The notes under the pieces: model-generated
What the model saw: the letters and a program-made list of their open reading frames with translations, nothing else
Databases searched by the model: none
What the model was told of the DNA's origin: nothing
Source: a virus
Reading direction: 5' to 3' (one strand)
Virus record (IMG/VR): IMGVR_UViG_3300029267_002747
Span: 2,325-66,324 of that record
DNA: 64,000 nt
Part shown: one piece after another, positions 1 through 64,000 of the stretch
How positions within the stretch are numbered: the stretch's first letter is position 1
Layout: the number at the start of each line of letters is the position of its first letter
Translations under genes and position numbers: made by a program

Positions 1-330
1 GGAGGAGTAGGTCGTTCTCAGGTTTTCCTTCTTTCTTTCCTGAGAGCCCATTCACACCTACTCCTCCAGAATTTTTCAATCCGACCCATACAATAGTGGT
101 TCGGTCAGGCAACCCACCAGCCTGGCGTTTTGGGCAATTTAATCACATATGTTAGGGCGTGAACGTGGAGGTGTCACCGATGAGCCTACTGGGGTGGAGG
201 ATAACCGCCTCCTTTCTCCTTTCAAGGATATGGTCTTAACAGCTTAGTGGCTCGACAGGCCCGCCGTATATTCTACTGATGAATAAAAAGGTAGACCCTT
301 ACATGACCCATTGATCGTCGGTATCGGCAA
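1..330 (+). ncRNA. candidate structured non-coding RNA or leader (possibly truncated at window edge)
   Basis: No ORF >=60 aa. Nested stems 1-12/56-67 and 16-22/39-45; further stems 81-89/96-104, 105-110/120-125, 176-183/315-322, 196-200/208-212, 217-220/225-228, 272-276/291-295. Several G-U pairs favour the + strand. Confidence 0.4.
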
Positions 331-371
331 ACTTCTCAAAATGATCTCAAATCTAAAAGAAAGGACTTATC

Positions 372-881
372 ATGGGTGTATACGACATCATTGAAGATAA
401 AGTAAACGACAGATCTGGCCAGGTAAAATTATGGGATTCTGATTTCTCAGAGTACACCATTGGAGACCTGGTGCCCTCGTTAATAGTAGGTGAGACCTAC
501 TCCATCGCTATGATGGAAGGAGGATTTGTCAACATCAAAGGACAGAAGATAGAATCCTGGACAAAGGAATCAATGTACTCCCCTGTGTTAAATAAATGGG
601 GTGGGCTATTCAATCCCTACGATGGCGGGTACTTTGATGATGACCCATACACTTTTCCGGACGACAAGAAAAACCCAGATCTCACAGTCATCAGACAACA
701 CATTACAACAATCAAGCTGAGGCTGTACCATGCTCTGCTGTTGCCGGAAAGTGTAGATCCTAATGACTTCTACACAGAAGGGGATCTGGAGATAATGGAG
801 GCTTTAATGAAAGACCCTGACGTAACGGGAGTCTTCCATAAGGCATTTGAAAAAGAAAAGAAAGGAGACAGTGATGAGTGA
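372..881 (+). CDS. hypothetical protein
   Basis: 169-aa ORF with AAGGA SD; overlaps the start of the next gene. Confidence 0.75.
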   Translation: MGVYDIIEDKVNDRSGQVKLWDSDFSEYTIGDLVPSLIVGETYSIAMMEGGFVNIKGQKIESWTKESMYSPVLNKWGGLFNPYDGGYFDDDPYTFPDDKKNPDLTVIRQHITTIKLRLYHALLLPESVDPNDFYTEGDLEIMEALMKDPDVTGVFHKAFEKEKKGDSDE

Positions 882-1302
882 AGTTTTCGTAGGCGACAGC
901 CTGGCTAAAGTGGATAAGGAGAGAGCTCGTGTGTGTGCTCTCCAAATGCAGGACACAATTTTGAAAGCCAGAGCTGAGTTTGAGCGAAAAGACATAGACG
1001 AATATATAGCGAAATACGAGAAAAGATCCAAATTTCTTGCCAAGTTCTGGTGGAAAAGAAAACCCCTATCCAGGGAAGAAGCTAAACGCCGAATTCTGAG
1101 GAAAGAGTTTGCGTGGATAGCAACATACAATTGGCACTCAGCGTATTCAAAACAAATGAGGATATGCAAAAATGTTGCTCGTCTGTGCAGCAACACCTCA
1201 GAAGATTATGTGTATCTCTCCGGCAGTGATGCCGCAGCTATAGACCTGGAACCACTCAAGGCACCACCCGAAAAAGAAGAAACTGAAGGGAATGTGGCAT
1301 AA
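874..1302 (+). CDS. hypothetical protein
   Basis: ORF 847..1302; ATG 874 preferred because it follows AAGGAGA and is coupled to the upstream stop. Confidence 0.7.
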   Translation: MSEVFVGDSLAKVDKERARVCALQMQDTILKARAEFERKDIDEYIAKYEKRSKFLAKFWWKRKPLSREEAKRRILRKEFAWIATYNWHSAYSKQMRICKNVARLCSNTSEDYVYLSGSDAAAIDLEPLKAPPEKEETEGNVA

Positions 1303-1312
1303 TATTGTGATG
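1282..1312 (+). promoter_or_regulatory. putative promoter with extended -10-like TGGCATAAT
   Basis: ACTGAAG-N3-ATGTGGCATAATA; a near-identical copy lies at 43274-43303, also upstream of + strand genes. Confidence 0.55.
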
Positions 1313-1364
1313 CTGGATATTTTACGTCTCGATTAAAAATATTAAAAAAGGAAGGAAGGATGGC

Positions 1365-2213
1365 ATGCGCCGTTTGGAACATTCGGCCCCGCAGTATCTC
1401 GATAATTATGAGAAAGGTGGGGAGGTGCAAAACCTAATAAAGGGCTTTGCTCAAATTTGTTTTTTCAGTGATGTCTATAGTGCGCCCGCATGGCTCACAC
1501 TAGACAGGGAAACAATCCTCCAGATCCAGGAGTACAAAAAGACAATGGATCAGTTAAAACAATTGCCGGTTCGCAGATTGCCAAAACTCGCTCAAAGCCC
1601 GAGGAATCTCAGGATAGCGACAAGAAACAATATGTTCAGGGTAGCCGAGGTGTGTAGTAATAATGTGACCGCCATTCTGGCATATCACATCAAATACATT
1701 GAACACACAGTCTCTGAGAAGGAGGCCAGGAGAGTTCTTGAATTGATCTGTGCTGTCGCTAACACTTTCGGGTACCCTAGAAGTGTAGACCCTGAAAAGG
1801 ACCAATGTCTAAAGTTATCGCATATGCAGATATCAAGACATTTTCGGAGATTGCGAGATAAAAAGGGACGATTGGTCTCGCTTCCCGAATGTTGTTTTAT
1901 CTGGGCCCGAAAGGACCAGTGGATCGGCCAAGCGGACGAAGAGGTACTTAAATTCCTAAAGGTACCTGACTTCAACATTCTCAAAGAGCACAGTAGTCTA
2001 ATAAACGATGTAGATCCTCGAAATTTAAGTATTCAGGACTTAGTGTCAACTTTAGACGCTTGTGCTGACAATGATGGGCTAGAAGCCACATACTTTTGTA
2101 CCGGCGGCATCAAGCATGCCGCCATGTTGTGGTCTTATCTGAATGCGACAAAGCATATGTCAGATAGGACCGCGTTTAACAATCTTCTCATTGAACGAAG
2201 CTCCCGTTGCTAA
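1365..2213 (+). CDS. hypothetical protein
   Basis: 282-aa ORF with purine-rich SD (AAGGAAGGA), followed by a hairpin. Confidence 0.75.
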   Translation: MRRLEHSAPQYLDNYEKGGEVQNLIKGFAQICFFSDVYSAPAWLTLDRETILQIQEYKKTMDQLKQLPVRRLPKLAQSPRNLRIATRNNMFRVAEVCSNNVTAILAYHIKYIEHTVSEKEARRVLELICAVANTFGYPRSVDPEKDQCLKLSHMQISRHFRRLRDKKGRLVSLPECCFIWARKDQWIGQADEEVLKFLKVPDFNILKEHSSLINDVDPRNLSIQDLVSTLDACADNDGLEATYFCTGGIKHAAMLWSYLNATKHMSDRTAFNNLLIERSSRC

Positions 2214-2224
2214 TGTTTGTTCGA

Positions 2225-2260
2225 CTATAGGCCTAACTACTTTTGTGGTTAGGCCTACAG
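2225..2260 (+). terminator. stem-loop, probable terminator or processing site
   Basis: TAGGCCTAACTAC-TTTT-GTGGTTAGGCCTA right after a stop codon, followed by T-rich sequence. Confidence 0.6.
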
Positions 2261-2310
2261 ATTACTTATTCCTTTTTACTGCAAATCAATATTAAACGAG
2301 ACGTATTAAA

Positions 2311-2823
2311 ATGAGACCTATAATTAAATACAGACGGGAAGATGGACTCCCCAGATTTCTTGTGTCCGATTGGCTTAAACTTCCCGGGGTGCTAGCTTTA
2401 TTGAAAGAGAGACTACATGTCACTCCGGATATTTACTTTGATTCCGAAAATCACCCGGATTGGTTAGGGCACAGACCAATCAAAATTTACTATGGAACAG
2501 TAAGCGAAGATGATTCCGAATTTTTCGCCTGCACCTCTGACGGTAGGCCTTTTGTTACAGATTGGGATATCCAAGATATCCTGGGTAACGAGGTAGTTTG
2601 GGATGTTAAATGGCGCATAAAAAATCTGCCATCTAATATGCAACAAACAGAAAATTGGGCTTTCCAATCTGGCAACCAAACAGAATGCCTCATATACGCT
2701 CCGTATCGATTAGGTCTCCGAGAGGATACGGAAAATTGTGTTAAAAAGTTAAAGTCAATAGCAGATTGGGTACCAGAAGGCAAAGGCACTTGGACCTCTG
2801 ACGGTTATTGGGTGGTTCGCTAA
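2311..2823 (+). CDS. hypothetical protein
   Basis: 170-aa ORF filling the gap between two hairpins. Confidence 0.7.
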   Translation: MRPIIKYRREDGLPRFLVSDWLKLPGVLALLKERLHVTPDIYFDSENHPDWLGHRPIKIYYGTVSEDDSEFFACTSDGRPFVTDWDIQDILGNEVVWDVKWRIKNLPSNMQQTENWAFQSGNQTECLIYAPYRLGLREDTENCVKKLKSIADWVPEGKGTWTSDGYWVVR

Positions 2824-2887
2824 AAAGCACAGAATGAACAGTGTTGTGGTGTTTGTAACCACACACTAGAATTAAGGATTTTCATAC

Positions 2888-4072
2888 ATGAAGAAAAAGA
2901 AAATGCCAACAACAAAAAAGAAGACTACAAGGAAGAAGAAGGCTTCAGCTAAGAAGACTTCAGCCGCAACTACAACTGACAACACCGAAGACCTCAGCAG
3001 ACTTGAGCCTGCAAAGGATCAGAAGATATTAAAATGTAAGAAGTGTGGTGAAGTCTTTACTGTTCACAAGACCCAGCCCAACAGAAGGGTTTGCCCAATC
3101 GAGGGATGTGGTGGTGTTGCACATCGCTTCGACATCGAAGCCCGAATCGAAAATGTTGAAGTGGCCTTGGATGAAAGCAAGCTGTCTTACAGGGTCAAGA
3201 AGTATGACCGGGGCATCATCACTCCGGAGCTGGACGAGAACTTCTACGTGAGCCGGGAAAACCAAGACCTTATGGCAGTCGTGGAATCGTTGTCCCACGC
3301 CAACCCAGTCAACATCCAATTGGTCGGTCCGCAGGGATGTGGTAAGACTGAATTTGCAGTATGGTTCGCTGCCAAATACGACAGAAGACTTCTCATCCTG
3401 AACTGCGCCAGTGTGCGTGAACCTCGAGACTGGTTTGGCTTCAAGGATGCCAGCGAAGGCTCGATTTACTGGCACAGAGCTGACTTTGTTCGCGCTCTTG
3501 AAGAAGATCGCTGCGTCATCCTCTTTGATGAATTCAATAGGGTGCATACTTCAATTCACAACACGCTCTATGGAATCCTGGATTCCCGGCGTGCGACTTG
3601 GATTGAAGAAGTCGGCGAGCATCTCACGGTAGCGGACCAGGTAGTGTTCTTTGCTAGCTGCAATGAGGGCATCACCCACCACGGTACCTTCCAAACCGAT
3701 TCTGCTATGGGTGACCGCTGGGGTATCCGTATTGATGTAGACTTCTTGCCAGACAAGAAGGAAGCAGAAGTACTTATTAAGAAAACCGGGATCGACAAGG
3801 ACTTGGCTTACAAGCTGTGTAAGCTTGCCAAGGCTATCAGAAGAAAGGCTGATGAAGGCCATTCAACTGATGACATCCGAACCGCTGTCTCTACCAGGCA
3901 GTTGCTAACCACATGCCAGCTTTCACGGCAGATGATTGCGTCTGGAGTAGAGCCCCTCCAGGCTGTGAAGAAGTCTCTCGAGTATACAGTTGTTCCGTTC
4001 TACTCCAAGGCGGGTAAGAGGGACAGTGCTCAGGCTCAGATTCTCCAAATGATTCAGGGCGCTATAGTCTAA
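2888..4072 (+). CDS. MoxR/CbbQ/CobS-like AAA+ ATPase with N-terminal Lys-rich tail and Zn ribbon
   Basis: Walker A GPQGCGKT, Walker B ILFDEFNR, arginine-finger region AMGDRW, sensor-2 STRQL; CKKC...CPIEGC; adjacent vWA gene. Confidence 0.9.
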   Translation: MKKKKMPTTKKKTTRKKKASAKKTSAATTTDNTEDLSRLEPAKDQKILKCKKCGEVFTVHKTQPNRRVCPIEGCGGVAHRFDIEARIENVEVALDESKLSYRVKKYDRGIITPELDENFYVSRENQDLMAVVESLSHANPVNIQLVGPQGCGKTEFAVWFAAKYDRRLLILNCASVREPRDWFGFKDASEGSIYWHRADFVRALEEDRCVILFDEFNRVHTSIHNTLYGILDSRRATWIEEVGEHLTVADQVVFFASCNEGITHHGTFQTDSAMGDRWGIRIDVDFLPDKKEAEVLIKKTGIDKDLAYKLCKLAKAIRRKADEGHSTDDIRTAVSTRQLLTTCQLSRQMIASGVEPLQAVKKSLEYTVVPFYSKAGKRDSAQAQILQMIQGAIV

Positions 4073-4082
4073 AGGAGCCATC

Positions 4083-6437
4083 ATGGCCAAATTCTTCAAA
4101 GGAAAAAATAAGAAGGCAGAAATGCCTGATTATGAATTAAAAGACGGCGTCCTTAAGGGTGTGAAGGTAGAACATGCCGAAAGGTTAATGTCTACCTACC
4201 AAACCATTTTCTTCGACAAAGAAGGTCATCCCTTAGATCTCAGTAAACCCGGAACCAAGGTTTATAATCTTAGGGGTGACCCAGTGTCACCGTACGCCGC
4301 AAGCCTTATCTTCGATGCAGAAGGTAACGAAATAATGGAGTATGATGCATACTTCAATGAAGACGGGGACCTGGTCAACCAAAACTTCAAAGGTGTGATT
4401 TACGATGAAAGAGGTACGAAAATCGCAGACAGCATCGATGATGCGGATGCTGAGTACGAAATCGTAAACGATTGGGGTGACGGGTATGGTGAATATTACA
4501 CACCACCCAAGCCAAAGAAAAAGTATGGCGGGCTTTATGGGTCTCCTAGTAGCTATAATAGTATTTTCAACAACAGCTATGATAGCTCCAAAGGTTCGTT
4601 AACATCCTCTGTGTTCAGTAAATTCGGTAATTATGGGTATAGCTCATATTCATATATGGGCGGGAAATCCAGTATGTCGAAAGATCAGTGGCGGTATAAA
4701 GCAGCTCTGAATTCCGTAGCAAGATCTGCCAATATTGTTGATTCAGGGGAGAAAGGTAAAGACCAGCATTTCCAGGTTAAATGGTCAAGTGGTGAGGACT
4801 ACAACCAAATTAAAGGGAATACCGTATTCCTCAGCCCTGATGTGATAAATGAAGACACAACACTCAAGCCTGACTGGACGAATATCGATGAGAAAGATCC
4901 TGACGGAAAATACATCGACGTATTGACTGGTCAAGCCATGATTGAATCCTGTGTCAAAAGAACAGCTGACCCCGAGGCTGAACAATTGGTGAATGACGAG
5001 GCCAAGGATGCGCTTCTTAAAATGAAGCAAAAGCTGTGGTATGCATCGGAAACGATGCATGCGCAGGATAAAATCCTGGAAGATTGGCCTGGATTCCGTA
5101 ACTATTTCGCCACTAAAACTGAGTACTACACAGATACAGATTGTCATAAGAAGACTCAGGAAATTCTTGATGAGTCAGTCAAAGATGGTGGTTCTGCGGA
5201 AGCGGCGCTTCAAGCGTTACTCTGGCAAATGATCCACCCGGATGAAGCCCTGGAGATTCCCGAAATTTATGAGGAAGCTCTAAATGAAGCTGCTGAGCGT
5301 ATTGGGGATGCTGACACCTCGATGGATCGAGCCAAAGCGACACAAGAAATCATTAAAGATTTCGCAACGCGATGGGTCGTGAAAGAGGAAGAGGAAGAAA
5401 GTGATGAAGGCGGAGGAGAGGGTTCCGGATCGGAAATGCCGAACCCTGGGCTGGACCGAAATCAAATGACAGGAAAAGCTGATAATTCCACAGATGAAGA
5501 TCTGGGGAAACAGTCAGCGAGTTCTGAAGATCCAGAAGAGGATGGCGACCCTAGCGGCATCCCTGGCTGCGCCCAAGGGGATGAGCATCCTGAAGGGTTC
5601 AAGGATCGACAAATAACCGATAAGGACTTAGCCGAATACAGGAGGATTGTAAAAGAACAGGCTCCATTCATCCGAGCCCTTAAGGATTCTATTAAACTAA
5701 AGAATGAACGCGCCTCTCTGGTCGAGCGAGGGCTGCGGTCCGGAACCCTGGATGAAGGTTCGGTCTTCAAACTAGGATTCTATCATTGTGGTTATGAGGA
5801 TAACCGCATATTTGAATACGAGGATATCATAGACAAGCCTAAAATGGCGTTCGGTATTCTCGTAGATGAATCTGGCTCCATGAGTGGCTGTGGTCACACA
5901 AGCTCTCGAGAGCCGAAGTACATGGTGGTTAGGAAACTAGCGATCACAATTGCCAATGCCTTCAATGAAATTGATGGCGTAGATATGTGTGTCGTGGGAC
6001 ACACTACCGGTGGCTACAGTGACAGACTTCTGTTAAACCATTATTACACACCCAACGGAAGAAATTTGGAAGGCTTGGCTACTATAAGTGCCTATTCTTC
6101 TAATCTCGACGGTTGGGCGATGGACCGCACCCTGCGGTTCATGGAAAATTGGTTTGCAGATTACGATAACTCTATGCTTATCCATATCCATGACGGGTAT
6201 CCGTGTGGACATGGCTATGGTGGGATGGATGCAAAAGCACATATGCTCAAAGTCTGCCGAGACTACAGAGCCAAAGGTGTGGAAGTTATAGGCATCGGTG
6301 TTGATGCCGGCTTCGACAGGGAAAACGGAAATTCCATGTACGGCCCAAATAAGTGGGCGTGCATTGATTCTCCGAAAACTGTTGGAGTTATCTCCACATT
6401 AATCACGAAAGCTGTGCAATCTGCTTGCATGGTTTAG
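4083..6437 (+). CDS. CobT-like von Willebrand A (MIDAS) domain protein
   Basis: C-terminal ILVDESGSMS MIDAS motif, HIHDG, GVEVIGIG; acidic linker; RSGTLD motif; directly follows the AAA+ ATPase. Confidence 0.88.
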   Translation: MAKFFKGKNKKAEMPDYELKDGVLKGVKVEHAERLMSTYQTIFFDKEGHPLDLSKPGTKVYNLRGDPVSPYAASLIFDAEGNEIMEYDAYFNEDGDLVNQNFKGVIYDERGTKIADSIDDADAEYEIVNDWGDGYGEYYTPPKPKKKYGGLYGSPSSYNSIFNNSYDSSKGSLTSSVFSKFGNYGYSSYSYMGGKSSMSKDQWRYKAALNSVARSANIVDSGEKGKDQHFQVKWSSGEDYNQIKGNTVFLSPDVINEDTTLKPDWTNIDEKDPDGKYIDVLTGQAMIESCVKRTADPEAEQLVNDEAKDALLKMKQKLWYASETMHAQDKILEDWPGFRNYFATKTEYYTDTDCHKKTQEILDESVKDGGSAEAALQALLWQMIHPDEALEIPEIYEEALNEAAERIGDADTSMDRAKATQEIIKDFATRWVVKEEEEESDEGGGEGSGSEMPNPGLDRNQMTGKADNSTDEDLGKQSASSEDPEEDGDPSGIPGCAQGDEHPEGFKDRQITDKDLAEYRRIVKEQAPFIRALKDSIKLKNERASLVERGLRSGTLDEGSVFKLGFYHCGYEDNRIFEYEDIIDKPKMAFGILVDESGSMSGCGHTSSREPKYMVVRKLAITIANAFNEIDGVDMCVVGHTTGGYSDRLLLNHYYTPNGRNLEGLATISAYSSNLDGWAMDRTLRFMENWFADYDNSMLIHIHDGYPCGHGYGGMDAKAHMLKVCRDYRAKGVEVIGIGVDAGFDRENGNSMYGPNKWACIDSPKTVGVISTLITKAVQSACMV

Positions 6438-6445
6438 AATTTCGA

Positions 6446-6484
6446 AAAAGGGGTTTCTTGGTGCAATGCTGAGAAGCCTCTTTT
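6446..6484 (+). terminator. intrinsic terminator
   Basis: AAAAGGGGTTTCT...AGAAGCCTCTTTT stem followed by TCTCCTT. Confidence 0.65.
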
Positions 6485-6510
6485 CTCCTTACTCCCTAAC
6501 GAGGATCCAT

Positions 6511-7446
6511 ATGAGAAAACGTGCGAAACGTAAAGCCGCAAAGAAAACGGCTACAACACAAACATCTACACGGCCTAAGAGGATTAGGAGAACCCGTAAA
6601 GATACCGAACCTTACGCAGCGGTAGAACTTATAGACCCCGAGACTGCGATAGATTATCTCGGTATGAACAAAAACAACCGACAAGTTTCCAAGAAGGCTG
6701 TAAAGTTCTTCGCCCAACTGATGAAGGATGGGAAATGGGAACTCAATCATCAAGGGATAGCCTTTGATGTGGCTGGTCGGTTGATTGATGGCCAACATAG
6801 ATTGGAGGCCATTGTCGAAGCTGAGATATCTGTAGAAATGTACGTGTGGCGGGATTTGCCTACCCATACATTCGCTACAATTGACAGCGGCGCGGTACGT
6901 AGGGCAGATCACCTATTACATATCCAAGGTGGCACTTACACTTCCCAAGCTTCTGCGATATCTCGGTCTGCCATTGCGGGACATCAAGGGTACCACGGTC
7001 GGTGGTTTGTAAGAGATGTGGCGGATTTCGCCATAAAACACAACGACTTAGTGCAAGAAGTAATTGCAACGTTGTACAAATCCGGCCCGGCCCGGGACGC
7101 ATATAATGCCAGAGTATCTGGAGCTTTCTTGAAGGCTCTCCTGCATTGTCAGACGGAAAACTTGCCGAAGGCATATGCAGCTATTTATGAAGGCATGGAG
7201 AGATTCGGATCTGGATTGTTTTCCGACCCAGACGATCCGATGAAAAGATTGAGAGACCTGATATTGCGGAACAAAAAGTCCAAGGGTAGGAAACTACAAG
7301 ATCAGGCCTTGTGGAATTACACAATGGCCGCACTTGTAGCTACTGCTACGGGCAAAAAGATGAAACGCTTAATAACAAGCGATTCATTGGTCAACTCGTT
7401 CCCGATAGATGGGTTAATCAAGAACATCACAGGAAGAGTTCATTAG
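6511..7446 (+). CDS. ParB/Srx-like (DGQHR motif) protein with basic N-tail
   Basis: NxxNR...LMKDGKW..NHQGIAFD...LIDGQHRLEAI; start moved from 6466 (inside the terminator) to ATG 6511 after GAGG. Confidence 0.78.
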   Translation: MRKRAKRKAAKKTATTQTSTRPKRIRRTRKDTEPYAAVELIDPETAIDYLGMNKNNRQVSKKAVKFFAQLMKDGKWELNHQGIAFDVAGRLIDGQHRLEAIVEAEISVEMYVWRDLPTHTFATIDSGAVRRADHLLHIQGGTYTSQASAISRSAIAGHQGYHGRWFVRDVADFAIKHNDLVQEVIATLYKSGPARDAYNARVSGAFLKALLHCQTENLPKAYAAIYEGMERFGSGLFSDPDDPMKRLRDLILRNKKSKGRKLQDQALWNYTMAALVATATGKKMKRLITSDSLVNSFPIDGLIKNITGRVH

Positions 7447-7473
7447 AAAATGAGCTCAATTATTAAACTTTAT

Positions 7474-7666
7474 TAAGAGAAAGGATCCACAAGTTTTGTA
7501 ATGCAAACGAAATGCGAACTGTTCCGGCATCTAGTAGGTCTCGTGCCAATGAATCGAGTCTGGTTAGAGCCCAGCTCTCTTCAACGGTCTACCCCGAAAT
7601 ATGGACCGCCAGCTCTCCAAAGTAGTTATTGCAATACAAAATCTTTGTGGATCCTCTTTTCTCTTA
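7474..7666 (+). ncRNA. candidate ~190-nt structured RNA closed by a long imperfect stem
   Basis: 7474-7506 pairs with 7629-7666 (about 30 bp with bulges). Internal stems 7517-7523/7621-7627, 7526-7530/7543-7547, 7566-7570/7574-7578, 7585-7591/7602-7608. Confidence 0.55.
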
Positions 7667-7700
7667 TCTCATTCATGTTTTACCGCCAAAGGAGTTAAAC

Positions 7701-8702
7701 ATGGGATTACAAATAGCAGCTATACCCACCAAAAATTATGATAAACGTCGAGAGATCTGTCGATGGGAGATCTCTTATGACAGATACGATATAGAAGACG
7801 CCAAAGAAGCTGTAAACACTATTTTTGATTTGGTTGATTTACACAAATATTTACAGGCTCGTTACCCAAAAAATCGTGTTGAAACAGACCCGAGCAATGA
7901 ATCTGTGGTTGTTTACATGAGGCCAGAGGAAAAGCCAGACCCGGAAAAATTGGCCCTGGACTTAGTGGACTCCTCGGAAACAACCACAAAAGATCTGTTG
8001 GCTGTACGGTATCACATCAAGAAATTTTCCACTTTAATAGCGGTTGTGAAAAAATATATCGAACTTGAACCAAATGGTGCATATCCTGCCAACATATACA
8101 GACTGACAGATGTGTCAGAGGATGAATTTGGGAACAAACTTTCCACATACTCGGTCGCCAGACGCAAATACCTGCAAAGAGTCTTTGCTAAAGACGGATA
8201 TTTCTTGAACCTTAACACCCATCACATATCGAAAAATGCGTCAAAGGCGAAAGCTGCAATGACTCGCCAAGGTTACGGACCAAAGAAAAAGTCCAAACCC
8301 CGAAAAGACAGAATAACGAAAATCAAGAAATATGCTTTGTGGTCTTTAGCCTATATTATGAGACACCACATAAGAAAAGTTTTCGCGGATGAAGAATGGG
8401 GTTGGTTTATCCAAGTACATGATTTTGCGTCATCCACCCGAGTAGACCACATCTTATTGTATGCTGTGAAATGCTTTTCCATTCTGCACAAAATGGGAGA
8501 ACTCGGGCGATTAAGACGGGACTCTTCATACATAGATAAAGTTAAAGAAGTCCATAAAGCGAGGGAGTTCCTGAAGAATTGGAAAAATCGCAAAATGCCT
8601 ACCAAAAGTTCCTGGAATAAGTTCAAGCCGGAAGCATTCGATAAATTCCTCGAAATAATGGACAAAGAATACTCACTATTACCGGAGGAAACTACTAAAT
8701 GA
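7701..8702 (+). CDS. hypothetical basic protein
   Basis: ORF 7629..8702; ATG 7701 follows AAGGAG, while the TTG at 7629 lies inside the RNA stem. Confidence 0.75.
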   Translation: MGLQIAAIPTKNYDKRREICRWEISYDRYDIEDAKEAVNTIFDLVDLHKYLQARYPKNRVETDPSNESVVVYMRPEEKPDPEKLALDLVDSSETTTKDLLAVRYHIKKFSTLIAVVKKYIELEPNGAYPANIYRLTDVSEDEFGNKLSTYSVARRKYLQRVFAKDGYFLNLNTHHISKNASKAKAAMTRQGYGPKKKSKPRKDRITKIKKYALWSLAYIMRHHIRKVFADEEWGWFIQVHDFASSTRVDHILLYAVKCFSILHKMGELGRLRRDSSYIDKVKEVHKAREFLKNWKNRKMPTKSSWNKFKPEAFDKFLEIMDKEYSLLPEETTK

Positions 8703-9175
8703 AATATGATTTTGATGACCTCGTGGACGCCGCCAAGGCTGTCCAGAGAAAACGAACAGACAAAAGTAAGCTCAGTGCCTTAACTGAGCTTTACTTCCAC
8801 ATGAATATGGCAGCAGAAGAGCTCAAGAAAGCCAAGAAAGACCTGGCCCGGAAATCTGCCATCTTGCAAAGCGCTGAAGAAATCCTAAAAGGCGTCGCTA
8901 CGCCTATCATAGACAAAGACCCAGGCAAGAAGATCTGCATGGATGTGGATGCAGACATCGGAAAGATGGTCTTGTCAATGACAATTGAGTCTAATCCACC
9001 GCGTGTGGAGGTTTTGGTGGACCCCAAAGACTTACCGGATGAATACCGACGGGTTAAATACGAGGCAGATAAAATTGCTTTGAAGAAAGGGATAACTGCC
9101 GGGAAAGTGTCCCCCGAGCTGGCAAAAATCATCACAAGTAATACACATGTAAGGTTTTCATTGGGCATGCTATGA
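8699..9175 (+). CDS. Siphovirus Gp157-like protein
   Basis: N-terminal coiled coil and C-terminal LPDEYRRVKYEADKIALKKGITAG pattern. Confidence 0.6.
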   Translation: MKYDFDDLVDAAKAVQRKRTDKSKLSALTELYFHMNMAAEELKKAKKDLARKSAILQSAEEILKGVATPIIDKDPGKKICMDVDADIGKMVLSMTIESNPPRVEVLVDPKDLPDEYRRVKYEADKIALKKGITAGKVSPELAKIITSNTHVRFSLGML

Positions 9176-9381
9176 TCAAAATAACATACGAAGGGGAAAA
9201 ATACCGCGTAAGTTATTTCACCGCAGAGATAATGGTAGACCAAGTCGATGAAGGAATATCTCTGGACTTGGTCGCCTCAGCCCATCATCTCCCGAAACCG
9301 GTGGCTAAAATAGCTATACGTAAGTATCTATCCTCCCAAAAAGCTGTGAAGAAACGGAAGAATACTCATGGAGAAAGCTGA
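9172..9381 (+). CDS. small hypothetical protein
   Basis: 69-aa ORF with ATGA coupling to the upstream gene. Confidence 0.65.
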   Translation: MIKITYEGEKYRVSYFTAEIMVDQVDEGISLDLVASAHHLPKPVAKIAIRKYLSSQKAVKKRKNTHGES

Positions 9382-10015
9382 TGTTATATCGTGGGCGCGA
9401 ACCACCATGCAAATGACCGGATGTAGGTATGTGGACGCTTTAGCTGCCTTAGAACTCTGTAAGCAGGTAGCGAAAAGAACTACGGTCCGAGACAGGAGCA
9501 AAACTCCTAACAAAATTAAAGACCTACCTAAACCTGGTCCTTTGAAAATATTATTTCAAAAACAAAATAAAGCTACAATTGGAGTAGAAGGAAAACTCCA
9601 GAAAGATATCGCCTGTTCCAAAGATTGGGGCAAAACAACTTTACGCTGGCCTGAAGTTCACGTCGATGTGTATTGGAGAACTTGGGTGTACGGCGGGATT
9701 CCGATTACCGTAGAGTCCTTCCCAGAAGTAGAAGCCTATAGTTCTCTTGTATTGTTAGATGGTGTTGTGGATGTGAGTAAAGTCATAGGTTTAATCACCC
9801 GTGAAGTAGAGCAAAGAACAAAATCTGTGTCATTTTTGCCACAAATAGCGTATAACGATGATGATAACGCGCTGGCGCTTCCAATGATGTACGCCGCTCC
9901 GTTATTCCGAGCTTTGGCTATTTATGTGACGCAGTTTCAAGTTATGAAACAAGAAACTCCGGAACAATGGTTACTGGCCAATGAAGACTTTATTGTCGTT
10001 ATCAGAAGGCCTTAG
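9368..10015 (+). CDS. hypothetical protein
   Basis: 215-aa ORF in a tightly packed operon. Confidence 0.7.
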   Translation: MEKADVISWARTTMQMTGCRYVDALAALELCKQVAKRTTVRDRSKTPNKIKDLPKPGPLKILFQKQNKATIGVEGKLQKDIACSKDWGKTTLRWPEVHVDVYWRTWVYGGIPITVESFPEVEAYSSLVLLDGVVDVSKVIGLITREVEQRTKSVSFLPQIAYNDDDNALALPMMYAAPLFRALAIYVTQFQVMKQETPEQWLLANEDFIVVIRRP

Positions 10016-10445
10016 CATGATGACACCAGCAGAACAAGAGCTTCTACAACTGTCAGACACCTTGCATGACTGGGGTCATAGGAAGTTGTTTGATTCAGAA
10101 AATAGAACGACTCTGGAAGTAAATATCCGACTCAATTACATAACGGCTAAAGTAAGAGGCGTTCAAGCAGACTATAAAGTCCCGCATGATTCTCCTGTAT
10201 TCTCACAACTTATTCGATCTCTCCTGAGATTCAGCAAGTTAGCGGATGTAGGATACATCTACGGCCTGGCTAAAGAGCACGACATGTCTGATTGGTCGTC
10301 CAGAGCGGAAATGTGGAAGAAAAGATTAGAAGTCATTCTTGCATGTGACGATGAGAAACGCAAAATTGTTAGCTTAGAAGATTTGGACCGAGTAATTGCG
10401 AATGAAGAAAAACCTGGAAGAGATACTGAAACATGCTCAGAATAG
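9981..10445 (+). CDS. hypothetical protein (true start may be ATG 10017 or 10020)
   Basis: ORF in a packed operon. Confidence 0.65.
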   Translation: MKTLLSLSEGLSMMTPAEQELLQLSDTLHDWGHRKLFDSENRTTLEVNIRLNYITAKVRGVQADYKVPHDSPVFSQLIRSLLRFSKLADVGYIYGLAKEHDMSDWSSRAEMWKKRLEVILACDDEKRKIVSLEDLDRVIANEEKPGRDTETCSE

Positions 10446-10830
10446 AGCTAAAGAGAAAAAACTCCAGAGAGATAACAAAAGAGCCGCCAGACAAAAAAGT
10501 CCGCAAGCAAAACGTCAGCGAAGAAATAAACATACACAGAAGAATACTTCCGGTATTCATCGTTTAGCTCAGAGGCTTCGTGAGTTGTGGCCGCCTTTAA
10601 ATCCTCCGGACTATGGGAAAGATTATAAATTTCTTGAACATTTCGTCCGGGTAATCAAAAAACAACACCCACACCTAACAAACCCAGCTATCCATAAAAT
10701 GGCTGAGGACATTGTTACAGGCATCCGTAAAGATGAGCTTCCAGAATATGTTCAGGATTTAGATGTCTGTCAGGTGCTGGGTAAATTAGCCTATCATATT
10801 AGTGAAAATTTATCTGAATACCTACCTTGA
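10396..10830 (+). CDS. hypothetical basic protein
   Basis: 144-aa ORF with a K/R-rich N-terminal half. Confidence 0.7.
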   Translation: MRMKKNLEEILKHAQNRAKEKKLQRDNKRAARQKSPQAKRQRRNKHTQKNTSGIHRLAQRLRELWPPLNPPDYGKDYKFLEHFVRVIKKQHPHLTNPAIHKMAEDIVTGIRKDELPEYVQDLDVCQVLGKLAYHISENLSEYLP

Positions 10831-10855
10831 CACCCGTCCCGGACTGCAGTACATT
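10827..10855 (+). promoter_or_regulatory. host sigma70-type promoter for the replication operon
   Basis: TTGACA-N17-TACATT; an additional TATAAT at 10865-10870; AAGGAGA SD before ATG 10890. Confidence 0.7.
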
Positions 10856-10889
10856 CCTACTTCCTATAATTACACGAAGGAGACACTAA

Positions 10890-12194
10890 ATGGCCGACAA
10901 GGTTCCAGCGTTGGTACAGCGGGTTCTATCAGGACTCTGCCAAGAACCGGAAGATTTTATGCGGCAGGCTTCTTTGGAAGAATTGATCCCTAAGCCATAC
11001 AGACCTATCTACACATACATTGCCGAATACTTCACTCGACATGGGAAAAGTCCAACCTGGACAAAAGTCCGGAAGAATTTCAGGGCAAAATTTGAGTTAA
11101 AAATACAAAAGGTATCGAAAAAGACAGCTTCTGAATTAGTAGAAGAGTTGATTAACGCCAAAAAAGCGGTCCTGGTTCGCCAGGTTTTCGATGCTTTAGC
11201 AGATACCGGAGATATTGAGTCGTGGGAGGATGTCACCCCAAACATAGTTGATGACCTCATATCCAAGATGAAAGACTGTGTCACTACATCTTCCGTACTT
11301 GGCACATATGAATCTGACCATGTTGTATCCTTTGGAGACGGCTCAGATTTAAAAGAACTATACGCCAACATGGAATCTGGGGCTGGTGCTGGGTATCAAA
11401 TGTACTTTAAGGAGCTCTCCGACCCTTTCAATGGGCTCAAGAACGGATCTGTCTACGGCATGTTCGGAGCTCCTGGGGTGAAAAAGACTTTCATCCTGGC
11501 CTTGCAAGCCGCGTATTTTGCGCTGAGTAAAATCCCAACTTTTCTATTCTCATCTGAGATGTCTAGCGAGGAACTTAAGCAGAGAGTCGCAGCGATGCTA
11601 GCTGGTGTTAGTTATGACGGAGTCATCAAAGGAACACTCTCAAAATCTGAAAAAGCCACCTACTATGCATGGTTGGACAGTGATGAAAGAAAAGACCTGG
11701 ATGAATATCTGATCTTTGGTGGACCTACATCTTGCCCGAATTTAGTCGCTTTGGAGAAGATAGTTCGTGAGCACCGGATACATATGATCTGCCTTGACAC
11801 AATAGCAAACATGGCGGATACAGACCAGAACGGAGAAATTGGTTGGATGCAAATCCAGAAGCTGATGAGAGAACTTAATATACTCGTTAAGCGTCATCAA
11901 ATTCCCTGTTTGTATACCAGCCATTTCAACAGGTCTGGTAGCCGTAACAGATCAGGTGTAGCCCATGGTGACGCATTCTTCAAGTACTCCGCCCAAGCCT
12001 GGTCCATATCCAGCAAAGAAGAGACTTCTGTAGACTTTTGTACATTCAAAACCAGAGAATCTTCAGATACAGGTAAGAGATACCTACGCTATAAATTTGA
12101 TCTTTTGAAGGCTGAATTCCGATTCTTCTCCACTGTGGATAAGAGCCGAAAATCAGCCGCTAGTGCAACTATTTCTGGATACGCAGGACGATGA
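10890..12194 (+). CDS. dnaB: DnaB-like replicative helicase
   Basis: Walker A-like GAPGVKKT, FSSEMS, Walker B ICLD, SHFNR, KTRE; immediately upstream of the primase. Confidence 0.82.
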   Translation: MADKVPALVQRVLSGLCQEPEDFMRQASLEELIPKPYRPIYTYIAEYFTRHGKSPTWTKVRKNFRAKFELKIQKVSKKTASELVEELINAKKAVLVRQVFDALADTGDIESWEDVTPNIVDDLISKMKDCVTTSSVLGTYESDHVVSFGDGSDLKELYANMESGAGAGYQMYFKELSDPFNGLKNGSVYGMFGAPGVKKTFILALQAAYFALSKIPTFLFSSEMSSEELKQRVAAMLAGVSYDGVIKGTLSKSEKATYYAWLDSDERKDLDEYLIFGGPTSCPNLVALEKIVREHRIHMICLDTIANMADTDQNGEIGWMQIQKLMRELNILVKRHQIPCLYTSHFNRSGSRNRSGVAHGDAFFKYSAQAWSISSKEETSVDFCTFKTRESSDTGKRYLRYKFDLLKAEFRFFSTVDKSRKSAASATISGYAGR

Positions 12195-13213
12195 AAAAAG
12201 ATACATTCATCCGACTGTGGGAGAGATTTTTCAATGAAACACCGAAGATTAGTGGGGATTGGTTCAAATGCAGATGCATTATGGCACCATACACTTCAGA
12301 CCACAAACACGATGTGGACCAAACCCCTGCTTTGAATATCATCGTAGGGAACAAAACCTCATGGTGTAAATGCTGGGTATGTGGAAAAGAAAAAGGAGAA
12401 CCCCTCTTGACATTCCTGGCAGAATACGCTAAAAGGGCTGGCCGTCCTGGGGTATTGGCTGCTTTTGAAGAAGCTGAAGAAGCAGAAGCTGAAGCCGCCT
12501 CTATTCCCGACTTTATATTCGGTAAAAACACAGGCTCTGCCACAGAAGACACAGACTACACAGACACATTGAAAAAATTAACGGGACAGCCAGACGCTGT
12601 CTTCATGACCAAGAAAGGGATAGACCAGGAAACCTCAAAGTTATTTGGAATAACATCAAATGAAACTGATTTTGAAACACAGAAAGAATTAGGTAGTTAC
12701 TCTCCCGGGATAATCATCCCATACCTCAATCCTGATGGTGATAAATGTGTGGGTCTAAAATATAGACCATATCATCACACAAAAGGTCCCAAATATTGGT
12801 TTGTTGGAAAAATGTCAAAAACTGACAAATTATATGGAGATTGGTTAATCCCAGATGATATTGACCCCAATGATATCGATGATCCTGAATTCAGATTATA
12901 CCTCTGCGAAGGAGAATTGGATGTCATGCACTTTAGGAGGGAAAAGAGATATGCAATAGCTGTAGCTGGATCAGATCTCTCTGAAGAACAAGCGGAGATG
13001 ATTAAATCTCTAACTGATGTAATCTTCGTAGTAGGAGACCCAGATCCAGCAGGAGTGAAATTTTCCAGGAGCGCTCGAAAAACATTGGAAAAAGTGGGCG
13101 TGAAAGCTTACTTGATATTTCCGGAAGTAAATCCTCGAGAACTCACACAAGAACAGATTGACCGTATGTCTGATATTGTTATTCAGGCCGACCAGATGTA
13201 CCAAGATTGGTAA
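12191..13213 (+). CDS. dnaG: DNA primase (Zn finger + TOPRIM)
   Basis: CRC..H..CKCWVC zinc finger; LCEGELD and GDPDPAG TOPRIM motifs. Confidence 0.88.
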   Translation: MKKDTFIRLWERFFNETPKISGDWFKCRCIMAPYTSDHKHDVDQTPALNIIVGNKTSWCKCWVCGKEKGEPLLTFLAEYAKRAGRPGVLAAFEEAEEAEAEAASIPDFIFGKNTGSATEDTDYTDTLKKLTGQPDAVFMTKKGIDQETSKLFGITSNETDFETQKELGSYSPGIIIPYLNPDGDKCVGLKYRPYHHTKGPKYWFVGKMSKTDKLYGDWLIPDDIDPNDIDDPEFRLYLCEGELDVMHFRREKRYAIAVAGSDLSEEQAEMIKSLTDVIFVVGDPDPAGVKFSRSARKTLEKVGVKAYLIFPEVNPRELTQEQIDRMSDIVIQADQMYQDW

Positions 13214-13237
13214 CACCACAGAAAAATAGAGAAAACC

Positions 13238-14455
13238 ATGAATCTGAAAAAATTACAAAGCTTCGCCTCTAGCTATGAAGAAGAGGTCCAGAAAGCCGGA
13301 GCAGGGAACTCCAGATTTGATTTTCCTGGTGCAAAGGAAAGACGAAAATTCTACATCAAGGAAGTCCTTAATGTAAAAGGTGCTATGACCAGGAAAATTA
13401 TATTGCTCGATGAACCCATCACATTAGCAGTTCACGAAACTGTTGTAGGGGCGGGTAAGAGTGGTAAAGGTCCATTCGCCCTGAAGGAATATCATCGATG
13501 CTCCAAATCCGAAGTGGATGATGATTTCAAAGTGGAAACATTCCAGGACAGAGACTGCTTCTGCTGCACTTCTCGAGTCGACAGTGTTAATCGACTTATC
13601 CGAGTGGTTATAATCCCCATCTTAGTTGAGCCGTTCCCTGTTATCGGAGATAGAGGCCCGTCTATGTACGGACCTATGGTGTCACATCTTATTCTCCCAC
13701 CGTGGGGGCACACCAAGAGTGTCTTCAAAGATATAATCTTAGAAAAGATGATATCCTACAAGGCTCAAAAGGGTCTACGCTTCCAAGTCAAACGAGCCGA
13801 GGAAGATCCTCGTTCTATTGGTAATCATTGGGAAATTGACGCGATGGATCCAGTGTGGGAGCCAAAGAAAATCGCGGCTTACATGAAGGAACACCACGAT
13901 CCTGAAAATGGTGTTAATCTTAATATTGCCTCTATAGATGCGGCATTCCCAATGCTCAACCCAGATCAATGGAAGAGCATACTCCAGAAGCATTGTGAAG
14001 TCTGCCAGGCCCACCCAGGACTCTGGAAGAATTTAACAGGTCTAGAGGCCGGAGCGTCCGGAGGGACTTCTCCTAAAACCTCTGGCGGAGATAAAGACTT
14101 AGATCTGAGTTCTTTAAACCTGGATGATGACCCAGATTTTGGGGACGATGATGATGACTCTAACCTCTCCATCGAAGAACGTATGATCCAGGCTGTAGGT
14201 ATCAACAAAGATGCTTTGACGCCTTACGACGAAGATGAGGAAGAGGAAGAGGAAGAGACTCTAGAAGAAGAATCAGAGCAACCTCTGGTCCTCGAATTTG
14301 ACGGCTACGGCTATCTGGATCAAGATGGCGCAGCTTATGAAGAGGACGGCACCCCAATTCTAAACGAAGACGGTGAACACCTTGTTTACGAAATGGACGA
14401 AGATGAATTGGAAAGATTCGAAGAGGAAGAGCCTTTCACACTCCCAAAAGAATAG
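13238..14455 (+). CDS. probable single-stranded DNA-binding protein with Zn motif and acidic tail
   Basis: Lies between primase and polymerase; HRC...DCFCC motif; long D/E-rich C-terminus. Confidence 0.6.
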   Translation: MNLKKLQSFASSYEEEVQKAGAGNSRFDFPGAKERRKFYIKEVLNVKGAMTRKIILLDEPITLAVHETVVGAGKSGKGPFALKEYHRCSKSEVDDDFKVETFQDRDCFCCTSRVDSVNRLIRVVIIPILVEPFPVIGDRGPSMYGPMVSHLILPPWGHTKSVFKDIILEKMISYKAQKGLRFQVKRAEEDPRSIGNHWEIDAMDPVWEPKKIAAYMKEHHDPENGVNLNIASIDAAFPMLNPDQWKSILQKHCEVCQAHPGLWKNLTGLEAGASGGTSPKTSGGDKDLDLSSLNLDDDPDFGDDDDDSNLSIEERMIQAVGINKDALTPYDEDEEEEEEETLEEESEQPLVLEFDGYGYLDQDGAAYEEDGTPILNEDGEHLVYEMDEDELERFEEEEPFTLPKE

Positions 14456-14477
14456 ATCCAGAGCCGCCAACTCTGGA
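14443..14477 (+). promoter_or_regulatory. putative -1 programmed ribosomal frameshift signal
   Basis: C_CCA_AAA slippery heptamer in frame (14443-14449), 7-nt spacer, TCCAGAG-ccgccaa-CTCTGGA hairpin. Confidence 0.65.
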
Positions 14478-14769
14478 ACTATATCCTGACCCAACAAATG
14501 GGAATCTGATCTACATTGATGAAGGTGACGGCCAATTTCCTGTTGTTAAAATTCCTGGTCCCGGAGAAGAAAGCATCTGGGTGTCTTATACAGAATATGT
14601 ATTTGATCCAGAAACAGGCCAGAGGACCGGGGAAGTTCACAAAATGAGCTCAAATGAAAAAGAATTTCATAAAGCTCAATGGGAATCAACCCAAGCCAAC
14701 ATTGATACTGATGGAGATGTGGTTGGCAACTCCGACGCCGGAGACAACATCTTCGCCCCACTAAAATAA
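14449..14769 (+). CDS. -1 frame C-terminal extension of the SSB-like protein (106 aa)
   Basis: Frame is open from 14407 with no ATG/GTG/TTG until 14581; acidic sequence resembling the SSB tail (RIDPEPPTLELYPDPTNGNLIYIDEGDG...). Confidence 0.6.
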   Translation, partial: RIDPEPPTLELYPDPTNGNLIYIDEGDGQFPVVKIPGPGEESIWVSYTEYVFDPETGQRTGEVHKMSSNEKEFHKAQWESTQANIDTDGDVVGNSDAGDNIFAPLK

Positions 14770-14781
14770 TTATGCGGCATC

Positions 14782-14816
14782 AGGGGAGCTCAGACTAAAG
14801 ACTCTGCAGCTCCCCT
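14782..14816 (+). promoter_or_regulatory. stem-loop upstream of the DNA polymerase gene
   Basis: AGGGGAGCT-CAGA...TCTG-C-AGCTCCCCT, ending about 10 nt before the AAGGA SD; no U tract. Confidence 0.5.
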
Positions 14817-14837
14817 CAATCCTATAAGGATTATTAA

Positions 14838-17123
14838 ATGAGAACATTAGAAAAATTCTTGAAGGCTATAGAGAAATCCAGAGTCTTCTCATTAGATACG
14901 GAATGTGAAGGAGTAGGTACTGGATCTGCTCTCGATACAGCTACAAACAAACTGACCCTAGTTACATTAGCGTGTAACAGAGCTGTGGCTCATATAGAGC
15001 CTAACACCCAAATATCATTAGACGCTATTCGGTTCCTACTTACATCAGATTCCATCTGTGTTATGCATAATGCCGCATTTGACACAAAAGTCCTTCACAG
15101 GCATGTTCTACCTATGGAAAAATGGAGAGTGACTATTGTGGATACAATGGTGCTTTCTTGGATAGTAGATCCTCGTGGAGCAGGCTCAGGTTTGGTCCCG
15201 GATCATAGGCTCAAAAAGCTAGTCAAAAAATACCTGAATTACACCATGGTAGAATACAAGGAAGTTACTAAAGAACTTCCAGCAGCTCAGTGCAAGATCG
15301 ACGCTCATTTAAAAGCTTCAAAAATCCACAGGTTACATGATGCCGCTAAGTTTGAAAAAGCCAGGGCCAGTCATGAACGAAAGATCAGGAAACATAGGAG
15401 ACTAAGAATCCAACCAAAATTGGCTGAGATTAAGGAAAATAAGATAGGTATGACTAAGAAGGAGCAGGCCGCTGCTCGTAAAGAGTTGAATAAATACCAT
15501 AAAGATTTCCGCCTAGATCCTGATACGTTTCGGCAGCATATGAACAATAAGCTGAAAAGGTACCACAACCTGTATCTAGAAGCAGAGAAAGAACTTAAAC
15601 CTGCGTTTATTGCCTACGCCGAAGATGACGCTCGACAGACTCTACGGTTGTATCGACACCTTGAATCTAAACTCAAAAACAAGGAGATGACTTGGTGGTC
15701 CTTCATTGAGAGCAGTGTGCTACGAGTGATCCTTGATACCGAGAAAACCGGGATAAGAATTGACAGAGCCAAAATTCGACCTCTGTACTTTAAGGTGCAG
15801 AATATGATTGATGCGCTTGGTGCAGATCTTAAAGACATGGCTCCATTCGATCTCAACCCAGATAGATCTCGAGATATTAGTCGGATGGTCTACAACGTCA
15901 GAAAATTGATCCCGATTGAAAGAGCCGTCGAAACTAGGCCTTCCTTAAAGCGAAGGGCAAAAGACTCGACAGTTCGGGCAGAATACTCTATCGCGAAAAA
16001 GATTCTTTCTAAGCACGATAGTGATGAATTTGTCGCTAAGTACCTGGAGAGAAATTCCTTGAAAACGTTGCGGAATTCCTTCATCCGGAAACTGGGGTTT
16101 GAACTTAACGGGAATATTCAGTACACCCGCTTCAAACCGACAGGGACGAAAACTGGGAGATTTACTTCCGCAAACCCATCCCTTCAACAAATTCCATCCA
16201 GGAACAAAGAGCTAGCGATCCCTATTCGAGAAGCTTTTATCAACAGACCAGGTACACAATTGATAGTCGCAGATTTATCGCAAATCGAACTGCGAACTGC
16301 AGGGGTTGTTGCTAACGATCCATCTTTAATAGAAATCTACAACCGACATGAATTTGATGCAGAAGGGCTCAAAGTCTTTACTGCGGACGTTCACGAAGAG
16401 ACTAGAATAGCTATTGGTTATGATGAGAGCTATAGGTGGCTTGCCAAAAATTGTAATTTCGGATTACTCTACGGTGGCAGTGCTGGATTGCTGCACCACC
16501 TGACCAAGATACCAGTGCCAGAATGCGAAGAAATTCGCGAGAAATTCTTCACAAAATACCCGGCCCTGGAGACTACTGTTGATATGCTCGGATCTTGCTA
16601 TAGAGGAGGGATGCGATCCTTTAGTATCCCGTTCTCTGGCAGGGTCAGGATATGGGACGGCTCAGCTGAAGCTTCTCCTGGGCAAATTTTCAACACAATG
16701 GTACAAGGATCAGCCGCAGACATGCTTAAAGCTCAGATCCATTATTTCTGGTGGTTCTGCGTAAGACACCGCCCGGAATGGGACGCACACATGCTGCTCC
16801 AAATCCATGATGAAGTTGTGTGGGAAGTGAATGAAGAATACGCTGAAGAAGCTGCGTATGCCTTGAAGTATGTAATGGAGTTTCCCTGGTGGAAGCTGCC
16901 TCTACCTATCCAGGCAGATGTGAAAATTGGTCCAAATTGGGCCATAGGAAAACTAGATGAAGACGATAAGGATTATCCTTCATTGAAACTCAACAAAGCC
17001 AGAATCTCTGCTGCCCAAGAATTGGTGCCTTTGGAGCAACCAATATATAAGCAATACGATGACGACGGTCCTGCTGGGTTAACAGATTATGGGCTCATAA
17101 TGTTGGAAAAAGGCATAATATAA
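14838..17123 (+). CDS. polA: DNA polymerase family A with 3'-5' exonuclease
   Basis: ExoI LDTE, ExoII HNAAFD, ExoIII YAEDDA; TGRFTSANPSLQQIP; motif A ADLSQIELR; motif B RWLAKNCNFGLLYG; motif C QIHDE. Confidence 0.95.
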   Translation: MRTLEKFLKAIEKSRVFSLDTECEGVGTGSALDTATNKLTLVTLACNRAVAHIEPNTQISLDAIRFLLTSDSICVMHNAAFDTKVLHRHVLPMEKWRVTIVDTMVLSWIVDPRGAGSGLVPDHRLKKLVKKYLNYTMVEYKEVTKELPAAQCKIDAHLKASKIHRLHDAAKFEKARASHERKIRKHRRLRIQPKLAEIKENKIGMTKKEQAAARKELNKYHKDFRLDPDTFRQHMNNKLKRYHNLYLEAEKELKPAFIAYAEDDARQTLRLYRHLESKLKNKEMTWWSFIESSVLRVILDTEKTGIRIDRAKIRPLYFKVQNMIDALGADLKDMAPFDLNPDRSRDISRMVYNVRKLIPIERAVETRPSLKRRAKDSTVRAEYSIAKKILSKHDSDEFVAKYLERNSLKTLRNSFIRKLGFELNGNIQYTRFKPTGTKTGRFTSANPSLQQIPSRNKELAIPIREAFINRPGTQLIVADLSQIELRTAGVVANDPSLIEIYNRHEFDAEGLKVFTADVHEETRIAIGYDESYRWLAKNCNFGLLYGGSAGLLHHLTKIPVPECEEIREKFFTKYPALETTVDMLGSCYRGGMRSFSIPFSGRVRIWDGSAEASPGQIFNTMVQGSAADMLKAQIHYFWWFCVRHRPEWDAHMLLQIHDEVVWEVNEEYAEEAAYALKYVMEFPWWKLPLPIQADVKIGPNWAIGKLDEDDKDYPSLKLNKARISAAQELVPLEQPIYKQYDDDGPAGLTDYGLIMLEKGII

Positions 17124-18571
17124 TGGCAAAGCAATCTAATGCAAAATCCAAAGTGGAGGCTCCGACCACCCGACAACCGGAGAAAGCAAAGGGTATAATT
17201 GAATCTTTGAACACAAAGTTCAAGCAGAGCTATATCTCCGATATCGGGGATAGAATTGTATCGTCCTTTGTGAGGTATCCATCTTGGTTTATAGACTTAG
17301 ATATTGCCCTGAGCGGCGGCTATATGTACGGCAAAATTCTTCAACTATGGGGTTATCCCCAGAGTGGGAAATCAACTTTGGCGTACAGATTAGCCGCCTC
17401 AGCTCAGCAGTTTTGCCACAGTTGTTTCACTCCTATCGTTGAGTTCATGAACTTTGAGACAGGAGAAACTAAAACAACATGTCTTTGTGGAAAATGCAAC
17501 TCGGGTCAAGTCCTATTCTTAGCTACTGAGGACAGATTTGATTCGGACTGGGCGCTCTTAAATGGGGTAGATGTAAACAATGGCTTCATAACAGCTTTAG
17601 CCCCAACCATAGAGATCGCAGCAGATATCCTGGAAGAACTTGTGATCCATAAGGCCTGTGATTTAGTTATCATAGACAGCATGGCAGCTCTGATGCCAGA
17701 AAACTATATCGGAAAAGCTGTTGACGGACAGAAACTTGGAGCGCACGCCGCAGGACTCCAGAATTTCCTTAGTAGATTTTTGAGCGCGAACTCGAAAACC
17801 GGTATGGAGATCGCCCCGGAAGTCCGAGAGACATTCAATAAACATAAACCTGGCCTACCTCCGCCACCTATCCGCACGACCTTAATTGGCACAAACCAGG
17901 TAAGATCAAAGATAGGTGTCGCATTTGGTAGCCCAGATGTTCCTTGTGGGGGGCATTTCTTGAAGCACGCCATCACCCAATCTATCCGAATGTTGTCACC
18001 CACAATTAACGATAACATAGATTCCAAACTTGTGACCGGTAACGTGCTGGCTGATTTCACCGGCAAAATAGACAAAGCCACAAACGGAGGATCAGCTGGC
18101 GGGAAAGGTACGTACAGAATATGGACTGATGATTATAAAACAAATAAAATTGGCGATACAGGCGAACCGGCCCGGTTACTCGCCTTACTGAAGTACTTTG
18201 GGATTATCCGTAAAGAGAAGAGTGGCTATGTTTTTGCTGGACGGACATGGAAAGCCCAAAAAGATATAAAGACTGCGTTGAACTATAAAGGCATGCAGTT
18301 ATTTGCTCGTTGGGTCATCTTTTCCAATTACCTCAATGCGGCAGGAAAACTGAGTACTAAGTTCGTCGATTATGACTACAACCCATATTACCGCATAGTT
18401 CAAAAAGGAACTTACACTTATGGCGAAGTCACATTACCAGAATGGGTCCTCGAACCCAGAGTCGGCGCTGGAAAAAGCGATGGCGGAAGTAAACCCGAAA
18501 CTTCTGGAGGAATACCAGAAAAGAAAAGACGAGGCCGGCCGAAAAAGGCGAGAAGCGAGAGCGAAGCATGA
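17123..18571 (+). CDS. recA: RecA/UvsX-like recombinase with Cys-rich insertion and C-terminal AT-hook-like motif
   Basis: LDIALSGG, GYPQSGKST, IIDSMAAL, NQVR, GGHFLKH; CHSC...CLCGKC; RRGRPKK. Confidence 0.9.
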   Translation: MAKQSNAKSKVEAPTTRQPEKAKGIIESLNTKFKQSYISDIGDRIVSSFVRYPSWFIDLDIALSGGYMYGKILQLWGYPQSGKSTLAYRLAASAQQFCHSCFTPIVEFMNFETGETKTTCLCGKCNSGQVLFLATEDRFDSDWALLNGVDVNNGFITALAPTIEIAADILEELVIHKACDLVIIDSMAALMPENYIGKAVDGQKLGAHAAGLQNFLSRFLSANSKTGMEIAPEVRETFNKHKPGLPPPPIRTTLIGTNQVRSKIGVAFGSPDVPCGGHFLKHAITQSIRMLSPTINDNIDSKLVTGNVLADFTGKIDKATNGGSAGGKGTYRIWTDDYKTNKIGDTGEPARLLALLKYFGIIRKEKSGYVFAGRTWKAQKDIKTALNYKGMQLFARWVIFSNYLNAAGKLSTKFVDYDYNPYYRIVQKGTYTYGEVTLPEWVLEPRVGAGKSDGGSKPETSGGIPEKKRRGRPKKARSESEA

Positions 18572-18917
18572 CCCTCGTCAACGAGGAGATGATGGTGAAG
18601 CTATTGTCGCTGATCGATTAAAAATAGCTCGGCAACGATCAAGTGGTTCCGGGGAAATACACAAAGGTGATTTGAAATCAGATAAGTATATTGGGTCTGT
18701 GAAAACAACAGATAATCCCAAATCAATGCTTACAGAACAGACTTTCTCAAAAGCCATTTCAGATGCTCTTTGCCACAACCGGGAACCCCTTGTTATTATC
18801 TACGAGCCCAAACTAGACCGCATCACCGCTTATCTCCACATAGGTGGTGATGAATGGGAATCGTACACTGAAATAGAAATTTACAACATTTTGCACGGAG
18901 ATCAGAACGATGATTGA
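18420..18917 (+). CDS. putative Holliday junction resolvase-like PD-(D/E)xK nuclease
   Basis: GDDGE, SGS...KGD, SVKTT, EPLVII motifs; follows RecA; start uncertain (18420 or 18480). Confidence 0.5.
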   Translation: MAKSHYQNGSSNPESALEKAMAEVNPKLLEEYQKRKDEAGRKRREARAKHDPRQRGDDGEAIVADRLKIARQRSSGSGEIHKGDLKSDKYIGSVKTTDNPKSMLTEQTFSKAISDALCHNREPLVIIYEPKLDRITAYLHIGGDEWESYTEIEIYNILHGDQNDD

Positions 18918-19485
18918 CGGATATATGAACTTTGAACCAAAAAGTAAATACCAAACACCCCAAGATCCTGTTAAAGGCGTCGAAGAATTAAGACAAGCAC
19001 TTCATCATAAAACGACGCCATCAGAACAATTTGATGATGTACCCGCAGATACACTGCTACAAATGCCCCCGGAATTGGCTGCGAAATACACCTCGATGGT
19101 ACATTTCTTCGCATATAAACTCTTCAAAGTATGCATCGATAGCGGAAATGAAGGTTTGGCTTACTCTGTAATGACCGACCCACATTATCTGGGCTCATTA
19201 GGAATCAGGATTAAATATGCAGAAGGCGCAGAATACGAAGGGAAACCTCTAACTGAAAGACACTGTATAGTAAACACATACAGCTGGGAAATTCCTTTAG
19301 CTGTTACTCGGGTCATGGACACGTTCATGAAAGAGCAGCATAGCTGCAAAACTGCGCCCAAAATTAAGGAAATCTCATTCGGTCTTGCTGTGGAGGATGA
19401 CGATGGATCTACGACATTCGTAGAATTCTTCGATTCAGACTTGCACTCTGCACCTTTTGATCTGTCTATGATGCCTCCTGTATAA
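18910..19485 (+). CDS. hypothetical protein
   Basis: 191-aa ORF with GGAG SD. Confidence 0.72.
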   Translation: MIDGYMNFEPKSKYQTPQDPVKGVEELRQALHHKTTPSEQFDDVPADTLLQMPPELAAKYTSMVHFFAYKLFKVCIDSGNEGLAYSVMTDPHYLGSLGIRIKYAEGAEYEGKPLTERHCIVNTYSWEIPLAVTRVMDTFMKEQHSCKTAPKIKEISFGLAVEDDDGSTTFVEFFDSDLHSAPFDLSMMPPV

Positions 19486-19507
19486 CACAATAAAAAATGA
19501 CCTAATT

Positions 19508-20788
19508 ATGAAAACTTCCATCTACTCAGAAGGTACAGTCAGGGTGAAAAACCCAGACTACAACCTTATCCAAAAAGCCAAAAAAGAACTGTCATACACC
19601 AGCAAATGGGAAGATGGAAGTTCTATTGAGGCGTACCAATGGGATCAACAGAAAAAAATCCTGAGACTTCCTCGGTATTGGAAACATACACCGAAACCTC
19701 GGCAGCTTAAAGAACCTATGCATTTTGACAGTGAATATCCATTCCTGGGTAAGCTATTCCCCCACCAAGCAGAGAGTTGGCCGCATCTTAAGGATGCGCT
19801 CGATAAATTGCGAGGGGCTGTAGGGACTGCTCCCCCGGGTAGTGGTAAGACTGTTATGGGCCTGTATGCTATCCACGATCTGTGCCCTCGACGAGCTATT
19901 ATTGTCGTTGACACAGACTCAGTGAGACGCCAGTGGATAGCAGCAGGCCATAGATTTCTTGATGTAGAGATCAAGAAATTAAAATTTGATGCGCCTATTA
20001 CAGAAGGCATATGGGTGACAACTTATGCCGCTATGGCTAAACACCCGGAACTCTGTCATGAGGCAGAATTAATGATATTAGACGAGGCGGATAAGGTGTC
20101 CGCCCCTAAATTTGTTAACACAATTTTCGGAATCAATTTCAGGATATCCCTGGCCCTTACCGCTACGCCAGATCGACAAGATAACTTGGATATTGTATAC
20201 CGAATTATGGCTGCACCTCTTTTGGTGCCGCTAGGAAGCAACAGCTTCACACCAGAAGTTCATATGGTTCCTTACGTGCATGATTATGGGTACGGAAAGT
20301 ACCTCATGGGTAAGGATAAATTCCTCAGGATTTTGGCCTTATCGAAAAATCTTGAGAGAAATGACTGGTTGGTAGAAATGATATATCGGGCTCATCAAAG
20401 AGGTCGAAAAATCATTGGACTATCAAAATACAAACAACAACTTTACAACATACAACAACTACTTAAGGATAAACATGGAATCAACGCCGGAATGTACACC
20501 GGAGACCAATCTCAATCAGAACTTGAGAAGTCAAAACAATGTAATGTTATCTTGGCTACAAGCCAAAAAGGCGGACGAGGCCTCGATATCCCGGACCTCG
20601 ACGCTCTTGTGCTGTTGGTCCCTCACTTGGATGCTCGACAGCAAATTGGGAGGATTATGCGGCCCAAGGGTAAAACCCCGCAAGTCCTAGACCCGATTGA
20701 TTACAATATAGCTAATTTAGAAAACCAGGCCCTGGCTAGAAAGAAAATCTACCAGGAGTCTGGTTATATTATCCACCAAGGAGATTAA
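19508..20788 (+). CDS. superfamily 2 DNA helicase (UvsW/ResIII-like)
   Basis: APPGSGKT, ILDEAD, LTATP, RGLDIP, QQIGRIMR. Confidence 0.92.
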   Translation: MKTSIYSEGTVRVKNPDYNLIQKAKKELSYTSKWEDGSSIEAYQWDQQKKILRLPRYWKHTPKPRQLKEPMHFDSEYPFLGKLFPHQAESWPHLKDALDKLRGAVGTAPPGSGKTVMGLYAIHDLCPRRAIIVVDTDSVRRQWIAAGHRFLDVEIKKLKFDAPITEGIWVTTYAAMAKHPELCHEAELMILDEADKVSAPKFVNTIFGINFRISLALTATPDRQDNLDIVYRIMAAPLLVPLGSNSFTPEVHMVPYVHDYGYGKYLMGKDKFLRILALSKNLERNDWLVEMIYRAHQRGRKIIGLSKYKQQLYNIQQLLKDKHGINAGMYTGDQSQSELEKSKQCNVILATSQKGGRGLDIPDLDALVLLVPHLDARQQIGRIMRPKGKTPQVLDPIDYNIANLENQALARKKIYQESGYIIHQGD

Positions 20789-20790
20789 AC

Positions 20791-21318
20791 ATGGGTCTTG
20801 TAAACAAACCTGTCGCTAAGGAACTTATACAAAAAGCAGGGGCTGTAGTCCTTCCAATAATTGGTCAATGGATGTCTAAGAAGTGGAAGGCCAGTTTTGG
20901 AATCCACAGAACAGACGAAAAAGGGAATCCAAGATCTATCCGATTAAAGATACAGAGAGGGAATGAAGAAAAGATTGTTGAGATATCGACTGAAGATATC
21001 ATGTTCAACAAAGGTGAGGAAATTCGGAAAATAATTCTAGAAGCTGAATTTAAAATCCCTGACCCTTCCAAGGAAGAAGACGACGAAGACTCAAAAACTC
21101 TGGAACACACAGAGAATCTTGACAATGATGACCTTGAAGATTTTAAGGAGCCCGTAGATGAAGAACCTGTAGATTCTGAAAAAATGGAACCCAGTTTCTT
21201 TAATAAATTGGTCCGAAAAGCTGAAAGCTTCTTAGATCCCAAACCAGCTGAGAAAGAAAAAGAAAAGAATGAGCAAAAAACCGACGACGATGCTGGACCG
21301 GAAGTTCCAGAACATTGA
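20791..21318 (+). CDS. hypothetical protein with acidic C-terminus
   Basis: 175-aa ORF with AAGGAG SD. Confidence 0.72.
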   Translation: MGLVNKPVAKELIQKAGAVVLPIIGQWMSKKWKASFGIHRTDEKGNPRSIRLKIQRGNEEKIVEISTEDIMFNKGEEIRKIILEAEFKIPDPSKEEDDEDSKTLEHTENLDNDDLEDFKEPVDEEPVDSEKMEPSFFNKLVRKAESFLDPKPAEKEKEKNEQKTDDDAGPEVPEH

Positions 21319-21493
21319 CTTTTTGACCAGAGATGGCTATGAAAAGGCGATAAACATCGTCCAAACTGAATTCAAATTCTCTAAAGAAACTTCCAGGGAT
21401 ATTGTTGACTTATGGTTGGCAGAATCAGGTGCAAATTTGCCTTCCCAGAATGCACAAATTATCCCACTGAAAACAGAGCTTCATTATGGCTAA
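21269..21493 (+). CDS. small hypothetical protein
   Basis: 74-aa ORF bridging two genes. Confidence 0.55.
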   Translation: MSKKPTTMLDRKFQNIDFLTRDGYEKAINIVQTEFKFSKETSRDIVDLWLAESGANLPSQNAQIIPLKTELHYG

Positions 21494-22361
21494 AAGAATT
21501 AAAGTTAAATCAGCGGCGGCTTCTTTGATGGCCAAGCATAAAAACCTGGTGAGAAAACCGCCGCTTCCCACATGGATAGAGCCGCCATTCAGTGTCATAG
21601 ACTTAGTGAAAGAAGGGGCAGAACTGGTCTATGACAAAGAAGCTGAGATCCGAGCGGAGCAGAAGTTAATTGTACATGCTTCTGAACTAGCCTCTTGGTG
21701 CCCCAGAAACTTTCTCTTCAAAGATAGAGAGATGGCTCGTGCTGCTCGGGGATTGGTTAAATTAGTCCCCAGTAAAGTTCCGGCCAGCACTCGGTTTCTC
21801 TTTGATCGAGGAAACGCCTACCACGACATGATACGAGGGTACATAAGGAATACAGGAACACTGTATGGCAATTGGAAATGCTTAGTTTGTAAGCACGAAG
21901 CCGAGGGGCTGGCCCAAGACTTCCTTGAATGTCCTGAATGCCGTAGTCCTCATGTAATCTATGATGAATTATCTATGACTCGTGAATACTCCGGCATTAC
22001 TGTTATGGGGCATTGTGATGCTTTCATAAAAAATGAGGTCATTAACCCTGTCGTGGAAATAAAGTCCAAAAATTCCAGATCTTTTGGGTACTTGGCTGTC
22101 CCAGATTCTTCGCACATTATTCAGATGCAAGTCTATCTGTGGCTATTCAGAGCCAGGGCTGGTTGCATTCTTTATGTCGGAGAAGATTGCGCAATGAAAG
22201 AATATTGGTACCAATGGAACCCGGAATTTGGTAAATGGGTCAATGAACAACTAAAACAAGTGTCAAAACTTAAGGACCCACACAAAGCTCCTAGAGCTTG
22301 TATAAATGATGAATGTACTCAAGCCTCACGATGTCCGTGGCGCGAAGAGTGCTTTGAATAG
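21486..22361 (+). CDS. Cas4-like PD-(D/E)xK exonuclease (stand-alone, phage type)
   Basis: HASEL..CPR, GNAYH, GHCD, EIKS, QMQVY, C-terminal C...C..CPW...C cluster; internal CLVC/CPEC ribbon. Confidence 0.85.
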   Translation: MAKRIKVKSAAASLMAKHKNLVRKPPLPTWIEPPFSVIDLVKEGAELVYDKEAEIRAEQKLIVHASELASWCPRNFLFKDREMARAARGLVKLVPSKVPASTRFLFDRGNAYHDMIRGYIRNTGTLYGNWKCLVCKHEAEGLAQDFLECPECRSPHVIYDELSMTREYSGITVMGHCDAFIKNEVINPVVEIKSKNSRSFGYLAVPDSSHIIQMQVYLWLFRARAGCILYVGEDCAMKEYWYQWNPEFGKWVNEQLKQVSKLKDPHKAPRACINDECTQASRCPWREECFE

Positions 22362-22375
22362 AACAGGATAGAGAT

Positions 22376-23872
22376 ATGACAAAGAAGAAAGTGGCGAAGA
22401 AAAAGACTTCAAAAGCTGTCGCCAAAACATCTAAACACACCGGAGGTAAACAAAAGATCCTCGACACAACAGCTGTATCCACCACAACAGCAAATCCACA
22501 AAAAGTGGATACCCGGGCTATCATGGCTGATGAAAACGAGTCCTATGGCCTCATGGAGGATTACGTGGGTGCAGATAAGCTCTGCCTAACCAATGAAGAG
22601 CTCATCGAAGAAACCAACAGGCTTATCACATCTGAACAGGAAGTTAAATTCCTTCTGGCTTTCCGGGCCTATCAGACAAAGGTTCGGGCTACTGAAATGT
22701 GCAAGGCACTGGGATTAGAGTCCCTAAAAGATTTGGTAGAACAAGAATTACCAAGACTCAGCTTTGGTCAGTTCAATCAGTACACCAAAGCATTTTCCTT
22801 ACTTTTGACTCTCCAAGTACACAGCGAAGTCTTGGACATTATTCATTTCGGACGACTCATCCAATTAGCTCCGTTAATCGAGTCAGGCATTGTCAATCCT
22901 GACAATTTCGAAGCTAACTGGCTGCCTAAGATCGCAAAAGATACCAAGGACAGTTCACAGAGTTTCACAGATACCGTAAAAGCACTCAAAACTCATACGG
23001 ACGAAGAAACTCAAGAAGAGAAGATGCGAATGGCTTTTGAAGTCCCGGCAGATACAGGCAAATTCCTTCTGCAGGCCAAAGAGCAATTCAAAGCCCAAAC
23101 CGGGGGAGTTGTAACTGATGGAGATTTCTATACGCGGACAGCTGTATCCTGGATGGCTTCTGAATCGAATGTTGAGGGTGCAAAAGCTCTGGGTCTTAAG
23201 TCTGCTGTGGACGGAATCCGGACTGCATACAATGTAGAGATGATTATCCTGTCCAGAGAAGATAATGAGGCTGTCAAAGACGGCGTCTTAGGCCTTGTGG
23301 TAGCAAAAATACCGAATCCTAATGGTTCAGGTCAAACCGTTGTCTGTGGACAGTCTGAGGAGGCTATAGCGGCTTTCTACGGATGTGAAGAAAAAGATAT
23401 TGAGGTCGTTCCGACAGATACTCAGTGTCTCTTCGGGGCTGTATTAGGGAAACTCAACGAAACAGTTGTTGCACCTACCCCCAAAGACTCCGCAGAAATC
23501 CAAGCTCAAGTAGATACGTCCGGACTGGATGACGGTGATATCCATACCCAAGCCCAGGCTGCGGCTGACTCCATGCTGGGCAGGATCATGTCTATGGATC
23601 CAGACCAAAGAAGTGACTATGTCCTGGACAACTTGGAAGATGAGCCGTTCAAAGAGACTATGGTCGAAGATTACAGTATCGACGATCTAGACGAGTACGA
23701 AGCAGAATTCTCCAAGGAAGAGAACCCTATGGTGTGGCATACGCTATTGGTGAACTACTACACCAGAACTCTAGGGGGGACCCCGAAGAAAACGACAAAA
23801 AAGAAAACCACCAGGAAGAAAACTTCAAAAAAGAAGGTTTCAAAGAAAAAGAAAGTTTCAAAAACTAAATAA
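22376..23872 (+). CDS. hypothetical protein with histone H1-like Lys-rich N- and C-tails
   Basis: MTKKKVAKKKTSK... at the N-terminus and ...KKTTKKKTTRKKTSKKKVSKKKKVSKTK at the C-terminus around an acidic core. Confidence 0.8.
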   Translation: MTKKKVAKKKTSKAVAKTSKHTGGKQKILDTTAVSTTTANPQKVDTRAIMADENESYGLMEDYVGADKLCLTNEELIEETNRLITSEQEVKFLLAFRAYQTKVRATEMCKALGLESLKDLVEQELPRLSFGQFNQYTKAFSLLLTLQVHSEVLDIIHFGRLIQLAPLIESGIVNPDNFEANWLPKIAKDTKDSSQSFTDTVKALKTHTDEETQEEKMRMAFEVPADTGKFLLQAKEQFKAQTGGVVTDGDFYTRTAVSWMASESNVEGAKALGLKSAVDGIRTAYNVEMIILSREDNEAVKDGVLGLVVAKIPNPNGSGQTVVCGQSEEAIAAFYGCEEKDIEVVPTDTQCLFGAVLGKLNETVVAPTPKDSAEIQAQVDTSGLDDGDIHTQAQAAADSMLGRIMSMDPDQRSDYVLDNLEDEPFKETMVEDYSIDDLDEYEAEFSKEENPMVWHTLLVNYYTRTLGGTPKKTTKKKTTRKKTSKKKVSKKKKVSKTK

Positions 23873-23887
23873 TGCTCGTTACAATCC

Positions 23888-23921
23888 AGGGGCCTCATTA
23901 AAGGGGGCCCCTTCTATTTTT
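23888..23921 (+). terminator. intrinsic terminator
   Basis: AGGGGCCTC...GGGGCCCCT followed by TCTATTTTT. Confidence 0.7.
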
Positions 23922-23944
23922 ACTTTGAATCGAGAGGTTAAATA

Positions 23945-24535
23945 ATGACAGGAATGGGACCACAAACTCCTAACCCACTGGAAGCAATGTTCGGAACACA
24001 AGAAATGATTGAACCGGCATTCCCTCAACATAACCAAGGGGCCTCGGACCTAAATCCAGCCTTCCAACAACAAATGCAGGAAAATCTTGCTGCAGAATAT
24101 GCGGAAAAACAGAAAGAAATCTCATTTCCTCAGCCAGACCTCCTTAGTGAAATATTCAAAGGTGATTGGAGTGTCACAGCGACAGTTGTTAACTTCACTT
24201 TGGGTATGATAGAAGGCGCTGATCCGAACAATCCTTTGCCAGAGGCCTCCGCCATTGTTCAGTTTTATTGTATAATCGAGTATGATGCACCAACGGACCA
24301 GGGCGGAACTACTCCAGCATTACATGCAGTTCCGATTTCGGATGAGGTGAAAATCGGAATTCCATATTTATACCTTGCAAAATTTAAACGACCAGATAAA
24401 GTATCTATTGCAGATGTGGAAGTTATTATACAGAAGCTGTTTAGCAATTGTAAAATTACGAGTGAGCCGCCAAGGACACTTGAAAAATTGTTAAAACCAG
24501 CTGAACCTTTTAGTGGTGATTACCGAAGAGATTGA
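23945..24535 (+). CDS. hypothetical protein
   Basis: 196-aa ORF with GAGGT SD. Confidence 0.75.
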   Translation: MTGMGPQTPNPLEAMFGTQEMIEPAFPQHNQGASDLNPAFQQQMQENLAAEYAEKQKEISFPQPDLLSEIFKGDWSVTATVVNFTLGMIEGADPNNPLPEASAIVQFYCIIEYDAPTDQGGTTPALHAVPISDEVKIGIPYLYLAKFKRPDKVSIADVEVIIQKLFSNCKITSEPPRTLEKLLKPAEPFSGDYRRD

Positions 24536-25080
24536 GGATGTCTAATGGGAATGCACAAATATGGAACCGAGGATGTTTGCCCGGAATGCGGATGCGAACA
24601 TCTCCACTCAGTGAAATATGCCCAGAGCGATGGGCAGAGGAGTTCGACAAGGCGATGCAGCGATTGCGGGTGGCAGAGTCCGAACGTCCTAAATCTTACA
24701 GAAACCGCGCCTCTAGACACCTCTACAGATACATCTCAGTCCGGACCTCCAAAATCGGATGGCACTGGTTCAACCGAGCGTGCGGAGTAAACTCTTACGC
24801 TTCTGGAATGAGGGTTATCTGCAACCATCTACTGCTGGAAAACCCTAAACTCCCTGAATATGATTGGCATGAAAAGCGCAATTTAATCAGCAGAGACTTC
24901 CCTGTATTGAAATGTGTAGCAAAAGATCTGCTTTACGTAGCTCGAGGATTCAACTTAGATAGATCTTTGTATATTGGTATGGCTATCGAGAATTTAAGTT
25001 ATCGACAAATAAGCTTAAATGATCGAATTATGGATATGTTCGTTAGACCTGTAGAGAAATATGGAAAAAATGGCGGATAA
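24532..25080 (+). CDS. hypothetical protein, possibly DNA-binding; start uncertain
   Basis: 182-aa ORF, the only frame covering 24790-25060. Confidence 0.6.
   Translation: MRMSNGNAQIWNRGCLPGMRMRTSPLSEICPERWAEEFDKAMQRLRVAESERPKSYRNRASRHLYRYISVRTSKIGWHWFNRACGVNSYASGMRVICNHLLLENPKLPEYDWHEKRNLISRDFPVLKCVAKDLLYVARGFNLDRSLYIGMAIENLSYRQISLNDRIMDMFVRPVEKYGKNGG
24545..24790 (+). CDS. possible Zn-ribbon protein overlapping the previous ORF
   Basis: CPEC-x23-CSDC; GAGGA lies 6 nt before the ATG. Confidence 0.4.
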   Translation: MGMHKYGTEDVCPECGCEHLHSVKYAQSDGQRSSTRRCSDCGWQSPNVLNLTETAPLDTSTDTSQSGPPKSDGTGSTERAE

Positions 25081-25498
25081 CAAAAAAGTTGTAATTCCCG
25101 GAGAAGAGCATCCTTGGCTGGGAGGCAGCACCTGGGACAGAGTTACACTTCACGGAACTAAGGCGGGTAGAATGAAATTCAAACTACCTAATTGTGTCCT
25201 GGATGTAACCATTAACGAGATGGACTCCACACCAGAATACTGGTACATTTCCCTGCACTTCATAGGGACCTCCTATAATTTCCATAATGAATTAAGTGAT
25301 TTCCTCGAAGGATATATTAGAGATTGTAAACCTGTCGGCACAGTAGGCATCGCACCAAACCCGTACTATCGGAACACAGACATAAACTTCACGTTTATCC
25401 ACCGAAAGTTGATAGGAATTACATTTGACCTCATTTTGAATAGATTGGATAAGAGTTATGGAATGACCGAGATTCCCATTGATTCAGAAAGCCAATAA
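25061..25498 (+). CDS. hypothetical protein
   Basis: 145-aa ORF abutting the sigma gene. Confidence 0.7.
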   Translation: MEKMADNKKVVIPGEEHPWLGGSTWDRVTLHGTKAGRMKFKLPNCVLDVTINEMDSTPEYWYISLHFIGTSYNFHNELSDFLEGYIRDCKPVGTVGIAPNPYYRNTDINFTFIHRKLIGITFDLILNRLDKSYGMTEIPIDSESQ

Positions 25499-26230
25499 AT
25501 GTCAGGTCCAAAATCATATTCTCATTTTCCAGGGAAAGGTTTCGATTCAGAAGCGGTTAATGCCTTCATCGAAGCTACACCAGCAGGCCGAAGATTAACC
25601 AAAAAAGAAGAAGCTGACTATATCCGAGAAGCCCAGGCCGGGGATGACTCGGCAAAAGAGGCTTTAGTCAGAGCCAGTTACCGACTCATAACCAATGAAG
25701 TAACTAATTTTGTCCAAAGGCACCGACACGGTCAAGCAAACGAAGAGACCTTATGGCTAAGCGCATACAGCCACGCCATAGTCAAACTTTATGATGCGAT
25801 CAACCGTTTTGATTTGTCTTTTGGGACTCGATTCATCACCTTCGCAATGAGTTGGATACGTTTGGGGATCAGAAAAGAAATCTTCCATGACGCCCAGAGA
25901 CATCGACCTATCCGGAATTTCCAAGACAAAACAGAAGCAGCGTATGTAGATGTCGAAGAGGCGCTACATCTGGAAGATCGATCCGGGGTGAAAGATAACA
26001 AAGACCTTATTGATCAGCTGATAACTGTGGTCAATAATGGTGTGCTCGATGAAACAGAACGATTCGTAATCAAATGTCGATACGGTATTGATAGTTTCGA
26101 GCATACAAATGAAGAGATCGGCTCTGTGCTGGGACTAAAAACCACAAGAGTTTCAGATATAGAAAGCCGAGCGCTGCGTAAACTTTTCGTTAAGCTGCGC
26201 CCGGCCGTCGTAGATAATGATGGCTTCTAA
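25499..26230 (+). CDS. sigma70-family RNA polymerase sigma factor
   Basis: Region 1.2-like LTKKEE...AQAGDDSAKEALV; region 2 LYDAINRFD..GTRFITFAMSWIR; region 4 ERFVIKCRYG..TNEEIGSVLGL...RVSDIESRALRKL. Confidence 0.92.
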   Translation: MSGPKSYSHFPGKGFDSEAVNAFIEATPAGRRLTKKEEADYIREAQAGDDSAKEALVRASYRLITNEVTNFVQRHRHGQANEETLWLSAYSHAIVKLYDAINRFDLSFGTRFITFAMSWIRLGIRKEIFHDAQRHRPIRNFQDKTEAAYVDVEEALHLEDRSGVKDNKDLIDQLITVVNNGVLDETERFVIKCRYGIDSFEHTNEEIGSVLGLKTTRVSDIESRALRKLFVKLRPAVVDNDGF

Positions 26231-27037
26231 TTAACCCTGCGTTGCACCTTCGCCGAGTGACTGTACCTTAATCGGAACAACCCTACTAAACACACCATTG
26301 AGAACCTCAGAGATCAGGACAGCTCCTGAGCTGATATTCAGCCCGTGGTTCTCGATCTTCACGTTCTCCATGTAGAATGAACCGTATGGTTTGTTGTTAG
26401 CGCTCTTCAACACCACAACAAATCCAGTTGGCTGATTGAATACCAAAGATAGGAGGTTAATCCAGAAGTCTCTGTTATTGTTATTGCCATTTGGATCAAA
26501 ATCAGCAGTCCATTTGGTGGCGTTTCCGTAACCAGGCCTATCGAAGGTTGAGATATCCGGGAAGTCTGGGAAACCGGTGTCGCTAGGACTGTTCTCGTTG
26601 AGCTGGTGAGCAAAAGAATCAATCTTATTCTTTGGAGCGTAAGCATACATCAGACGCATCAAAGATGGTCCGAAGTAAGCTACACGATTCACAGAGAAGT
26701 TTGCCCTCATCCTGCCATCAACAAAATACCGGAGTCGGCTGCCAATCTCAAAGACCTCCTGTTGAGGCTTCAACTGACCCATTGTGAAATCCTGAAGAAT
26801 ACCAATAGGTACCAGCGTTGAATAAGACTGCGCCTTATCTGTCGCTTTAGACCCTTTGATTTCCTCATCAGTCTGAGTACCAGCGCTGGTCTGGATTTCA
26901 TTAATGCTTAACTGGGAAAGTCTTGGCGGAGCGGCAAGAATCAGGGCTGATTCCGCTGAAATATGCTCGCCATCCACAACCTCTGAATGGACGTGTTGTG
27001 AAGACCAGTTCCAATTAGCTAAAGTAGTGCTCGCCAT
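26231..27037 (-). CDS. tail tube protein
   Basis: Directly downstream of the sheath; IGILQDFTMGQ..QQEVFEIGS..RYFVDGR tube-like pattern. Confidence 0.7.
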   Translation of the reverse strand: MASTTLANWNWSSQHVHSEVVDGEHISAESALILAAPPRLSQLSINEIQTSAGTQTDEEIKGSKATDKAQSYSTLVPIGILQDFTMGQLKPQQEVFEIGSRLRYFVDGRMRANFSVNRVAYFGPSLMRLMYAYAPKNKIDSFAHQLNENSPSDTGFPDFPDISTFDRPGYGNATKWTADFDPNGNNNNRDFWINLLSLVFNQPTGFVVVLKSANNKPYGSFYMENVKIENHGLNISSGAVLISEVLNGVFSRVVPIKVQSLGEGATQG

Positions 27038-27048
27038 AATATATTACC

Positions 27049-29766
27049 TTACAAAGTTTGCCTGAGTTGTGTCTGGTTTGAACGGACATAAATTCTGACG
27101 CGGCCTCTATTCGCCGGAGTCAGGTGGACAAAGTCCACATCCAATATAACTGTGCCCGCATCATTCGGATCTTCAAAAACAGCCAAAATAGAGATGTCTC
27201 TTGCCCTGGCATTTGTGGGATCTAAGAATCTATCCACGACACTCTGGACACCAATTCCGAAATCTTGGAGGAAGTTGCCCTGAGCATCCAATACCCTTGA
27301 TCCATCGAAGAGCCCAGAAGTTGCCAATCTAATTTCCTTGGCAAATTCGTCGACTGCGGCAGTGACCATTTCTTCGACCGTGGTTGAGGACGTATCATCT
27401 GTGGTGACGCCTCTGACTGCATGAATAGTTCCACCGTTCGGAGTAGGCTGCTTAGACAACCATGTTCCGGTTGATAGAATTCTCTGAAGCTGTGTGCGCG
27501 TAAAGTATGGAGTTGTCTTCTCCAAATTATAAACACCGACAGCCTGACGCCCTGCTAGGGGCACCCCAGTCGATACCTGGCTTCTCAAAGCTGCGTATAT
27601 AGCTCCCTGGAAGTATCCTGGGCAATCTTCCCAAATCAAATCACCGCCGCCCCAGATTCCCTCCGTGACACCAGCGGACGGGCCTGCTGAATCATCCGAG
27701 AATACCAACTGGATCTCATCCGGCCACATATTCATTACGCGGCGGCAATCAATGTTCGCACTGTTGGTAGCGATAGCTGTGGCCTGCTCGTCCCGGGTAA
27801 GTGCCTGAGACTGAACAACCCAATTGTTCCAAGCTTCACCAGTGATGGTTATTGCACCTCCAGTGTCGTCTGTTTCTGTAACAGTGACCACTCTGCTGTC
27901 CGTGAATTCTGCGAAATCAACAAAAGTGCTGGCGGGTGTGTAAGCTTGGGTTAGTGTGACGGTACCGCTCGCTGTGATTGCTGCGTCAAACGCTGCTGCG
28001 ACACCTGCAGCTGTACCTGATACTGTATCAACTGCGATAGCTCCTGGGGTCGTGGCTACACCACCGTTATCGAATTCATAAATATCAGTATTCACACCGT
28101 CCGTGATTGTTATAAGTGATTGATCTACAGGAACGCCCCCAAATGTTACTCGTAAATTATCTACAAGCGTTGTGGGCTGAGCTATTGTCAATACGTATGG
28201 ATCAGTAGCAGTTGCTCCTGGCGTGATAGCCACGATTCGGCCGGACTCTCCAGTTGAAGAGTTTGTCACCAAATCACCTACCACAACATCCTGGAATTCA
28301 TCATTATCACCACCAGCGGCAACATTAAATGTAATCGTTGGAAGAGCGACTACTGGAGTTTCCCACTGAGTGAGATCATCTACCTTATCCTCCTGGATGA
28401 CTAATTCAGCTTGCCTCCAAAGAACGCGCTCACCATTCTGACCTTCGGTGGACATAAGGTCTGCGTGGGTCTTCCATGAAGACAGAATAGTTCCGGATGC
28501 GTTCAGAGGAACCAATCCATACGGAGTCTCGTAATTAGAGAGAACTTCCATAGCATTATCATGACCAGCCACAGTATCAGCTGTAAGCTGAAGCGCCTGA
28601 ATCTGCTGGAGGGTATTTCGCAAACCAATAGCTACTGCCATACCGAGTGGGTTGGCTGGGTTAGCCTGACCCAATTCCTGGGTAAAGGTAGTGGTGTCTA
28701 CGTTAATAATTTCTGTAGTACGGTCTGTTCTGCGTGCTACGTAAGTCAAGGCTATGTCACCGACTACATCGGACCCGGTTAGGGTCTTAGTCACCGTATA
28801 AGATTGACCTACTGCATCATCGGACGCTGCCAAAGTGTTGGCTGTTGCGTTATCCTGGACGAAAAGCTGGGCATCACTAGCCACAACCTCAACATCAAAC
28901 ACATTTGTGTCTGACAATGTTATCAAATCACCCGTTTCAACGAAGTACGATGAATTCAAGAAATTGACCGTAGAATCAGTGAAAAGCCTGACGGCCGCAT
29001 CTGCTAGATTAGTTGCTGTGCTGGCACCGCCCACAGAGACATCCAGAGCTGTCAAACTCTCAATTACAAGAGTGGTTGTCCCAGGAAGCCTGTGGACTCG
29101 AATATCCGTTAAGTTAGCTGTAGCGTCCGCAATTCTGGCTCTTATCACCGTAGTTAACCTATCCAGAATTGTCTGGATCGTCGGACTACCTGAAATATCA
29201 ACATCGAAAGATGCTACTGGGGTCAGTTTGAAGGTGTAAGTATCAGAAAGCGTCCCATCTGTCAGGATAAGAGTTTCACCATCTGCCGGGCCTGTCGCAG
29301 AGATCGTCAAAAGAAGGTGATCTTCTTCAGAATATGCCCCGTTAGTGCCGGTCAATGTTGTGTACGTTGGAGAATAATTCTTATCCAAAGTCAACGTAGC
29401 TGTTGACGGAGTCACTGTAATTTCGGAAGAGTCTATCGCTATCTCACCGTATGTATCATGCGTGAAGAATGCTTGCGGTAAAGTCGCTGGAGTTACTCTA
29501 ACACCGTCTGATAGTCTTATAGCTGACGGAGGAGAATAATCCGAAAGAATGGTAGCAGATGTGTCTGCAACACCCGTTACCGAATAACTTGTATCTGTGC
29601 TGAGTCCTCCAACAAATGACCCCATAGCTTCTTTATAGGATACAAACTGGTGGAGACCAATAATAGTTGCAGGAAGCGCGGCTTCCGCAGCTAGCGGCAC
29701 TGAAGTTTGAATAATCTGTGAGGTAGTTACTCTCGGTTCCTGCACAGGTCCAGGTATAGTTGCCAT
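27049..29766 (-). CDS. contractile tail sheath protein with inserted beta-rich domains
   Basis: 905 aa; NPLG, GTWL, RGVTT..EEMVT..VD and C-terminal PANR sheath-like motifs; upstream of the tube gene. Confidence 0.78.
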   Translation of the reverse strand: MATIPGPVQEPRVTTSQIIQTSVPLAAEAALPATIIGLHQFVSYKEAMGSFVGGLSTDTSYSVTGVADTSATILSDYSPPSAIRLSDGVRVTPATLPQAFFTHDTYGEIAIDSSEITVTPSTATLTLDKNYSPTYTTLTGTNGAYSEEDHLLLTISATGPADGETLILTDGTLSDTYTFKLTPVASFDVDISGSPTIQTILDRLTTVIRARIADATANLTDIRVHRLPGTTTLVIESLTALDVSVGGASTATNLADAAVRLFTDSTVNFLNSSYFVETGDLITLSDTNVFDVEVVASDAQLFVQDNATANTLAASDDAVGQSYTVTKTLTGSDVVGDIALTYVARRTDRTTEIINVDTTTFTQELGQANPANPLGMAVAIGLRNTLQQIQALQLTADTVAGHDNAMEVLSNYETPYGLVPLNASGTILSSWKTHADLMSTEGQNGERVLWRQAELVIQEDKVDDLTQWETPVVALPTITFNVAAGGDNDEFQDVVVGDLVTNSSTGESGRIVAITPGATATDPYVLTIAQPTTLVDNLRVTFGGVPVDQSLITITDGVNTDIYEFDNGGVATTPGAIAVDTVSGTAAGVAAAFDAAITASGTVTLTQAYTPASTFVDFAEFTDSRVVTVTETDDTGGAITITGEAWNNWVVQSQALTRDEQATAIATNSANIDCRRVMNMWPDEIQLVFSDDSAGPSAGVTEGIWGGGDLIWEDCPGYFQGAIYAALRSQVSTGVPLAGRQAVGVYNLEKTTPYFTRTQLQRILSTGTWLSKQPTPNGGTIHAVRGVTTDDTSSTTVEEMVTAAVDEFAKEIRLATSGLFDGSRVLDAQGNFLQDFGIGVQSVVDRFLDPTNARARDISILAVFEDPNDAGTVILDVDFVHLTPANRGRVRIYVRSNQTQLRQTL

Positions 29767-29775
29767 AATTTTTTC

Positions 29776-30423
29776 CTAACTACAAGCCCCAAGCGGGTAT
29801 CTAAATTTAATTCTCCACGCTTTTGATTCTTTAACTACAATCCAATTGAATGAGTACAAGGCCACCATATCAAGGGTTGTCACGTACTTCATTCCTTGCG
29901 AATCCCCCAGATCTACAGCCTGGGGTGGATTCAGAGTTGGTTCTTGGAGAGTAAGGAGATTGCTTCTCTGCCGAATCTCATCTCTGAACGTAAGCGTTAT
30001 AGCCCAAATAGTTGAAGCAAGATCCTCAGAATCCCTGGATTTTTGTCCATAACATGAAACACTCAAAGCAGACTGCACCGGAAGAGTGTAATCTGTCTGG
30101 ATAGCGTTAACATGTAAGGCTCTGAGATTATTTATTGTGGTTTTCACAGGAACCACAGGTCCCCTACTGACAATTATCGCTCTCTTCGGCTCTTTGGGGA
30201 GGTGCTCCTCCACATTATCAGCAGCTATTATAAAAGATTCACTGTCCCCATATTTAAATGGATTTGTACAGTCATCAAAAAGTTCGTCCTGGGAAAGAAT
30301 GTCTTTATACATATCTATAAGCAAACGGCGAGCAACCAAATGAGGGCTCGCCATCTGCGAAGTATCGTGATCCTGTCCGGGCTCACGAAATAAGGACTGA
30401 CTATGTGTGGGTTCTGTAGACAT
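29776..30423 (-). CDS. putative tail completion/terminator protein
   Basis: Position immediately upstream of the sheath; AIIVSRG and SVSCY..SEDLA pattern. Confidence 0.5.
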   Translation of the reverse strand: MSTEPTHSQSLFREPGQDHDTSQMASPHLVARRLLIDMYKDILSQDELFDDCTNPFKYGDSESFIIAADNVEEHLPKEPKRAIIVSRGPVVPVKTTINNLRALHVNAIQTDYTLPVQSALSVSCYGQKSRDSEDLASTIWAITLTFRDEIRQRSNLLTLQEPTLNPPQAVDLGDSQGMKYVTTLDMVALYSFNWIVVKESKAWRIKFRYPLGACS

Positions 30424-30429
30424 TCACGT

Positions 30430-30999
30430 TTAAGCTTCCCAGGCTATCATAAGTTTGTGACCCTCGTTTGTCACAGGTCTTATATGCAACAGATTTGTGG
30501 ACGTAAAAGTATTAACCGCCAGTGCCATTCCAGTGGGAACCATCACACTGCCTCCAGACACTGTGATAGTTTTATTCCCGTCTGTAGCTCCAATGTCTAC
30601 ATTTCTGAGGATCAACACCTGGCCTGACGAATCTACTGACGCTTCAATAGGTAAAACACTGGCCTGGATTGCCTTAGCTGTGATTTGGAGTTTTTTGAAG
30701 GCTTCAGACCCGGGAGTGTGAAAATCGCCCGCAGAATCTCCAAGACGCCTAAAATCCAGAGGAGTGTTTGTTCCTGTAACCGAACCATCGAAATCTACCT
30801 CAAAGATCACTGATGTGACACCTGAGGTCAAAGTAAATGTTTCTCCATCCACTTCGTCCGGTATCCCGGCTATAGATCCTATTGAGGTTCTAACAGCTTT
30901 GTTAATCTCTGCCAACAATACATCGTCAGGATTAACCGTAGGGAACTCCTGGTGTTTAGGAGCAAAATCAGCATCAATATAAGCTGTCCTAAGTGCCAT
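30430..30999 (-). CDS. virion accessory protein, paralog A
   Basis: Strong end-to-end similarity to 31015..31581 (MALRxAYIDADFxPKHQxFPTVxPDDVL...TNEGHK). Confidence 0.7.
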   Translation of the reverse strand: MALRTAYIDADFAPKHQEFPTVNPDDVLLAEINKAVRTSIGSIAGIPDEVDGETFTLTSGVTSVIFEVDFDGSVTGTNTPLDFRRLGDSAGDFHTPGSEAFKKLQITAKAIQASVLPIEASVDSSGQVLILRNVDIGATDGNKTITVSGGSVMVPTGMALAVNTFTSTNLLHIRPVTNEGHKLMIAWEA

Positions 31000-31014
31000 T
31001 CCTAATCCCCGATA

Positions 31015-31581
31015 CTAAACATCCCAAGCTATCAGAATCTTATGACCCTCATTTGTAAGAGGAACCATATGAAGTAGATCCGCAGAAGGTAACGTATTCA
31101 GCGCCTGGGACATATCTGTTTTAGCTAATGTGCCACCAGTCACAGTTATCGTTGTGTTTCCTGCTGTACCGACATCTACATTCCTCAGAATAAGAGTCTG
31201 ATTAACCATATCTACAGATGGTACTATTGACAATCCACTGCCTTTAATAGCGTTGGCCGCTATTTGAAGCTTTCGGTATGTCTCTGTCGCCGGACTTAAA
31301 AAATCTCCAGCGTTGTCTCCGGATATTGCCCGAAAATCCAGCGGGACATTACCCGGAGTGAATGTGTTGTTGAAATCTATTTCAAACGTCACATTCGTAG
31401 TACCATCATCGATATCGAAAGTGTGGGTATCTGCGGCAGTACCTATGTTTCTGATTTCGCCTATAGCCGTCCTGACGGCCCTGTTGACAGCGGCCTGAAG
31501 TACATCGTCTGGATGTACCGTCGGGAACTGCTGATGCTTAGGAGAGAAATCAGCGTCTATATAAGCCACTCGAAGTGCCAT
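31015..31581 (-). CDS. virion accessory protein, paralog B
   Basis: Tandem paralog of 30430..30999. Confidence 0.7.
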   Translation of the reverse strand: MALRVAYIDADFSPKHQQFPTVHPDDVLQAAVNRAVRTAIGEIRNIGTAADTHTFDIDDGTTNVTFEIDFNNTFTPGNVPLDFRAISGDNAGDFLSPATETYRKLQIAANAIKGSGLSIVPSVDMVNQTLILRNVDVGTAGNTTITVTGGTLAKTDMSQALNTLPSADLLHMVPLTNEGHKILIAWDV

Positions 31582-31598
31582 TTTCGACCCTCACAAAT

Positions 31599-32171
31599 TT
31601 AGAGAGCATTAACAATCGTGTTGATCACATCGTTAACCAAAGGCTCGTACCTATTCATGGTATCTTCGACACCCTGCTGGAAAGCTGCGGCTTTGGAAAG
31701 CTCAGAAATATGAACGCCGTCTATCATCAGACCAGCTTCGTGAATCATATCTTCTGGGATCTCTTCCTCGGCTTCGCCAACCTCTTCTTCGGCCTCTTCG
31801 CCTTCTTCATCCTCTTCGCGGGCCTGGAGTGCTTGCAGAACAGCCGCTTCCTCAGGGCTCATGCCTTCTTCGACATCCTCTTCTTCTCCGCCCCCTTCGA
31901 GCAAAGCTTCTGCTTCTGGGTCACCCAACATATCGTCAGCGGTTTTTTCTTCTTCGTCAATGACGATACCATCATTAGTTTTGCGAAGTTCAAAGGCTGC
32001 CTTCTCAAGCTCTTCCGAAAGAAGTGACGCAGCATCAAAAGAGGCGATTTCGTCATCTTCCTCGAGTAGACCTGCTTCCTTCCACAGTTCGGTTTCGTTG
32101 GTGCCTACAGCATCCAGATCTTGTTTAATCCCGGCGAACAGGGCCTGGGCCTTGTCATCATGTTCGTACAT
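31599..32171 (-). CDS. acidic KxA-motif head/scaffold-like protein
   Basis: Very Glu-rich; KEA, KAA, KTA and KAA motifs. Confidence 0.65.
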   Translation of the reverse strand: MYEHDDKAQALFAGIKQDLDAVGTNETELWKEAGLLEEDDEIASFDAASLLSEELEKAAFELRKTNDGIVIDEEEKTADDMLGDPEAEALLEGGGEEEDVEEGMSPEEAAVLQALQAREEDEEGEEAEEEVGEAEEEIPEDMIHEAGLMIDGVHISELSKAAAFQQGVEDTMNRYEPLVNDVINTIVNAL

Positions 32172-32230
32172 AATTCAGTCCTTTTACTGAAACTCAAAAT
32201 CACGTTCAGACTAAAATCGTTGTAGTATTT

Positions 32231-33025
32231 TTATATAACTAATTGCAAACCTTCGCTATCCGCTGGTGTTGGCATTGGAAGATTTGTCTCAACCCTGGTT
32301 GGATCAATTTGGCGACATTCTAACATTTGGCTCACAACCATTCGTTGGTCCTCTGTAGGTGTCACAGAATTAATCAACCACCAATTACTTTTGCCTACCT
32401 CATAAAGCACATCTCTGGGGACCACTAAGGGAAAATTCATCATATCAACCTGAGTATAACCTATTTCCCTGAGCTCTTGTCCGACTCTATTCCGAGCTGT
32501 AACAGGCATATAATGGGCCTGGATCCGGATCGGGGGGTAATATCCTCCCAGAAAACCTGTCCCCATACATACAGGACAATCAGACTGGGTAACCTGCTCT
32601 TCTATCGGATCGTAACACTCTGGGCATCTGGCACCATCCTGACGCCTTTTGTAAACTAAAGTATCCCGACCTTTAATGTGCCTGAATACCATGCTCTTAG
32701 CCCTAATGATGTACAAAGCTCGAGGGGACAAAGCACCAGCATCCAAAGAATTGACTGGTGACAAAACCTCTCGACCCGTGCTATCTGTTAATTTTATCCG
32801 ATAGAAATAATCACTCCATTTGGATAAATGGGAAGCATTATGATCAATGAAATAAAACTGATCTGTAATTTGACCGATGAGCTCGAAAGGACCTTCCTGG
32901 CTAATAGAACGCTCCACCTGGAACTCTATTACCGAAAGATCCTCATTTGTAGGCTCAACAGCCCAACTGAGCACCACATTGCTCGTATTGATAGCTGTGA
33001 TATCTAATCGTTCAAATACTATCAC
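32231..33025 (-). CDS. putative head closure/neck protein with Zn finger
   Basis: RCPECYD...CPVCMGTGFLGGY; beta-sandwich-like N-terminus; between capsid and tail genes. Confidence 0.6.
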   Translation of the reverse strand: MIVFERLDITAINTSNVVLSWAVEPTNEDLSVIEFQVERSISQEGPFELIGQITDQFYFIDHNASHLSKWSDYFYRIKLTDSTGREVLSPVNSLDAGALSPRALYIIRAKSMVFRHIKGRDTLVYKRRQDGARCPECYDPIEEQVTQSDCPVCMGTGFLGGYYPPIRIQAHYMPVTARNRVGQELREIGYTQVDMMNFPLVVPRDVLYEVGKSNWWLINSVTPTEDQRMVVSQMLECRQIDPTRVETNLPMPTPADSEGLQLVI

Positions 33026-33558
33026 TAAAAGCTTTCCCCACTAGAGCTGTTGTAGCCCCGGCTCATCTCTGAGGGAGCTCCGCCCCAGGCCTGTTCCATA
33101 TTGATTTGAGTCTTAATAGAAAGCTTGAGCTGACTATATTCCTGCTCCCACCGATCGATGAGTTGCATGAAATTTTTCCACTTATCGTTGATTGAGTAGG
33201 CGGTATTGCCGTCTTGGTAATTTAATTCATTCCGAGCGTGGAAAATACTAGCAGACTTAAGCGCTTCACACGCAGCTTTGAGTCGTAAAGCATAGCGTCC
33301 ACCCATAGGGAAATTTGCGAAGGATACTTGCCCCACATCCGGAGGTGTGGCATTCCAATCCATTAAAGCAGCACCCCAGGCATCACCCAACTGGGCATCA
33401 GTAGACTCAAAATCATTATCTAGGAGAATATTTAAGTCTCTCTGATCTCTTAGATAATTTCGCAAAGCCTCTATCCACTTTTTTGGGGGTAGTGGAAAGA
33501 ACGAATCTTCATCATCTGATCCGCCTGCGGGTGGACTGTTGTTTGGAGGCTCAGCCAT
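33025..33558 (-). CDS. putative head-tail adaptor
   Basis: Helical 177-aa protein (LRNYLRD, NELNYQDG) downstream of the capsid gene. Confidence 0.55.
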   Translation of the reverse strand: MAEPPNNSPPAGGSDDEDSFFPLPPKKWIEALRNYLRDQRDLNILLDNDFESTDAQLGDAWGAALMDWNATPPDVGQVSFANFPMGGRYALRLKAACEALKSASIFHARNELNYQDGNTAYSINDKWKNFMQLIDRWEQEYSQLKLSIKTQINMEQAWGGAPSEMSRGYNSSSGESF

Positions 33559-33561
33559 AGA

Positions 33562-33906
33562 TTACGCCTTTTTGAGGTCGACTTTTTGTTCGGGTGCATC
33601 GAAAGCTAAATAATCTGAATCTTCTGGGATTTTATTTCTAGTAGGCTTCACAGGAGGCCATTGTGATGCAATTACTGGAAGAATGCCTTTATTACTACTT
33701 TTCGGTCTAAACATCTCTGCCGGGAGTTCTTCCCCGGTATCTGCATTCCAAGCCTGAAGCCTATTAATACGAATCAAGGACATAAGCTGGGCTCTACGGG
33801 CCGAGAATTCTGAAACCACTGTGGTTTCCCCGGGGAGCAGTGGCTCCAAACCGATTATCGGGAGCCGCAACATAGACCTTGATAGATTTTTTATTTTTAT
33901 TTCCAT
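33562..33906 (-). CDS. hypothetical virion-associated protein
   Basis: 114-aa ORF after the capsid terminator. Confidence 0.6.
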   Translation of the reverse strand: MEIKIKNLSRSMLRLPIIGLEPLLPGETTVVSEFSARRAQLMSLIRINRLQAWNADTGEELPAEMFRPKSSNKGILPVIASQWPPVKPTRNKIPEDSDYLAFDAPEQKVDLKKA

Positions 33907-33924
33907 CTCTAATCATCTCTCGTA

Positions 33925-33963
33925 AGAAAGAGAAGGGGAGAAGTTTCCTCCTCCCCCTATCTC
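33925..33963 (-). terminator. terminator after the major capsid gene
   Basis: Minus strand GGGGAGGAG-GAAA-CTTCTCCCC followed by TTCTCTTTCTT. Confidence 0.7.
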
Positions 33964-33991
33964 GCCATTCAGCTATAAACGTCGCCTCTAC

Positions 33992-35113
33992 TTATGCAGT
34001 TGCGTCGTTGGCATCCGGACGTGTGGTCAGTGATGCATAGATCCTGATAGTCTGAGAAGCGTGAACCGTTGCCGGGACTGGAACGTCTACCGGAGCGGAA
34101 CCTGCAAGAATCAGGAGAGCGCATGCATTGACATTGCCAATACCCATACCGACAAGCTCGTGTGCATAGAGTTCAACCTCGTCACGATACTTGTTGATGT
34201 AGAACTGGACGCCCTGAAGGATAAGGAACTTACCCAAGGCTTCCTTGTTGGCAAAGCCATAGATATGACCCTGACGGACGTAGCCGGGGTTGCTCTTGAT
34301 GGTGGTCACGTATTCGATTCCACCGATCGTGGCTGACTTGTAACCGTCGACGGTGATTTCGTCTGCGGTGTTCAGGCCGACCTCGCTTGAGAACCACCTC
34401 ATGGTGTCATCATAGTTGGTGACGTGCATGAGGAAGACCCTGAGCTCGAGCTCACGGCTGTGAATCATCTGGCGCAGCTCAGTGAGAGTGTCACGGAACA
34501 TTGCGGTAGATGTGGAAAGGAAGATATTGGAGTTAGCTGGAGTCGCTGAACCGAAGAAGGTGTCAACGTAGGTTCCGTCACCAACGCCAGTATCGATATT
34601 GAGAAGGCCGCCAGCAGTTCTATCTGTGGCGTTCAGTCTCAGTGTGGAGAGGAATGCACAGGCCTTGACCATCTCCAGGAAGTGGATATCTTCCTGCTCC
34701 TGGATATCCTTGAGCGTGTTCTGCTCAACGATCTTCAGGAATGGCTCACGGTGAGCAAGAAGCTCGGCCTCATTCTTCCGCCACGCATGGCTCTGGTACT
34801 TGCGGAATTTGATCGCAAAGCGCTTTCCGCCCAGATACGTGTTCGGGGGACCACCACGAATATCGGCTGCGACTGCAATAGTCTGCGGCTCGATCGGGAC
34901 ATGGTATTCCATCTCGTCGTTGACGGTATTGGTTATGCATTCTCCTGCTGTAACCGTCTGAACATCCAGGATCTTGCGGGCATTTCCTGCCTCGCGAATT
35001 TTTTCTTGAATATAATCACCGAGGCGGGCCGCCAGCTTCTGGTGGTTGGCCGCTCCCGAGCGAAGAGCATTCAAGAGGAGCCCGTTAAACTCCGATGAAG
35101 CAATAACACTCAT
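33992..35113 (-). CDS. major capsid protein (probable HK97 fold)
   Basis: About 373 aa from ATG 35113 (GAGGT SD); KDIQEQEDIHFL and ELVGMGIGNVNA motifs; strong C-ending codon bias; followed by a terminator; downstream of protease and scaffold genes. Confidence 0.78.
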   Translation of the reverse strand: MSVIASSEFNGLLLNALRSGAANHQKLAARLGDYIQEKIREAGNARKILDVQTVTAGECITNTVNDEMEYHVPIEPQTIAVAADIRGGPPNTYLGGKRFAIKFRKYQSHAWRKNEAELLAHREPFLKIVEQNTLKDIQEQEDIHFLEMVKACAFLSTLRLNATDRTAGGLLNIDTGVGDGTYVDTFFGSATPANSNIFLSTSTAMFRDTLTELRQMIHSRELELRVFLMHVTNYDDTMRWFSSEVGLNTADEITVDGYKSATIGGIEYVTTIKSNPGYVRQGHIYGFANKEALGKFLILQGVQFYINKYRDEVELYAHELVGMGIGNVNACALLILAGSAPVDVPVPATVHASQTIRIYASLTTRPDANDATA

Positions 35114-35172
35114 GCTAATTACCTCGCTTAAAAGCAAAAATTAATAAAGAAAACGGAGTCAAACAATGCTCC

Positions 35173-35799
35173 TTAACCTACGCGGAATGAGACGTTGTAG
35201 AATGTGAACCAGAGAATCTGGCCACCTTCAACACGCTCTACTACACCAAACGCATGCTCATTAGTATTGAGCGCGTACAGGCCACCTGTGAGACCGCCAG
35301 TCGGACGACCAAACTTGACCTCACCATTCCTCGGAACCGTTGCTCCACCATTCTCGGTGAAGAGAATCAGGTACTGACCAGGGGTTTCGAGAGTACCATC
35401 GGTGACGTGACCGTCATCGAAGTACTGATTGGTGTAAGGAAGTCCGACACGAAGGCCAGAACCCTTAAGACCAGCAAAGTTGGTTGAAAGCTGACTCTGA
35501 TACAGTGGACCACCAGTTTCGACAATATCCTGGGTGATGGAGGTACTGCTTGTGTTGGTGTTCGAGACACGGATGTAGATTTCCCTCTCCGAATTTGCAG
35601 CCGGAGTCGTTGCCAAGGTGGCACTAGGAAGTACAGCTGTCCCGGTCGCGTCCATTACAAACGGAGCTCCCACAGGGATGTCGTCTGCGCCCTGATCGGC
35701 TGAAATCAGTCGATAGGCCTGGCGATTCGCATCAATTTGCACAGGGTCCGCTGTGAGCCTAAGCCCTGAGGTTCCCTGGATAACAAAATCATTCGCCAT
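35173..35799 (-). CDS. putative capsid decoration/cement protein
   Basis: Beta-rich 208-aa ORF immediately upstream of the capsid gene with a similar high-expression codon bias. Confidence 0.5.
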   Translation of the reverse strand: MANDFVIQGTSGLRLTADPVQIDANRQAYRLISADQGADDIPVGAPFVMDATGTAVLPSATLATTPAANSEREIYIRVSNTNTSSTSITQDIVETGGPLYQSQLSTNFAGLKGSGLRVGLPYTNQYFDDGHVTDGTLETPGQYLILFTENGGATVPRNGEVKFGRPTGGLTGGLYALNTNEHAFGVVERVEGGQILWFTFYNVSFRVG

Positions 35800-35838
35800 A
35801 ATTTATTACCTCATATTAGCAGAACTAAAATATATCCA

Positions 35839-36237
35839 TTAAGGCTTTAAGGGATTCGGAATCCCATAAAGATCTTCTCTTAATTCGACAAGAAGCTCCT
35901 CCACTGGGTTTACCTCTTCGCCTTGGTGTAACAGCCATCCCCGTTTTGTTCTGCCGTTATCAAACGGAACATGACTGATTGTTTCTTCAAACGCAGATGT
36001 CGCAGAACGCCTGTTAGACATCTCATATGCTCTTTTCTCGACCTCTAGGTCACTCTTTACTATTCTATCCACTTCATCAAAGACCTCAGAAGGATCGAGA
36101 CGTTTATCTGCCACCTTCTGCAGCACAAAGTGCTGGGCCTCTGCTACTTTTAGTAGATGTTCAGACTTCTCACGCAGGGGTTGTACCTTGCGAAGAAGAC
36201 TGGCCATCTTCTTAAGCATTGTCGAAGTGATCTTCAT
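35839..36237 (-). CDS. KxA-motif head assembly protein
   Basis: Helical; KMA, KVA, KVA, KRA. Confidence 0.6.
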   Translation of the reverse strand: MKITSTMLKKMASLLRKVQPLREKSEHLLKVAEAQHFVLQKVADKRLDPSEVFDEVDRIVKSDLEVEKRAYEMSNRRSATSAFEETISHVPFDNGRTKRGWLLHQGEEVNPVEELLVELREDLYGIPNPLKP

Positions 36238-36239
36238 CT

Positions 36240-36401
36240 TTATTCCATCCGGGCTAAATCATCCGCAAGAATAAGTGCGAGTGCCATGCCTAGCTTAACC
36301 TCATGCTCCAGGTCATCCCTGGACCCGAGATCGTCAGGCTGTTCCTTCTCCGGTAGAACTTTACCCCCGGAGCTCTCTAAAGCATCGCGAAGATCATTCA
36401 T
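36240..36401 (-). CDS. 53-aa small protein below the ORF-track cutoff
   Basis: MNDLRDALESSGGKVLPEKEQPDDLGSRDDLEHEVKLGMALALILADDLARME; exactly fills the gap, overlapping the upstream stop and ending 2 nt before the next ATG. Confidence 0.65.
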   Translation of the reverse strand: MNDLRDALESSGGKVLPEKEQPDDLGSRDDLEHEVKLGMALALILADDLARME

Positions 36402-36720
36402 TGTTAGTCATTACCTGCTCAAGAATAAGATCGGCTGCTTTCTCACCAAGTGCCGCTGCGGTCTTAACCCGCTCTACGTACTCCGGAGAGGTTTCCAGCA
36501 TCTCTTCAAAGACCATCTGCTCGGCAAGCTTGAGGATAGTGATCTGGGGAAGATTTACTTCCTTGACCTCTTCATCCTGCGTTATAGCCTCTTCGTAAGC
36601 CGCGATCTTATCGATCGTCTGCTCATCCAGAGTACTGCCCAGCAACATAGCTTCCTGCTGATACAGGTCCTTATCTAAAACTTCGTTGATGGCCTTGGCC
36701 ATACCCGCGAATTTATTCAT
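36394..36720 (-). CDS. KxA-motif head assembly protein
   Basis: 108 aa; KFA, KIA, KLA, KTA, KAA. Confidence 0.65.
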   Translation of the reverse strand: MNKFAGMAKAINEVLDKDLYQQEAMLLGSTLDEQTIDKIAAYEEAITQDEEVKEVNLPQITILKLAEQMVFEEMLETSPEYVERVKTAAALGEKAADLILEQVMTNNE

Positions 36721-36724
36721 TTGT

Positions 36725-37258
36725 TTATCCTTTGCGGAAATTTGCTAGAAGCTGATCCGCGTACATACCGGCAGTTTTGACTGTTTCGTGTACATCCTCT
36801 TCGGTGTACTCGTACTCATCCCAATCGGTATCTGCCGCAATTTTTATGAGAATAGCTTGAACGGTACCTGAGACGGCTTCCTTTTCAGCTTCATCAAGAC
36901 CACCAACTCGTTCATTGGCACACTTAATGACTTCCTCTTTAAAGTCGGCATACTTCTTGGCACGAGCGGCAATTTTAGCAACTGCAGCTGTTTTTACGCT
37001 GGCTTCCTTATCTTCCTCTTTGTTGTCCTCTTTATCATCTGAATCGGTTTTTTCCTTTTCAGAATCGGACTTCTCGGATTCAGTAGGCTTTTCGGTCTTC
37101 TCTTCTACGACACTTCCGTCGTTTTCTTTCTCAGGGTTGTAACCCTCTTCGACCTGAACCTGATTTTCCATAAAGCCTGGTGGGAGTGACCCAGCCAATT
37201 TTTCCAGCAGAGCGCCCTCGACCAGACCTTGAATAAGCGTACTCATAGTCGTCTCCAA
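36725..37258 (-). CDS. KxA-motif scaffold-like protein
   Basis: 177 aa, acidic; 9 KxA motifs counted by eye. Confidence 0.7.
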   Translation of the reverse strand: METTMSTLIQGLVEGALLEKLAGSLPPGFMENQVQVEEGYNPEKENDGSVVEEKTEKPTESEKSDSEKEKTDSDDKEDNKEEDKEASVKTAAVAKIAARAKKYADFKEEVIKCANERVGGLDEAEKEAVSGTVQAILIKIAADTDWDEYEYTEEDVHETVKTAGMYADQLLANFRKG

Positions 37259-37270
37259 TTCTGGACTTTA

Positions 37271-37762
37271 TTACTGGATTTCCTTGTCGAAAGAATCCTG
37301 AAGTGACTTCAGTGTTCCCTTGATGCCTGGGTGGGATCCACCACCTGCTGCACCGTCGGTGAGCTCGCCTTCACCCTTTTCGTCCGGGGTCGGACCGCTG
37401 ACCGCTGGGTCAACCTGGGTGATGTGCTTAGATTCGGACTCTTCCTTGCCGGTTGGACCGGATGAGTCATGCTGCGGGACCTTGGTCTCGGCTACCATTG
37501 AGCCACGGCCACCAGCATCTTCTGCATAGGGCTCGTTGCCGGTTTCGGCCTTGGTGTCCACACTGTTGCTGACCAGGTCAGCTGCACGCTTGATAAGACC
37601 ATCTACGATGCCTGCGCCGTAAATCTGTCCAGCGGCATACACACTCTCGATATCTTCAGCAAGCTTTGAGATTGATGCGCTCTTGGTTTCCTCAGCTGTC
37701 TTCTCAGCCTTCTTTTCACCGTACAGAGCCTGATAAATTTCGGTAACGTTCATAGTTTGCAA
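37271..37762 (-). CDS. KxA-motif scaffold-like protein
   Basis: KKA, KTA, KSA, KLA, KRA in the N-terminal third; start may be ATG 37753. Confidence 0.68.
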   Translation of the reverse strand: MQTMNVTEIYQALYGEKKAEKTAEETKSASISKLAEDIESVYAAGQIYGAGIVDGLIKRAADLVSNSVDTKAETGNEPYAEDAGGRGSMVAETKVPQHDSSGPTGKEESESKHITQVDPAVSGPTPDEKGEGELTDGAAGGGSHPGIKGTLKSLQDSFDKEIQ

Positions 37763-37819
37763 TCCTCACAAATATCGGAAAACTATTTCTATTTAATGGG
37801 AGACAAATTCTCCACTGGA

Positions 37820-37830
37820 AACGGTATACA
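37820..37830 (-). promoter_or_regulatory. putative phage late promoter TGTATACCGTT
   Basis: Motif repeated in four intergenic gaps upstream of minus-strand structural genes. Confidence 0.6.
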
Positions 37831-37865
37831 AAACTTTTTCCAACTAAATTCAAATCATTCAGTTT

Positions 37866-39533
37866 TTAATCTACAGGAGGTTTTTCCTTGCCTTTGAAAG
37901 CTTTTGTGACTTTATCCACGACAGGTTTAGTCTTCTCTACAACCTTACTGACTGCAGGAGATGCTACACCTTTTGCCTTTCCAAACATGGCAGGCAATGC
38001 ATGCATAATGCCAGCTGTACCAAAGCCTGTCAGAATTGGGTGCTTGGCAATGAATCTCTGTAAAACATTGAGATCTTTACCATGTTCTGCAGCCCCTCGA
38101 AGTCCAGCAGAACCCAATAAACCTATACCCAATCCAGATAATGTCCGACCTGTCGGAATATCTGAGAAATAACCTGCCGTAGCTCGCACTGGGGCGAACA
38201 AAGCGGACCCAATACCAGCTTGCTTAGCTAAGGTCTCTGGGGGGAAGACCAAATGAGCTACTTCAGGTATGTCAAAATGGGAAGCGAATTTTTCACACCA
38301 CTCTGAATCGGAAAAACACCTATAAATTAATTTATCTATTTTTGAATTATACGTAGCTTCTTTTACCCCATCACTTCTGTCCAATTCAATTAGTCGATCA
38401 GAAAGATAGGGGTCTAGCATAGAGCTAGACTTCATTAAAGGAGCTAAATTCATAAGTTCTTTTAGGTCCGGCATCGGACACCCACATGAGTCGGGAATAT
38501 CTTCATCTTTAAGACCGGCCTGCCTAGCCTCTTCCCCTGTTGGAAAGATGCCAGCATGAAGCAAGTCAGATAGTCTATTTTCAAAAGGTCTATCTTTCTT
38601 GCTGATAATCATAATGACCGTACGTCTTACCGGTCTGGAACCTTCATCCTTTGGGAGGTCTTTGCTGAGATGCTCGACAACTTTCTCTGGTACCGCATCA
38701 GCCTTAACTGGGACTTCCTTATCTATATCTGCTTCCTTCTCGTCCGCTACCTTGGGCAGTGGAACTGGGACCACAATAGATACCTTGCCAGCAGGAACAT
38801 TGAACATGGGTTTCTGTTCTCTGGCAATCTTATGCAGAGTAAGGGCCTGCGGGTCTGCGCCTCTCTTGACCCAGGACATATCAAAGAATTTCGGATATGG
38901 ATTAATTGCGTAATTCTTAGACCCATCGGGGTGGATTCTATTCATCGCCAGCTTCAGGTGGTCGCAGTATTCGCTCCTGTTCTTGGCCTTGTTATGACAC
39001 TTGGAACAGATGTCATAGGCGACCTTAGTACCCATGGACCAGGCCAGATCCTCTCCATTGTCGATAGCTTCACAAGCATCCGGGGCCAGCGCTCTCTTAA
39101 TAAATACCACTGTCTCGACCCTGTGCATTTTATCATTGTAGGCTGCGTACTTGATCTGCTCGCCGATGGTATGCTTGGGATCATGGTTTTTATGATTCCG
39201 ATATGGATAGGCGTACTTCTCGAAAGTGCCGTATCCGTAATCAGCGCCGGACTTGACCAGGTGGGGTTCTCCGTTGATGTACTCAGGGAATGCATCCCCG
39301 TTGCGGTTACTCCCCCAGGCCTCAGCACCTCCTAGTCCGTGAACCAGGAGGTGGTGGCCATCATCCCTAGGCGTGATGTTTGCAATGGCGATTTTGATAC
39401 GGTCCGGAATATAGATTTCCGAAGCAATCTTTTCGTATTGCCTGGTAAACAGTGGGACAGTCCATGGTTCATCATCCAATAATGAAGCCGGGACTATTTT
39501 CCCACTTACCGCAAAATCGTCGAAAGTCGCCAT
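37866..39533 (-). CDS. prohead maturation protease (HK97/assemblin-type Ser protease) with Zn insertion and long C-terminal extension
   Basis: NRNGD, RNH (His), WSMG (Ser), CSKC...CDH insertion, FFDMSWVKRGADPQA resembling the E-x-S-x-V-x-x-P-A-x-x-x-A motif; upstream of scaffold and capsid genes. Confidence 0.75.
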   Translation of the reverse strand: MATFDDFAVSGKIVPASLLDDEPWTVPLFTRQYEKIASEIYIPDRIKIAIANITPRDDGHHLLVHGLGGAEAWGSNRNGDAFPEYINGEPHLVKSGADYGYGTFEKYAYPYRNHKNHDPKHTIGEQIKYAAYNDKMHRVETVVFIKRALAPDACEAIDNGEDLAWSMGTKVAYDICSKCHNKAKNRSEYCDHLKLAMNRIHPDGSKNYAINPYPKFFDMSWVKRGADPQALTLHKIAREQKPMFNVPAGKVSIVVPVPLPKVADEKEADIDKEVPVKADAVPEKVVEHLSKDLPKDEGSRPVRRTVIMIISKKDRPFENRLSDLLHAGIFPTGEEARQAGLKDEDIPDSCGCPMPDLKELMNLAPLMKSSSMLDPYLSDRLIELDRSDGVKEATYNSKIDKLIYRCFSDSEWCEKFASHFDIPEVAHLVFPPETLAKQAGIGSALFAPVRATAGYFSDIPTGRTLSGLGIGLLGSAGLRGAAEHGKDLNVLQRFIAKHPILTGFGTAGIMHALPAMFGKAKGVASPAVSKVVEKTKPVVDKVTKAFKGKEKPPVD

Positions 39534-39561
39534 AATATCCCTCTAACTTTAAAAATTGACC

Positions 39562-39777
39562 TCAATCCACATTCTTCAGAGAAAGTAATGCAAATTTCAA
39601 TTCTTCGTGTAATTTCCTCTTGGATTCTTTTTTCGACTTAATCGCAGGGTCTGCAGCTGCAAAAGTCGTTGGAACTTCCATTGTGCCTTCGACAGGATCG
39701 ATATATTGCGTCTTATGCGCAGCAGGAGTCGCTTCAGAAGCATTGGCTGTAGAAGATTCCCTATCAATAGATCTCAT
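39562..39777 (-). CDS. small hypothetical protein
   Basis: 71-aa ORF coupled by TAATG to the upstream gene. Confidence 0.6.
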   Translation of the reverse strand: MRSIDRESSTANASEATPAAHKTQYIDPVEGTMEVPTTFAAADPAIKSKKESKRKLHEELKFALLSLKNVD

Positions 39778-40364
39778 TAAAATAGCTTCCCTGCTGAAGT
39801 AAGACCCTTGGCCGCTGATTCGTAAACATCGGCGGAAGGTGTTCTGAGTTTCTGGACATCCACGAGCCTCTTCAAAAGATCTGGGGTGATAGCAGATTCG
39901 CCCAAACTTTGGAGCTGAATAAGTATCGCCGAAGCTGCTGTAGGTTCACTAGCTATAGCTGGGGCAAAGTGCATAAGCAGCTCAAAATTTCGAGCTGTCT
40001 GTTCTGGATCTCTGGTCAGAGCCGGAGTTCTTCGGAGAACTTCTCTTAAAGCCCTTTCCAGTTGCCCCTTAGTCCTAGTGTTTTTATAAATCTTTCCTAT
40101 AGCAGGTGCCAAACCAAAGCCTATCCCTAAAGAACCAATGATAGGTTTCAGCCAGGCGCTCTTCTCAACCATCGCTATACCTTGAAGATGTGAGAAAATT
40201 CTTTCTTTTGCTTCTTTGGAGAAGTCTTTAAATGCTTCTTGAATTACCTCGGTGACTAGGTCTTCTCCTTGAAGTGCCGCTAATTTAATAGCTGCTCGGA
40301 TTTTGGGGAGATCCGGGATCTCGACCTCGTTTTCGTGGAACATTGCGTATTTTTCAAACAGCAT
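39777..40364 (-). CDS. KxA-motif virion internal protein with hydrophobic segment
   Basis: KYA, KLA, KEA, KSA followed by WLKPIIGSLGIGFGLAPAIG. Confidence 0.65.
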   Translation of the reverse strand: MLFEKYAMFHENEVEIPDLPKIRAAIKLAALQGEDLVTEVIQEAFKDFSKEAKERIFSHLQGIAMVEKSAWLKPIIGSLGIGFGLAPAIGKIYKNTRTKGQLERALREVLRRTPALTRDPEQTARNFELLMHFAPAIASEPTAASAILIQLQSLGESAITPDLLKRLVDVQKLRTPSADVYESAAKGLTSAGKLF

Positions 40365-40373
40365 AATATATCC

Positions 40374-41915
40374 CTACATGCGATCCATTCTGTCCTCAAA
40401 GCCGCCGATACCTGTTCCGTATGGATTAACTCCGCCAGGAACCGCACCTTCACGCGTTATTTGAGAAGAACCAAAAAATTGAGGACTCTCAGGACGTAAC
40501 CCAACATCTGCGATATCCCCCAAAAATTGAGACCCCATACTTAGCAGGCCTGCCCCAGCAAGTAATTTAGGAATTTTAAGCTCATGCCAAACAGTATTGG
40601 GTATATGTTTAATGCCTTTAATAGCTCCACTTACAGTCTTGTCTTTCATGTCTTTAATATCCGCCGAAGATGTAGACTGAATTCTATCTCCGACGGTTTT
40701 CAATTTTTTTCCCAGGTTCTGGCCAGCGCCTTGCAGCCATTCCTTTCCACCTGAAAGTATATCTTTGAATCCCCCACCTTCGGCAATTTTCTCTAGAACA
40801 TCCCCCGTTTCGTCCTCCCCTAGAATAGCTGAGAGACCCATACCAAGCATCATAGCAAACTTGGAAAGTTCGGCCTCTCTATCTGAGGCGGTCTTCGCAG
40901 GCTCTTTAGAGTTCATGCACCCCAGAACATTGTCCGATTCTCTACGGATTGTTCTAAGGTTATTCAGCTCATACTGGCTGACATTCTCGGTGTTGTTCAG
41001 CTTATAAATGGCACGGGCTATGCCAAAATTCGCTCCTCGATATGATTTCGCTCCTCCAAGAATCTCTTTTCTATCGTAATCGGTATTTTTCATATCGTCG
41101 ATCACAATAACCAAACCATGCTGTTGGTTGGCTTTGGTCGGATTCTTTAAGTCAGAATAATCTGATTTATCGAGCTTCTTCTCCCCGGTATTTTTGTCGT
41201 CATCATAGTGATGGTAAGTCTTCTCTAACTCCTCAGGCGTCAACGCTATCTTCTGGAGCCTGGTCTGAGCCTCCACAGGAGAAGTACCCATAATAGGCGC
41301 TAGGAGCTCAGCACTCTTCGAGAGTACAACAAAAAGATTCTTTCGAGTTTCATCATCCTGCATAGACGCTAACTTAATAAGTTCATCCATATCAGGATCA
41401 TTAGCGAGCACAGCTTGCTTCACATACCCGAAGATCTTCTGCAGATTTCCATGCTGATGTGCTTCCAAAGCGGCGACCTTACCGTCTGTCCCCCGCAGAA
41501 ACATATTCACATGGTGCTGAATCATTTCCAGATGCTGAATAGCTTCTTTCTTCATCTGCTGACGACGGGCATGGCCTACCGGAAGGATTTCCTTTGAAGC
41601 TTCTTTAAGAAACCCGGGACCTCCAGCCAGCGAAGCAATCTTAACAGAAGACCCCTCAGCAGAGCTATCCAACTTAGATAATATCTTATCTATATTAGCC
41701 AGCTTGAAAACAAATCTCTGGTCTTCAGCTGTCTTCCGAAGTTCGGCGTTGGCTAGATTATTGGTGGCTTCAATTAGCCGCTGAATCTGGAATTGATTCA
41801 GTTCCTTATCCGATGCAATCTTAGCTATGGTTTCGTCTAAGGATGCTTTCTTAGACAAAAGCCCTTCCACAGCTTTAGCAGCATGCATCTGGATCAATTC
41901 TGGCGTTATCTGCAT
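40374..41915 (-). CDS. KxA-rich virion internal/core protein
   Basis: 15 KxA motifs by eye in the first ~380 aa and none in the Gly-rich C-terminal region. Confidence 0.7.
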   Translation of the reverse strand: MQITPELIQMHAAKAVEGLLSKKASLDETIAKIASDKELNQFQIQRLIEATNNLANAELRKTAEDQRFVFKLANIDKILSKLDSSAEGSSVKIASLAGGPGFLKEASKEILPVGHARRQQMKKEAIQHLEMIQHHVNMFLRGTDGKVAALEAHQHGNLQKIFGYVKQAVLANDPDMDELIKLASMQDDETRKNLFVVLSKSAELLAPIMGTSPVEAQTRLQKIALTPEELEKTYHHYDDDKNTGEKKLDKSDYSDLKNPTKANQQHGLVIVIDDMKNTDYDRKEILGGAKSYRGANFGIARAIYKLNNTENVSQYELNNLRTIRRESDNVLGCMNSKEPAKTASDREAELSKFAMMLGMGLSAILGEDETGDVLEKIAEGGGFKDILSGGKEWLQGAGQNLGKKLKTVGDRIQSTSSADIKDMKDKTVSGAIKGIKHIPNTVWHELKIPKLLAGAGLLSMGSQFLGDIADVGLRPESPQFFGSSQITREGAVPGGVNPYGTGIGGFEDRMDRM

Positions 41916-41936
41916 AGTTTCCCTTTATGCGTTACT

Positions 41937-43208
41937 TTAGAACTGAGAATTATTCTTCACTAATTCTTCTTCGATGACCTCACGAGCGTCCGGTTTCCCG
42001 GGGAATAAATTTGTCAAAGCGAGCAACCCTAGAGCACCGGCTCCAGCTAAACCTGTACCTAACCCACCTCGTACTCTACTGGATCGAGACCCTAATGCTT
42101 GTCCCATAGCTTCACCAGGGAATAGTGCGTTAGTTGGCCTAGGTGGAGCATTTTGCGCATAAGCTCTGTTTGCAGCTCTTATCTGATCCATCATTGCCTC
42201 ATGACGAGCAGCGGAAGGTCTGGCCTGCATTTTAATCATATCTAAAAGCGGTACTTCCTTAGCCAAGTCTTTGAAGTACTTGTAATATTCCGATGGATCA
42301 GCTCCAGTAGCCGCTACTTTTTCTCTGGCTCTTTGCTGGACGCCGCACCAAATTCCCGCAGTCTTCACATACGGTTCGCCATTAGGTAAACATGTGAAAT
42401 ACGAATGTGTATTTAAACTTGATGTCTTGTTGTAACCCAACATAGGAAATCCCTTAGGCTTTTTAGGAGGTGTTACGGAAGCGTCTATATTGACTGTTTT
42501 ACCTGCTCCCGCACGACTTGTACCAAATTGATCTCTAAAATCCTGACCTTTTACTGGAGGCTCAACATCCGGATTTGGTGTGGCTACATCCTCCACCCAA
42601 TCTCCGAAATCCCTCGTTTTTTTGCCCACAAAATCTTTCATTCTTGAAAATATACCTGGGCCACCTTTTGTTGAGGCGTCCCCCGTAGGAGCTGTTGGAG
42701 CACCTGTCTGTGGGGCACCTGTCTGTGGGGCACTACCAGGCGCTGGTGCGGGGGCTTGTTGTAAGTTTAATCCAGGGAAAGATTCCGCTAGCCATTTACC
42801 GAAACCCCCGGCAAGACTCCCCTCTCTGGGGCCACCCTTGGGTCTTAACGCTCTGTATAAACCGTAGCCACCCAAACCTAATCCTGCTGCAGCTAACGGA
42901 TTTTTCAGAGCCCCCGATATGACCGATGGAGCTAAAGACCAAAGAGCCATCATCATTAAATTATCTTTAAGCCCTGAGCTAAAGCTTCCGCCACCACCTT
43001 CTTGTTGAATTGGTTTATTCTCCGGGCCGGGACCTGGGTGTACATTTGTTGGAATTTCTTCCCCTAGACTGCCACTCAGATTATCTCCGCCGGTAGTTGA
43101 TGTCTGGCCGCGCATTTTCTGCGCACCTTCTGGTGATGTGTACATCCTGTAATGCATCTCAGGATTATTTGGATCCTGAGCCAATTTGTCAGCCAATTTA
43201 CACAGCAT
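41937..43208 (-). CDS. Gly/Pro-rich virion protein with glycine-zipper-like segments
   Basis: AAAGLGLGGYGLY and GLGTGLAGAGALGLLAL; KLA x2, KTA, KVA. Confidence 0.65.
   Translation of the reverse strand: MLCKLADKLAQDPNNPEMHYRMYTSPEGAQKMRGQTSTTGGDNLSGSLGEEIPTNVHPGPGPENKPIQQEGGGGSFSSGLKDNLMMMALWSLAPSVISGALKNPLAAAGLGLGGYGLYRALRPKGGPREGSLAGGFGKWLAESFPGLNLQQAPAPAPGSAPQTGAPQTGAPTAPTGDASTKGGPGIFSRMKDFVGKKTRDFGDWVEDVATPNPDVEPPVKGQDFRDQFGTSRAGAGKTVNIDASVTPPKKPKGFPMLGYNKTSSLNTHSYFTCLPNGEPYVKTAGIWCGVQQRAREKVAATGADPSEYYKYFKDLAKEVPLLDMIKMQARPSAARHEAMMDQIRAANRAYAQNAPPRPTNALFPGEAMGQALGSRSSRVRGGLGTGLAGAGALGLLALTNLFPGKPDAREVIEEELVKNNSQF
42700..42733. repeat. 15-bp tandem repeat (2.3 copies) encoding a GAPQT repeat
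   Basis: GCACCTGTCTGTGGG x2 plus GCAC. Confidence 0.8.
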
Positions 43209-43241
43209 ATGCTTTCCTTAAAGAAGGATCTAATATCCGTG

Positions 43242-43252
43242 AACGGTATACA
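43242..43252 (-). promoter_or_regulatory. putative late promoter TGTATACCGTT
   Basis: Exact copy, 33 nt upstream of ATG 43208. Confidence 0.6.
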
Positions 43253-43273
43253 GTGAATCTTCAAAAACAAAAC

Positions 43274-43303
43274 ACTGAAGATATGTGGCATAATACTATG
43301 AAG
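43274..43303 (+). promoter_or_regulatory. putative promoter, same class as 1282-1312
   Basis: ACTGAAG-N2-ATGTGGCATAATACTATGA upstream of the + strand membrane-protein cassette. Confidence 0.55.
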
Positions 43304-43342
43304 TGAAATTTCATTTTTTTGTTTAATTTACGGGAGGTTCTT

Positions 43343-43477
43343 GTGAAAAATTCCAAGAAAAAGGGCCCTTCAATAATGTCCATATTGAAGTTGGTTGTAT
43401 ACGAACTCGCCATCTTAGGGTTGATGTTCGCAGCCATTTTTAAATGGGTCGCCCCCGCTTTAATGGGAGGTGCCTGA
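43343..43477 (+). CDS. 44-aa single-pass membrane protein below the ORF-track cutoff
   Basis: GGAGG SD plus GTG; MKNSKKKGPSIMSILKLVVYELAILGLMFAAIFKWVAPALMGGA; TGATG coupling to the next gene. Confidence 0.65.
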   Translation: MKNSKKKGPSIMSILKLVVYELAILGLMFAAIFKWVAPALMGGA

Positions 43478-43824
43478 TGTTAATGACGATAATCTGCGGG
43501 GCCGCTGGCCTGGGGTTTGTTGTTCAGATATTCCGGAAAGATCCAAAAAAGAAAACCAAGCCCGAGAAGAAGAAAAAGAGGGACAAACCCAAGCCTGAGT
43601 CTCGGATTGACAAAGTACATCGCTGTCGACAAATATTCTTCGAGAACATGGAGAGAGGTATGCCCTGGTCAGAAGCCAACGAGCTTCTGATCGAAGAACT
43701 GGGAGCAGACGATGACCTCTTCCCCTACACAGGGGAAGAAAAGAGGAGAATGCAAACAATTCTCGTCACTCGAGGCAAAGAGTATGGTATAGACCTCACG
43801 GACGAACTCAAAGAGTACCTATGA
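43477..43824 (+). CDS. membrane-anchored hypothetical protein
   Basis: Start moved to ATG 43477 (GGAGGT SD); N-terminal hydrophobic segment followed by a Lys-rich stretch. Confidence 0.7.
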   Translation: MLMTIICGAAGLGFVVQIFRKDPKKKTKPEKKKKRDKPKPESRIDKVHRCRQIFFENMERGMPWSEANELLIEELGADDDLFPYTGEEKRRMQTILVTRGKEYGIDLTDELKEYL

Positions 43825-43842
43825 ACAAAGTGAAGGAGCAAA

Positions 43843-44046
43843 ATGTTACCTATCATAGCCGTGGGCGCATCATGTTTGGCACTAGGTGGATCCGTCTATA
43901 TCGGGTTCAAATTACTCAAAACCAAAAAAGATGTGCAACAAGAACTGCAGAGGCTGGACAAGATCGTAGAAAATATCGAAGTGGATCTAGCAAAAACACT
44001 TAAGGATTTTCGCAAGGCCGTGCAGAACTTCCGACGTAATTTATGA
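43843..44046 (+). CDS. membrane-anchored coiled-coil small protein
   Basis: AAGGAG SD; TM MLPIIAVGASCLALGGSVYIGF plus heptad-like tail. Confidence 0.7.
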   Translation: MLPIIAVGASCLALGGSVYIGFKLLKTKKDVQQELQRLDKIVENIEVDLAKTLKDFRKAVQNFRRNL

Positions 44047-44051
44047 TGAAT

Positions 44052-44078
44052 AAAGAAGGGGTAACACCCTTCTTTTTT
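44052..44078. terminator. bidirectional terminator between convergent genes
   Basis: AAAGAAGGG-GTAACA-CCCTTCTTTTTT. Confidence 0.7.
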
Positions 44079-45780
44079 AGTTCGGAATCCAACCCATATC
44101 CTCTTCAGGTTCTACGTGGAATTTATTCAGCACTCCGTGATAAACATCGCTAGCTAATTTACAATACACAGTAGCTTGGAAACAATCGTCTGGTTTTCCG
44201 ACCGGATGGTCAAAGCGCATGGTGCTGTTGTCCGCATTGTATTCGACATAAATACAAGTAAAGTCATCAACAAAATCCTGCATTTCCGCCCACTTTGGAA
44301 AGGAAATTCGGTTCCTCTTAATATCATCGATAAGCCGCATATGCATAGCTGACCTATCTGCAACAAAACGTTGAGATCTATCATTCCATACGATCATATT
44401 CTGCTGGACTCGAGAATATTGAACTTCGAAAAGTTTATCTGTTCCCCACCCGAACTCATTTACTAAACGAGCATTTTGGGGTGCGCCAAAGCCCCAGTCA
44501 CACATAACCCCCTGGACCTGGAATTGTCGCATAATCCTATCTAAAACTTGGGGCTGATTGTACATGTCTGCGTCCGCCCCCAACAGTCGAGCCATAAAAA
44601 CTATTCGGAATTTACCTTTATAGAAACCCCCGATTACTATGGTCGTGAAAGACCTTACTTTCTCCCCTTTAGACGTGACAGCATATTGTGACCCAGTGCC
44701 CCAATCTATTCCGGCCACCAAAGGAAAAGGTAAAGACTCCCCGGGTTTAGCCATAACTCTGCGCTCTTCACACGCCGCACGCAAATCACCTTCGCTAAGG
44801 GCTAAATCTCCCTCGGCATAAGGTAATCCCATTACCTCGTTACAGAACGCCGAAACCGTAGTTCTGGGGCTATTCAATTCCCTCCAGATCGCTTTTGGAT
44901 CCACGTTCGGGTTGAGAATAGTTGGAAGCCTAAACCCGTTGAATTCTCCTATTTTACTAGGCTTTCTAGCAACCCATCGTCCGTCTCTTATTACATCGAT
45001 GCCCCGACCGCATTTTTGGCATATGTATTTGTCTGGAGAGAGTACAGATAGATCTAGAAAATTCCAATGGTTGCATCCCTGGCATTTAACCATCCATTCG
45101 TATCCGCAGCTATCTTCGTAGTACTCAGCTAGATGATTCGAGTAAGTCTTTGGTGTGCCTGTGTAAAAGAATCGACTGTCCGTATAGTTACGCGCCGAGT
45201 TTTTTAGAATACTGATAGAGTCAGAGATTAGATCCTGGAACTCATCGAATGCAATCCAACCTGCTGTGATACCACGAGCTGGGTCAGCTGAATGGAATGC
45301 CGATCTGAAATATGTCAGGCTGGCGTTCTTAAAAGCTCTAACGCCCATCTGCCAGGCATTATGATCGTCAATCATCGGAGAAATTGTCGGGCTGAGCGCA
45401 CACATATTCGCGAATACATCACGACTGAAAACCTTGATTTGATCGCCACGAGGGGCGATGTACAGACATCTATACCCCGGAGAGGATACGTTTCTTGTTA
45501 TCAGATTCACAGCTAGCTTGGTAGATTTTCCTGTCTGGCGACCTGTCATGTAGACTACTTCTGGAGCATCAAAATCCAGCATCACTGTATCGTATGGCCT
45601 ATTGATGAAGTCTAAAGGTTTTGGACCATCACCAAGAGATACCCTGAAATGCTTTGTCGCTATCGTAGAAAAAGATTCTTTTTTGACCTCATTTTGCAAA
45701 GATGTAGTAATGTTATGCGGTGCAGAAACTGTCCAATTGCTTGGGGGCACTCTGTGTGTATCGCTTATGAGTAATGTCAT
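44077..45780 (-). CDS. terL: terminase large subunit (lambda gpA-like with Zn ribbon)
   Basis: Walker A GRQTGKST, Walker B IAFDE, GTPK, CQGC/CQKC, nuclease GIDWG, DWG, PDD. Confidence 0.92.
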   Translation of the reverse strand: MTLLISDTHRVPPSNWTVSAPHNITTSLQNEVKKESFSTIATKHFRVSLGDGPKPLDFINRPYDTVMLDFDAPEVVYMTGRQTGKSTKLAVNLITRNVSSPGYRCLYIAPRGDQIKVFSRDVFANMCALSPTISPMIDDHNAWQMGVRAFKNASLTYFRSAFHSADPARGITAGWIAFDEFQDLISDSISILKNSARNYTDSRFFYTGTPKTYSNHLAEYYEDSCGYEWMVKCQGCNHWNFLDLSVLSPDKYICQKCGRGIDVIRDGRWVARKPSKIGEFNGFRLPTILNPNVDPKAIWRELNSPRTTVSAFCNEVMGLPYAEGDLALSEGDLRAACEERRVMAKPGESLPFPLVAGIDWGTGSQYAVTSKGEKVRSFTTIVIGGFYKGKFRIVFMARLLGADADMYNQPQVLDRIMRQFQVQGVMCDWGFGAPQNARLVNEFGWGTDKLFEVQYSRVQQNMIVWNDRSQRFVADRSAMHMRLIDDIKRNRISFPKWAEMQDFVDDFTCIYVEYNADNSTMRFDHPVGKPDDCFQATVYCKLASDVYHGVLNKFHVEPEEDMGWIPN

Positions 45781-46844
45781 CCTGCTTTGCTTTCCTGGTC
45801 TTTTCGCTCATTTTTAGCTTCTGTCAAGGCCGGAACAGCTACGGGACCTTCACCTTCAGCATTGTTCATAACTGGGTATTTTTCGCCGACGAACAAGGCT
45901 TCAGCAGAATCTGATTCCTCGATGCCAAGATCTCTGATGCGATCCATGTACCTGTGGAACAGAACCATAGATGCTCGCTGTGACTTCATAGATTCCACAT
46001 CATCTCCTTGCTGGTTGAATATCGCGTTACTGAGAGATTGCAGTATGTGTTTAGTCATCACCACACCCATACCTGCTATATCGATGCTGTGGGTAGCACA
46101 GAATTTATCAATAGGCATAATTTCCGCATCATCCTTTATCTTGGCTTCCTTAGCGTACAAGCTATTGAGGTACCGATCGGTATCTTCCCTACACATGAAG
46201 CTACGATTATGAAAAAGAATGACAAAATACTCTAAGTCCCTAACGGATGTTTTTATCCCGTAAGATTTTTCAAAAAGCTCACAGATTTGCTCCGGTGTTG
46301 CAGTGGTGGAAAGAAGCGCTTCTAATTTAATCCTGTGCTGCCTTCTATGCAATAAATACGTAGGTAGCTCCGGGTCCTGGAACACAGAACTCAAAGATAG
46401 AAGATCTAAAAGGGCTCCCCAAACCGCACTTTTTGGCTCAACCTTCTTATGAATAGCTGTTTGGAATGTCTTAGGTAAAGCCTTGAAAAACTCATTCCAT
46501 ATCTGAGCTGCTTCGGATCTAGTGAGGAGTTTTTTACTGTTTTTACTGACCAAAAAACCCTGGGTCTCTAGGGTCTCGTAGACTCTGTCCTCATCCCAAC
46601 CAATAAGTCTTAAGTAAATCAGATACGTACAAAACGGAGGGATAAAAGTGATTTTCCCTTTTTCTCTGATATTGGATGGAAGGTACTTTGCAGCTTTGAA
46701 GTACTTTTCGTATTTGGCTACAGAATACAGTCGGCGTCCGAATTGAACTTTGGATTTAATACCAGCACAGCAGGTCTCGAGTACGCGAGAACATGTTCTG
46801 GGACTAAGCCCATATTTCTCTTCCAATTCCAACTGTGATAACAC
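45777..46844 (-). CDS. hypothetical protein, candidate small terminase or DNA-binding protein
   Basis: Coupled (ATGA) directly upstream of terL; possible N-terminal HTH. Confidence 0.5.
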   Translation of the reverse strand: MLSQLELEEKYGLSPRTCSRVLETCCAGIKSKVQFGRRLYSVAKYEKYFKAAKYLPSNIREKGKITFIPPFCTYLIYLRLIGWDEDRVYETLETQGFLVSKNSKKLLTRSEAAQIWNEFFKALPKTFQTAIHKKVEPKSAVWGALLDLLSLSSVFQDPELPTYLLHRRQHRIKLEALLSTTATPEQICELFEKSYGIKTSVRDLEYFVILFHNRSFMCREDTDRYLNSLYAKEAKIKDDAEIMPIDKFCATHSIDIAGMGVVMTKHILQSLSNAIFNQQGDDVESMKSQRASMVLFHRYMDRIRDLGIEESDSAEALFVGEKYPVMNNAEGEGPVAVPALTEAKNERKDQESKAG

Positions 46845-46846
46845 AA

Positions 46847-48640
46847 CTAACCTTCACCAGCAGTCAGCATATGCCTTAGCTGTTCCAAACTATTCACGAT
46901 CCCGTCTAGGGCAAAAGCTGCCGAACGAAGTGGGCCTTGAGGTACTTCCAGCCCCAATCTTGAGGCCAAAAGCATTTCCAAAGCACACCGACGAGCCTTC
47001 TTAAAATGTTCAATCTTGTCAAGGAACTTGAACATCGTCTCTTCTGTTAAGAAATTAGACCCAAGTATGGCGTCGACAGTGTCAGCTTTAGTGTCGTTTG
47101 TTAACTCAGCGGCAATCTTTCCGACCCAACCTGGAGCTTTCTTAAAGATAGAGAATGGTTCAAGATCAACTGAATTTATGCACATAATCGCTTCCCACTC
47201 AGATGTTGGAGCGATATTAGCTTTCTTGATATACTTCTGAGGGATTTTGATTCCACCCGCAGCTGCGGTTTTATTGAATACTGATGGAGCCTTGATTCGG
47301 ACAAAACCTTTCCTGGCAGCAAACTTCAGAAGATCCTGGACGGATTCCTTCTCAAAATGCTCGCACAAGGCCCGCTTCGTGTAGATGTAAGAACATGGCT
47401 CTGGTTTAAATCCATCACCATTCAGCGCGTACTGTCCGTTGGAGTATATGACAGAAACAGTAGCTACTTTGCTCAGTGGAGTAGAGAGCAACAGCTCTTT
47501 GTCTAGAGTCTTATGGAACACGGCATCGCCAGGAATATATAGATCGTCCATGTAACTGGCGGTCTTAATGCCATCTGTGGGCCGGATGGTTGCTGTCATT
47601 TGTCCATCCAGTTGAGCTACCAGATACCCATCCTCCAACACTTGAGCGATTTTGATTGGATGAGTAACGCCACCGTTCCAACAGAAACACCCGATGTCCC
47701 CTACCTCTGGATCACAAGTGTGGAATTCGTTCTTCTTTGTAGATTCGTCTAAACTCCCGATCTTTTCGATCTCTCCGACAACTTGCGGGACTTCGGCGTA
47801 ACCTTCACCCTTTGAAGCAAGAAATACTGGCTTGCCAGAGACATGCCCTGTGAATGGATCGAGAAAACCTGCATACGACCGGCCTGAGATATCTATTCCT
47901 GTAGCAGTCTTCACACACCAATTCTGGTCTGGGGTAAGTTCTTTGGTTTCTGATTCATATAGAGGTTGAACCCTGGGGAGAGCTGAAGCAGTTTTGGCAC
48001 CATAAGAATAATGATACTTAGGATCAGTCGAAATTGAGTTTAATACTTTATCGAGGGCTGAATCGTCCCCAGGAAAATATCTAGTTCCGCTCTCAGCTAT
48101 AGTCATATCACAATCAACTCCGGCACTCTTTCCGGGATTTTCAGGCATCCCGATAGAGGCTTCGTGTCTGCGGATACGCTCTGCTGCTGTTTCTTTGTCG
48201 TAGCAATTGTCTGCGGCGAAAGTGTACTTACCATCGAATGGGGGTACAGCGTTCGTATTAAAAATATCTGCCGTTTCACCAGACCCCGCAGGAATTGGTG
48301 TACCAAAACCTGTGTCCATCAGTGCGGAAGATACCGAAGTCCGAGTCATAGGGATCAAGTCTCCACCATGCATGAACATATCCAAGGGCTGGAGTTCGCC
48401 TTGATCGATTACAAATGGAATATCCATTTTGTTGTCTACAAAGATATCTCCAGTAGCCGTAGCTTTATCGTCATCCCTGGCGTTGAAAATAATTTTAATG
48501 GTGTGATCGGTTAGATACGGATGAGTTTCGTGGAGATACTTAATGATCTCAACATCCCACTTCTTGGGGTCATGGCTCATCTGATACCCAGCAAGTTTCT
48601 GCAGGGGCTGATCGATTTTCACAAAAAGAGACTTGGTCAT
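46847..48640 (-). CDS. KxA-rich virion core protein
   Basis: 597 aa; 14 KxA motifs by eye; own late-promoter motif upstream. Confidence 0.7.
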   Translation of the reverse strand: MTKSLFVKIDQPLQKLAGYQMSHDPKKWDVEIIKYLHETHPYLTDHTIKIIFNARDDDKATATGDIFVDNKMDIPFVIDQGELQPLDMFMHGGDLIPMTRTSVSSALMDTGFGTPIPAGSGETADIFNTNAVPPFDGKYTFAADNCYDKETAAERIRRHEASIGMPENPGKSAGVDCDMTIAESGTRYFPGDDSALDKVLNSISTDPKYHYSYGAKTASALPRVQPLYESETKELTPDQNWCVKTATGIDISGRSYAGFLDPFTGHVSGKPVFLASKGEGYAEVPQVVGEIEKIGSLDESTKKNEFHTCDPEVGDIGCFCWNGGVTHPIKIAQVLEDGYLVAQLDGQMTATIRPTDGIKTASYMDDLYIPGDAVFHKTLDKELLLSTPLSKVATVSVIYSNGQYALNGDGFKPEPCSYIYTKRALCEHFEKESVQDLLKFAARKGFVRIKAPSVFNKTAAAGGIKIPQKYIKKANIAPTSEWEAIMCINSVDLEPFSIFKKAPGWVGKIAAELTNDTKADTVDAILGSNFLTEETMFKFLDKIEHFKKARRCALEMLLASRLGLEVPQGPLRSAAFALDGIVNSLEQLRHMLTAGEG

Positions 48641-48678
48641 AATTTCACCTTGCTACAACAAAATGTTCGGACTCTCAT

Positions 48679-48689
48679 AACGGTATAAA
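48679..48689 (-). promoter_or_regulatory. putative late promoter TTTATACCGTT
   Basis: 10/11 match, 38 nt upstream of ATG 48640. Confidence 0.55.
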
Positions 48690-49919
48690 TTATCCAGAAG
48701 AAACAGTTCCTGTGACCTGTAAATCACCTTTAATTGTCATACTACCTCTAGATCCATCCGGTCTAGTCATATCAATCTCATAAAATCCTACAGGAACATT
48801 GATTTTAGCCCCGACACCACTGTATGTTGAGATAGAAATACCCGCCACGTTAGTGGTCAGCGCCCCTGTGTAATTCTGTGTCTCGAGCCCAGGTGCAGCT
48901 AAAACCTCTTTATTTGTCGATGCTTGTGTAATAATCGGGGCTCCGATATTTATCGAGACCTCTGATGTCACATTGACAGCTGCTACAGACCCGATATTCA
49001 CCGGCAGAGTTCCGTCAACAGAGATACCTGAGGGACCTATAGTCACAGTTCCACCTAAAGAATGTGACAAAGTAACCCCGTCATCCGCAACTGTCACTGA
49101 AGCTTCAGCGCCTGTAACACCTTTGTTTAAGGTGATTCCAGTAAGCGGCGATATTTCTACAAGAGTTGCTCCTGTCTCTACCGTATACGTACCGGACTCA
49201 GCTGCAAAAGTTTGGCGAAGAACTTGACCTATACGTGCTAAAAAACCACCTTCTGTCCGGGATTCAATAACGGTTTCCGTGATAGGCTGTCCAGGATAAG
49301 GATTTTGCGTCAACCTAACTTCAGGTGTGGGCAATTTCGCAGAACTAAGACTACCCAGAGCTGAAGGCAACCCGGCCTCAAAACGAAAACCTGGTACACT
49401 TAAAACGTACCTTTTGCACAAGTCTTTAATCTCTCTGGATTTTTTATTAAAGAACCGAAGACATCCAGCAGCCGCCCTAATCAAGATAGACCCGCTACGC
49501 AACACATGCACGAAGCTACGTCTATTCCGTGTCCCCATAAATTGATCTTCGGCCTGAATAATTTTTTCAGAATTCGGGGGTCTATACCGTGGAACATCGA
49601 TGTCTCTAGGATCTTCTAACAGAGCCGAGATTGCGGCATCTACAGCGTTAGTCGAAGGTTCTGAACCAGAAGAGTTAACCGTCGGTAACTCCCCCAGGAT
49701 TACCCATCGAGAAGTGGATAGACTAACCAAAATAACCGAGGCATTTTTTGGATATGGGGAGATATTCCCTAATTTTATGGCTCCAGCCTGAACTGAACGA
49801 GGGCCATTCAAAATATCAACAATGTAAACTTCTTTGCTGGAGTCGTAAAATCTAACAACCCCTTCAGCTCCAGTCAACCCAGCAAAAGATCCGCTACTCG
49901 TGTTCCAATAAGAATTCAT
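48690..49919 (-). CDS. baseplate central spike (gp5/GpV-like)
   Basis: N-terminal OB-fold-like segment ending WVILG; C-terminal beta-helix-like V/T/G repeats ending IKGDLQVTGTV. Confidence 0.65.
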   Translation of the reverse strand: MNSYWNTSSGSFAGLTGAEGVVRFYDSSKEVYIVDILNGPRSVQAGAIKLGNISPYPKNASVILVSLSTSRWVILGELPTVNSSGSEPSTNAVDAAISALLEDPRDIDVPRYRPPNSEKIIQAEDQFMGTRNRRSFVHVLRSGSILIRAAAGCLRFFNKKSREIKDLCKRYVLSVPGFRFEAGLPSALGSLSSAKLPTPEVRLTQNPYPGQPITETVIESRTEGGFLARIGQVLRQTFAAESGTYTVETGATLVEISPLTGITLNKGVTGAEASVTVADDGVTLSHSLGGTVTIGPSGISVDGTLPVNIGSVAAVNVTSEVSINIGAPIITQASTNKEVLAAPGLETQNYTGALTTNVAGISISTYSGVGAKINVPVGFYEIDMTRPDGSRGSMTIKGDLQVTGTVSSG

Positions 49920-52900
49920 TATTTAGTTTTGTCTCCATATCCAAAAGCAAATTGGGTCACAGGGTGACCTTTAGCTATATCGGATTCTAAACCTAAAGCT
50001 GGAGCGTCAGCGAGATGCTTCGGCAACCTCTGGAACATCAAAGGACTTATAAAATCGTTCCTGGCAAATGGGGCCCTCTTGATCCCCAGGAGCACTGGTT
50101 CAACATTTATTTTATTTTTCAGCTTCTTGTTGAAGCTGTCAATTAGATTTGCATTTACGACTTCACCTTCGACAAGTCCGTGCTTGAATCCGTCCCCTGG
50201 ATCCATAATCTTGACCTTGTCCGTCATAGGTTTTATCACAGTCTCGAAAACTCTTTGCCTAACATTGATTCCTGAATCGGAGTATGCATGATTTAGGTCT
50301 GTGAGCAACTGTTGCTGCCCAGCATCTCTTCCTGCAAGAGCTGTAAGCTGTACTGGATGGATAACCCCTTCGTTAGAAAGCTTATCTCCAGCCTTAACTC
50401 TCTGTCCTACTTTGACACCCAAACCTAATTCCTGGGGAACAAAATAGGTTTTCCCATCAATCACCACATCCCACCCATGTCCAGGACTCTGGTTGACAGC
50501 CGCTACTAGACCGTCCATTTCTGCTAAAGGTGCTTGACCTTTCATATGTGCAGGTAAAGCCAAAACTTGTTGTATCCTTTTGAAGCCTAATTCTTGGCCG
50601 CCAGCAGCCCCGCCTGTATGGAATGCTCGCATAATAGATTGCATAGTAGGTTCAGAAATAGCTTGGCCCGCCAAAGCTCCGATATGTGTCCCGATAGGAT
50701 AATCAGTACCGTGTTCAGATAGTCCTGCACATTTCTGACATATACCATCCAAAGCCTGACATTTAATCGCAGACCTAACTTTTATCTGTCTCTTCCCCTG
50801 CTTTTTCAAGGTGGTGATCAACCGAGGCGTGATTAATTTATTCCTATGTGGAGCATCTGCGGCGTACCTATCAAGAATGTCATCGTGGTCTAAAGACATA
50901 ACTATGCCGTCTCGTACCCCACAGTCCGTAGTCGTAATTCTAGTGTCTAACGTAGTATTAAGCAGCTCTTTGCCGAAGGCTCCGGTATCTCTAGTACCTA
51001 AAGCCCTACCAGCAACACCAGCTCTAGACGGGGCGAAAGAAGCAAAATATTGGTCAGGCTTAAGCCCTTCAGCAAAAGACCTATCCACAGGCATCGGAAC
51101 CATCTGACCTTTGTGGTCATTGTACGCTACAGGAGCTAGAATCATCTGACGGATATTGTCACGCTTTCCGGCCATAGCTTCGGATTCTGTACCCATTTCC
51201 ACAAAACGATTTCCCTCGGTATTTACCTTCATGAGGTCATTAAGTTCCTTAATCCCTCTCTGAAAAGCGTCGTGGTATCCGAGTCTTGTCATATCTCGAA
51301 CCATTTTACGAAGGATTCGCTTCCTCTGGTTATCTTTGAATTTCAAATCTTTCAAGGACACAGAAAAACCTAATTCAGTAACATATGTGTTTCCGATATC
51401 TTTAATCTGATTAACAACCGAACCCAACATCTCTGGGTGTTCTTTGGCTACTTCTTCAATCAATCCAGAGACCTTCTTAGCTGTCAAAGGTTGATACATG
51501 TCATATTCGATATCTTTAGGGAATATACCACGAACAAGAAAAGCCCCGGCTGTCACGGGCTTACCTCTGTAAGAAATTCGATCATTAATTCTGATCTTTC
51601 TATCTCTCAGTAATTTCAAAGCCTCCGCACCATGTTTCACTGTAATATTTGTAGGTCTCACAGGCTTTGTTATCTTGTAGATCCCTAAGTACATCTCTTT
51701 GGCGGGCTTGTGCTCAACGGTCCTGGTTCTGTGCCCCATAAAGTTCTTAGAAGGAAGATTTTTGAGTGCTTCCTTACGGGCCTTCTCGCTAACCGGAACG
51801 TGAACAGCCGCTGTATCCCCGTCGAAGTCCATATTAAATCCGCCAACGATTAGAGCGTTGGCTTCCATAGCCAAACCATCTGTAAGCCTGGGCTTGAAAC
51901 TTACTGCGGAGAATTTGTGGAGAGTTGGAGCTCTATTCAAAATTACAGGTCTGGTCTTCATCTCCTCCTGAAGTGCCTTCAAAGCAGGTTCGGTTCTATT
52001 TTTAACCTGATCTTTAGCTGTTAACGGGTCCATACCGGCCCCCACTAACCTGCGTATAATGAAAGGCTCATAAGTCTTAAATGCAATCTTCTTGGGTAAA
52101 CCCATTTCATCCATACCTAATTCAGGATTTGGGATGAGTGTAGATCGTCCGGACAAATCTACAGGTCTGTGGAGTAATTTGCCCTGGAATAATCCTGTCT
52201 TGTTTCTCTTACCAGCTATGGCACTGATGAATCCTTTAAATTCCCTGCCTCTGGTAAGCGGCTCAGATAACCCAATCGTTGCACTTACTGCGGAGTAAAT
52301 ACCCTTTCTTAAGGGCTTGATGTTAGTGTCATCTACACCCAGATTCTTTAGATTTTTCATCTGGTCATTTACCAGCATAACCTCACGATATGCGTGGTTG
52401 GGGTCACCTACCACAAGCTGGCCTTCCGCATTATTATATACAGGACGGAATTTTGGCGGAATGACTGGAAGATGCTTCATCATGTAAGCATCCCCAGGTT
52501 TCATCTTCATCTTACTTAGAGAAGAAAGATACCTCAATTTCGTCAGCATCTTAGGCTTAGATGTCTTTGTGGCTGTAGGTAGAGCGTTTCTAATCTTGTT
52601 GATCTCATTAGGTACATTGACTTTACTCAATAAGTACTCAATGGCTGGACCTCCGGTTAATTCTCCCTCAGGACCAGATGCATCTAATTTAAGGTCTTTA
52701 ACACTCATATCCCCAGATACAATTTTATTGTACTGCGTGGCTGTGAGGCCCAAAATAGATGCTATGGGTCTCTCGTAAAGCGGGTGTGGAAGCTTTTCTG
52801 AAAGAGTAATATGATTTATATTTGTCCCATTGTACCCACCAGTTAACTCTTTGTCGAATAACCCACCCTTCTCAGGTTCTAGGTCCTTGGCCCTGATAGT

Positions 52901-55900
52901 AAATGGGCTTTTGATCTCGCCAGAGGATTTAGCCAGCACATCTTCGTCTGTGAAAGGTGTGGCCTTGATCTTGTTACCTTCTTGCTCGACATTGATCCCT
53001 GCCCCCATCATGTAGTTCTTGAACTTCTCCAGAACAAATGGGGTCTCAGGAGGTGGTGTCGGCTGACCTAACTGGAACGCTGTCCAATAGGCATCGTTCT
53101 TGTTTGAGGTCAGCCTGGACACATCCTTTACAAATTCGGTAGATCCGTTGGCTAACATGGAGTAGAGTTCTAGTGGGCCGACGGACTGGGCTGATACTGG
53201 GCGGCCCTTCGCTGGGCGCTCCTCCCTGGTATAGCCATCATTAGAACGGGCAGACCACTTGTGGTGAACCGAATGTTTCAGTTTTAACCAATGTATATCC
53301 CCTGCCCCCACATCTTCGTGGGTCTGCCCTGTAGTTGGATCAAAAACTGTTTCTGTATCGCTGAGATTATGTTTTTTGAGCTCATTTTGTAAAACATCGA
53401 CAGAAGATTCCGGACTAAAGTTATTGACCAGATAAGGCTTCCCTGTCTTCTGTGCGATCTTGCCAGCAGCCGCCTCAAACATAAAACCAGGGTTGACTCG
53501 ACCTGGAAGTCCAAATGGGCTGAATATTGCCTCAAATGGCCGTCCCTGGCTGTCCTTAGGCATCTCATCATCCGGTATGATCCGACTAATAATACCTTTC
53601 GATCCAGCCCTGGTGGAAGCTTTATCCCCAACACGGGCAGCTTCCTGAGTTTCTATATAAACTTTGACAAATCGGGAAGTCTGGACAACGTCCACAACCT
53701 TCCCCGGATAAGGCTCATCCCACCGTACAGAAGCGTCTATGAAAGGATTTCTGAGCTTAGAAGAAGCTCTTGCTTCCGCTGATGTGGGATCGACATGTCT
53801 TTCCATAGCTGCCGGAATAACTATATCCCCATCCTCGAAAATAGATCCGATCTTAGGTAAATCTCCTTTGAAATTCTGAGGCTTACCTAATCCGGATACA
53901 TTCAAAGATGAGATAGCGGCGAACCCTGGTCTAACCCCCGGACCTTTTTCCAGCCGGAGTTCATACTTGTGTTCAGAAGTCAACTTCTTTGCTGCACCTT
54001 CTGAGATTACAAAAGCATCTTCAAATGTGAGACCTTTAAATGGCATCATCGCTGTGCGGAGATTTTTGCCGGTAGCATAGACATTATCTTTGCTGAAATT
54101 ATCTGTGGTAAGGATTTGTCCCTTCTTTACCCTGTCCCCGGCCCTGACTGTAGGTGTCTGTTTAAGCCAGGTCTCCTCGTTATAGGGGTACATGCTATGG
54201 TACTCCACTATATGTTGACCACCGTCCACTCCCCTGATAGTAATCTTGCCTTTTTGAACTTTCTCCACAACTCCATCTGCCGGACACTTTTCATTGAATG
54301 TGTCATGCAAAATTTTGTTCATAGGCTTGCCGTTCACAGCAGCCATAACCAAAGGCTTATCTGGATCTACCAAAGGAGAAGTCTGCTCCATATGACGACC
54401 AGCCATCAAAATTCGATTAGCTGAATTGTTGTGAATAAATGGGATTTGCGCGGAAACCGCCGAAAACATATTGGATGCGTCGGGTAAAATGTAATCTACC
54501 TCCCTTGGGGTCACCATCGTCTGGGTCTTACCATCTACGATTGCTGACACCTTACCTCTAGAATCTCCTACCACCTGGTTATTCTTCCAAGCGTCATTGA
54601 ACGCTAGTACCTTAGAACCTAGTTCTACCGTACTAACATCTTTTCGCTGACCAGTTCTGGCATCAATGACGTTGATTACCAACTGGTTGCCAACCTTTTT
54701 CGCTCCCATAGCCAGGTGATTTATCACACCTATCGAGCTCGAGTTTCCAGACCAATGCCCACCTTTATGATTTCTTCTACAATAAAGCAATCCACCAGGT
54801 ACCTTCGCGCAATAGACTTTTCCGGAATACTCTTCTGTAAAATACCCTGAGTAAACAGATCTCATCTGCTTCCTGAATGTCCGTTCCTGAGCCACATGCA
54901 TATGAACTAGATAAGTATTCAGATATGAAGCTTTTCTGTCGTCTGAGTGCTGTGTGATTCGTACAGATATCCCCAACCCAAAACAAAGTCGCTCCACATC
55001 TTTGGCTAACTGAGGACTAGTTGTTGTATAAGATCTGACATTACCGTGCCGTCTATCGATCGTCCCATCACCCAACATTAAAGCCTCCAAAAGACGCTCT
55101 CTAGCTTCAATAGGCCAGGAGAAAGCTTCTTCAGGAATAAATTTTTCCTCACAAGTTCCAAATTGTTTTGTGTACTTGGCTAACTGCATTCTAGGGATAG
55201 AGAAATCTCCAGTTTTGCCAGAATAACTCCACCGCATATTTAAAGAGTCTAACAAAGCCTCTATTCGAGAGCATTTAGCTGGGTTATATTCTCGATCTTG
55301 GCTTATCTTAACACAGCCCTTCCCGTAAGAAAGGTAAGTACTTCCTTCAGAAAGGTACCACCCCAAAAATTCCGCCCAATCTCCGATCTCAAACGGCTGC
55401 TCAAAGAATTTCGTAGCATTCCCGCCAGGGGGTTCTGACAATCTGAATTCCTGTATATCTTCCCCTAAATACGCTTTATGCCCGCCGCTCATCACATTCC
55501 TGGAACGATTATGTGATTCTTCCGCCAATTCAAATCTAAATCTACTGCCCTGGTCAGTAGGCCTACACCATATTCTGTGATTTGGGGTAACTAAATACTC
55601 TGTCTGTTGGGATCTAGCCCCGTACATTAATCCTTCATAATCTCGAACAACCAGGCCGTCAGCTTTGTGATATTCAAGATGCCCGTCTATCTGACAAGCG
55701 AAAACAGTGTCTTCAGTAACATCAGGCCATTTTACCCACCCTTGATCCGTCATTACCTCAGTCTCAGAATCAAAACATTCACTTGTATGAGTTGGGTCAT
55801 ATACCCCGAGATGACTGGGGTGAACGGCACGCAGAGAGTCAGAGATAGCTCTGTCGCTCTGGATACCGCCCTCCCCCATGACAGTCGTGGTGAGATTGTT

Positions 55901-56932
55901 AGACAGTACAGACAAAGGACTCATCTGACCAGAATAACGGGTAAGTGAGCTCTGGGTAAAGAAACCCAGGATAGGATTACTGAACACATCAGGAGTTAAA
56001 GACTTTTCGATCTGCCCTGTACGATTCATCATGTACTTAAGACGACCCTGAAGTTGTGGCCTAAGCTTTTCCAAACGCTCTTTGATAAAATCATCGACAG
56101 AATGAATTGTCTTAAAGCTCATCGCCTCCATATCATCAGATTCAACCTCTCCAGAATTGACTGCTCTGGCTTTCTTCGCAGAAGCGATAATAAGCGGTAA
56201 ATTAATTGATTTGTACTCTTCACCAAGAGTCTGTTTAGTCACACCCGGATCTACAGGTTTACTATCAAAAAACTCTACTATTTCTTGCCGTAAATCGGCT
56301 CCTGGCTTCGGAGCTACCTGCCGCAAAAGACCTCTTATCGTAATTACGTCTATATCTGGTTTGGCTTCGGATTTAGACTGCGCATAAAATGGTCCTAGAG
56401 CGTCCCTCTGCTGCGCTTCAGTAGCCCCAAGGATGTCCAGGAAGGAATAGAGAGAGAAATGCCTGCTACGGATCTTTATTTGCATTCTACGCTTCTTGCG
56501 ATCGACGATGATGCGATACTCACCGCCCGCCGTAGATAGTTTCGCTGAGACATCCCCATCGTTCTGATGCGCTGTATATACCCCTGGACGTCTCCTGACC
56601 TGATTAATAATTTGGATATCTTTGCCGTTAAGCATGAAGGTACCCATTTTCGTCACGGCCGGGACAATAGCTATAATCTTATTTCGCTTAGTATCTACCA
56701 CCTTACCAGCAGAATCCACGAGAGTGACATCCCCTACTAGAGATACCGTATGATTCCCTTCCTTGCGTTTGGACATCAAGTATTTAGAAACCGAAGCTGT
56801 GTCTGATATGTTGGTGTACCGTAGATTTTTGACTTCCATTCGATAGCTGGGAGTCTGAATCGGGAATGTTTTTTCTACGGCCTTCCGGACATTATCTAGC
56901 AGATTAGGGAATTGGGTAGATGGGTTAAGCAT
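49919..56932 (-). CDS. rpoBC: fused beta-beta' multisubunit DNA-directed RNA polymerase with intein
   Basis: Beta motifs GTFMLNG..RRPG, VHPSHLG, FEDA, GDK......KG, P.G.PGR.N.G; junction near 52985; beta' motifs GGLFD, LPVIPP..RP, RPVDLSGRS, NRAPTLH, NMDFDGD (51815-51835), EPTMQSIMRAFHTGG. Confidence 0.95.
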   Translation of the reverse strand: MLNPSTQFPNLLDNVRKAVEKTFPIQTPSYRMEVKNLRYTNISDTASVSKYLMSKRKEGNHTVSLVGDVTLVDSAGKVVDTKRNKIIAIVPAVTKMGTFMLNGKDIQIINQVRRRPGVYTAHQNDGDVSAKLSTAGGEYRIIVDRKKRRMQIKIRSRHFSLYSFLDILGATEAQQRDALGPFYAQSKSEAKPDIDVITIRGLLRQVAPKPGADLRQEIVEFFDSKPVDPGVTKQTLGEEYKSINLPLIIASAKKARAVNSGEVESDDMEAMSFKTIHSVDDFIKERLEKLRPQLQGRLKYMMNRTGQIEKSLTPDVFSNPILGFFTQSSLTRYSGQMSPLSVLSNNLTTTVMGEGGIQSDRAISDSLRAVHPSHLGVYDPTHTSECFDSETEVMTDQGWVKWPDVTEDTVFACQIDGHLEYHKADGLVVRDYEGLMYGARSQQTEYLVTPNHRIWCRPTDQGSRFRFELAEESHNRSRNVMSGGHKAYLGEDIQEFRLSEPPGGNATKFFEQPFEIGDWAEFLGWYLSEGSTYLSYGKGCVKISQDREYNPAKCSRIEALLDSLNMRWSYSGKTGDFSIPRMQLAKYTKQFGTCEEKFIPEEAFSWPIEARERLLEALMLGDGTIDRRHGNVRSYTTTSPQLAKDVERLCFGLGISVRITQHSDDRKASYLNTYLVHMHVAQERTFRKQMRSVYSGYFTEEYSGKVYCAKVPGGLLYCRRNHKGGHWSGNSSSIGVINHLAMGAKKVGNQLVINVIDARTGQRKDVSTVELGSKVLAFNDAWKNNQVVGDSRGKVSAIVDGKTQTMVTPREVDYILPDASNMFSAVSAQIPFIHNNSANRILMAGRHMEQTSPLVDPDKPLVMAAVNGKPMNKILHDTFNEKCPADGVVEKVQKGKITIRGVDGGQHIVEYHSMYPYNEETWLKQTPTVRAGDRVKKGQILTTDNFSKDNVYATGKNLRTAMMPFKGLTFEDAFVISEGAAKKLTSEHKYELRLEKGPGVRPGFAAISSLNVSGLGKPQNFKGDLPKIGSIFEDGDIVIPAAMERHVDPTSAEARASSKLRNPFIDASVRWDEPYPGKVVDVVQTSRFVKVYIETQEAARVGDKASTRAGSKGIISRIIPDDEMPKDSQGRPFEAIFSPFGLPGRVNPGFMFEAAAGKIAQKTGKPYLVNNFSPESSVDVLQNELKKHNLSDTETVFDPTTGQTHEDVGAGDIHWLKLKHSVHHKWSARSNDGYTREERPAKGRPVSAQSVGPLELYSMLANGSTEFVKDVSRLTSNKNDAYWTAFQLGQPTPPPETPFVLEKFKNYMMGAGINVEQEGNKIKATPFTDEDVLAKSSGEIKSPFTIRAKDLEPEKGGLFDKELTGGYNGTNINHITLSEKLPHPLYERPIASILGLTATQYNKIVSGDMSVKDLKLDASGPEGELTGGPAIEYLLSKVNVPNEINKIRNALPTATKTSKPKMLTKLRYLSSLSKMKMKPGDAYMMKHLPVIPPKFRPVYNNAEGQLVVGDPNHAYREVMLVNDQMKNLKNLGVDDTNIKPLRKGIYSAVSATIGLSEPLTRGREFKGFISAIAGKRNKTGLFQGKLLHRPVDLSGRSTLIPNPELGMDEMGLPKKIAFKTYEPFIIRRLVGAGMDPLTAKDQVKNRTEPALKALQEEMKTRPVILNRAPTLHKFSAVSFKPRLTDGLAMEANALIVGGFNMDFDGDTAAVHVPVSEKARKEALKNLPSKNFMGHRTRTVEHKPAKEMYLGIYKITKPVRPTNITVKHGAEALKLLRDRKIRINDRISYRGKPVTAGAFLVRGIFPKDIEYDMYQPLTAKKVSGLIEEVAKEHPEMLGSVVNQIKDIGNTYVTELGFSVSLKDLKFKDNQRKRILRKMVRDMTRLGYHDAFQRGIKELNDLMKVNTEGNRFVEMGTESEAMAGKRDNIRQMILAPVAYNDHKGQMVPMPVDRSFAEGLKPDQYFASFAPSRAGVAGRALGTRDTGAFGKELLNTTLDTRITTTDCGVRDGIVMSLDHDDILDRYAADAPHRNKLITPRLITTLKKQGKRQIKVRSAIKCQALDGICQKCAGLSEHGTDYPIGTHIGALAGQAISEPTMQSIMRAFHTGGAAGGQELGFKRIQQVLALPAHMKGQAPLAEMDGLVAAVNQSPGHGWDVVIDGKTYFVPQELGLGVKVGQRVKAGDKLSNEGVIHPVQLTALAGRDAGQQQLLTDLNHAYSDSGINVRQRVFETVIKPMTDKVKIMDPGDGFKHGLVEGEVVNANLIDSFNKKLKNKINVEPVLLGIKRAPFARNDFISPLMFQRLPKHLADAPALGLESDIAKGHPVTQFAFGYGDKTK
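54743..55777 (-). mobile_element. 345-aa intein with LAGLIDADG homing endonuclease
   Basis: Begins CFDSETEV, block B TPNH, FLGWYLSEG and LMLGDG, block F VYC, ends WSGN followed by +1 Ser; interrupts the conserved beta motif TSE|SSSIG (E. coli TPEGPNIG). Confidence 0.93.
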
Positions 56933-57233
56933 CGTCTTCTATACTTTCTTCATCGATATCCTCTAACTGTTCCAAAGCCATGGCCTCATGATAGGCTTCC
57001 TCTAATTCATCGAATGATGCAGTCATGTCTTTGTACTTGAGAATCACTTTGGTGCCTTGAGCGGTGAACTTAACAACTTCTTTGAAATGTTTATGGTCTG
57101 GATTATTCCGGACCAATTTGTACCGCATCCTCTCCACAGGATCGTCTAAATCAAATGTCTCAATATCCCAGACACCGTCTGTATCTCGAACCCTGTTTAA
57201 GGCATTCTCTATTTCTCTTGGCATTCCTGGCAT
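56925..57233 (-). CDS. small acidic protein between portal and RNAP
   Basis: 102-aa ORF overlapping the RNAP start. Confidence 0.7.
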   Translation of the reverse strand: MPGMPREIENALNRVRDTDGVWDIETFDLDDPVERMRYKLVRNNPDHKHFKEVVKFTAQGTKVILKYKDMTASFDELEEAYHEAMALEQLEDIDEESIEDDA

Positions 57234-57236
57234 AAT

Positions 57237-59249
57237 CTACTCCGTAGCAGTTCCGGGGCCCCGTCTTGGAGGAGCTACATTAGGGGATTGCATTTTGGAA
57301 ATGTTAGCTTGCTGAGATTTCATCTGAGCAGCCAACTGCTTAACCTGTCTGGCAACCAATCTGCTGACTGGATCTTTACTCTGTTCAAGGATCAACAACT
57401 CATTGTCGAAATGCGGGCCATTTCGAGTATTCATAAAAGTTTGAGCCTGAAGATTAATGAGCTCCTGACTCGGCATAACCGGGACCTGCTCAGGCCTGAT
57501 CTGTAATTCTGCCAGTCCCTGCATTACTTCAGGATCTCCTTCGTCTGTGGCCTGAGCCTGCTGGCCAGACATAGCTCCACCAGCTGCCTGAATAGCCGCT
57601 ATATCTGCCTCTCCCTGATCAATTTGGTCGAAGAGTTCGTCGATGTTAGGTATCTCACCTTCCTGGAGTTTCATTGTAGCCATCTGCTGAACGACGGCAG
57701 CTTTGATCTGGAAGGTCATTTGCTCTTTATTTACGTCATTCTGAATACCCGCCTCGATCATTCTCTGAGCTTTAAGATCTTCGTTCTGTAATTCCAATTC
57801 AACTTGGCGCTTTTTACGCTCTTCTTCGGCGTTCATCCCGAGACCTGATATCGCAGACTCCTGTGAAATGTATCCCTGAGCCGCAGCCTGGAATACCATC
57901 TGCTTCTGTTGGATATCGTCCGCCATCTTGAACATGACGTGTTTAATTTTCTCATCTGGCAGATTATAATAATGCCTGAGTCTTTCTGTGAGCCATTCCA
58001 GGAATTCATCTAGCAGGAATGTTATGTTCCTGAAATCATTCTCCAAAACTCTCAGCTCTACAGACCCGCCAGAATAATTAGCTCCCCCATACAGGAAGGA
58101 TGGGGTAACACCCTGGCCCAGAGCCAACAATCGACCGATATTATCAATCATCTCGAAGTTATTGATGTTCCTGTAGTCCCCACGAAGCTGTACCTGGTTC
58201 ACTGGGAACGGGGCAATGGCTACGTGGTTTGGATCTTTCCGCCATTGCTGGACATTCTTAGTCATCTCTCCACGCCAACGCGCAAGGTTAAAGTTCTTGA
58301 GCGGGTCGACTGTTGTTCCAACTGCGGGGGAAAGAAGAAGCCATGGGGAAATGTTTTCGACAGCCATAGCTTCCTGGGCTCTCCAGTGCGTGTGATAGAG
58401 CCACAGGTACTTAAATACCGGCATGAGAGGCACTTCTCCGAGGGCGTCGTCATCTCGTGAGAGGGAGTCCCACTTGAAGTGGAAGATTTGGTTCTTGCCG
58501 AGCTTGACGTTTTCTTCCTTACGGACTGCGTCGATGATGGCCAGGGGAACCTTTGACATGTAGAGTTTGGCCACTGCCTCATTTTCTGACTTAAGGCTGT
58601 TGACCAGGAACTTGGGTATGACATAGACATAGATGTAACTTTCAGTTAAAGGCTCGAAAATAGGATCTATGAACCGAGGATTTAATCTGATCAACTTGAG
58701 ATCATCAAAACTTGTGACCTCCTGGTCTTCGACTCGCATTTCACCTTTAAAGCCACAACCACCAGATTTAGGGTCGCAAAAAGCGATAAACTTAAGATCT
58801 TGTGGTGCCCACTCGATGTTGTCTATTATGTGTTCTTTTTTGCAATTGGGACAGATAAGCACGCGCTCAAATGGAAACAGAATCATCGCGTAAGCATTGC
58901 CGTAGACAAAATAGTCGAGTAAATATTGTTTTTCTCTTCTTTTGACCTGAAGTGTTCTTTCCAGGATATTTTTCCATTTTTCGGTTTGCCGTTCTTTTTC
59001 ACCCGGCACCGCCGAATAAATAATATCTGTCGTAACATACCCGGCAACTTTTCGCACAGCCTGATAGATAATCGGGTTCACCGTAAAAGCATACAAACCC
59101 CAGCGGTAAAGCTCTTTCATCGTACTCGGAATATAAGATTCTGATAGCGAGAAAAAAGGCGAGGGATAATTCATCCGAATACTTACGCCATCCTGACGTT
59201 GACTAGGAGTCCTGATTTGTCCTGGAGACTGAAGACCTACACCTGCCAT
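57237..59249 (-). CDS. portal protein with Zn-ribbon insertion
   Basis: LDYFVYGNAY, QIFHFK, LGEVPL, GVTPSFLYG portal-like motifs; Gln-rich C-terminus; CPNC...CDPKSGGC. Confidence 0.8.
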   Translation of the reverse strand: MAGVGLQSPGQIRTPSQRQDGVSIRMNYPSPFFSLSESYIPSTMKELYRWGLYAFTVNPIIYQAVRKVAGYVTTDIIYSAVPGEKERQTEKWKNILERTLQVKRREKQYLLDYFVYGNAYAMILFPFERVLICPNCKKEHIIDNIEWAPQDLKFIAFCDPKSGGCGFKGEMRVEDQEVTSFDDLKLIRLNPRFIDPIFEPLTESYIYVYVIPKFLVNSLKSENEAVAKLYMSKVPLAIIDAVRKEENVKLGKNQIFHFKWDSLSRDDDALGEVPLMPVFKYLWLYHTHWRAQEAMAVENISPWLLLSPAVGTTVDPLKNFNLARWRGEMTKNVQQWRKDPNHVAIAPFPVNQVQLRGDYRNINNFEMIDNIGRLLALGQGVTPSFLYGGANYSGGSVELRVLENDFRNITFLLDEFLEWLTERLRHYYNLPDEKIKHVMFKMADDIQQKQMVFQAAAQGYISQESAISGLGMNAEEERKKRQVELELQNEDLKAQRMIEAGIQNDVNKEQMTFQIKAAVVQQMATMKLQEGEIPNIDELFDQIDQGEADIAAIQAAGGAMSGQQAQATDEGDPEVMQGLAELQIRPEQVPVMPSQELINLQAQTFMNTRNGPHFDNELLILEQSKDPVSRLVARQVKQLAAQMKSQQANISKMQSPNVAPPRRGPGTATE

Positions 59250-59250
59250 G

Positions 59251-60198
59251 TTATGCTACCTCTTTCCACGATTTTCCTGTCACTATCGAACGGATATTTG
59301 CGGTCGATGTTTCGTACTTACGACCCAGTTCCGTCATAGATATACCATTCTGTTCATACAATGCCCGAATCTCTCGGACATCCTTTTCTGTCAATTTAGC
59401 TCTGTAATGAGAACTACCCGATGGCGATCGCCTTCCGTTATCAAAAGCGTGTTGCAAGTTCTCCGACCGAGTTGCCCACTCTAAGTTTTCGAGTCTGTTG
59501 TCGGCTCGATTCATGTTTTTATGGTTAACCGTTGATTTCTTGGACCCAGGTAAAAATGCCTCTGCCACCAATCTGTGGACAGACACTGTCTTAACAACAG
59601 TGTTGTGTCGAAGCTGCACGTTAAAGTAACCTTGTTTGTTTTGAAATGATTTTTTAATACTACCCGCCGCTGCTCTCTTGGAATACGATTCTCGCCGTAT
59701 CCGGCCTAAGGATGATACAGAGAAGACTTCAGAATACTCCTCAATAGGAACAGGAGCCCACACCTCAATTAAAAAATCCTTTTCAGAAAACACAGGAGCC
59801 ATATGATAGGGTCGTTGGTCCCCAGATACCGTTTTCTTCACATTCTTCATCGGGATAAGCCCGGCCTTAAATGCGTGCTTAGTGTTCTCAGATCGAGTGA
59901 CCCATTCCAAATTATCCAACACATTATTCGTTTTGTCTCCGTCAATGTGATTAACAACATGGTCTCGAGATGGCCGATTTAAAAAAGCTCTAGCCACCAG
60001 AGTATGCACTCTGACATGAAAGACTTTACCTAAAGTGCTTACAGCTACTCTGGGGTAACCTCCGGTGCAGTGAGATGGCTTGAGTTCTCTCCCACTTTTT
60101 TTACTCCACACCCTACCATCAGAGCTGACCAAATAATCCATTTCCTGATCGTCTATGACCACGGGTTTCCATTTCACTTTTGGACCTACTCCTGCCAT
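59251..60198 (-). CDS. free-standing homing endonuclease: tandem NUMOD4-HNH modules plus C-terminal HTH
   Basis: Two W.PV...VSS.GR...VH.LVA.AFL...VNH..(D/N)...N.L.NLEW.TRSEN..HA units; AKLTEKDVREIR...ELGRKY HTH. Confidence 0.9.
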   Translation of the reverse strand: MAGVGPKVKWKPVVIDDQEMDYLVSSDGRVWSKKSGRELKPSHCTGGYPRVAVSTLGKVFHVRVHTLVARAFLNRPSRDHVVNHIDGDKTNNVLDNLEWVTRSENTKHAFKAGLIPMKNVKKTVSGDQRPYHMAPVFSEKDFLIEVWAPVPIEEYSEVFSVSSLGRIRRESYSKRAAAGSIKKSFQNKQGYFNVQLRHNTVVKTVSVHRLVAEAFLPGSKKSTVNHKNMNRADNRLENLEWATRSENLQHAFDNGRRSPSGSSHYRAKLTEKDVREIRALYEQNGISMTELGRKYETSTANIRSIVTGKSWKEVA

Positions 60199-60241
60199 GG
60201 AAGATTCCTCTTTTCTGAAAAAATCAATCTATATCTACTCA

Positions 60242-60252
60242 AACGGTGTACA
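60242..60252 (-). promoter_or_regulatory. putative late promoter TGTACACCGTT
   Basis: 10/11 match, 43 nt upstream of ATG 60198. Confidence 0.55.
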
Positions 60253-60405
60253 AAAATCGAAGTATACCTACCAGCAACATTAAAGCTACTATAAGTAAAA
60301 ATATCCACCAGCGCCAATTGATTGGCTTGGAGTAAGAACGCCAAGGATCGGAATATTTTCTAAAATTCTTCGTGATATATCAAACGAAGCCGAAGGTAGA
60401 GTAAT

Positions 60406-61059
60406 TTAACTCTCAGAAGCATAATCTTCAATTTCAGCAAAGCGTAACGCTGAGTAAGTCTCCGGATCTTCGATTCCCTCAAGTGATTCGAAATCTTTTG
60501 CATGCCGTCTAATCACCTCAGCCATCTCTCGGGCATTTTTCAACCGAATTTTGTCTAAAGAAAAGTCACCGTCATCAAATTTTGCCATACTTGCAGGCAA
60601 ACCCAATAAATGCTCTTCTCTGACCAATCCATTCAAATATGCCGAGATACATGGGGCGAATTTCACACTGATCTGCATCTCAGATAACAAATTCTCAAGT
60701 TGGATATGCCCCCTAACAGCTATGGCTAAATCAGGAGCCTCATAGATATCCGGATTTGGGGCAGCCCCTCCTAATGCCATTATAACATTTTCGTAAGCGG
60801 CTGGAGACTCCATAACCGTTTTTGGTGAATTCACCACAGCGTTGACTGCTGCTACGGCATTAGCTGCTTCATCTGTAAAACTATGCTCTATCCCGAAAGG
60901 CTTGGCATCATCAAGAATCAAATAACGAATGGTTTCTGGGTCTAGTTCAGGATCTGGCCAATCCGGAATGTTACGCAAAGCGTCGAGAATCTCTCGAACA
61001 TCTATGTTCTGATCGACTCCCTCGTCATTCTGACCAAATACCTTATCCCAATCAGTCAT
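60406..61059 (-). CDS. hypothetical protein
   Basis: 217-aa acidic helical ORF with GAGGA SD. Confidence 0.72.
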   Translation of the reverse strand: MTDWDKVFGQNDEGVDQNIDVREILDALRNIPDWPDPELDPETIRYLILDDAKPFGIEHSFTDEAANAVAAVNAVVNSPKTVMESPAAYENVIMALGGAAPNPDIYEAPDLAIAVRGHIQLENLLSEMQISVKFAPCISAYLNGLVREEHLLGLPASMAKFDDGDFSLDKIRLKNAREMAEVIRRHAKDFESLEGIEDPETYSALRFAEIEDYASES

Positions 61060-61351
61060 TCGATTCGTCCTCGGGATTTTCCTCGACCGTAGGCATAGAA
61101 GCCGTTATTTCCTCGTAAGTTTGAAATTTGAGGTCGTTTTCTCTTGTTGTCCAATACCTATCCAAACCTCTCGGAAATGCCAACATGTCCTGGCCGATTA
61201 ACTTAATCTGCTGTGTAATTCCATCTACGACCACATGAACTGTAAGCTCTGTAGGATGTCCCGTATCACCATCTCTAGCTGTCACGGATGCGACCGATAC
61301 GTACCGGTATGGAATAATACATTCTTCACTTTCGAAAACTGCTCTGCTCAT
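61052..61351 (-). CDS. hypothetical protein
   Basis: 99-aa ORF in the operon. Confidence 0.68.
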   Translation of the reverse strand: MSRAVFESEECIIPYRYVSVASVTARDGDTGHPTELTVHVVVDGITQQIKLIGQDMLAFPRGLDRYWTTRENDLKFQTYEEITASMPTVEENPEDESND

Positions 61352-61362
61352 TTCAATCCATT

Positions 61363-61656
61363 CTATTCAGTTGGGAAATCAGGAAGGTCAGCCTTTGCTG
61401 CATCCCAGGCTGCCTTGTGTAATGTGAGCGCCGTATTGCTGTCCTCATTGTACTCTCCAGAATCGATAGCGATCTGAATCTGTGCCATGAGTCCTTCTAT
61501 CATTGTCTCAATACGGGCTTTTGTTCCAACAATTGTATCAGCTATACCCTTAGGGTCTGCCGCAACATACGCTGTCTGTGATTCGAGTAACCCCGACTTA
61601 TCACTGACGACCGCATCATAATTGGTTTTCGCTGTATCTAAACTTTTGTCACCCAT
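61363..61656 (-). CDS. hypothetical protein, possible fibre chaperone
   Basis: 97 aa with AAGGAG SD, directly after the fibre gene. Confidence 0.62.
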   Translation of the reverse strand: MGDKSLDTAKTNYDAVVSDKSGLLESQTAYVAADPKGIADTIVGTKARIETMIEGLMAQIQIAIDSGEYNEDSNTALTLHKAAWDAAKADLPDFPTE

Positions 61657-61667
61657 TATTTATCTCC

Positions 61668-64000
61668 TTATGCAAAGTCAGGAATTTCATACTTATCCCT
61701 GCAAATAATCCAAATTTCAACTTGACCAGCAGTTAAATTAGCTGCAACACTAACATCCCCTGAGTCCAAAATATCTGTTGTAATAGACGCATCAGCATCT
61801 GCTTGTTGTCCTACATACGGAATCTCATTGTGGTCAGTATTCTTTGTAAGCGTTCCACCAGAATCAAGTGTTGCAATAGCTGGTAGTGTACCTGCATCCC
61901 ACGCAAATGAAATCTTCTGTGGCAAATTACCTGAACTTACAGCATACGTTTCTTTTACCTTAAATGCCAAACCAACAAGCTCTGCTCCATCTGGAATCTG
62001 AATCGTTGTAGTCAGACTAGACTGAGCAACACCATGATTTTCAACCTCTTCTAACTTGTACAGAGAAATACCTTGATATGCCATCATATTGGCAACGTCA
62101 GCTATCATTCTCTGACCAACAGCAATTGCGTGTTCTGCTGTTGCGTGTGCCAAAGCACCTACTGCAACAGCTTCAGTTCCAGATGCAATAGTTTCTAGAC
62201 CAGATGAATTACCACCAATAGCTACAGAGTTAATAGCACTAGCATCTGAACCTCTACCTATCGCTACAGCTTGAGCACCACCAGAATCTGCGTCATAACC
62301 TAGAGCCACATTATAATTGGCATCTGCTCTTGAGTTAACCCCAATTCCTACCGATGAACTCCCGCTTACGTTAGGTGTATCTATCGCTATACCACCTGCT
62401 GATGCTGTTGCGCCATAACCAATCGCCACACCAGTGCTTGTTGAAGCGGCTCTTCCAAGTGCAACACCATCGCCAGTAGTGGCTGCATCATAACCAATTG
62501 CCACGCCGCCATTTCCAGCAGATGATGTACTTGCCCCAATCGCAATAGCGCCATCTTGGGTAACACTGGCTTGCGCACCAATAGCAATACCTGCTGCATT
62601 TGCTACAGAGGCTAAGTAACCAATTGAGACTGTGTTTGCAGCACTTGTGGCCGCTTGATTACCGATAGCAGTTGCTTGGTTTGAACCTGTAATAGAAACA
62701 CCAGAACCAATACCAACGCTCTTATTCTGACTAGCAGCAGCAGATTGACCAATCAAGATAGTGGTTTCGTCAACCGTCCCGCCTGAACCTGTATAAGTTG
62801 ACCCAGTACCAATAACAACAGCAGCGTTTCCACCTGTAGTACCATTACCAATTGCTACGCCAGCAACAGCAGATGAACCATAACCGACAACTACAGCGCC
62901 TGCGCCTGTTACAGAAGATGCGCCACCAACAATTACTACTCTGTTATTAGCTGAACATAATGAGTCAGCTCCTATGACTACAGAGCTTTCAGCCCCAGCC
63001 GCACGTCCTTGAGCGTTCTTACCAATTACGATAGCGCCATCAGAGCCGCTTGAAGGCCATAATGATGCTCCATTACCAATAATGACAGCGTTTAACGCAT
63101 CAGCAGTTACACCACGGCCAATAGCAATCGAATCATCAGAAGACGCAACAGCACCAGTTCCTATTGCAATTGCGTCATCACCAGAAACACTAACACCCTT
63201 TCCTATGGCAATACTTGCGTCTGTCGTAGCAAAAGTTGTATGCCCTATTGCAATAGCATATCCACCAGATACGTTATTTGCTATGGCAGTCTTACCAAGT
63301 GCAATTGAGCCAATAGCATGAGCTTGTGCTAAGTCACCTACAGCAACACTCTCTTCTAATGTTGTTGATGATGTACTTCCAATGGCTACCGAACTGTAAG
63401 CAGCATTCGTTGCTTGGTATCCAACAGCAACACTCTTCTGTGCTCCATCTGCTTCATAACCAATTACAACAGCTTGATCTTTATTTACAGGAGAACATTG
63501 CGCCATGTAACCAATAGCAATTGTTGTACTCTCTGGTGCGTTAGCTTCTCTTCCTATTGCAATACTGCGATTATTAGCTGCTGAGGCATTTGTACCAATA
63601 GCGATATTGTCATTTGCAGTAGTACCAGCACCGTCACCAAGTGCGATAGCGCCTGTACCAGCCGTACTTGCGCTATTACCAATCGAAATGGCTGTATCAT
63701 TGCCTGTGTTTGCACCGTTACCAATAGCAATGCTATCATCACCTACAGCTACTGTATTGTTACCATGAGCAACAGAATCATCACCATTTGCATCAGCACC
63801 TTCACCTATTGCAACCGCTCTAGCACCTGTAGCTGTTGGTGGAGTAGTAAGATTAGCGCCACCAATTAGGGCGTCCGTTCCTGCTCCGGGCTGCATTTCG
63901 CCACCAGCTCCGGTGGCCACTATTTGCCACGAAGCCCCATCATAAACCTTTTCTTTATTGATGGTAGTATTGAAGTATCTAAGGGATTTCTGTAGTCCCC
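61668..64000 (-). CDS. phage fibre/adhesin with YadA-head-like repeats (5'-truncated by window)
   Basis: Dozens of ~14-aa (A/S)(I/V)A(I/L)G repeats; frame stays open upstream of 63920 to the edge (..RYFNTTINKEKVYDGASWQIV..); no beta-barrel anchor. Confidence 0.85.
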   Translation of the reverse strand, partial: GLQKSLRYFNTTINKEKVYDGASWQIVATGAGGEMQPGAGTDALIGGANLTTPPTATGARAVAIGEGADANGDDSVAHGNNTVAVGDDSIAIGNGANTGNDTAISIGNSASTAGTGAIALGDGAGTTANDNIAIGTNASAANNRSIAIGREANAPESTTIAIGYMAQCSPVNKDQAVVIGYEADGAQKSVAVGYQATNAAYSSVAIGSTSSTTLEESVAVGDLAQAHAIGSIALGKTAIANNVSGGYAIAIGHTTFATTDASIAIGKGVSVSGDDAIAIGTGAVASSDDSIAIGRGVTADALNAVIIGNGASLWPSSGSDGAIVIGKNAQGRAAGAESSVVIGADSLCSANNRVVIVGGASSVTGAGAVVVGYGSSAVAGVAIGNGTTGGNAAVVIGTGSTYTGSGGTVDETTILIGQSAAASQNKSVGIGSGVSITGSNQATAIGNQAATSAANTVSIGYLASVANAAGIAIGAQASVTQDGAIAIGASTSSAGNGGVAIGYDAATTGDGVALGRAASTSTGVAIGYGATASAGGIAIDTPNVSGSSSVGIGVNSRADANYNVALGYDADSGGAQAVAIGRGSDASAINSVAIGGNSSGLETIASGTEAVAVGALAHATAEHAIAVGQRMIADVANMMAYQGISLYKLEEVENHGVAQSSLTTTIQIPDGAELVGLAFKVKETYAVSSGNLPQKISFAWDAGTLPAIATLDSGGTLTKNTDHNEIPYVGQQADADASITTDILDSGDVSVAANLTAGQVEIWIICRDKYEIPDFA

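Follow-up and report, generated by a model that had tools for sequence, protein, structure and literature searches.

The replication proteins tau and gamma of Escherichia coli are both made from the single dnaX mRNA, with the help of the slippery sequence A_AAA_AAG, an upstream SD-like element and a downstream hairpin, and the two isoforms differ in their C-terminal interaction region. A second lay-out is found in phage T7, where a -1 slip shortly before the 0-frame stop of gene 10A adds a C-terminal domain to give 10B. For lambda G/GT, part of a review on frameshifting describes the same arrangement, a -1 slip a few codons before the 0-frame stop through which some of the molecules gain a C-terminal domain (PMC5009743). 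The lambda and T7 pairs are products of structural or assembly genes and their signals are conserved across many phages, whereas the gene analysed here, which we call gene X, is an isolated example from a replication module. With dnaX it shares an X_XXA_AAR heptamer and a downstream stem-loop, and like dnaX it would give two isoforms of a replication protein from one mRNA by -1 slippage, with a difference in a C-terminal interaction region. The proteins themselves are unrelated, the GAGG upstream of the site in X is no more than a run of Glu codons, and the outcome is reversed: the shift in dnaX leads to a quick stop and a shorter product, while the shift in X would give a longer one. The 0-frame stop of X follows one codon after the site, in agreement with the lay-out of lambda G/GT (PMC5009743).

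The window, as we call the whole stretch of 64,000 bases that was analysed, comprises bases 2325-66324 of a linear IMG/VR virus record of 66,324 bases, which is estimated to be 34% complete; the source is an uncultured phage, probably of about 190 kb. Gene X is located in the replication module, between the genes for a Toprim primase and a family-A DNA polymerase (PolA; Table 1). It encodes an N-terminal domain of ~275 aa followed by an acidic C-terminal region, and its end reads ...PFTLPKE-TAG. From the 0-frame stop to the PolA gene there are 382 nt, the widest gap between ORFs of at least 80 aa in the window; from the stop of the -1 frame to PolA there are 68 nt. The window contains no tRNA genes, and an Rfam search of 14300-14900 returned nothing relevant.

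Table 1. Features of the replication module and of the end of gene X (window positions).
Feature	Position	Strand	Remarks
Mu Gam-like gene	8699-9175	+	
DnaB-like helicase	10890-12194	+	
Toprim primase	12191-13213	+	
Gene X, 0-frame ORF	13238-14455	+	405 aa
Slippery heptamer C_CCA_AAA	14443-14449	+	in phase (X_XXY_YYZ) with the ORF from 13238
-1 extension	14449-14769	+	106 codons and TAA stop; begins RIDPEPPT...
Spacer	14450-14456	+	7 nt; holds most of the 0-frame stop TAG (14453-14455)
Hairpin	14457-14477	+	perfect 7-bp stem, 7-nt loop
First ATG/GTG/TTG of the -1 frame	14581-14583	+	GTG; a 62-aa ORF (P0005) is called there
Strong hairpin	14782-14816	+	between the -1 stop and the PolA start (14838); 14770-14840 folds at -26.2 kcal/mol (z -3.95)
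PolA with 3'-5' exonuclease	14838-17123	+	
UvsX-like recombinase	17123-18571	+	
Further helicase	19508-20788	+	

The last codons of gene X are CTC CCA AAA GAA TAG. A preliminary description of this DNA had placed an in-phase C_CCA_AAA in them, with a perfect 7-bp hairpin starting 7 nt further on, and both elements are confirmed. Re-pairing on the heptamer is possible for both tRNAs, with the P-site moving from CCA to CCC and the A-site from AAA to AAA. The arms of the stem are TCCAGAG (14457-14463) and CTCTGGA (14471-14477); 4 further pairs can extend the hairpin to 14452-14482, which changes its energy from -9.0 kcal/mol alone to -12.3 kcal/mol. The segment 14450-14485 folds with -13.3 kcal/mol and a z of -4.60, a value equalled by 1 of 200 shuffles, and over the 118 nt from the heptamer onward the z is only -1.17. 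The hairpin is a local structure of moderate stability (-9 to -13 kcal/mol) and not part of a large one. It sits at the usual distance for a frameshift stimulator, and a terminator scan flagged it on the minus strand only, where no gene runs. The upstream element that had also been listed, GAGGAAGAG, does exist at 14423-14431, but it belongs to a string of Glu codons and is disregarded here. What the site offers is an in-phase heptamer on which both tRNAs can re-pair, a structure of modest strength within 5-9 nt downstream, and a long, coding-like -1 ORF whose first standard start comes only at 14581.

How often would such an arrangement turn up by chance? The 54 long ORFs of the window, with 19,496 codons, contain 82 in-phase X_XXY_YYZ heptamers, 52 of which have A or T as Y. 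Just one of the 82, the C_CCA_AAA at 14443, has a perfect stem of 7 bp or longer that starts 5-9 nt behind it; stems of this kind are found at 508 of 127,880 positions (0.40%) when both strands of the window are counted. Ranked by the minimum free energy of the 45 nt downstream, the site comes only 13th among the 82. The length of the open -1 frame sets it apart again: behind the 82 heptamers, this frame extends over a median of 8 codons (95th percentile 33) before it meets a stop, and over 106 codons at the site in X. A second candidate, T_TTG_GGC at 39906 with 112 open -1 codons, was rejected, as it is explained by a small ORF that has its own ATG in a TAATG overlap.

The -1 frame runs open from 14407, immediately after a TGA at 14404-14406, to its stop at 14767-14769, and no standard start precedes 14581, all as proposed beforehand; the lengthening from 405 to ~510 aa that a shift would bring about is likewise borne out by calculation, with 404 residues from the 0 frame and 106 from the -1 frame adding up to 510 aa. 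The frame also looks like coding sequence. We scored it by a codon-usage log-likelihood trained on the long ORFs of the window, for which control pieces of 44 codons gave an in-frame mean of 0.229 (sd 0.10) and off-frame values of -0.33 and -0.42. The -1 frame reaches 0.209 over 14449-14580, before any start, and 0.14 over 14581-14769; the other two frames have negative scores over the extension. When the extension was compared with the 0-frame tail of X, no significant internal repeat was found (best E 0.054, in an unrelated region).

Relatives of gene X are rare. An exhaustive phmmer search with residues 1-280 of X against 1.84 billion representative sequences yielded, besides X, just P0003 (570 aa; 35% identity, E 5.4e-32) and P0004 (516 aa; 26% identity, E 3.2e-07). 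Both relatives are encoded as single ORFs, with lengths to be set beside the 510 aa of the shifted product, and in these two distant homologues the gene has neither a break nor the heptamer at the matching place. In word-indexed protein searches, P0004 was the one protein returned apart from those of 405 aa and 62 aa that the window itself encodes. X matched none of 50,697 phage records by blastn or tblastn. No relative turned up when viral_contigs was scanned with X, the extension and PolA, or in two scans of metagenome_contigs, and a scan of viral_contigs with alignment A1 matched the contig of P0004 (L002) alone; no close relative of X was found in IMG/VR or the JGI metagenome contigs. The contigs of the two relatives have 178,574 and 195,108 bases, and their gene order matches that of the window: a DnaB-like helicase, a Toprim primase, P0003, PolA and a RecA-like gene in L003, and a DnaB-like helicase, a 352-aa ORF, P0004 and PolA in L002.

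The alignment of X with P0003, which covers residues 24-370 (E 5e-47), changes frame when it is continued at the DNA level. In a tblastn search of P0003 against window positions 13000-15000, residues 24-351 match the frame of 13238, and residues 437-509 match the -1 frame, that of 14449, at 14488-14691 (E 1e-4). The corresponding blastp alignment, of P0003 residues 437-506 with residues 28-92 of the -1 translation (P0001), has 21 of 72 positions identical (E 1e-5) and includes the motif EFHKAQW versus TIHKKQW; it starts 93 nt upstream of the GTG at 14581. P0003 residues 452-494, for their part, resemble both the extension and the 0-frame tail of X. The C-terminal similarity of P0004 to the extension is not significant (E 0.05 to 3.7), and its likeness to X at the junction, PFTL...LELYPDPTNGN versus SPLTL...LEELYDQLENGN, with E values of 0.25 to 3.7, is only suggestive. 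By eye, RFEENGSPLTLDVEDLEELYDQLENGN of P0004 parallels RFEEEEPFTL in the 0 frame and then LELYPDPTNGN in the -1 frame; if this parallel is real, the change of frame would be confined to the codons CCA AAA GAA.

The end of the gene tells the same story. In the relatives, the homologue of X ends 13 nt (L002) and 53 nt (L003) before PolA, and in L003 the stop of P0003 is followed by a strong hairpin with a z of -4.95. The strong hairpin in the window lies behind the stop of the -1 frame, not that of the 0 frame, and marks the end of the gene as it does in L003. Because P0003 matches X in the 0 frame and then in the -1 frame, and because of the gene end, the spacing to PolA and the hairpin, the 510-aa shifted product is the counterpart of the full-length, ancestral protein of the relatives.

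Is the break really in the DNA? The exact 405-aa protein is on record from 4 contigs, which come from JGI/IMG, Logan and ENA, and four sequencing runs (X1-X4), all of them flagged as possible sources of the window, contain 99% of the sampled words of 13238-15238. The Logan contigs of these runs cross the site with 0 gaps. Those of X1 and X3 show 0 other letters over 13238-14959, and those of X2 and X4 cover 13238-15238 in full and differ at a single position (A>T at 14960). Since the contigs are identical in size within X1/X3 and within X2/X4, the four runs are probably two data sets that were filed twice. This evidence consists of contigs, in which minority variants such as an A5 allele are hidden; at this level, the same A4 sequence comes from a second assembler and from a second, slightly different population, at a depth of ~10-15. 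An assembly indel, the worry voiced in the preliminary description, is therefore unlikely, given that the Logan contigs of X1-X4 reproduce the break without indels. Among the runs that carry 13238-15238, no RNA data set is listed.

We consider it probable, with some reserve, that gene X is decoded by programmed -1 frameshifting into isoforms of 405 and 510 aa. We favour this reading because the heptamer belongs to an efficient class, the hairpin lies at the usual distance and the lay-out resembles that of lambda G/GT. In E. coli, heptamers of the V_VV.A_AA.R class rank with the most efficient ones, and C_CC.A_AA.A is among the motifs that shift there at >0.10% even without a stimulator (PMC4066793). 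Most ribosomes would read CCA AAA GAA and then stop at the TAG to release the 405-aa protein. A fraction would stall at the hairpin, whereupon tRNA-Pro and tRNA-Lys would slip one base back on C_CCA_AAA, and the slipped ribosomes would continue in the -1 frame to 14769, giving the 510-aa protein with an added C-terminal module. As to the frameshift architecture first claimed for this locus, the anatomy is real and has been joined by a coding-like -1 frame, the homology to P0003 and the presence of the break in the Logan assemblies; the shift of the ribosome, its rate and the use of both products are what we infer from these. The two isoforms may also carry different C-terminal interaction tips, as was suggested at the outset.

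The alternative that holds up best, which we nevertheless regard as unlikely, is a recent and real deletion of one base, for example from A5 to A4, that truncated a continuous gene of ~510 aa. Only the 405-aa product would then be meaningful, the downstream frame would be a young remnant that has not yet decayed, and the heptamer and the hairpin would be coincidental or would provide an adventitious, low-level rescue. That both homologues are single ORFs, that the break occurs in no relative found and that the hairpin is merely moderate in stability all fit such a history, and with homologues that lack the heptamer, a recent mutation would be expected to look just the same. Deletions favour homopolymer runs, and as a one-base deletion is likeliest in an A run, the mutation model raises the chance of an A-rich site that looks slippery. 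However, an in-phase XXX would have to precede the A run by coincidence, and a perfect 7-bp stem (0.40% by background; z -4.6) would have to follow at the proper distance. An allele that truncates the gene would also have to be the consensus of two populations. The same genotype is the consensus in probably two data sets at a depth of ~10-15, and the -1 frame it is supposed to have cut off is fully open and coding-like.

A split gene, in which the tail is translated on its own from the GTG at 14581 or from a non-standard start such as the ATA at 14452 by coupling or reinitiation, strikes us as very unlikely. Gene callers do place the 62-aa ORF from this GTG on 4 contigs, and there is a GGAG upstream of it. 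Yet this GGAG, the nearest one, ends 14 nt from the GTG, which is beyond the usual spacing in this phage, most of whose genes have an AGGA/GGAG-like motif roughly 5-10 nt 5' of the ATG. Between 14407 and 14580 there is no ATG, GTG or TTG. Sequence before the GTG already scores as coding (0.209), and the homology to P0003 sets in before it as well, at 14488; both contradict an independent start there. The other sizeable gap that we examined, 39533-39777, provides a contrast: the small ORF that fills it begins at a normal ATG, which overlaps a stop as TAATG, and the extension has no comparable ATG start.

Far less probable still is a sequencing or assembly indel, that is, a base missing between 14432 and 14452 from what is truly one ORF: the break does fall on a short homopolymer and the relatives are continuous, but the contigs of four runs (probably two data sets) agree at the site with 0 gaps, the 405-aa protein is recorded from three assembly sources, and a run of A4 is short for a systematic error. 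Stop-codon reassignment was rejected, as TAG ends 13 of the 54 ORFs and the 0 frame meets a TGA 18 codons later, and so was transcriptional slippage, for which the A run of just 4 bases is too short.

What kind of protein is X? The label 'SSB-like' under which it was first described could not be established, with no match in Pfam, PHROGs or PDB, poor AlphaFold models and weak gp32-type leads in the ESM Atlas. Profile searches of X, P0003, P0004 and the extension against Pfam, PHROGs and PDB gave nothing significant. Across the 66-kb record, the gp32 HMM (PF08804) finds nothing at E <= 1, and it is absent from the Pfam hits of X, P0003 and P0004; the HMM of bacterial-type SSB (PF00436), positive in 12 of 14 genomes used as a control, finds nothing there at E <= 1 either. 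That no recognisable SSB or gp32 is encoded elsewhere in these 66 kb, only a third of the genome, speaks in favour of the label. AlphaFold2 reached a pLDDT of 38.8 for X alone and 42.6 with the three-sequence alignment. A Foldseek search with the low-pLDDT model gave 0 hits at E <= 0.001 in PDB and one uncharacterised Bacillus phage protein in BFVD (TM 0.27), results that are unusable because the models are poor.

Some observations nevertheless lead towards the gp32 family. Like gp32 of T4 (PF08804), X belongs to a replication and recombination module near a UvsX/RecA-like gene and has a long acidic C-terminal region, although it is much longer and lacks the HMM match. An H-x-C...C-x-x-C set is present in X and P0003 and absent in P0004, hence in two of the three homologues, and resembles the zinc ligand set of gp32. 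In the ESM Atlas, X has a feature score of 0.85 to a cluster with 18% gp32 members, and its neighbours include clusters with 16-18% gp32 members; its structural TM values of 0.40-0.52 are to viral clusters, some of which have a minority of gp32 or Pam3_Gp34 members. With P0003 as the query, the gp32-bearing set accounts for 21 of the 30 named hits (score 0.91). That X is a phage ssDNA-binding protein of the gp32 type is a lead and should be read as such.

Finally, we would like to place gene X in the context of known frameshift genes. The mechanism is textbook, and it is the gene class that is unusual. Of the 2,476 joined frameshift genes annotated in SEA-PHAGES genomes, 2,397 encode tail assembly chaperones and the other 79 hypothetical proteins (PMC10274946), in keeping with the earlier remark that frameshifting is unusual for a replication gene; the dnaX frameshift is cited in the same paper. 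A term search over 300,000 characters of the review PMC5009743 gave no mention of primase or of a phage replication case. In the literature that we searched, no frameshift in a phage SSB-type gene was found, and supplements, which lay outside the search, might list others. A broader reading, quite possible and tentatively held, is that a lineage of large uncultured phages encodes a replisome protein not named before, which might be a strongly diverged SSB of the gp32 type, and that in one member the ancestrally continuous gene has turned into a -1 frameshift isoform pair, a dosage device like that of dnaX that evolved anew. The phage would in that case set the ratio of the short form to the long form with its extra C-terminal module.

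Annotations of programmed frameshifting in tailed phages are nearly confined to the tail chaperones and a few capsid genes. Gene callers now divide gene X into two ORFs, of 405 aa and 62 aa, between which 125 nt of coding sequence go unannotated. If true, a case from the replication module would widen the gene classes to be checked in phage annotation, and it would mean that a frameshift signal can arise inside a gene whose counterparts in relatives are single ORFs. It would also offer a handle on an uncharacterised family, of which three members were found and which takes the place of the SSB in a group of phages of roughly 180-195 kb.

The candidate -1 frameshift near the 3' end of X, the 405-aa gene between the primase and PolA genes, lies among other features of the window (table). 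The H-x-C...C-x-x-C set is present in X and in P0003, its 570-aa single-ORF homologue, and is absent from P0004, the 516-aa homologue; it may form a zinc site in the two proteins that carry it. It brings T4 gp32 to mind.

Coordinates of features in the window
Feature	Position	Strand	Remarks
H-x-C...C-x-x-C set	13493-13570		residues 86-110 of X; conserved in P0003 in the same columns
Strong GC-rich hairpin	14782-14816		between the -1 frame stop of X and the PolA start
Small ORF, ~69 aa	39568-39776	minus	absent from the 80-aa ORF list
G_GGA_AAA_AAA run, in-phase	40704-40713	minus	inside ORF 40374..41915
Very large ORF, 2,337 aa	49919-56932	minus	structural half of the window

The hairpin downstream of X is followed by no clear U tract on its 3' side, and a similar hairpin occupies the equivalent place (6723-6751) in L003, the contig encoding P0003. 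Position 14960 carries A>T in the contigs of sequencing runs X2 and X4, and the contigs of runs X1 and X3 end there, an indication that this site, close to where the PolA gene begins, is polymorphic.

Elsewhere in the window, the G_GGA_AAA_AAA run comprises two overlapping slippery heptamers, and the 45 nt downstream of it are the most stable among the 82 in-phase heptamers of the long ORFs (-17.4 kcal/mol). The -1 frame beyond it is short (<24 codons), and a shift there would therefore truncate the encoded protein. At T_TTG_GGC (39906), no frameshift needs to be invoked, as the long open -1 frame is accounted for by the small ORF, whose ATG overlaps the stop of gene 39777..40364 as TAATG and which occupies the 244-nt gap before gene 37866..39533.

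L003 is the range 111842-123551 of NCBI contig JAJCZB010000071.1 (178,574 bases), whose record title describes a bacterial MAG (Candidatus Dependentiae). Because its helicase-primase-X-PolA-RecA-like module is also carried by two IMG/VR viral contigs, the contig probably derives from a large phage (or prophage) and was binned into the Candidatus Dependentiae MAG.
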